Positions 1 to 4,087 of a stretch of DNA of 4,087 nucleotides are shown piece after piece. The translations under genes and the position numbers were made by a program. Where the stretch lies: IMG/VR virus record IMGVR_UViG_2606217110_000019, positions 1-4,087 of that record; one strand, given 5' to 3'. Numbering within the stretch: position 1 is the first letter of the stretch; every line of letters begins with the position of its first letter. The stretch is from a virus (taxonomy: Duplodnaviria; Heunggongvirae; Uroviricota; Caudoviricetes). Below the pieces are notes generated by a model that saw only the letters and a list, made by a program, of their open reading frames with translations, was not told where the DNA came from and searched no databases.

Positions 1-17
1 AAGATTATTGGCCGTTT

Positions 18-2014
<1,997 letters not shown>

Positions 2015-2020
2015 GAGTGT

Positions 2021-2025
2021 TCCCT
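2021..2025 (-). promoter_or_regulatory. Shine-Dalgarno (AGGGA) for istA
   Basis: Reverse complement of tccct at 2021-2025, with a 6-nt spacer to the ATG at 2012-2014. Confidence 0.5.
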
Positions 2026-2050
2026 TTGTGGTGTAGGAACCTTAAGGAAA

Positions 2051-2103
2051 CAACATGTTGGGTGGAGCGGACAATCCAAATGGTGAATTACTGTCTTATA
2101 TCA
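2051..2103. repeat. IS terminal inverted-repeat region, istA-proximal end, including a perfect 10-bp palindrome CAACATGTTG
   Basis: AGCGGACA at 2066-2073 is the complement of the TGTCCGCT motif; palindrome at 2051-2060. The reverse complement of about 2066-2090 matches window 18-39. The outer boundary is uncertain. Confidence 0.45.
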
Positions 2104-2334
2104 TTGGCGCTGACAACGCTGCTCGTTGAGTTGTGATTTTGCTTCTTCCAGTCCATCCAGCAAATCAGCGATAATATCCGCTTCCCGATGACGGATGTGA
2201 CGCTTAAACGCAGCAAGAGCCGCATCACAATCCCGTTCAGCATTTGGGCTGTCCGGGATAGCCTGATACCACGCCAGCGTCGACTGATAGTTTTGTGCTG
2301 CCTCACGAAGCGCCTCATAGTTAACCTCTCTCAT
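2101..2334 (-). CDS. Hypothetical small acidic phage protein (77 aa); last gene of the coupled cassette, ending at the IS junction
   Basis: ATG at 2332-2334 overlaps the TGA of the upstream gene (ATGA at 2331-2334). Predicted helical, acidic protein with no motif I recognise. The TGA stop at 2101-2103 lies at the predicted IS boundary, so the native C-terminus may be altered. Confidence 0.5.
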   Translation of the reverse strand: MREVNYEALREAAQNYQSTLAWYQAIPDSPNAERDCDAALAAFKRHIRHREADIIADLLDGLEEAKSQLNEQRCQRQ

Positions 2335-2627
2335 TGAGCCACCTCCTGATAAATCACCGCATGCCCCAGTTTCTCCGCCAGTGCCAGCTCTGCCTTAGCG
2401 CCCGCTGACCGCTGCCAGCCTTTCAGCATGTAAATCGCATCCACACAACGAATCATTGCCATGCAAATATCCATGTAGTGCGGCTGTGTCAGCCCGTCCG
2501 GAAGTACTGCCGGGTTCAAGACTGTATGCCCTTCCCGTTTCAGTTCCTCTTCCGCCTTGTGGAACGCCTCACGGTTGAAATTTTTATACCCGGTCATTGG
2601 ACCGGCAATATAAACTCTCACCCTCAC
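2331..2627 (-). CDS. DUF4406 / nucleoside 2-deoxyribosyltransferase-like small phage protein (98 aa)
   Basis: N-terminal VYIAGPMTG motif resembles the Y-x-AGP nucleoside-binding motif of the NDT-like fold; a Glu-rich C-terminal segment (GAKAELALAEKLG) may hold the catalytic Glu. Starts with GTG at 2625-2627, overlapping the upstream TGA (GTGA). Family assignment is from memory, not a search. Confidence 0.65.
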   Translation of the reverse strand: MRVRVYIAGPMTGYKNFNREAFHKAEEELKREGHTVLNPAVLPDGLTQPHYMDICMAMIRCVDAIYMLKGWQRSAGAKAELALAEKLGHAVIYQEVAQ

Positions 2628-2941
2628 TCCTGAACTCTCCTGTCGAAATAAACGTAGTTATTCACTGTGCGCAACGGCATTCCAAATTTTCTGGCGATTT
2701 CTCTCCTGGGTACGCCATGCTGATGCAGCTGTCGCGCCAGTTCAATATCACTCTGCGGATATTTTGTTGACTGGTGATAATCACCCCGTAACATCAGGCT
2801 GACACCCAGTTCCCGCGCTTTCGTTCTGACAGCATCACCTGTACGACCGGTCAGCCTCCCAATGCTTTCGACCGTCATCGTTCCCGCACACTGCCGGAGT
2901 ATCATGATTTCAGCCTCGTACCACTTCTTCCAGCCACTCAC
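2624..2941 (-). CDS. Small phage HTH DNA-binding protein (105 aa; possibly 93 aa from an internal ATG)
   Basis: C-terminal HTH-like segment [21 protein letters not shown] and a second candidate, [25 protein letters not shown]. The GTG at 2939-2941 overlaps the TGA of the upstream gene; an alternative ATG at 2903-2905 is preceded by GAGG. Confidence 0.6.
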
Positions 2942-3699
2942 CGCTGCAGCTCTCCGGTCGCGGTAATATCACGAAGAATATCCCGGTGCTTGTTCAGCTC
3001 CCGCAGCGCGGCGCAGACTCGTTCCCACTTCTGGACATGACTTTTCGCCCGACGCAGTTCGAGGTTTGCCATATGCAGCGATGGTAAAATCAGGTCATCC
3101 GCTCGCGTTTCAGTAAACGATGGCAGCGACTGCACAATGCCCGCTACAGTTTCTGTTTTAATTTCTTCCTGTGTTGCGGCTTCCCGGACTGGTAACGCAA
3201 CACCTGCTGGCTGAGGAAAGGCCTTACCATCATTTTCCGTTACCGATGCTGCTTTCGGCTCTGCTGGTAAATTACCGCCCGGCATGCAGTAACGAAATTT
3301 ACCGCTCTGATTAACGCGTGCCAGCCGCCCCGTTGCAGTTACCACCGCCAGCGTGGAAGCAACCTTGCGAGTACTGATGCCGAACTTACCCGCCAGTTCT
3401 TCACACGTTTTAGCCCCATCCTGACCGATAAACTCAATCATCATGTCTGCTGTAACTTTTTGTTCGACCTCCCCGGTCAGCATATCCTGTGCTTCAGATT
3501 TTACTGGCCGCTCTTCGGTTACCAGGGATTCACCTTCGCCAGCCAGAAACCAGGTGTGACCAGTTTTATCAACGACGCCATTTCTTTTGAGTTCCCACAG
3601 CTCGTTGAGAACCTCTTCACGACTGATATCAAGTCGCGCGGCCAGTTCTACCGATGTGGCTTTTCCCATTGCTTTCAGTGCGTCAAAAACGGTTTCCAT
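2938..3699 (-). CDS. Phage protein with two winged-helix-like modules (DUF1627-like, 253 aa)
   Basis: ATG at 3697-3699 with a strong GGAGG Shine-Dalgarno 8 nt upstream. Two similar wHTH-like segments ([30 protein letters not shown] and [33 protein letters not shown]) separated by an acidic linker. The DUF1627 resemblance is recalled, not searched. Confidence 0.75.
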
Positions 3700-3707
3700 T
3701 AAAATTT

Positions 3708-3712
3708 CCTCC
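3708..3712 (-). promoter_or_regulatory. Shine-Dalgarno (GGAGG) for the 253-aa gene
   Basis: Reverse complement of cctcc at 3708-3712, 8-nt spacer to the ATG; lies in the 21-bp gap after the dnaC-like stop. Confidence 0.55.
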
Positions 3713-3720
3713 GGACAAAA

Positions 3721-4087
3721 TTACTTCACAACCCTCAGGTGTCTGACATTCGAACGCCAGCTCTCCCAGTTAAAATTCACCCAGCGACCACCGTTCATGA
3801 CCATGCGGTCCATCACACGCTCGCCAAGAAGCGTACTCATCGCTACGTGGTTCAGGTTCGTCAGCATTCCGACACTACGCATCGAAGCCGTTCTGCGGTC
3901 GACTATCTGGTTCAGTGTGACCTGCTCGTTGCGCGTATCCCGCTGCATTCCGATTTCATCCAGGACAAGCAGGTCAACATCACACAACCCCTGTAAAAAT
4001 TTTTCGCCTGAGTTTTTGTTGTCGTAGCTGTTGTGTAACGCCAGCATCACATCAGCCACCGTTATCACAATCACGCTGCGACCTTTC
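3721..4087 (-). CDS. dnaC: DnaC-like replicative helicase loader, C-terminal part (5' end lies beyond the window)
   Basis: Translation ...KGRSVIVITVADVMLA...DVDLLVLDEIGMQ...IVDRR...GMLTNLN...LGERVMDRM...WVNFNWESWR is closely collinear with the C-terminal half of E. coli DnaC (Walker B, sensor region, conserved C-terminal tail). The frame stays open to the window edge; TAA stop at 3721-3723. Confidence 0.88.
   Translation of the reverse strand, partial: KGRSVIVITVADVMLALHNSYDNKNSGEKFLQGLCDVDLLVLDEIGMQRDTRNEQVTLNQIVDRRTASMRSVGMLTNLNHVAMSTLLGERVMDRMVMNGGRWVNFNWESWRSNVRHLRVVK

Follow-up and report, generated by a model that had tools for sequence, protein, structure and literature searches.

The four-gene stretch examined here has its closest described counterparts in lambdoid phages and prophages. 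In lambda, the same position, from the replication genes to the late regulator, is taken by P, ren, ninB to ninI, and Q; the ren-nin genes are packed by 4-nt stop/start overlaps like those of our locus, and such overlaps make up 7 of the 11 junctions from O through Q. The Rac prophage of Escherichia coli K-12 (ydaU-ydaV-ydaW) and Rac-SA53 (ydaW-lygF-rac19-ead) share the operon layout itself: an O-like gene, a DnaC-like helicase loader, DUF1627/YdaW, and then small accessory genes, among which are DUF4406 (rac19) and one that is Ead-like, with 87–90% DNA identity to our sequence over ydaW and DUF4406. They differ from it in that Rac-SA53 has the Ren-like lygF (DUF977) where our locus has a two-HTH gene, in that K-12 YdaW lacks the C-terminal domain, which is deleted in the Rac copy, and in that the Ead-like gene is here cut by an insertion sequence, ISEc62. 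In most relatives a Ren-like gene (DUF977, phrog_142) occupies the position of the two-HTH gene inside the block. Regarding function, lambda Ea22, which like P22 Ead has the Pfam Ead_Ea22 N-terminal domain also found in our Ead-like gene, is pro-lysogenic (PMC7093339, PMC10834534), and a fragment of K-12 YdaW is reported to block RcaT, the toxin of retron-Sen2, when over-expressed (bioRxiv 10.1101/2020.06.22.160242). Our literature search found no functional study of DUF4406, DUF977, or lygF, and a direct test of function is reported for none of the four proteins considered here, as the first-pass annotation had surmised.

The window, that is, the whole stretch of DNA analysed, is the entire draft contig JNMR01000099.1 (4087 bp). 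Very probably, the locus is part of the long early-right operon of a lambdoid prophage of the Rac/Qin type, from an ETEC-like lineage of E. coli, and its ORFs are independently assorting accessory genes rather than parts of one machine. At the DNA level the region matches Rac-SA53, Rac, and Stx/PPompW prophages, and positions 2116–4087 are identical at 1971 of 1972 bases (99.9%) to an intact prophage in strain 100248, where the full operon context is present. The gene order of the operon would include, in sequence, a cro-like gene, ydaT, the O-like gene, the dnaC-like gene, and ydaW. In the window, the 3' part of the helicase-loader gene lies at 3721–4074 on the minus strand (dnaC-like, ydaV type; phrog_50 DnaC-like helicase loader, E 8.7e-40); its 5' part falls beyond the contig end, and the intact relative has the full 248-aa gene (L002 10606–11352). 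A 21-nt spacer (3700–3720, minus strand), which carries the GGAGG Shine-Dalgarno sequence of the DUF1627 gene, separates the loader from four minus-strand ORFs at 2938–3699, 2624–2941, 2331–2627, and 2101–2334, all of which we confirmed. The location in a variable accessory stretch 3' of the replication genes was correctly recognized in the first-pass annotation, as was the absence of any core phage gene among the four; against the Nin families (NinB to NinI), Pfam and PHROG searches gave no match for these proteins, and NCBIfam returned no informative family for them. Scans of the window for Rfam families, tRNAs, tandem repeats, and other repeats revealed nothing relevant, and no RNA family was found inside the four-gene block.

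The block ends where it does because of an insertion. Positions 1–2115 (minus strand) are ISEc62, a member of the IS21 family (PF00665, PF22483, PF01695), with 99.6–100% identity to annotated ISEc62 copies; the family membership is upheld by the presence of both the istA transposase (842–2014) and the istB helper ATPase (48–845). The contig end falls inside the element, so that its far end and the DNA beyond lie outside the window, and identity to the intact prophage is lost at base 2115, which marks the junction. The fourth ORF straddles this junction. Its 77 aa combine 73 initial codons from an ead/Ea22-like gene of 153 aa (2116–2334, minus strand; residues 1–73 of WP_001209475.1 in L002) with four codons encoded by the IS, CQRQ, followed by a TGA stop (2101–2115, minus strand), as established by junction mapping. 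The chimeric ORF scores 31.4 bits against PF13935 (cut-off 27); the intact 153-aa relative reaches 46.7 bits. The complete Ead/Ea22-like coding sequence is thus absent: codons 1–73 of 153 are present and the remainder is replaced by ISEc62. What had been described as a gene for a small acidic protein is therefore an artefact of IS insertion, and the same chimeric 77-aa ORF was found on one other contig, which likewise ends in the IS. Unlike lambda Ea22 and P22 Ead, which belong to the exo-xis, early-left region, the gene of our window sits in the early-right operon, would encode 153 aa if intact, and has only 73 native codons left. The insertion inactivates it and cuts it off from the genes next in line in the operon of the intact relative. 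There, the same-strand chain runs at least four genes past the four considered here: the Ead/Ea22-like gene is followed by a 118-aa zinc-ribbon protein, DUF7167, two ORFs, and then hokD, DUF968, and RusA. The 3' boundary of the apparent cassette is created by the IS, and its 5' boundary is arbitrary.

The stop/start tetranucleotides on which the cassette had been proposed are present (GTGA at 2941–2938, GTGA at 2627–2624, and ATGA at 2334–2331), yet not every overlap in the chain holds equally well. The first is real, since GTG 2941 is the sole possible start upstream of the invariant W7 and E11 in the alignment of the HTH family; the 93-aa call made by PGAP for this gene in strain 100248 is too short in comparison, and the gene is mis-started in this way in some genomes. 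The second is ambiguous, as the DUF4406 gene may start at GTG 2621: most of its homologues start at the equivalent residue, an AGGAG lies 5 nt upstream, and such a start would leave a 2-nt gap and no overlap. Nor is there one strong ribosome-binding site at the head, as had been claimed: each of the four starts is preceded by a Shine-Dalgarno sequence of its own (GGAGG, GGAGA, AGGAG, and AGGAGG), embedded in the end of the preceding ORF. Tight packing does not stop at the four genes: in the intact relative, their neighbours on both sides are likewise joined by overlaps of 4 to 23 nt or by short gaps. The overlaps are the usual close packing of such operons and nothing unusual. No promoter- or terminator-like site was found on the minus strand inside the block, and, judging from the relatives and from this lack of internal signals, one transcript would run through all these genes after derepression. 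The four are not the single unit that had been suggested: the last is cut by the IS, and the chain is longer in the intact relative.

The gene next to the loader (2938–3699, minus strand) encodes a 253-aa protein of the DUF1627/YdaW family (PF07789, 322.2 bits, cut-off 28.1, residues 91–245; phrog_630, E 5.5e-136). Two weak Pfam HTH matches, at residues 4–50 and 87–135, bear out the earlier guess of a double wHTH protein. The layout consists of a first wHTH (about 1–55), a linker, a second wHTH (about 85–140), a Pro/Ala-rich linker, and a conserved C-terminal segment (about 185–250), and this architecture is held in alignment with relatives down to 22% identity; K-12 YdaW is 60% identical over residues 1–154. 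The family is small: among 1.84 billion representatives, it forms 188 clusters at 50% identity. Sequence searches of the PDB gave only generic wHTH or Z-alpha-like matches. Similarity to lambda Ren is weak and at the level of the wHTH: the second wHTH matches the Ren family (phrog_142) at E 4.4e-6 with no single stretch passing alone, hhalign gives a probability of 31% with lambda Ren and of 4.6% with LygF, and BLASTP against Ren found nothing. The gene follows the loader directly in all 76 IMG/VR loci, 45 with a lambda-P-like and 31 with a DnaC-like loader. In a profile search of contigs with a narrow alignment (10 loci), it does so also in E. ruysiae, Salmonella, and Enterobacter, while Serratia has one gene between; downstream of the distant homologues none of the other three genes is found. 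Alone of the four, DUF1627 holds a fixed place, at the 3' edge of the replication module, whether the loader is of P or DnaC type.

The second ORF (2624–2941, minus strand) encodes a bipartite HTH DNA-binding protein of 105 aa. The AF2 model (pLDDT 78) has two three-helix domains, in keeping with the HTH label it had received. Foldseek gave no significant match (best E 0.018, TM about 0.3); its top matches, the Tc3 transposase DBD and Sulfolobus Cbp1, likewise have two three-helix HTH units with a flexible linker, a similarity that is not significant and allows no claim of family membership. In a sequence search of the PDB we obtained a weak match to 2lvs only. We rejected homology of this protein to Ren/DUF977: it does not match phrog_142, and its hhalign probability against lambda Ren is 0.6%, while LygF, used as a control, matches phrog_142 at E 1.8e-48. 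The 105-aa gene is one of two alternatives for the slot after DUF1627, the other being the Ren-like DUF977/LygF; in a prophage 98.6% identical to ours, a DUF977 gene has taken its place and no other gene is exchanged. Homologues of the 105-aa gene in other genera occur after recE/recT and next to xis-int.

The third ORF (2331–2627, minus strand; 98 aa, or 96 aa from GTG 2621) belongs to DUF4406 (PF14359, 130.4 bits, cut-off 22). Its AF2 model (pLDDT 91, pTM 0.84) retrieves NDT 2a0k in Foldseek (E 3.5e-5, TM 0.74), as well as DNPH1 and MilB, so the NDT-like character proposed at first reading proved right, and the protein can with confidence be assigned a minimal NDT/DNPH1-like fold. The model superposes on members of the NDT / DNPH1 (Rcl) / MilB-BcmB N-glycosidase superfamily at TM 0.69–0.79. 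Within DUF4406, a Tyr of the first strand, an Asp of helix 2, and an S-x-G-x-x-x-E-L motif do not vary. The invariant residues of the family alignment, Y6, D53, and E80, resemble in spacing and motifs Y24/D80/E104 of DNPH1 and Y7/D62/E88 of CtNDT (from PDB titles) when compared by eye; their assignment as catalytic is putative, since the DUF4406 profile did not align significantly with human DNPH1 in hhalign. By sequence, the protein matches no solved structure in the PDB. With about 96–98 aa, against 130–160 aa in the superfamily, it must lack the C-terminal elements of the latter. Elsewhere, DUF4406 is fused to dATP/dGTP diphosphohydrolase and other hydrolase domains (phrog_12019, phrog_15484). 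From the fold, and from other phages in which the domain is fused to MazG-like dNTP pyrophosphatases, the most likely role of DUF4406 is to cleave off or transfer the base of a (deoxy)nucleoside or (deoxy)nucleotide. The gene is also present in a P22-like early-left region and in a P2-like prophage (Edwardsiella, Klebsiella).

The four genes are not always together. All four in order were seen in 1 of 55 informative IMG/VR loci; in 41 of these DUF1627 is followed by DUF977, and in the other 14 by the HTH gene. Of 51 loci with the HTH gene, 48 have DUF1627 before it and 39 have DUF4406 after it. Among 5,426 complete E. coli genomes, prevalence is unequal (DUF1627 in 2,778, DUF4406 in 1,211, and the HTH gene in 771), and a contiguous HTH-DUF4406-Ead block abutting the 3' end of DUF1627 is present in about 360. 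Within E. coli prophages, this strong local linkage could reflect function and not shared ancestry alone. Co-occurrence across independent lineages was not observed for the components of the putative multi-gene system: the HTH gene is exchanged singly, the contexts in other genera differ, and prevalence is unequal. Independent occurrence in unrelated contexts, which the first-pass annotation had itself named as grounds for refutation, is what we observed. The system had been called undescribed, but its arrangement already stands in those roughly 360 genomes, and the records inspected carry annotations for its genes: DUF1627, DNA-binding or hypothetical protein, DUF4406, and ead/Ea22-like.

What, then, might hold these genes together? 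A single dedicated, co-translated accessory system with cooperating parts, serving host takeover, anti-defence, or superinfection exclusion, would account for the tight packing without internal signals and for the recurrence of the arrangement in about 360 E. coli genomes; it also accords with the reported action of the YdaW fragment on RcaT and with the membership of the slot partner DUF977 in a Ren-like exclusion family. We nevertheless consider it very unlikely, since each gene occurs without the others, the fourth member is here a truncated fragment, the same packing is found in the neighbours on both sides and is the norm in lambda, and the only matches among the models of PADLOC-DB 2.0 are weak ones of DUF1627, at the level of the wHTH (Csa3/CARF HTH). 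A narrower proposal, by analogy with retrons, would pair DUF1627/YdaW with DUF4406, the wHTH protein controlling or neutralizing the NDT-fold enzyme. The toxin blocked by YdaW is itself NDT-like, effectors of the retron-Sen2 type join an NDT-like to a DNA-binding domain (PMC7736814), and DUF4406, with its NDT fold, lies two genes downstream of DUF1627 in the window. Yet a variable gene lies between the two in every case; prophages of Edwardsiella and Klebsiella carry DUF4406 but no DUF1627; DUF4406 has no match among the retron effectors of PADLOC; and DUF1627 occurs without DUF4406 in many loci, with more than twice as many genomes carrying the former. Such a pair is extremely improbable.

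The fixed position of DUF1627 raises the prospect that it is an accessory of the replication module, for example modulating O, the loader, or DnaB at the phage origin, with the three downstream genes alone being cargo. Its invariant place after a P-type or DnaC-type loader, in IMG/VR and across genera, its two DNA-binding wHTH domains, and the small size and narrow distribution of the family are all consistent with such a role, which we nonetheless judge unlikely: the Rac copy of K-12 has lost the C-terminal domain, lambda ren is an accessory gene in the same position, and its occurrence beside two unrelated types of loader speaks against any specific protein partner. Quite unlikely, in our estimation, is that the stretch 3' of the helicase-loader gene in Rac/Qin-type phages is a counter-defence hot spot. 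There, DUF1627/YdaW may stand beside every loader type because it neutralizes sensors or effectors of abortive infection in the host, a role suggested by its reported action against the NDT-type toxin of retron-Sen2; the next slot would be filled interchangeably by anti-exclusion genes, either the Ren-like DUF977 or the two-HTH protein, and DUF4406 would serve the phage as an N-glycosidase whose target is a nucleotide that host immunity uses or depletes.

Overall, independently assorting accessory genes of an early-right operon remain our preferred reading, and the four-gene region is a common, already annotated mosaic accessory stretch of E. coli prophages. Being an ordinary early-operon stretch whose last gene is cut by an IS, it is no self-contained new system; part of its apparent cassette structure is an artefact of IS insertion, seen on a draft contig that is short, and the region as found matters little. 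A few details are of modest practical use, the mis-start of the 105-aa HTH gene by PGAP among them. DUF4406, which is widespread in phages, combines the NDT fold and an intact predicted catalytic set in a very small protein. Of the four genes, DUF1627/YdaW alone merits a directed experiment, because of its tie to the loader across loader types and genera and because of the published retron-blocker result.

The four minus-strand ORFs at 2101-3699 most likely represent one segment of a mosaic early operon whose genes are independently exchangeable. The first-pass annotation had read them as a single co-translated unit headed by one strong ribosome-binding site, and as a candidate undescribed system. 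The ORFs and their stop/start tetranucleotides are present, and the block does look accessory, non-core and poorly characterised; yet the second overlap is ambiguous, the single ribosome-binding site is wrong, the fourth gene is an insertion artefact, and a discrete four-gene system is not what we find.

The window corresponds to the entire 4,087-bp contig JNMR01000099.1 of draft assembly GCA_000700445.1, with no excerpting, and its lower end therefore falls inside a repeat. Positions 1-2115 are 99.6-100% identical to many copies of ISEc62, of the IS21 family, with istB (48-845) and istA (842-2014) both on the minus strand. Positions 2116-4087 match the chromosome of strain 100248 at 1971/1972 bases, identity ending at base 2115, which places the IS/prophage junction at 2115/2116. 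In that strain the fourth gene is intact and encodes a 153-aa Ead/Ea22-like protein (WP_001209475.1), whereas the 77-aa ORF of the window (2101-2334, minus) comprises codons 1-73 of this gene plus Cys-Gln-Arg-Gln-stop from the IS terminus; PF13935 (Ead/Ea22-like) is matched by both, in the ORF by its N-terminal part. Thus, what was previously proposed as a "small acidic protein" is a truncated piece of this gene, and the cassette owes its 3' end to the insertion. ISEc62 breaks the early-right operon here, and the contig ends within the IS, which leaves any target-site duplication and the rest of the prophage outside the window; the same insertion site was not found in any complete E. coli genome of the collection. 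Lambda Ea22 is pro-lysogenic, and its structure is partly solved (PMC7093339, PMC10834534). The C-terminal tail of the intact Ead-like protein, ...AGIRIKGEEHGNKTRG (8758-8810 in L002, the prophage locus of strain 100248), also ends several otherwise differing Ead-like proteins and an extended DUF977 reading frame (phrog_37408, phrog_19884), and its coding sequence extends into the start of the gene that follows; possibly it is a conserved sequence at a mosaic boundary.

The gene order of L002 provides the setting. A cI-like repressor is followed, divergently, by cro-like, ydaT, O-like and DnaC-like genes, then DUF1627, the HTH gene, DUF4406 and the Ead-like gene, a 118-aa zinc-ribbon protein, DUF7167, two further small ORFs, hokD, DUF968, RusA, DUF1133, a methyltransferase, tRNAs and lysis genes; dicB, an exonuclease gene, xis and int lie on the other side. 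This content is that of a Rac/Qin-type lambdoid prophage, and partial matches in the phage collection include Rac-SA53, Rac and Stx/PPompW phages. No promoter- or terminator-like site was found on the minus strand within the four-gene block, and scans of the window for RNA families, tRNAs and repeats returned none. Given operon genes on both sides and no such internal site, the four ORFs appear to be an internal stretch of a single long early-right operon. In L002 a RelB/RelE pair adjoins the repressor gene (13565-14043) and hokD lies further down the operon (6750-6905), so the intact prophage carries several toxin-antitoxin modules.

The proposed translational coupling holds in part. GTGA at 2941-2938, GTGA at 2627-2624 and ATGA at 2334-2331 all read as claimed, and the first and third overlaps are real. 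For the first, between DUF1627 and the HTH gene, W7 and E11 of the HTH protein are invariant among 39 aligned homologues, and the window offers no start codon upstream of W7 other than GTG 2941. In strains 100248 and TW10722, RefSeq/PGAP starts the gene at an internal ATG and calls a 93-aa product (window 2906-2941; L002 9509-9790); that call is therefore too short, and the true protein is the 105-aa form. The second GTGA is present, but the DUF4406 start is ambiguous: most aligned homologues begin "MKIY", equivalent to GTG 2621, and AGGAG stands 5 nt before that codon; with this start the HTH gene and DUF4406 would be separated by a 2-nt gap instead of overlapping. Since each of the four starts has its own Shine-Dalgarno site (GGAGG, GGAGA, AGGAG and AGGAGG), the single strong site at the head is incorrect. 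Such 4-nt overlaps are not unusual: they occur at 7/11 junctions from lambda O to Q, and in L002 genes both upstream and downstream of the four are tightly packed (4- to 23-nt overlaps or short gaps). Within the IS, too, istA and istB share a 4-nt GTGA stop/start overlap (842-845); the element is unrelated, lies a few hundred bases away and carries an identical packing signal.

Do the four genes travel together? IMG/VR neighbourhoods were anchored gene by gene, counting loci with enough flank. Among 55 informative loci anchored on DUF1627, DUF977 comes next in 41, the HTH gene comes next in 14, and the full four-gene order occurs in 1. Of 54 DUF4406 loci, 49 have DUF977 before that gene and 5 have the HTH gene there. 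The HTH gene (51 loci) has DUF1627 before it in 48 and DUF4406 after it in 39. Contexts differ by genus. Edwardsiella DUF4406 belongs to an early-left block of P22-like type (RdgC, Ead, Eai, x, DUF4406, exonuclease ... int), that of Klebsiella is part of a P2-like prophage, flanked there by Dam and the A replication gene, and Salmonella and Pantoea HTH homologues follow recE/recT-like genes, adjoining xis-int; downstream of distant DUF1627 homologues (27-39% identical; Serratia, Salmonella, Enterobacter, Buttiauxella) the other three genes are absent. Among 5,426 complete E. coli genomes, DUF1627 occurs in 2,778, DUF4406 in 1,211, the HTH gene in 771 and a contiguous HTH-DUF4406-Ead(N) block in 360. 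With such unequal prevalence and varied neighbours, the window arrangement is one common combination among several. Strain SHP24 carries a DUF977 gene in place of window 2631-2971, which holds the HTH gene, on a backbone 98.6% identical on both sides and with identical O and DnaC proteins. Thus, neither a single unit nor a discrete undescribed system is sustained: the HTH gene is swapped alone, the genes occur independently in unrelated contexts, a pattern that the first-pass annotation had itself named as refuting its proposal, and the fourth is IS-truncated. The replacement (L246, the swap prophage, 3016-3459) is clean: its breaks fall within the terminal codons of DUF1627 and shortly ahead of where DUF4406 begins, which suggests recombination at gene junctions.

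The HTH protein (2624-2941, minus) is confined to Enterobacterales (157 clusters), and its AF2 model (pLDDT 78) shows a pair of three-helix HTH units with a floppy linker between them; its best structural neighbours, Cbp1 and the bipartite DNA-binding domain of Tc3, are not significant. DUF977/LygF is the Ren-like family (phrog_142, E 1.8e-48), sharing the C-terminal ECRQS..M.RVLA.Y motif of lambda Ren; a Ren-like identity for the HTH protein was rejected on comparison with lambda Ren.

DUF1627 (253 aa, 2938-3699, minus) scores 322 bits against PF07789, and two stretches, residues 4-50 and 87-135, match HTH profiles weakly. Its layout of wHTH, linker, wHTH, Pro/Ala-rich linker and conserved C-terminal segment is kept in alignments down to 22% identity; the family is small, with 188 clusters at 50% identity out of 1.84 billion representatives. 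Both wHTH domains (residues 2-57, 86-128) weakly match Z-alpha domains by sequence (ADAR1 2l54, poxvirus E3-like 1oyi and 8i9j; E 0.085-0.75), probably generic wHTH similarity. The one conserved feature of the block is the position of DUF1627 immediately after the helicase-loader gene, here DnaC-like (3' part, 3721-4074, minus): a loader lies directly upstream in 76/76 IMG/VR loci (lambda-P-like 45, DnaC-like 31). E. ruysiae, Salmonella and Enterobacter show the same order, and in Serratia one gene separates the two. Lambda ren holds the same position. The placement of DUF1627 could reflect either a replication-linked role or a favoured accessory-gene site. K-12 YdaW is 60% identical to DUF1627 over residues 1-154 and is without the C-terminal domain; its over-expressed gene is a reported "blocker" of the retron-Sen2 toxin RcaT (bioRxiv 10.1101/2020.06.22.160242), RcaT-type effectors combining NDT-like and DNA-binding domains (PMC7736814). 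We consider it quite unlikely that the stretch next to the loader gene is a hot spot of counter-defence with YdaW at its head. In an E. ruysiae locus (L250 5004-7073) a 689-aa P-loop ATPase, weakly matching ORC/CDC6-like and STAND NTPases, replaces the small accessory genes just downstream of DUF1627 and is a possible defence-type cargo gene.

DUF4406 (98 aa, 2331-2627, minus) matches PF14359 at 130 bits. Its AF2 model (pLDDT 91, pTM 0.84) resembles nucleoside 2-deoxyribosyltransferases, DNPH1 and the CMP N-glycosidases MilB/BcmB (TM 0.69-0.79), and Y6, D53 and E80 are invariant in alignment. H50-x-x-D53 and S74-x-G-x-x-x-E80-L parallel H77-x-x-D80 and S98-L-G-V-G-Y-E104-L of human DNPH1 (sequence confirmed), an equivalence set by eye and topology because hhalign to DNPH1 was not significant. 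In other phages the domain is fused to a MazG-like dATP/dGTP diphosphohydrolase and to further hydrolase domains, which points to a role in nucleotide metabolism. In ETEC TW10722 and ~20 similar genomes DUF4406 is a C-terminally truncated pseudogene (L245 3508-3789) with unrelated genes behind it, among them one for a Doc-family toxin, another sign of regional decay and rearrangement.

Overall, the segment would comprise a replication-adjacent double-wHTH protein, a two-HTH protein alternating with a Ren-like gene, a minimal NDT-fold, predicted N-glycosidase-like enzyme and a broken Ead/Ea22-like gene. All four genes are already annotated in the records inspected; both these families and their arrangement are thus already known as annotated.

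Follow-up and report, generated by a model that had tools for sequence, protein, structure and literature searches.

A known insertion sequence of the IS21 family, ISEc62, has very probably transposed into a 153-codon ead/Ea22-like gene of a prophage in Escherichia coli, entering after codon 73 in the orientation of the phage operon. The event is best read as a simple insertion that would have inactivated the gene, reduced the expression of the distal genes and exposed the element to phage read-through transcription. The window, by which is meant the whole stretch of DNA that was analysed, is the entire draft contig JNMR01000099.1 (4,087 bp) of assembly GCA_000700445.1, from E. coli 3-267-03_S4_C2. 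Its features are collected in Table 1; every long ORF in the ORF list lies on the minus strand. A sequence-only reading of this DNA had already placed an IS21-family element beside a 77-aa ORF and in the orientation of the phage operon, and on both points it is borne out by the Pfam matches of istA and istB and by the copies of ISEc62 annotated in RefSeq.

The phage genes upstream of the element (2331-4087, minus strand) form a co-oriented early operon that is syntenic with three other loci, and their matches are Rac-like lambdoid phages and prophages. Identity with the closest IS-free prophage is 100% over 2116-2700, after which another gene, for a protein of 93 aa, replaces that for the 105-aa HTH protein, a member of phrog_323 ('transcriptional regulator, D5-like'); a mosaic boundary lies at about 2700-2941 of the window, against 4509-4790 of that prophage locus. 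Two AAA+ genes of the IstB/DnaC type are present, the true istB and the phage DnaC-like loader. The latter scores 25.8 bits against Pfam IstB_IS21, as against 294 bits for the former, and could be mistaken for a second IS fragment. The contig end at 4087 falls inside this DnaC-like gene, which is common to many prophages, and the other end falls within ISEc62 near its terminus; both ends are repeat boundaries, and the IS part of the contig may therefore be a consensus of several genomic copies. A search with Rfam found no RNA families in the window.

Table 1. Features of the 4,087-bp window, with the evidence on which each assignment is based.
Feature	Positions	Strand	Basis
ISEc62, nt 1-2115 of the 2,125-bp element	1-2115	minus	full-length matches elsewhere
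Right-end repeat region of ISEc62, incomplete	1-73	minus	
istB, 264/265-aa AAA+ helper ATPase	48-842	minus	Pfam IstB_IS21, 294 bits; RefSeq
istA, 390-aa DDE transposase	842-2014	minus	Pfam HTH, rve, Mu-transpos_C_2; RefSeq
Left terminal inverted-repeat region of ISEc62	2066-2115	minus	
IS-derived ORF tail, TGT CAG CGC CAA TGA (CQRQ + stop)	2101-2115	minus	
Chimeric 77-aa ORF, Ead_Ea22 Pfam match	2101-2334	minus	ORF list; Pfam PF13935
Native prophage part of the 77-aa ORF, codons 1-73	2116-2334	minus	alignment to IS-free alleles
DUF4406 protein	2331-2627	minus	Pfam; prophage synteny
105-aa HTH protein	2624-2941	minus	Pfam; prophage synteny
DUF1627 protein	2938-3699	minus	Pfam; prophage synteny
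DnaC-like helicase loader, fragment	3721 to beyond 4087	minus	Pfam; prophage synteny

Three independent lines of evidence place the istA-proximal terminus of the element at position 2115. With 2060-2700 of the window as the query, records with IS sequence alone match as far as query position 56 (2115), and those with prophage sequence alone match from query position 57 (2116), one of them at 100% over 2116-2700. In 12 of 12 copies of ISEc62 from unrelated contexts the terminus reads ...GGCGCTGACA, which is 2106-2115 of the window and ends at 2115. The prophages of NZ_CM128596.1 and NZ_AP019803.1, both of which lack the IS, agree with the window at every position through ...CTCAACGAGCAGCGT and then diverge; the last stretch common to both, ...GAGCAGCGT, ends at 2116, and past the junction they read GAGTATTACGAAGG... 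whereas the window reads TGTCAGCGCCAATGATATAAG.... Alignment to IS-free prophages, which had been recommended for finding the insertion point, thus puts the break exactly between 2116 and 2115, and on the minus strand the junction is ...GAG CAG CGT / TGT CAG CGC CAA TGA. The sequence-only reading had equated the TGA at 2101-2103 with the IS terminus, an equation that the matching records, the 12 copies and the two IS-free prophages all contradict. Since the terminus is at 2115, this TGA is nt 13-15 of the IS. The boundary had been put 12-15 nt too far into the element, and in consequence a gene cut in half went unseen.

A join of prophage to IS could also come from a chimera, put together in error where the short-read draft meets a repeat, and the contig is indeed short, with both of its ends in repeated sequence. 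Such an origin is extremely unlikely, however, because an identical junction is found in a separate assembly (JOQW01000106.1, GCA_000714295.1, identical to the window contig over 401 nt across the junction) and because the break coincides to the nucleotide with the canonical TG... terminus common to the 12 copies, which is a signature of transposition and not of k-mer collapse. The insertion is real and confined to one E. coli lineage. It is absent from 5,426 complete E. coli genomes, among which the best coverage of the window, 52%, is that of the IS alone, and the observed prophage-IS junction has no match in genome_contigs. A plus-strand hairpin at 2114-2128 runs antisense to all the genes and owes its existence to the junction.

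The 77-aa ORF is made up of 73 native codons (2334-2116), four IS-encoded codons for CQRQ (codons 74-77; 2115-2104) and an IS-encoded TGA (2103-2101). Its product equals the first 73 residues of the intact allele followed by CQRQ. That allele is an ead/Ea22-like protein of 153 aa (WP_001209475.1), encoded by a gene of 462 nt, so that 80 residues (52%) have been lost; the C-terminal truncation that had been suspected is thereby established as a 153-aa allele cut after residue 73. The intact 462-nt gene is present at a coverage of at least 80% in 836 of 5,426 complete E. coli genomes, and an E. coli genome may carry up to seven related gene copies. Two origins had been proposed for the stop codon. 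According to the first, the 77-aa gene is intact and ends in a TGA of its own, directly beyond which the IS landed. Apart from the appearance of the ORF, which is a clean ATG-to-TGA frame with a Pfam hit above threshold (PF13935, Ead_Ea22, 31.4 bits against a cut-off of 27), nothing speaks for this origin, and it deserves practically no credit: the match extends only over profile positions 2-82 of 139, the IS terminus at 2115 makes the TGA part of the element, and uninterrupted homologues continue for 80 codons more, to 153 aa. Homologues ending in the same C-terminal residues and stop, which would have spoken for it, were not what was found; the IS-free alleles read on instead. According to the second origin, the native 3' end was replaced and the IS supplies the stop. 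The part concerning the stop stands, as the stop and the CQRQ before it do come from the IS, but the gene was more likely split than replaced.

At the left end of ISEc62 each of the three entering frames meets a stop within 28 nt, giving the tails CQRQ, xSAPMI and xVSANDIRQ, each followed by its stop, and any gene hit in this orientation therefore gains a short IS-encoded tail. The two terminal repeats are near-identical, so that in frame 0 the first four residues added to a gene are CQRQ, whichever end it is entered from; entry from the right end in frame 0 stays open for 47 codons, whereas entry from the left end stops at once.

In Ea22 proteins a short N-terminal segment and a coiled coil jointly bear the Ead_Ea22 signature, and a C-terminal domain that varies comes after them (PMC10834534, PMC7093339). 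The intact 153-aa allele scores 46.7 bits against PF13935, over residues 3-65, and shows a weak likeness to MucB_RseB at residues 65-116; among solved structures there is no relative by sequence, the best E-value being 0.47. The 77-aa product still has the N-terminal helices and the first part of the long helix bearing the Ead_Ea22 signature, and the C-terminal half is gone. It does not reach the full architecture of N-terminal segment, coiled coil and C-terminal domain, since it ends at native residue 73, in the third helix. With the C-terminal half lost, the gene has most likely been inactivated by the insertion.

A residual function for the product may nevertheless be considered, e.g. as a dominant-negative partner that engages full-length Ead/Ea22-like proteins, encoded by other prophages of the cell, through the helical or oligomerisation region. 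A single-sequence AlphaFold model gives a mean pLDDT of 79.5 and predicts helices at 6-25, 32-45 and 49-76, which would make the retained part a folded unit of three helices. In this mosaic family, whose full-length members oligomerise, the conserved module consists of the N-terminal region and the coiled coil (PMC10834534), and the related copies in an E. coli genome, up to seven, would offer partners. Against this, the third predicted helix runs through the junction, and the break would therefore lie inside a helix. There is also no sign of selection, since an exact-protein look-up finds the 77-aa protein on only two contigs, JNMR01000099.1 and JOQW01000106.1, apparently from one isolate series. 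Such a function is accordingly considered very improbable, and inactivation is the preferred reading. The 90% cluster that includes the chimeric protein comprises 117 proteins; among those listed, lengths range from 47 to 92 aa, and the name is nearly always that of a 'partial' ead/Ea22-like protein. This suggests that draft contigs often break within the ead/Ea22-like gene, because the conserved N-terminal module is common to prophages while the C-terminal part varies.

The gene shares with the Ea22 of lambda and of Stx phages the Ead_Ea22 signature in an N-terminal helical region and the combination of a conserved N-terminus with a variable C-terminus. The two differ in position, however. 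In lambda, ea22 lies in the exo-xis region of the leftward operon, whereas the gene of the window type belongs to the rightward operon, downstream of the replication genes, and in the IS-free relatives it is found between the replication genes and the rusA and Q-like genes. It is not positionally equivalent to lambda ea22, and the pro-lysogenic effect of ea22 comes from experiments on lambda and Phi24B (PMC7093339).

The element is ISEc62, an already known member of the IS21 family. Identical copies are annotated by RefSeq as 'IS21-like element ISEc62 family transposase', and full-length matches occur in many plasmid and chromosomal contexts. With the common RefSeq-annotated copies as the reference, 2,114 of the 2,115 visible nucleotides agree (99.95% identity). 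The sole mismatch, at window position 1889, is G on the plus strand here and T elsewhere; it gives IstA aspartate in place of glutamate at residue 42 (E42D, relative to WP_000952425.1), just past the first HTH domain, which is assigned to residues 1-39 in the IS5376 structure paper. All 12 copies examined, from unrelated chromosomal and plasmid sites, are 2,125 bp long and have common termini, TGTCAACGCC... and ...GGCGCTGACA. The last 10 nt of the element, GGCGTTGACA on the gene strand, lie beyond position 1 of the window, where the contig ends. The gene pair is that of the IS21 family, with istA (HTH, rve and Mu-transpos_C_2 domains; its ATG at IS nt 102) followed by istB, the stop of the first overlapping the start of the second at 842-845. 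The ends are likewise of the IS21 type, as the left 12 nt, TGTCAGCGCCAA, differ from the right 12 nt, TGTCAACGCCAA, at a single position. The internal repeat at 2066-2087 has its partner at 18-39, and the right end carries direct repeats at 8-27 and 54-73, together with two TGTCCGCT motifs.

The copies of ISEc62 in pAPEC3701 (NZ_CP127301.1) and in ETEC TW10598 and B2C have the same istA and istB, termini and length of 2,125 bp; they occupy other insertion sites, and the copy in the window differs further in the E42D change of IstA. With the prototypes IS21 and IS5376 the element has in common an istA-istB pair with overlapping stop and start, TG...CA termini, end repeats and short target duplications, for which the range of the IS21 family is 4-8 bp. 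In the sampled copies of ISEc62 the duplication is mostly of 4 bp, in contrast to the 5 bp of IS5376 in vitro (PMC10122671). In IS21 the -35 box lies in the right TIR and the -10 box in the left TIR, and a single element has only a weak promoter of its own (PMC10122671), because the two boxes sit at opposite ends. ISEc62 may share this arrangement, in which they meet only at a tandem junction. Its true right terminus, 10 nt outside the window, finishes in TTGACA, a perfect -35 hexamer, and a -10-like TATAAG occupies nt 16-21 of the left end (window 2100-2095); by sequence match, the two would be separated by a spacer of 17-18 nt at a tandem or circle junction of 2-3 nt. Judged by these motifs, the ends would be compatible with the split-promoter layout of IS21. 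The TGA of the chimeric ORF is directly upstream of the TATAAG. The terminal TTGACA might also have formed a hybrid outward promoter with a -10 box of the predicted downstream flank; this reading was rejected, as the best candidate for such a box agrees at three of six positions.

In the proposed course of events, the 2,125-bp ISEc62 would have transposed, after codon 73 and co-oriented with the operon, into the 153-codon ead/Ea22-like gene. The prophage is of the Rac-like lambdoid type, and this gene would have followed the replication genes in its rightward early operon. The left end of the element would then have added Cys-Gln-Arg-Gln and a TGA in frame, making the 77-aa chimeric ORF. Most likely this was a simple insertion, with a predicted duplication of 4 bp, GCGT (ACGC on the plus strand), or of AGCGT. 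The far junction is then expected to read TTGGCGTTGACA, followed by GCGT or AGCGT and then GAGTATTACGAAGGCG.

Only the istA-proximal junction lies in the window, as the contig stops 10 nt before the far end of the IS; JOQW01000106.1 likewise ends inside the element, and pattern scans for the predicted second junction, with a duplication of 0-8 bp allowed, gave no match in genome_contigs or metagenome_contigs. A reading in which the junction marks an IS-mediated deletion or inversion, or recombination between copies, so that the 3' half of the gene and the downstream prophage are absent or not adjacent, takes its support from this position of the contig end. It is further favoured by the multi-copy state of the element, since genomes that bear ISEc62 usually have it in 4-9 places per record among the matches listed, and by the one copy in 12 that lacks a duplication, as expected after recombination between copies. 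The remaining 11 of the 12 sampled copies are nonetheless simple insertions flanked by duplications, of 4 bp in nine (CTCA in one case) and of 5 bp in two, and the window itself bears no sign of rearrangement. A rearranged locus is therefore regarded as unlikely, if less so than misassembly, and simple insertion is retained.

The copy without a duplication is on a plasmid (NZ_AP043645.1); its flanks, ...cgtcgc and ccgccg..., are consistent with recombination between two copies or with an adjacent deletion. It is one of four sampled copies that lie inside other transposase genes (IS110, IS3 twice and IS66), and of two further copies one is in an RHS element, the other in a traG pseudogene. Several of the flanks are similar to the ACGCTGCT of the window, namely ATGCTGCT, TATGCTGC and ACGCTTCC. 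This likeness may reflect a weak target preference or sampling bias, as the sampled copies were chosen for matches that extend past the end of the IS.

Classical polar insertions are those of IS1 and IS2 in gal and in the early operons of lambda. They and the present case have in common that the gene hit is truncated and the distal genes are cut off from their promoter. The present case differs in that its polarity is a prediction from synteny, in that antitermination could suppress it and in that the element is co-oriented and has no strong predicted terminator. In the IS-free relatives the gene downstream of ead encodes a protein of 118 aa and starts 23 nt inside the 3' end of ead, on the same strand. 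It is followed by a DUF7167 gene, two small ORFs, hokD, a DUF968 gene and rusA, then by a Q-like antiterminator gene (DUF1133; phrog_753 at 3.2e-78), and after this by a methylase gene, tRNA genes, lysis genes, terminase and structural genes. The claim that the insertion separates downstream genes from their upstream promoter is thus supported by synteny in the IS-free relatives, and polarity is plausible, since the same strand continues to the late genes in those relatives. A simple insertion would put 2.1 kb, with two translated IS genes, between the early promoter and the distal genes; it would also leave the 3' ead fragment, in which the only in-frame start codon is codon 117, untranslated. 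With two IS genes in front of them, and a distance to the early promoter that would have grown by at least 2.1 kb, the distal genes are probably expressed less, and phage antitermination could offset this polarity.

In the direction of the element, 86 nt separate the chimeric stop from the ATG of istA. No promoter-like sites were found in 1900-2700, and three terminator-like sites were found across the window, against 3.5 ± 1.8 expected from shuffled sequence; around the junction, neither kind of site is commoner than in shuffled sequence. On the minus strand the only terminator candidate, a weak hairpin, occupies 1978-1960, within the 5' end of istA. As there is no convincing terminator on the way, and as single elements of the IS21 type have only a weak promoter of their own, phage early transcription probably continues into istA-istB. 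It may be speculated further that induction of the prophage would drive a burst of IstA and IstB and transposition of ISEc62, while the insertion would lower the expression of the Q-like antiterminator and thereby cripple that of the late genes, which would make the element a prophage-locked, induction-responsive IS; this scenario is rather improbable.

Disruption of prophage accessory genes by insertion sequences is commonplace, and the event described here is a routine one, caused by a known element, that raises no new question. The main value of the result is as a correction. An IS boundary that is read by eye from an adjoining stop codon can err by a few codons, and in this case the error altered the biological conclusion. 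The 77-aa 'gene' has been deposited as hypothetical protein AD16_5431 (KDU19521.1), and this record should be annotated as a disrupted ead/Ea22-like gene: AD16_5431 is an IS-made truncation of a common 153-aa prophage protein, and not a distinct short member of the family.

Follow-up and report, generated by a model that had tools for sequence, protein, structure and literature searches.

Locus and operon organization

The window (the whole stretch of DNA analysed, 4,087 nucleotides) covers part of the early rightward operon of a Rac-type lambdoid prophage, in which a DUF4406 gene is located downstream of replication genes. The genomic context of prophage relatives agrees with the early-operon position assigned in the first-pass annotation. 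The features are as follows.

2331..2627, minus strand: DUF4406 coding sequence, 98 aa (open-reading-frame list, PF14359 match, dN/dS, identical RefSeq gene)
2624..2941, minus strand: helix-turn-helix protein, 105 aa, upstream in the same operon (phrog_323 "transcriptional regulator, D5-like", E=4.5e-28; weak helix-turn-helix Pfam matches)
2938..3699, minus strand: DUF1627 (YdaW-like) protein, 253 aa (PF07789, E=5.9e-97)
3721..4087, minus strand: 3' part of a DnaC-like helicase-loader gene, YdaV-like (phrog_50, E=8.7e-40; NCBIfam PRK12377, DnaC)
2116..2334, minus strand: 5' fragment of an Ead/Ea22-like gene, downstream (PF13935, E=3.2e-7)
2624..2627, minus strand: GTGA overlap of the DUF4406 start codon with the stop codon of the upstream helix-turn-helix gene (sequence)
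2331..2334, minus strand: ATGA overlap of the DUF4406 stop codon with the start codon of the Ead/Ea22-like gene (sequence)

Relatives of the gene at 2938..3699 are annotated ydaW or DUF1627 in related prophages. The DnaC-like gene runs out of the window at its end, and the Ead/Ea22-like gene is cut by an insertion sequence, with identity to the intact locus beginning at 2116. Both genes are intact in strain 100248, at 747 nt and 462 nt, respectively.

The coding sequence at 2331..2627 is a genuine gene, catalogued before in E. coli lambda-like (Rac-type lambdoid) prophages. Purifying selection on it is strong (dN/dS 0.013-0.19 for 51 distinct viral-contig alleles compared with the window gene), and a RefSeq copy from E. 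coli, annotated "DUF4406 domain-containing protein", is 100% identical. Because of this selection and this copy, the frame is not a chance one, and the first-pass observation is confirmed; the VYIAGPMTG motif noted there corresponds to residues 5-13 of the protein. Translation may alternatively start at a second GTG at 2621, which would give a 96-aa product. That length is common to many homologues, whose N-terminus is MK[IV]YIAGPM, and a Shine-Dalgarno-like GGAG precedes each of the two candidate GTG starts. The gene is translationally coupled with both flanking genes.

DUF4406 genes are also found in the early replication/recombination region of 10 diverse phages, and their neighbours in other phages are genes for replication, recombination and dNTP hydrolysis. 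Mycobacteriophages Gaia and Optimus carry a gene annotated as a MazG-like pyrophosphatase that adjoins the DUF4406 gene or is one gene off; in Optimus, this name is backed by a Pfam PRA-PH match. In MalagasyRose, a PF18909 dATP/dGTP diphosphohydrolase gene lies two genes from DUF4406. Pairing with dNTP pyrophosphohydrolases is nevertheless occasional, not general, and the neighbourhoods are mosaic. A census of same-strand ORFs, with the DUF4406 ORF forced in, located PF18909 in 2 of 150 neighbour ORFs (about 46 non-redundant loci), and a search for loci with a PF18909 protein as the query returned none. At 80 E. coli-type loci, the genes on either side belong to several unrelated families, so the DUF4406 gene has no fixed partner there.

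The DUF4406 family

With E=3.3e-38 and a score of 130.4 bits (cut-off 22), the PF14359 (DUF4406) match spans residues 4-93, aligned to positions 2-91 of the 91-position profile, and phrog_355, named "nucleoside 2-deoxyribosyltransferase", also matches (E=3.7e-48). Relative to PF14359 and PHROG 355, the window protein is a typical full-length member that differs in no structural respect, and it contains all of the family-invariant residues G9, F22, P39, S74, G76 and E80. It had been described as a "mini-protein", but 98 aa is a normal size for this family and it is therefore not a shortened version. The gene is present in 1211 of 5426 complete E. coli genomes (22%), the family comprises 12,255 clusters at 50% identity, and about 1% of GenBank phage genomes carry a member. 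Both gene and family are thus ordinary, already known and annotated earlier. A literature search on DUF4406, PF14359, DUF1937 and nucleoside 2-deoxyribosyltransferases (NDTs) with anti-defence or cytotoxicity returned no functional study of the DUF4406 family.

In 30 long homologues scanned with Pfam and PHROG, DUF4406 was the sole domain match. Many of the N-terminal extensions of homologues probably reflect miscalled ORFs in high-GC DNA. One long homologue is a joint product of DUF4406 and the Ead/Ea22-like gene downstream of it, and phrog_5781, a family of DUF4406 proteins, carries an uncharacterised C-terminal extension. Names given to DUF4406 proteins in GenBank vary (nucleoside 2-deoxyribosyltransferase, dCMP deaminase, MazG-like, hydrolase), and Pfam detects DUF4406 alone in them. 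Actinophage homologues labelled "deoxycytidylate deaminase", "MazG-like pyrophosphatase" or "hydrolase" were considered as informative fusions and rejected; they are plain DUF4406 proteins of 120-130 aa, and their names are therefore mis-transferred. Two structural matches in BFVD are named [quoted passage not shown] and are fusion-like in appearance.

Fold and remote homology

The AlphaFold model of the DUF4406 protein (pLDDT 88.5) adopts a Rossmann-like alpha/beta fold. In structural comparisons it matches NDTs, DNPH1/Rcl (2'-deoxynucleoside 5'-phosphate N-hydrolase), MilB/BcmB and DUF1937, and it superposes on solved NDT, DNPH1 and MilB members of the superfamily, in agreement with the NDT-like fold proposed in the first-pass annotation. 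The same annotation had pointed to LOG and SLOG folds for comparison, and such a likeness was not borne out: there was no LOG or SLOG Pfam match, and no LOG or SLOG entry among the structural matches listed. Similarly, no TIR Pfam match was found, and the protein is not closer to TIR than to NDT.

At the level of sequence, the relationship emerges with profiles. The DUF4406 profile A4 aligns with T. brucei NDT (2A0K; E=1.1e-5, 25% identity), E. faecalis NDT (7M5H; E=8.6e-4), BlsM (E=0.0043), BcmB (0.0073) and MilB (0.012). Against PDB, a single-sequence phmmer search with the window protein found nothing, and the shallow enterobacterial profile A1 returned only noise. An hhalign comparison of A1 with approximate sequences of DNPH1 and L. 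leichmannii NDT gave no usable alignment, and deeper profiles were used instead. The NDT family PF05014 does not match the window protein at E<=0.01; actinophage DUF4406 members approach it (28.5 bits, cut-off 28.8). The chain of the window protein stops past strand 4, near position 92 of the 117 in the PF05014 model (relatives cover 1-92/98), and therefore lacks the C-terminal segment that reaches the active site of the neighbouring subunit. In NDTs, a C-terminal Tyr extends into that site.

Candidate active-site residues

Residue correspondences were taken from profile alignments to solved enzymes, at low identity (15-25%), and conservation was measured in 119 diverse domains from the clade of the window protein and in 69 domains from a distant clade. 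In the first set, G9, F22, S74, G76 and E80 are invariant (119/119). Four segments align with catalytic or ligand-binding positions.

2589..2612, minus strand: Y6-I-A-G9-P-M-T-G13, end of strand 1 and glycine-rich loop (alignments, conservation)
2508..2516, minus strand: N38-P39-A40, with Pro39 in the column of the transferase-type "water-excluding" proline (alignments)
2463..2465, minus strand: Cys55, third catalytic-triad column (alignments)
2388..2408, minus strand: S74-A-G76-A77-K-A-E80 (S-x-G-A-x-x-E), aligned with NDT and hydrolase motifs

The loop G9-P-M-T-G13 is the candidate phosphate/sugar loop. Tyr6, in the column of the KIYIAGP Tyr of T. brucei NDT (TbNDT), is Tyr in 100 and Phe in 18 of the 119 domains, and Tyr in 69/69 of the distant clade. 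Deoxy-specific enzymes carry Tyr in this column and ribo-specific CMP hydrolases carry Phe (PMC10603095), as BlsM and BcmB do. Tyr6 is therefore the putative triad tyrosine that marks 2'-deoxy specificity. Pro39 is kept in 116/119 domains, in 32/32 when actinophage members are added, and in 69/69 of the distant clade. Its column holds Pro in TbNDT, LmNDT and E. faecalis NDT (EfNDT) versus Ala (in "NAH") in BlsM, BcmB and MilB.

The S74-E80 motif aligns with D-x-G-x-x-x-E of NDTs and with S-P-G-T-H-[VI]-E of BlsM, BcmB and MilB. Glu80 aligns with the Glu of TbNDT, EfNDT, BlsM, BcmB and MilB, and is kept in 119/119 and 67/69 domains. The conserved catalytic Glu anticipated in the first-pass annotation is thus present, at the position of the nucleophile of the solved enzymes, and Glu80 is the predicted nucleophile. 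The column of Ser74 contains Asp in three nucleoside transferases (TbNDT, LmNDT, EfNDT) and Ser in three nucleotide hydrolases (BlsM, BcmB, MilB); Ser74 is retained in 69/69 of the distant clade and is probably a 5'-phosphate ligand. In DNPH1, catalysis depends on Y24/D80/E104 and the phosphate ligands are S98/S128', MilB has a 5'-phosphate-pocket Ser (S97), and an F17Y change switches specificity to deoxyribose (PMC10603095). The third triad column holds Asp in DNPH1, MilB, BlsM and BcmB and Asn in TbNDT and DmtZ, and among DUF4406 proteins it holds Cys (75), Asp (19) or Ala (9) in the 119 domains and Asp in 56/69 of the distant clade.

Comparison with characterized enzymes

NDTs (PF05014; T. 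brucei, Leishmania, Lactobacillus) are the best sequence and structure matches, and share with DUF4406 the "YIAGP" strand-1 motif, the Glu nucleophile and a Pro that follows strand 2. They differ in that their 5'-OH-binding Asp is Ser74 here and in that DUF4406 has no counterpart to roughly the final quarter of the NDT domain. In the N-glycosidases acting on dNMPs or NMPs, the 5'-phosphate Ser (DNPH1 S98, MilB S97) is matched by Ser74, but the catalytic general-acid Asp is not matched, since the equivalent of DNPH1 Asp80 is Cys55. DUF4406 proteins also lack the helical extension with which DNPH1 donates S128' to its partner subunit, the E55/H56 helix and the shielding loop; in place of these features, they have their own conserved N-P-A-x-L-P-x-G-L loop. 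MilB, BlsM and BcmB, which are CMP or hydroxymethyl-CMP N-glycosidases, are longer (160-190 aa) and have Phe instead of Tyr6, "N-A-H" instead of "N-P-A", and Asp instead of Cys55. DUF1937 (PDB 1T1J, a P. aeruginosa hypothetical protein) is 17% identical to the window protein; it is likewise functionally uncharacterised, and the match therefore provides no functional information.

DmtZ is a phage enzyme from Gordonia phage Ghobes and Arthrobacter phage Wayne that combines dAMP hydrolase with dR5P transferase activity, and has Tyr6/Asn77/Glu103, Pro57 and a non-acidic 5' pocket (PMC12884076). Like DUF4406 proteins, it is a phage-encoded NDT-superfamily protein in a setting of nucleotide metabolism. 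A full-length hhalign alignment with DUF4406 is weak (E=0.09, non-significant alone) and pairs Y6/Y6, P39/P57, S74/T97 and E80/E103. The columns of Y6, P39, S74 and E80 are supported independently by the NDT and hydrolase alignments. DmtZ has no PF14359 match, and a search for its homologues returned only DmtZ itself. The partner of DmtZ is a dNTP pyrophosphatase, and some DUF4406 genes adjoin or sit near MazG-like or PF18909 genes. The two differ in several respects. DmtZ has 161 aa with a C-terminal lid, from which Trp124' enters the neighbouring subunit, and DUF4406 has no lid. Asn77 of DmtZ is replaced by Cys55 in the window protein. Finally, DmtZ comes from Z-genome (PurZ0) phages, whereas the prophage type in the window shows no sign of modified DNA.

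Possible functions

From the gene, its family, fold, conservation, residue correspondences and genomic context, we infer a substrate, a chemistry and a role. There is perhaps an even chance that DUF4406 is a stand-alone minimal NDT-superfamily enzyme that acts, like DmtZ, as a 2'-deoxynucleoside 5'-monophosphate N-glycosidase, a deoxyribose-5-phosphate transferase, or both. The gene and the replication genes would be expressed together, as parts of the early rightward operon. The glycine-rich loop G9-P-M-T-G13 and Ser74 would grip the 5'-phosphate, and Glu80, placed by Tyr6, would attack C1' of the dNMP to form a covalent deoxyribose-5-phosphate-enzyme intermediate. Water would resolve this intermediate to base and deoxyribose-5-phosphate, and a free base would resolve it by base exchange. 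Exchange is plausible because the transferase-type Pro39 is kept. Because the protein has the fold and the catalytic glutamate of base-cutting enzymes, its most likely role is in nucleotide-pool editing, by which the dNMP pool might be edited, sanitised or rebalanced during phage replication.

The names in phrog_355 and GenBank, the T. brucei NDT match with its shared "YIAGP", and the transferase-type Pro39 all suggest a classical nucleoside 2'-deoxyribosyltransferase (EC 2.4.2.6), which would swap bases between free deoxynucleosides in salvage. This identity is unlikely, however. Where NDTs have an Asp for the 5'-OH there is an invariant Ser, a feature of nucleotide-specific hydrolases; the window protein stops short of the C-terminal part of the NDT domain and does not match PF05014; and the names used in databases are neither consistent nor verified. 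A further candidate is an N-glycosidase like MilB, BlsM and BcmB that would act on ribonucleotides, turning NMP into base and ribose-5-phosphate, but Tyr6 in the window protein and in all 69 distant-clade members, Pro39 in place of "NAH", and the absence of the catalytic Asp of the CMP hydrolases make that assignment improbable as well. Alternatively, with no Asp in the triad and no C-terminal active-site segment, the protein might be a non-enzyme in the window's clade, such as a degenerate nucleotide-binding or regulatory subunit. Such a protein would fit the truncated architecture and position 55, which in this clade can be Cys, Ser, Thr or Ala. However, E80, S74, G76, P39 and G9 stay invariant in the clade with dN/dS of 0.01-0.19, and TbNDT and DmtZ are active with an Asn in column 55, so degeneration is very doubtful.

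A counter-defence protein, functioning as a sponge or cleaver of a nucleotide-derived immune signal or of a NAD-derived molecule, was a speculation of the first-pass annotation, and appears quite improbable. Candidate targets would be cyclic oligonucleotides, cADPR isomers and NAD+/NMN. The family retains a complete catalytic constellation, which speaks for catalysis more than for sequestration, and Tyr6 is of the deoxy type; to our knowledge, known immune signals are ribonucleotides. PADLOC defence models matched with 0 families at E<=0.01, and no entry named as a sponge, or as Tad1, Tad2 or Acb2, occurs among the PDB structural matches listed. The replication, recombination and dNTP-hydrolase neighbours in other phages likewise do not support the idea. 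It is a long shot that DUF4406 is instead a stripped-down NDT/TIR-like glycosidase, using Glu80 without a general acid, that destroys an immune signal or NAD-derived molecule or neutralises nucleotide-depleting defences.

Several observations count against the dNMP N-glycosidase as well. The third triad column holds Cys55, not Asp or Asn; the C-terminal active-site segment, which supplies S128' in DNPH1 and Trp124' in DmtZ, is missing; and hydrolysis of dNMPs has no obvious benefit for a phage with canonical DNA. A broader proposal, that DUF4406 represents a very large natural class of DmtZ-like deoxyribose-5-phosphate transferases or hydrolases in phages with ordinary DNA, is tentative and rather less probable than not.

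Significance

DUF4406 is among the commoner uncharacterised phage gene families. Its pattern of a deoxy-type Tyr, a phosphate-type Ser, a transferase-type Pro and an invariant Glu makes dNMP hydrolysis and base exchange cheaply testable. If the proposed activity is correct, hundreds of annotations could be corrected. Deoxyribose-5-phosphate transferase chemistry, whose first natural example is DmtZ (2026), would then no longer be confined to a few Z-genome phages but would reach a huge family in canonical-DNA phages.

The DUF4406 gene and its prophage locus

The PF14359 (DUF4406) domain spans the whole of the encoded protein (Pfam E=3.3e-38; score 130 bits, cut-off 22), and the PHROG family phrog_355, named 'nucleoside 2-deoxyribosyltransferase', matches at E=3.7e-48. 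Searches of NCBIfam and PADLOC with the protein found no model for it. Comparison with 51 distinct viral-contig alleles gives dN/dS values of 0.013-0.19, so the ORF is a functional gene and not a chance reading frame. The first-pass annotation had called the protein a 'mini' version; the domain matches and dN/dS confirm that the ORF is real, but its product is of normal size for its family. Features of the window are as follows:

2627 to 2331, minus strand: DUF4406 ORF (ORF list; 297 nt, 98 aa)
1-2115: ISEc62 (IS21 family), a 100%-identical copy that extends past the window's left end
842-2014, minus strand: istA, part of ISEc62
48-845, minus strand: istB, part of ISEc62
2938-3699: DUF1627 (YdaW-like) protein, with two winged-helix-like segments (approximately residues 2-50 and 84-137)

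The GTG start of DUF4406 shares bases with the TGA of the gene upstream (GTGA), and its TGA shares bases with the ATG of the gene downstream (ATGA). Two starts are candidates: GTG 2627, used by RefSeq, has GGAGAG 7 nt upstream, and GTG 2621 has GGAG 5 nt upstream and yields 96 aa that begin as in most homologues.

The downstream gene is a prophage Ead/Ea22-like gene into which ISEc62 is inserted (junction 2115/2116), leaving 77 of its 153 codons. From 2116 on, the window shares 99.9% identity with a prophage in E. coli strain 100248, where the genes run repressor, Cro-like, YdaT, replication initiator, DnaC-like loader, DUF1627 (YdaW), small HTH protein, DUF4406 and an intact Ead/Ea22-like gene, with HokD, DUF968, RusA, an antiterminator-like gene and lysis genes further on. 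Phage Rac-SA53 has the same arrangement. This gene order therefore places DUF4406 in the early rightward operon of a Rac-type lambdoid prophage, right behind the replication genes.

Also, in the strain 100248 prophage (L002), the closest intact one, a RelB/RelE pair adjoins the repressor (13565-14043), and the hokD toxin gene lies downstream of the DUF4406 region (6750-6905). Weak matches of the DUF1627 segments include numerous HTH families and, in PADLOC, the HTH portion of Csa3/CARF models; the segments are probably no more than a DNA-binding domain.

Predicted fold and active site

An AlphaFold2 model based on 32 homologues (pLDDT 88.5, pTM 0.83) comprises a four-stranded parallel sheet and three helices. 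In a Foldseek comparison with the PDB, the first 43 places are all occupied by enzymes of the nucleoside 2'-deoxyribosyltransferase (NDT) superfamily (TM ~0.7 on the query, ~0.5 on the larger targets), namely the NDTs of T. brucei, Bacillus, Leishmania and Chroococcidiopsis, and DNPH1/Rcl, MilB and BcmB. Structural matches in BFVD are phage 'NDT'/DUF4406 proteins. A deeper family profile, A4, matches the NDTs of T. brucei (E=1.1e-5) and E. faecalis (8.6e-4), and the nucleotide hydrolases BlsM (0.0043), BcmB (0.0073) and MilB (0.012). Actinophage members score at most 28.5 bits with PF05014, versus a cut-off of 28.8. The NDT-like fold that had been proposed from a motif is thus borne out by structural matches and profile homology, and the predicted structure does have it.

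HMMER alignments to solved enzymes pair the invariant S74-x-G76-A77-x-x-E80 with D-x-G-x-x-x-E in NDTs and with S-P-G-T-H-[VI]-E in BlsM, BcmB and MilB.

DUF4406 residues mapped to solved enzymes, with predicted roles
Glu80: column of the catalytic Glu; nucleophile (E104 in DNPH1; PMC10603095)
Ser74: Asp in 3/3 nucleoside transferases, Ser in 3/3 nucleotide hydrolases; 5'-phosphate ligand (S98 in DNPH1, S97 in MilB; PMC10603095)
Tyr6: Tyr in deoxy-enzymes, Phe in CMP hydrolases; triad Tyr
Pro39: Pro in transferases, where it is conserved, Ala ('NAH') in hydrolases; water-excluding Pro (role set out in PMC12884076)
Cys55: Asp in hydrolases, Asn in T. brucei NDT and DmtZ; third triad residue

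In 119 diverse domains, G9, F22, S74, G76 and E80 are invariant, as is P39 once actinophage members are included; the catalytic Glu is therefore conserved, on the nucleophile column. Position 6 holds Tyr in 100 domains and Phe in 18; at position 55, Cys (75) outnumbers Asp (19) and Ala (9). A distant DUF4406 clade of 69 members has Y6, P39 and S74 throughout, E80 in 67 and Asp at position 55 in 56. These counts agree with the mapping on solved enzymes. Family-wide conservation therefore indicates that the canonical Tyr-Asp-Glu triad is kept overall, with Asp replaced by Cys in the enterobacterial branch. Judged from the alignments, position 55 is a clade-specific swap of a catalytic residue amid otherwise strict conservation. 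In the window's clade, this position (Cys55, window 2463-2465) is mostly Cys, and some members have Ser, Thr or Ala instead; the distant-clade comparison used loci L095-L174.

The protein stops short of roughly the final quarter of the NDT domain, a segment that enters the partner subunit's active site in DNPH1 (S128'; PMC10603095) and in DmtZ (Trp124'; PMC12884076). Members of the sub-family phrog_5781 (220 columns) carry approximately 100 additional C-terminal residues behind the DUF4406 domain (P0131; L153 4998-5711; L145 4998-5543). This extension has no Pfam match, and it could be a stand-in for the absent C-terminal lid of NDT-type enzymes. A family-specific conserved loop behind strand 2, N38-P-A-x-L-P-x-G-L...Y51, may take the topological place of the base-contacting helix of DNPH1.

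Comparison with DmtZ and genomic neighbors

The NDT-like protein DmtZ of the Z-genome phages Ghobes and Wayne, reported in 2026, is a dAMP-specific N-glycosidase that also moves deoxyribose-5-phosphate onto 2-aminoadenine; its partner is a dNTP pyrophosphatase, to which it is fused in Wayne (PMC12884076). We located DmtZ in Ghobes as gp53, which has no match to PF14359. Its hhalign alignment with DUF4406 is weak (E=0.09), although full-length, and pairs Y6/Y6, P39/P57, C55/N77, S74/T97, G76/G99 and E80/E103 (DUF4406/DmtZ). From these correspondences, DUF4406 appears to have DmtZ's unusual mix of a nucleotide-type 5' pocket and a transferase-type proline, although it lies outside the DmtZ family.

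The flanks of DUF4406 in 80 E. coli-type loci belong to several unrelated gene families. In ten diverse phages, its surroundings are genes for replication, recombination and nucleotide metabolism (exonuclease, Erf, SSB, helicase, DnaQ, RusA, dNMP kinase and DNA methylase). Three mycobacteriophages have a dNTP pyrophosphohydrolase gene nearby:

Gaia, L092 3004-3638: gene annotated as MazG-like pyrophosphatase, adjoining or one gene off
Optimus, L085 2474-3323: likewise, the name being backed by a Pfam PRA-PH match
MalagasyRose, L094 1856-3935: PF18909 dATP/dGTP diphosphohydrolase, two genes away

Gaia and Optimus have the next gene in common too, and their pairings may represent one evolutionary event. 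A Pfam census covering about 46 non-redundant distant loci (150 neighbor ORFs) found C5 DNA methylase (5), DUF1064 (5), helicases (3-4), PF18909 (2), replication protein O (2) and NinX (2), with NinB, RusA, SSB, Gam and DpdA once each. The name 'dATP/dGTP diphosphohydrolase N-terminal domain-containing protein', borne by two BFVD structural neighbors, suggests fusions. If dNMPs are the substrate, such recurrent yet infrequent association with dNTP pyrophosphohydrolases of three unrelated kinds is to be expected.

Predicted function

We predict that DUF4406 acts early in phage replication to edit the dNMP pool, either as a 2'-deoxynucleoside 5'-monophosphate N-glycosidase, as a deoxyribose-5-phosphate transferase or as both, and we give this about an even chance. 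A classical nucleoside transferase would account for Pro39, but Asp is the residue of such enzymes at position 74, and this reading seems unlikely. With Tyr6 and Pro39 in the protein itself, a ribonucleotide hydrolase is improbable. Changing Phe to Tyr in MilB (F17Y) reverts its preference to deoxyribose (PMC10603095).

Counter-defense aimed at an immune signal or NAD, a speculation of the first-pass annotation, we regard as very unlikely; no LOG, SLOG or signal-sponge descriptions occur among the structural matches listed. The Cys at position 55 and the shortened domain might be taken to indicate a non-catalytic protein, which the strict conservation of Glu80 makes most improbable.

Distribution and naming

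RefSeq labels the same gene 'DUF4406 domain-containing protein'. Among 5426 complete E. coli genomes, 1211 have a copy of at least 80% nucleotide identity, nearly always in the chromosome. An exhaustive HMMER search (E<=1e-3) gathers the family into 12,255 clusters at 50% identity, and 526 of the 50,697 phage records in GenBank give a tblastn match; these phages infect Arthrobacter, Vibrio, Gordonia, Mycobacterium, Pseudomonas, Rhizobium and enterobacteria. Nearly all tblastn matches end at query residue 74, likely because BLAST's masking of low-complexity sequence removes the Ala-rich SAGAKAELALAEKLG segment containing the catalytic Glu; the tblastn coverage figures thus fall short of the true alignment length.

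GenBank names for DUF4406 proteins include NDT, 'deoxycytidylate deaminase', 'MazG-like pyrophosphatase' and 'hydrolase'. Actinophage genes that bear one of the last three names are:

L083 2477-2845
L084 2504-2869
L085 2474-2854
L086 2501-2887

For the deaminase, MazG-like and hydrolase names, Pfam detects DUF4406 alone, and the proteins checked are plain DUF4406 domains. The characterized DmtZ, Ghobes gp53 (L093 22693-23178), is itself annotated 'deoxyuridine triphosphatase'. Such names look mis-transferred.

As an already annotated, normal-sized member of a very common family, the gene is an ordinary finding. Its worth lies in the sharply testable hypothesis that it supplies for the large DUF4406 family, for which the searched literature reports no function.

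What the first reader, a model, noticed from the sequence alone, without database searches (positions are those of the whole stretch)
2938..3699. 253-aa protein with tandem winged-helix modules and an acidic linker (DUF1627-like)
Two internally similar wHTH-like units suggest a duplicated nucleic-acid-binding or protein-interaction module. Its position right after the helicase loader, with a strong RBS, suggests a role in replication control or host-factor hijacking rather than structure. The family is widespread in enterobacterial prophages, yet I know of no function assigned to it.
Basis: inference. Interest (0 to 1): 0.4.

Follow-up and report, generated by a model that had tools for sequence, protein, structure and literature searches.

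The report
Prophage YdaW/DUF1627 tandem winged-helix protein
This is an intact copy of a common but uncharacterised prophage gene (YdaW/DUF1627 family) that encodes two winged-helix domains and a basic C-terminal helix joined by floppy linkers; it sits at the end of the phage replication genes, and its function is still unproven.

Summary
Window 2938-3699 (minus strand) is a 253-aa ORF with a GGAGGA ribosome-binding site, 21 nt after a DnaC-like helicase-loader gene. It matches Pfam DUF1627 (E 6e-97) and PHROG 630. It is the full-length homologue of Rac prophage ydaW.

Three points are new here:
- The family is WH1-(WH2)n-C-module, with n = 0, 1 or 2.
- WH1 is acidic, while WH2 and the C-helix are basic.
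- The gene follows the replication module whether that module ends in a DnaC-like loader, a lambda-P-like loader or a phage DnaB-type helicase. Near-identical alleles pair with unrelated loaders.

It is not Ren: a Ren-like gene lies just downstream in 53 of 97 related loci. It lacks the Z-alpha signature and is not a paralogue of the initiators.

Function is unproven. I favour an early accessory adaptor or counter-defence role (about 0.35). The only experimental hint is one overexpression screen, in which K-12 ydaW blocked a retron toxin. The family is already catalogued; interest is modest.

The parts
2938..3699 (-). CDS of the 253-aa YdaW/DUF1627-family protein (stop codon included); 27.7 kDa, pI 5.6
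   Evidence: The protein is 100% identical to proteins encoded in IMG/VR loci L016-L020.
3707..3712 (-). Shine-Dalgarno GGAGGA, 7 nt upstream of the ATG
3544..3690 (-). WH1 (aa 4-52): acidic winged helix. This is the most conserved part of the family ([15 protein letters not shown]..; L34 and W50 invariant).
   Evidence: AF2 pLDDT 94-97. Alignment A1. Family net charge -2.0, with helix 3 at -2.1. dN/dS 0.22.
3451..3531 (-). Linker 1 (aa 57-83): disordered, acidic in this copy, variable in length (13-41 aa) and in sequence across the family
   Evidence: pLDDT about 50. dN/dS 1.06. Charge and length spread.
3286..3450 (-). WH2 (aa 84-138): basic winged helix. This module is present in 0, 1 or 2 copies in different family members.
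   Evidence: pLDDT 94-96. Net charge +3.7, with helix 3 at +2.3. dN/dS 0.19. Copy-number variants P0141/P0146/P0178/P0220 (0 copies) and P0210/P0232 (2 copies).
3148..3276 (-). Linker 2 (aa 142-184): disordered, Pro-rich, consistently acidic in the family
   Evidence: pLDDT 49-58. Mean net charge -4.1 and length 17-60 aa. dN/dS 0.44.
3079..3147 (-). Conserved linear motifs (aa 185-207): [IL]-P-x-F-[T] at 192-196 and D-D-L-[IV]-[IV]-P at 201-206
   Evidence: Column statistics: P193 in 36/40 and P206 in 35/40 sequences. pLDDT 56-69.
2944..3078 (-). C-terminal basic amphipathic helix (aa 208-252): E-I-R-R-T-K followed by a hydrophobic seam with 3-4 spacing (215, 222, 225, 228, 232, 235, 242, 245). 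With the motifs, this is the family-specific module.
   Evidence: pLDDT 91-97. Net charge +6.7 and R216 in 38/40 sequences. No relatives in PDB sequences or in Pfam outside DUF1627.
3721..4087 (-). 3' part of the upstream DnaC-like helicase-loader gene (runs off the window); same operon
2624..2941 (-). Downstream small HTH protein (105 aa from a GTG that overlaps the DUF1627 stop as GTGA; RefSeq annotates a 93-aa version); same operon. This slot is variable in related prophages.
   Evidence: Variability of the downstream gene.

Best explanation
SHOWN:
- This is an intact gene under purifying selection in the early-right (replication) operon of a lambdoid, Rac/Qin-like E. coli prophage.
- It encodes a non-enzymatic 'beads-on-a-string' protein of the YdaW/DUF1627 family. 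The order of parts is: acidic WH1, floppy linker, basic WH2, floppy acidic linker, conserved [IL]PxF / DDLxxP motifs, then a long, strongly basic amphipathic helix.
- WH1 plus the C-terminal module is the invariant core. WH2 is an add-on present 0-2 times.
- The gene occupies the slot directly after the replication module, whatever type that module is.

INFERRED (my preferred mechanism, about 0.35):
- It is an early accessory adaptor, not a core replication protein.
- The amphipathic C-helix mediates self-association or partner binding.
- WH2, and possibly the basic helix, contact nucleic acid.
- Acidic WH1, whose 'recognition' helix is negatively charged, contacts a protein.
- Its target is a host or generic factor, not the phage's own loader or initiator.
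- The most likely biological role is host takeover or counter-defence. An example would be neutralising an abortive-infection toxin, as the two-WH K-12 fragment did to the retron-Sen2 toxin RcaT in an overexpression screen.
For: Identity and anatomy:
- Pfam, PHROG and homologue matches.
- AF2 models: WH and helix pLDDT above 90, linkers about 50, pTM 0.34 and 0.42, so the modules are independent.
- Per-region dN/dS: WH1 0.22, WH2 0.19, C-helix 0.38, linker 1 1.06.
- Charge pattern across 40 diverse members: WH1 -2.0, WH2 +3.7, linker 2 -4.1, helix +6.7.
- Variable WH2 number, with all variants in the same genomic slot.

Early co-expression:
- 21-nt gap and a strong ribosome-binding site.
- No promoter- or terminator-like site on the minus strand.

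Independence from the replication-module type:
- Upstream gene is lambda-P-like in 50 loci, DnaC-like in 39 and other in 6.
- At least five initiator/loader combinations occur upstream.
- One member follows a phage DnaB-family helicase.
- Near-identical alleles sit behind both loader families.
- No profile similarity to the initiators.

Accessory nature:
- Absent from lambda itself.
- The C-terminal module is deleted in K-12 Rac.

Counter-defence hints:
- K-12 ydaW (WH1+WH2) was a blocker hit of RcaT toxicity (bioRxiv 10.1101/2020.06.22.160242).
- The next gene in 53 of 97 loci is a Ren-like exclusion-escape protein, PHROG 142, E 1e-46.
- Distant members sit beside an orphan Dam methylase on a T4SS element and in the RecE/RecT region.
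Against: - No binding partner, nucleic-acid target or phenotype has been demonstrated for any full-length family member.
- The retron result is a high-throughput overexpression hit in a preprint, obtained with the truncated K-12 protein. The text read does not say whether ydaW was among the 11 re-tested blockers. Other HTH regulators (dicC, mhpR) were also hits, so the effect could be indirect, for example lower toxin expression.
- Charge patterns suggest binding modes but do not prove them.
- A monomer AF2 model cannot show oligomerisation.
- The synteny sample is dominated by closely related E. coli prophages (80 of about 100 loci are at least 86% identical), so the counts are not independent.
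- PADLOC gave only generic WH hits from Csa3/CARF-type models.
- Constant placement next to the replication genes could still reflect a replication-linked function.
Confidence: 0.35

Rival explanations
1. Sequence-specific transcription regulator. The protein dimerises through the C-terminal helix and binds operator DNA through WH2 (MarR/ArsR-like), tuning early or nin-region phage genes or host genes.
Against: - All HTH-family scores fall below the Pfam/NCBIfam cut-offs.
- The MarR/ArsR dimerisation helices that flank the WH are absent.
- WH1's recognition helix is acidic.
- WH2 can be absent altogether in natural short forms that occupy the same slot.
- The WH2 recognition helix falls into two broadly conserved subtypes and does not vary with immunity type.
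- No repeated operator-like sequences were found nearby.
Confidence: 0.25
2. Replication accessory. The protein modulates helicase loading or origin firing, for example by binding DnaB-type helicase, ssDNA or the origin complex.
For: The gene is immediately downstream of, and co-transcribed with, the replication module in 89 of 95 loci, and behind a phage DnaB-family helicase in another. Weak Foldseek hits to phage 'replisome organizer' models appear in BFVD, E 5e-3 to 1e-2. All three module types (DnaC-like loader, lambda-P-like loader, phage helicase) converge on a DnaB-family helicase.
Against: - Near-identical alleles are shuffled between unrelated loaders and at least five initiator types.
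- There is no similarity to the initiators.
- There are no iterons in or near the gene.
- The gene is absent from lambda and many lambdoid phages, which replicate without it.
- Some members lie outside replication modules, next to RecE/RecT or on a plasmid.
- The K-12 copy lost its C-terminal module.
Confidence: 0.2
3. A true homologue or functional substitute of lambda Ren (escape from Rex exclusion), occupying the ren slot.
For: It has the same position as ren, right after the loader. PHROG 142 'Ren-like' scores whole-protein E 4.4e-6. hhalign against the Ren family aligns WH2 with the Ren WH over 60 columns, E 5.8e-4.
Against: - hhalign probability is only 29%, and BLASTP finds nothing. In the PHROG hit, no single stretch passes on its own.
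- The invariant Ren C-terminal motif N..F.EC(R)QS..M.RVLA.Y is absent.
- A bona fide Ren-like gene (PHROG 142, E 1e-46) lies directly downstream of DUF1627 in 53 of 97 loci, so the two co-occur and do not substitute for each other.
Confidence: 0.04
4. Z-DNA/Z-RNA-binding (Z-alpha-type) protein.
Against: The Z-alpha contact residues are not present. (These are N173 and Y177 in helix 3 and P192/P193 in the wing, from established knowledge of ADAR1 Z-alpha.) WH2 has A114/A118 and WH1 has L31/W35, and these positions are not conserved in the family. In the best sequence match (chain 2l54), the two positions that I take, from my recollection of the wild-type ADAR1 sequence, to be N173 and Y177 are both Ala.
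Confidence: 0.03

Closest known systems
YdaW of the Rac prophage / Pfam PF07789 (DUF1627) / PHROG 630
   Same: Same family. PF07789 scores E 5.9e-97 and PHROG 630 matches over the full length. Phage records annotate homologues as 'YdaW family' or 'DUF1627 domain-containing'. It has the same position after ydaV (DnaC-like) as in Rac.
   Different: The K-12 reference ydaW is a pseudogene that keeps only aa 1-152 (WH1+WH2, 60% identical) and lacks the C-terminal module. This copy is full length. Neither has a demonstrated function.
Lambda Ren / PHROG 142 'Ren-like exclusion protein' (including LygF)
   Same: Both are small early proteins built on a winged helix and are encoded right after the helicase loader. 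There is weak profile similarity over the WH.
   Different: DUF1627 has no Ren C-terminal motif. It has a different C-terminal module and an extra WH. The two genes co-occur as neighbours in 53 of 97 loci.
MarR/ArsR/IdeR-type winged-helix transcription factors
   Different: The flanking dimerisation helices are absent. All family HMM scores fall below their cut-offs. WH1 is acidic. The domains are separated by disordered linkers.
Tandem-WH scaffolds (ScpB, ESCRT-II, UFL1/DDRGK1, SelB C-terminus)
   Same: These are the best Foldseek matches spanning both WH domains (E 1.6e-3 to 1e-2). They use WH repeats for protein or RNA binding, not as operator-binding repressors.
   Different: TM-scores are only about 0.2 and no hit has E below 1e-3. 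Those proteins pack their WH domains against each other, whereas here the domains are separated by a disordered linker of about 27 residues.
Z-alpha domains (ADAR1, PKZ, E3L, ORF112)
   Different: The Z-DNA contact residues are not conserved.
DUF977 (PF06163) prophage WH proteins
   Same: Another uncharacterised prophage WH family. It is often encoded next to DUF1627 (L103-L105, L006).
   Different: hhalign probability is only 8%. DUF977 has a single WH and no DUF1627 C-terminal module.

Membership tests
Pfam PF07789 DUF1627 / PHROG 630 / YdaW family | Profile match above the curated threshold | tested here: met
   PF07789 scores 322 bits against a cut-off of 28.1, E 5.9e-97, covering aa 91-245 and the whole 155-position model. 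PHROG 630 scores E 5.5e-136 over 1-250 of 253.
Pfam PF07789 DUF1627 / PHROG 630 / YdaW family | Architecture: N-terminal WH1 ([15 protein letters not shown]...), WH2, and a C-terminal [IL]PxF / DDLxxP / EIRRTK helix | tested here: met
   Alignment A1 of 40 members at 21-86% identity. All blocks are present in the window protein.
Pfam PF07789 DUF1627 / PHROG 630 / YdaW family | Location in a lambdoid prophage early-right operon, directly after the replication module | tested here: met
   Window and L001 context. 89 of 95 related loci have this arrangement.
Lambda Ren / PHROG 142 | Invariant C-terminal motif N-x2-F-x-E-C-(R)-Q-S ... M-x-R-V-L-A-x-Y | tested here: not met
   The motif is defined from Ren alignment A3 and its match to LygF-like proteins. 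It is absent from the DUF1627 sequence and from alignment A1.
Lambda Ren / PHROG 142 | Significant profile similarity | tested here: inconclusive
   PHROG 142 scores whole-protein E 4.4e-6, but no single stretch passes. hhalign probability is 29-32%. BLASTP gives no hit. This level is compatible with generic WH similarity.
Lambda Ren / PHROG 142 | Escape from Rex exclusion | not testable with these tools
   Needs plating of a deletion or complementation phage on a Rex+ lysogen.
Z-alpha (Z-DNA/Z-RNA binding) domain | Winged-helix fold of about 60 aa | tested here: met
Z-alpha (Z-DNA/Z-RNA binding) domain | Conserved contact residues Asn173/Tyr177 (helix 3) and Pro192/Pro193/Trp195 (wing), ADAR1 numbering (established knowledge) | tested here: not met
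   In the phmmer alignment to the ADAR1 Z-alpha chain 2l54, the two positions I take to be N173 and Y177 align with A114 and A118 of WH2. That assignment, and the manual alignment that puts L31 and W35 of WH1 at the same positions, rest on my recollection of the wild-type ADAR1 sequence. The family consensus is not N/Y at these columns. Only the wing aromatic (W50 in WH1; W/Y137 in WH2) is retained.
MarR / ArsR-type dimeric wHTH regulators | Family HMM above the gathering score | tested here: not met
   HTH_11 scores 21.8 against 25, HTH_20 18.8 against 27 and TrmB 16.6 against 25.6. NCBIfam HTH_metalloreg scores 22.6 against 55.
MarR / ArsR-type dimeric wHTH regulators | Helices flanking the WH that form the dimer interface | tested here: not met
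   The AF2 model shows only H-H-H-beta-beta units flanked by disordered linkers. The only extra helix is the remote C-terminal one.
MarR / ArsR-type dimeric wHTH regulators | Sequence-specific operator binding | not testable with these tools
   Needs EMSA, SELEX or ChIP. No nearby repeats were found.
Tandem-WH scaffolds (ScpB, ESCRT-II, UFL1/DDRGK1) | Two or more WH domains packed into one rigid unit that binds a protein partner | tested here: not met
   Foldseek E is at best 1.6e-3 and TM about 0.2. The WH domains here are separated by a linker with pLDDT about 50, and pTM is 0.34.
Phage/plasmid replication initiators with WH domains (the prophage's own initiators) | Profile similarity to the initiator's DNA-binding WH | tested here: not met
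   hhalign of A1 against the L001 321-aa initiator and against the HTH_36+DnaT initiator of L004 gives probability 0.3-0.45%.

The most novel reading that the evidence does not exclude
DUF1627/YdaW proteins are a widespread, modular family of phage counter-defence adaptors. In this reading, the WH1 plus C-terminal core, with 0-2 basic WH2 add-ons, binds and neutralises abortive-infection effectors or their nucleic-acid cofactors (for example retron RcaT / msDNA-type systems). Together with the adjacent Ren-like gene, it forms a small anti-exclusion islet at the junction of the replication and nin regions of lambdoid prophages.
Probability: 0.15. Interest if true: 0.6.

Novelty: already known. 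Interest (0 to 1): 0.3.

Why it matters
Homologous DNA is found in about half of complete E. coli genomes, often in several copies, including Stx-converting phages. Yet the family has no assigned function.

The anatomy worked out here narrows the experiments worth doing:
- The invariant core is WH1 plus the C-terminal module.
- The basic WH2 is optional.
- The gene is independent of the type of replication module upstream.

If the family proved to be a counter-defence or host-takeover factor, it would annotate thousands of prophage genes and add a new modular anti-defence scaffold. If it is an ordinary accessory DNA-binding protein, the finding is routine.

Tried and rejected
- BLASTP self-comparison of the two halves found no similarity (E 21). 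Only profile-profile comparison detects the repeat.
- Ren homology or substitution is rejected. The signal is weak, and Ren-like genes co-occur directly downstream.
- Z-alpha function is rejected on the signature residues, despite the top fold hits.
- Paralogy with the prophage initiators (an iteron-titration idea) is rejected: hhalign probability is below 1%. No iteron-like repeats occur in window 2100-4087.
- Co-variation of WH1 type with loader type was not seen.
- PADLOC gave only generic WH hits from Csa3/CARF models.
- Rfam found no RNA family in the window.
- The C-terminal module searched against PDB sequences and Pfam found nothing beyond DUF1627.
- Foldseek against PDB and BFVD returned only generic tandem-WH proteins.
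- The afdb50 fold library was unavailable.
- The search for related loci with the 40-sequence alignment failed for lack of a conserved stretch. The smaller alignment returned only 9 genome loci, limited by the search pattern.
- The short-form AF2 model was meant to test whether the C-terminal module docks on WH1. It gave pTM 0.42, so there is no confident docking.
Full report
OBSERVATION. The ORF is real and sits exactly at 2938-3699, on the minus strand: 253 aa with an ATG start. A GGAGGA lies at 3707-3712, 7 nt before the ATG. The upstream gene ends with TAA at 3721-3723, leaving a 21-nt gap. The upstream gene is the 3' part of a DnaC-like helicase loader (PF01695; NCBIfam PRK12377, E 9e-64; PHROG 50). 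The full-length copy is 248 aa in a near-identical E. coli prophage (L001, 99.9% DNA identity). The protein matches Pfam DUF1627 (PF07789, E 5.9e-97, aa 91-245) and PHROG 630 over its full length. Phage records call its homologues 'YdaW family'. Identical proteins are already in public collections.

ANATOMY. An AlphaFold2 model built on 40 diverse homologues has five parts:
- Two H-H-H-beta-beta winged-helix units, aa 4-52 and 84-138, with pLDDT above 94.
- Two disordered linkers, aa 57-83 and about 142-205, with pLDDT about 50.
- A long C-terminal helix, aa 208-252, with pLDDT above 90.

The two WH units are not detectably similar by BLASTP (E 21). They are similar at profile level (hhalign 93.5%, E 2.4e-7, 53 columns). 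This fits either an old duplication or simply two canonical WH domains.

Charge is patterned and conserved across 40 members at 21-86% identity:

| Region | Mean net charge |
|---|---|
| WH1 | -2.0 (third, 'recognition' helix -2.1) |
| WH2 | +3.7 (helix 3 +2.3) |
| Linker 2 | -4.1 |
| C-helix | +6.7 |

Across the family, linker 1 averages +0.6, varies from 13 to 41 aa, and evolves neutrally.

The family-specific part is C-terminal. It comprises [IL]-P-x-F-[T] (192-196), D-D-L-[IV]-[IV]-P (201-206), then E-I-R-R-T-K and a hydrophobic seam with 3-4 spacing. A profile of this module finds nothing in PDB sequences or in Pfam outside DUF1627.

Rough Nei-Gojobori dN/dS among 52 distinct close CDS:

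| Region | dN/dS |
|---|---|
| WH1 | 0.22 |
| Linker 1 | 1.06 |
| WH2 | 0.19 |
| Linker 2 | 0.44 |
| Motifs | 0.34 |
| C-helix | 0.38 |

The folded parts are therefore under purifying selection.

FAMILY. The family is small and narrow. An exhaustive HMMER scan of 1.84 billion representatives found 188 with E of 1e-3 or better. The GTDB scan, limited by the search pattern, found Escherichia, Serratia and Enterobacter. Within E. coli it is very common: DNA matches occur in 2778 of 5426 complete genomes, with up to 8 copies per genome.

The architecture is modular:
- Natural short forms have WH1 plus the C-terminal module only (P0141, P0146, P0178, P0220; 128-151 aa).
- The standard form has one WH2.
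- P0210 and P0232 (308-311 aa) have two WH2-like units.

An AF2 model of a short form again gives two confident but independent modules (pTM 0.42). WH1 plus the C-terminal module is thus the core, and WH2 is an add-on.

CONTEXT. The window belongs to a lambdoid prophage integrated beside potC/cobB in the reference relative. The gene order there is: cI-like repressor, then divergently Cro/YdaS-like, YdaT-like, a 321-aa initiator, the DnaC-like loader, DUF1627, a small HTH protein, DUF4406, Ea22-like, and onwards. No promoter- or terminator-like site lies on the minus strand between 2000 and 4087, consistent with one early-right transcript.

In 95 related loci with room upstream, the preceding gene is a lambda-P-like loader in 50, a DnaC-like loader in 39 and something else in 6. 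At least five initiator/loader combinations occur. The architectural variants sit in the same slot:
- Short form P0146 follows a DnaC-like loader.
- The three-WH form P0210 follows a lambda-P-like loader.
- Short form P0220 follows a phage DnaB-family helicase, separated from it only by a 50-aa ORF.

Copies behind lambda-P-like loaders reach 100% (WH1) and 97% (WH2) identity to this DnaC-linked copy. A mosaic junction therefore lies between the replication module and DUF1627.

Exceptions exist. One distant member sits next to an orphan Dam methylase on a T4SS-bearing contig (L005). Two sit beside RecE/RecT genes (L006, L100).

One caveat applies to these counts. About 80 of the loci are E. coli prophages at least 86% identical to the query, so the counts are not independent.

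The gene downstream is variable. It is usually another small (w)HTH protein: a Ren-like PHROG 142 protein in 53 of 97 loci, DUF977 or an Rrf2-like protein. Here it is a PHROG 323 small HTH protein.

COMPARISON WITH KNOWN FAMILIES.
- Ren: The weak PHROG 142 signal and the shared position suggested a link to lambda Ren. However, hhalign against a Ren-family alignment gives only 29% probability. The invariant Ren C-terminal motif is missing. True Ren-like genes sit directly downstream of DUF1627 in most loci. DUF1627 is therefore neither Ren nor its substitute.
- Z-alpha: These domains are the top fold hits, but the Z-DNA contact residues are absent.
- MarR/ArsR: All HMMs score below their cut-offs, and the flanking dimerisation helices are missing.
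- Tandem-WH scaffolds (ScpB, ESCRT-II, UFL1/DDRGK1, SelB): These are the best two-domain Foldseek matches, but only at E of 1.6e-3 or worse and TM about 0.2.
- The prophage initiators: There is no similarity.

LITERATURE. 'DUF1627' or 'PF07789' occurs in three papers of the library, none of them functional. YdaW is listed as a predicted, uncharacterised MarR-type regulator.

The only experimental hint is a bioRxiv preprint (10.1101/2020.06.22.160242). In a genome-wide overexpression screen, ydaW was one of several prophage genes that blocked the toxicity of the retron-Sen2 toxin RcaT. The K-12 gene used there is a pseudogene that keeps only aa 1-152, that is WH1+WH2. Other HTH regulators also scored in that screen, so an indirect effect is possible.

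MECHANISM. Shown:
- The protein is non-enzymatic, modular and flexible.
- The core (WH1 plus the C-terminal module) is conserved, and a basic WH2 is optional.
- It is co-expressed early with the replication genes.
- It is independent of the type of replication module upstream.

Inferred: it acts as an adaptor. The amphipathic basic C-helix would mediate self-association or partner binding. WH2 and possibly the helix would contact nucleic acid. Acidic WH1 would contact a protein. The target would be a host or generic factor, not the phage's own loader or initiator. I favour an accessory host-takeover or counter-defence role (about 0.35) over a sequence-specific regulator (about 0.25) or a replication accessory (about 0.2). 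None of these is demonstrated.

VERDICT. The gene belongs to an already catalogued family of unknown function. The useful new points are:
- the WH1-(WH2)n-C-module architecture;
- the charge dichotomy between WH1 and the basic WH2 and C-helix;
- the strict slot after any type of replication module, with shuffled partners;
- the exclusion of Ren, Z-alpha and initiator relationships.

Interest is modest (0.3). It would rise if the counter-defence reading were confirmed.

Noticed in passing
window 1-2115 (minus-strand genes istB 48-845 and istA 842-2014): An ISEc62-family IS21-like element, 99.9-100% identical to copies on many enterobacterial plasmids. It runs off the window start and ends at about 2115. 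It interrupts the prophage Ea22-like gene. Only the N-terminal 77-aa ORF (2101-2334) remains, whereas the uninterrupted relative is 153 aa (L001 11758-12219).
   Followed up: partly
window 2624-2941 (minus strand): A small HTH protein sits directly after DUF1627 (PHROG 323; weak HTH_23 and Sigma70_r4_2 hits). The longest ORF starts at a GTG that overlaps the DUF1627 stop as GTGA, which suggests translational coupling. RefSeq annotates a shorter 93-aa version that starts at an internal ATG.
   Followed up: partly
window 2331-2627 (minus strand): A DUF4406 protein (PF14359, E 3e-38; PHROG 355 'nucleoside 2-deoxyribosyltransferase') lies in the same operon. This is a possible nucleotide or DNA-modification accessory gene.
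   Followed up: no
L007 5772-6212, L003 3534-3965 and 51 other loci: In 53 of 97 related loci, the gene immediately downstream of DUF1627 is a 135-146-aa Ren-like protein (PHROG 142, E 1e-46; 'LygF' in a Rac record). It shares lambda Ren's invariant C-terminal motif NxxFxECRQS..M.RVLA.Y. It is absent from this window.
   Followed up: yes
proteins P0141, P0146, P0178, P0220 (short) and P0210, P0232 (long); loci L103, L105, L106: Family members carry 0, 1 or 2 copies of the basic WH2 module between WH1 and the C-terminal module. All of them sit in the same genomic slot.
   Followed up: yes
L106/L107 2431-4456: A short-form DUF1627 gene follows a phage-encoded DnaB-family helicase (466 aa), separated from it only by a 50-aa ORF, instead of following a helicase loader. 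This is a third type of replication module upstream of the family.
   Followed up: partly
L005 2051-4165; L006 1133-6783; L100 5-1544: Distant family members lie outside replication modules. One is next to an orphan Dam-type methyltransferase on a contig with IncI/Dot-Icm-like T4SS genes. Two are beside RecE/RecT-type recombination genes.
   Followed up: no
proteins P0122 (339 aa) and P0139 (313 aa): These chimeric proteins join the N-terminus of a prophage initiator (DUF1376/YdaU-type or DnaT-type) to the C-terminal part of DUF1627. They are probably deletion derivatives of decaying prophages that lost the loader gene.
   Followed up: no
L102 3001-3453 (E. coli K-12 Rac): K-12 ydaW is truncated after aa 152 by the deletion that joins it to the Rz-like lysis gene. 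The 'YdaW' used in K-12 ORF libraries and screens therefore lacks the family-defining C-terminal module.
   Followed up: yes
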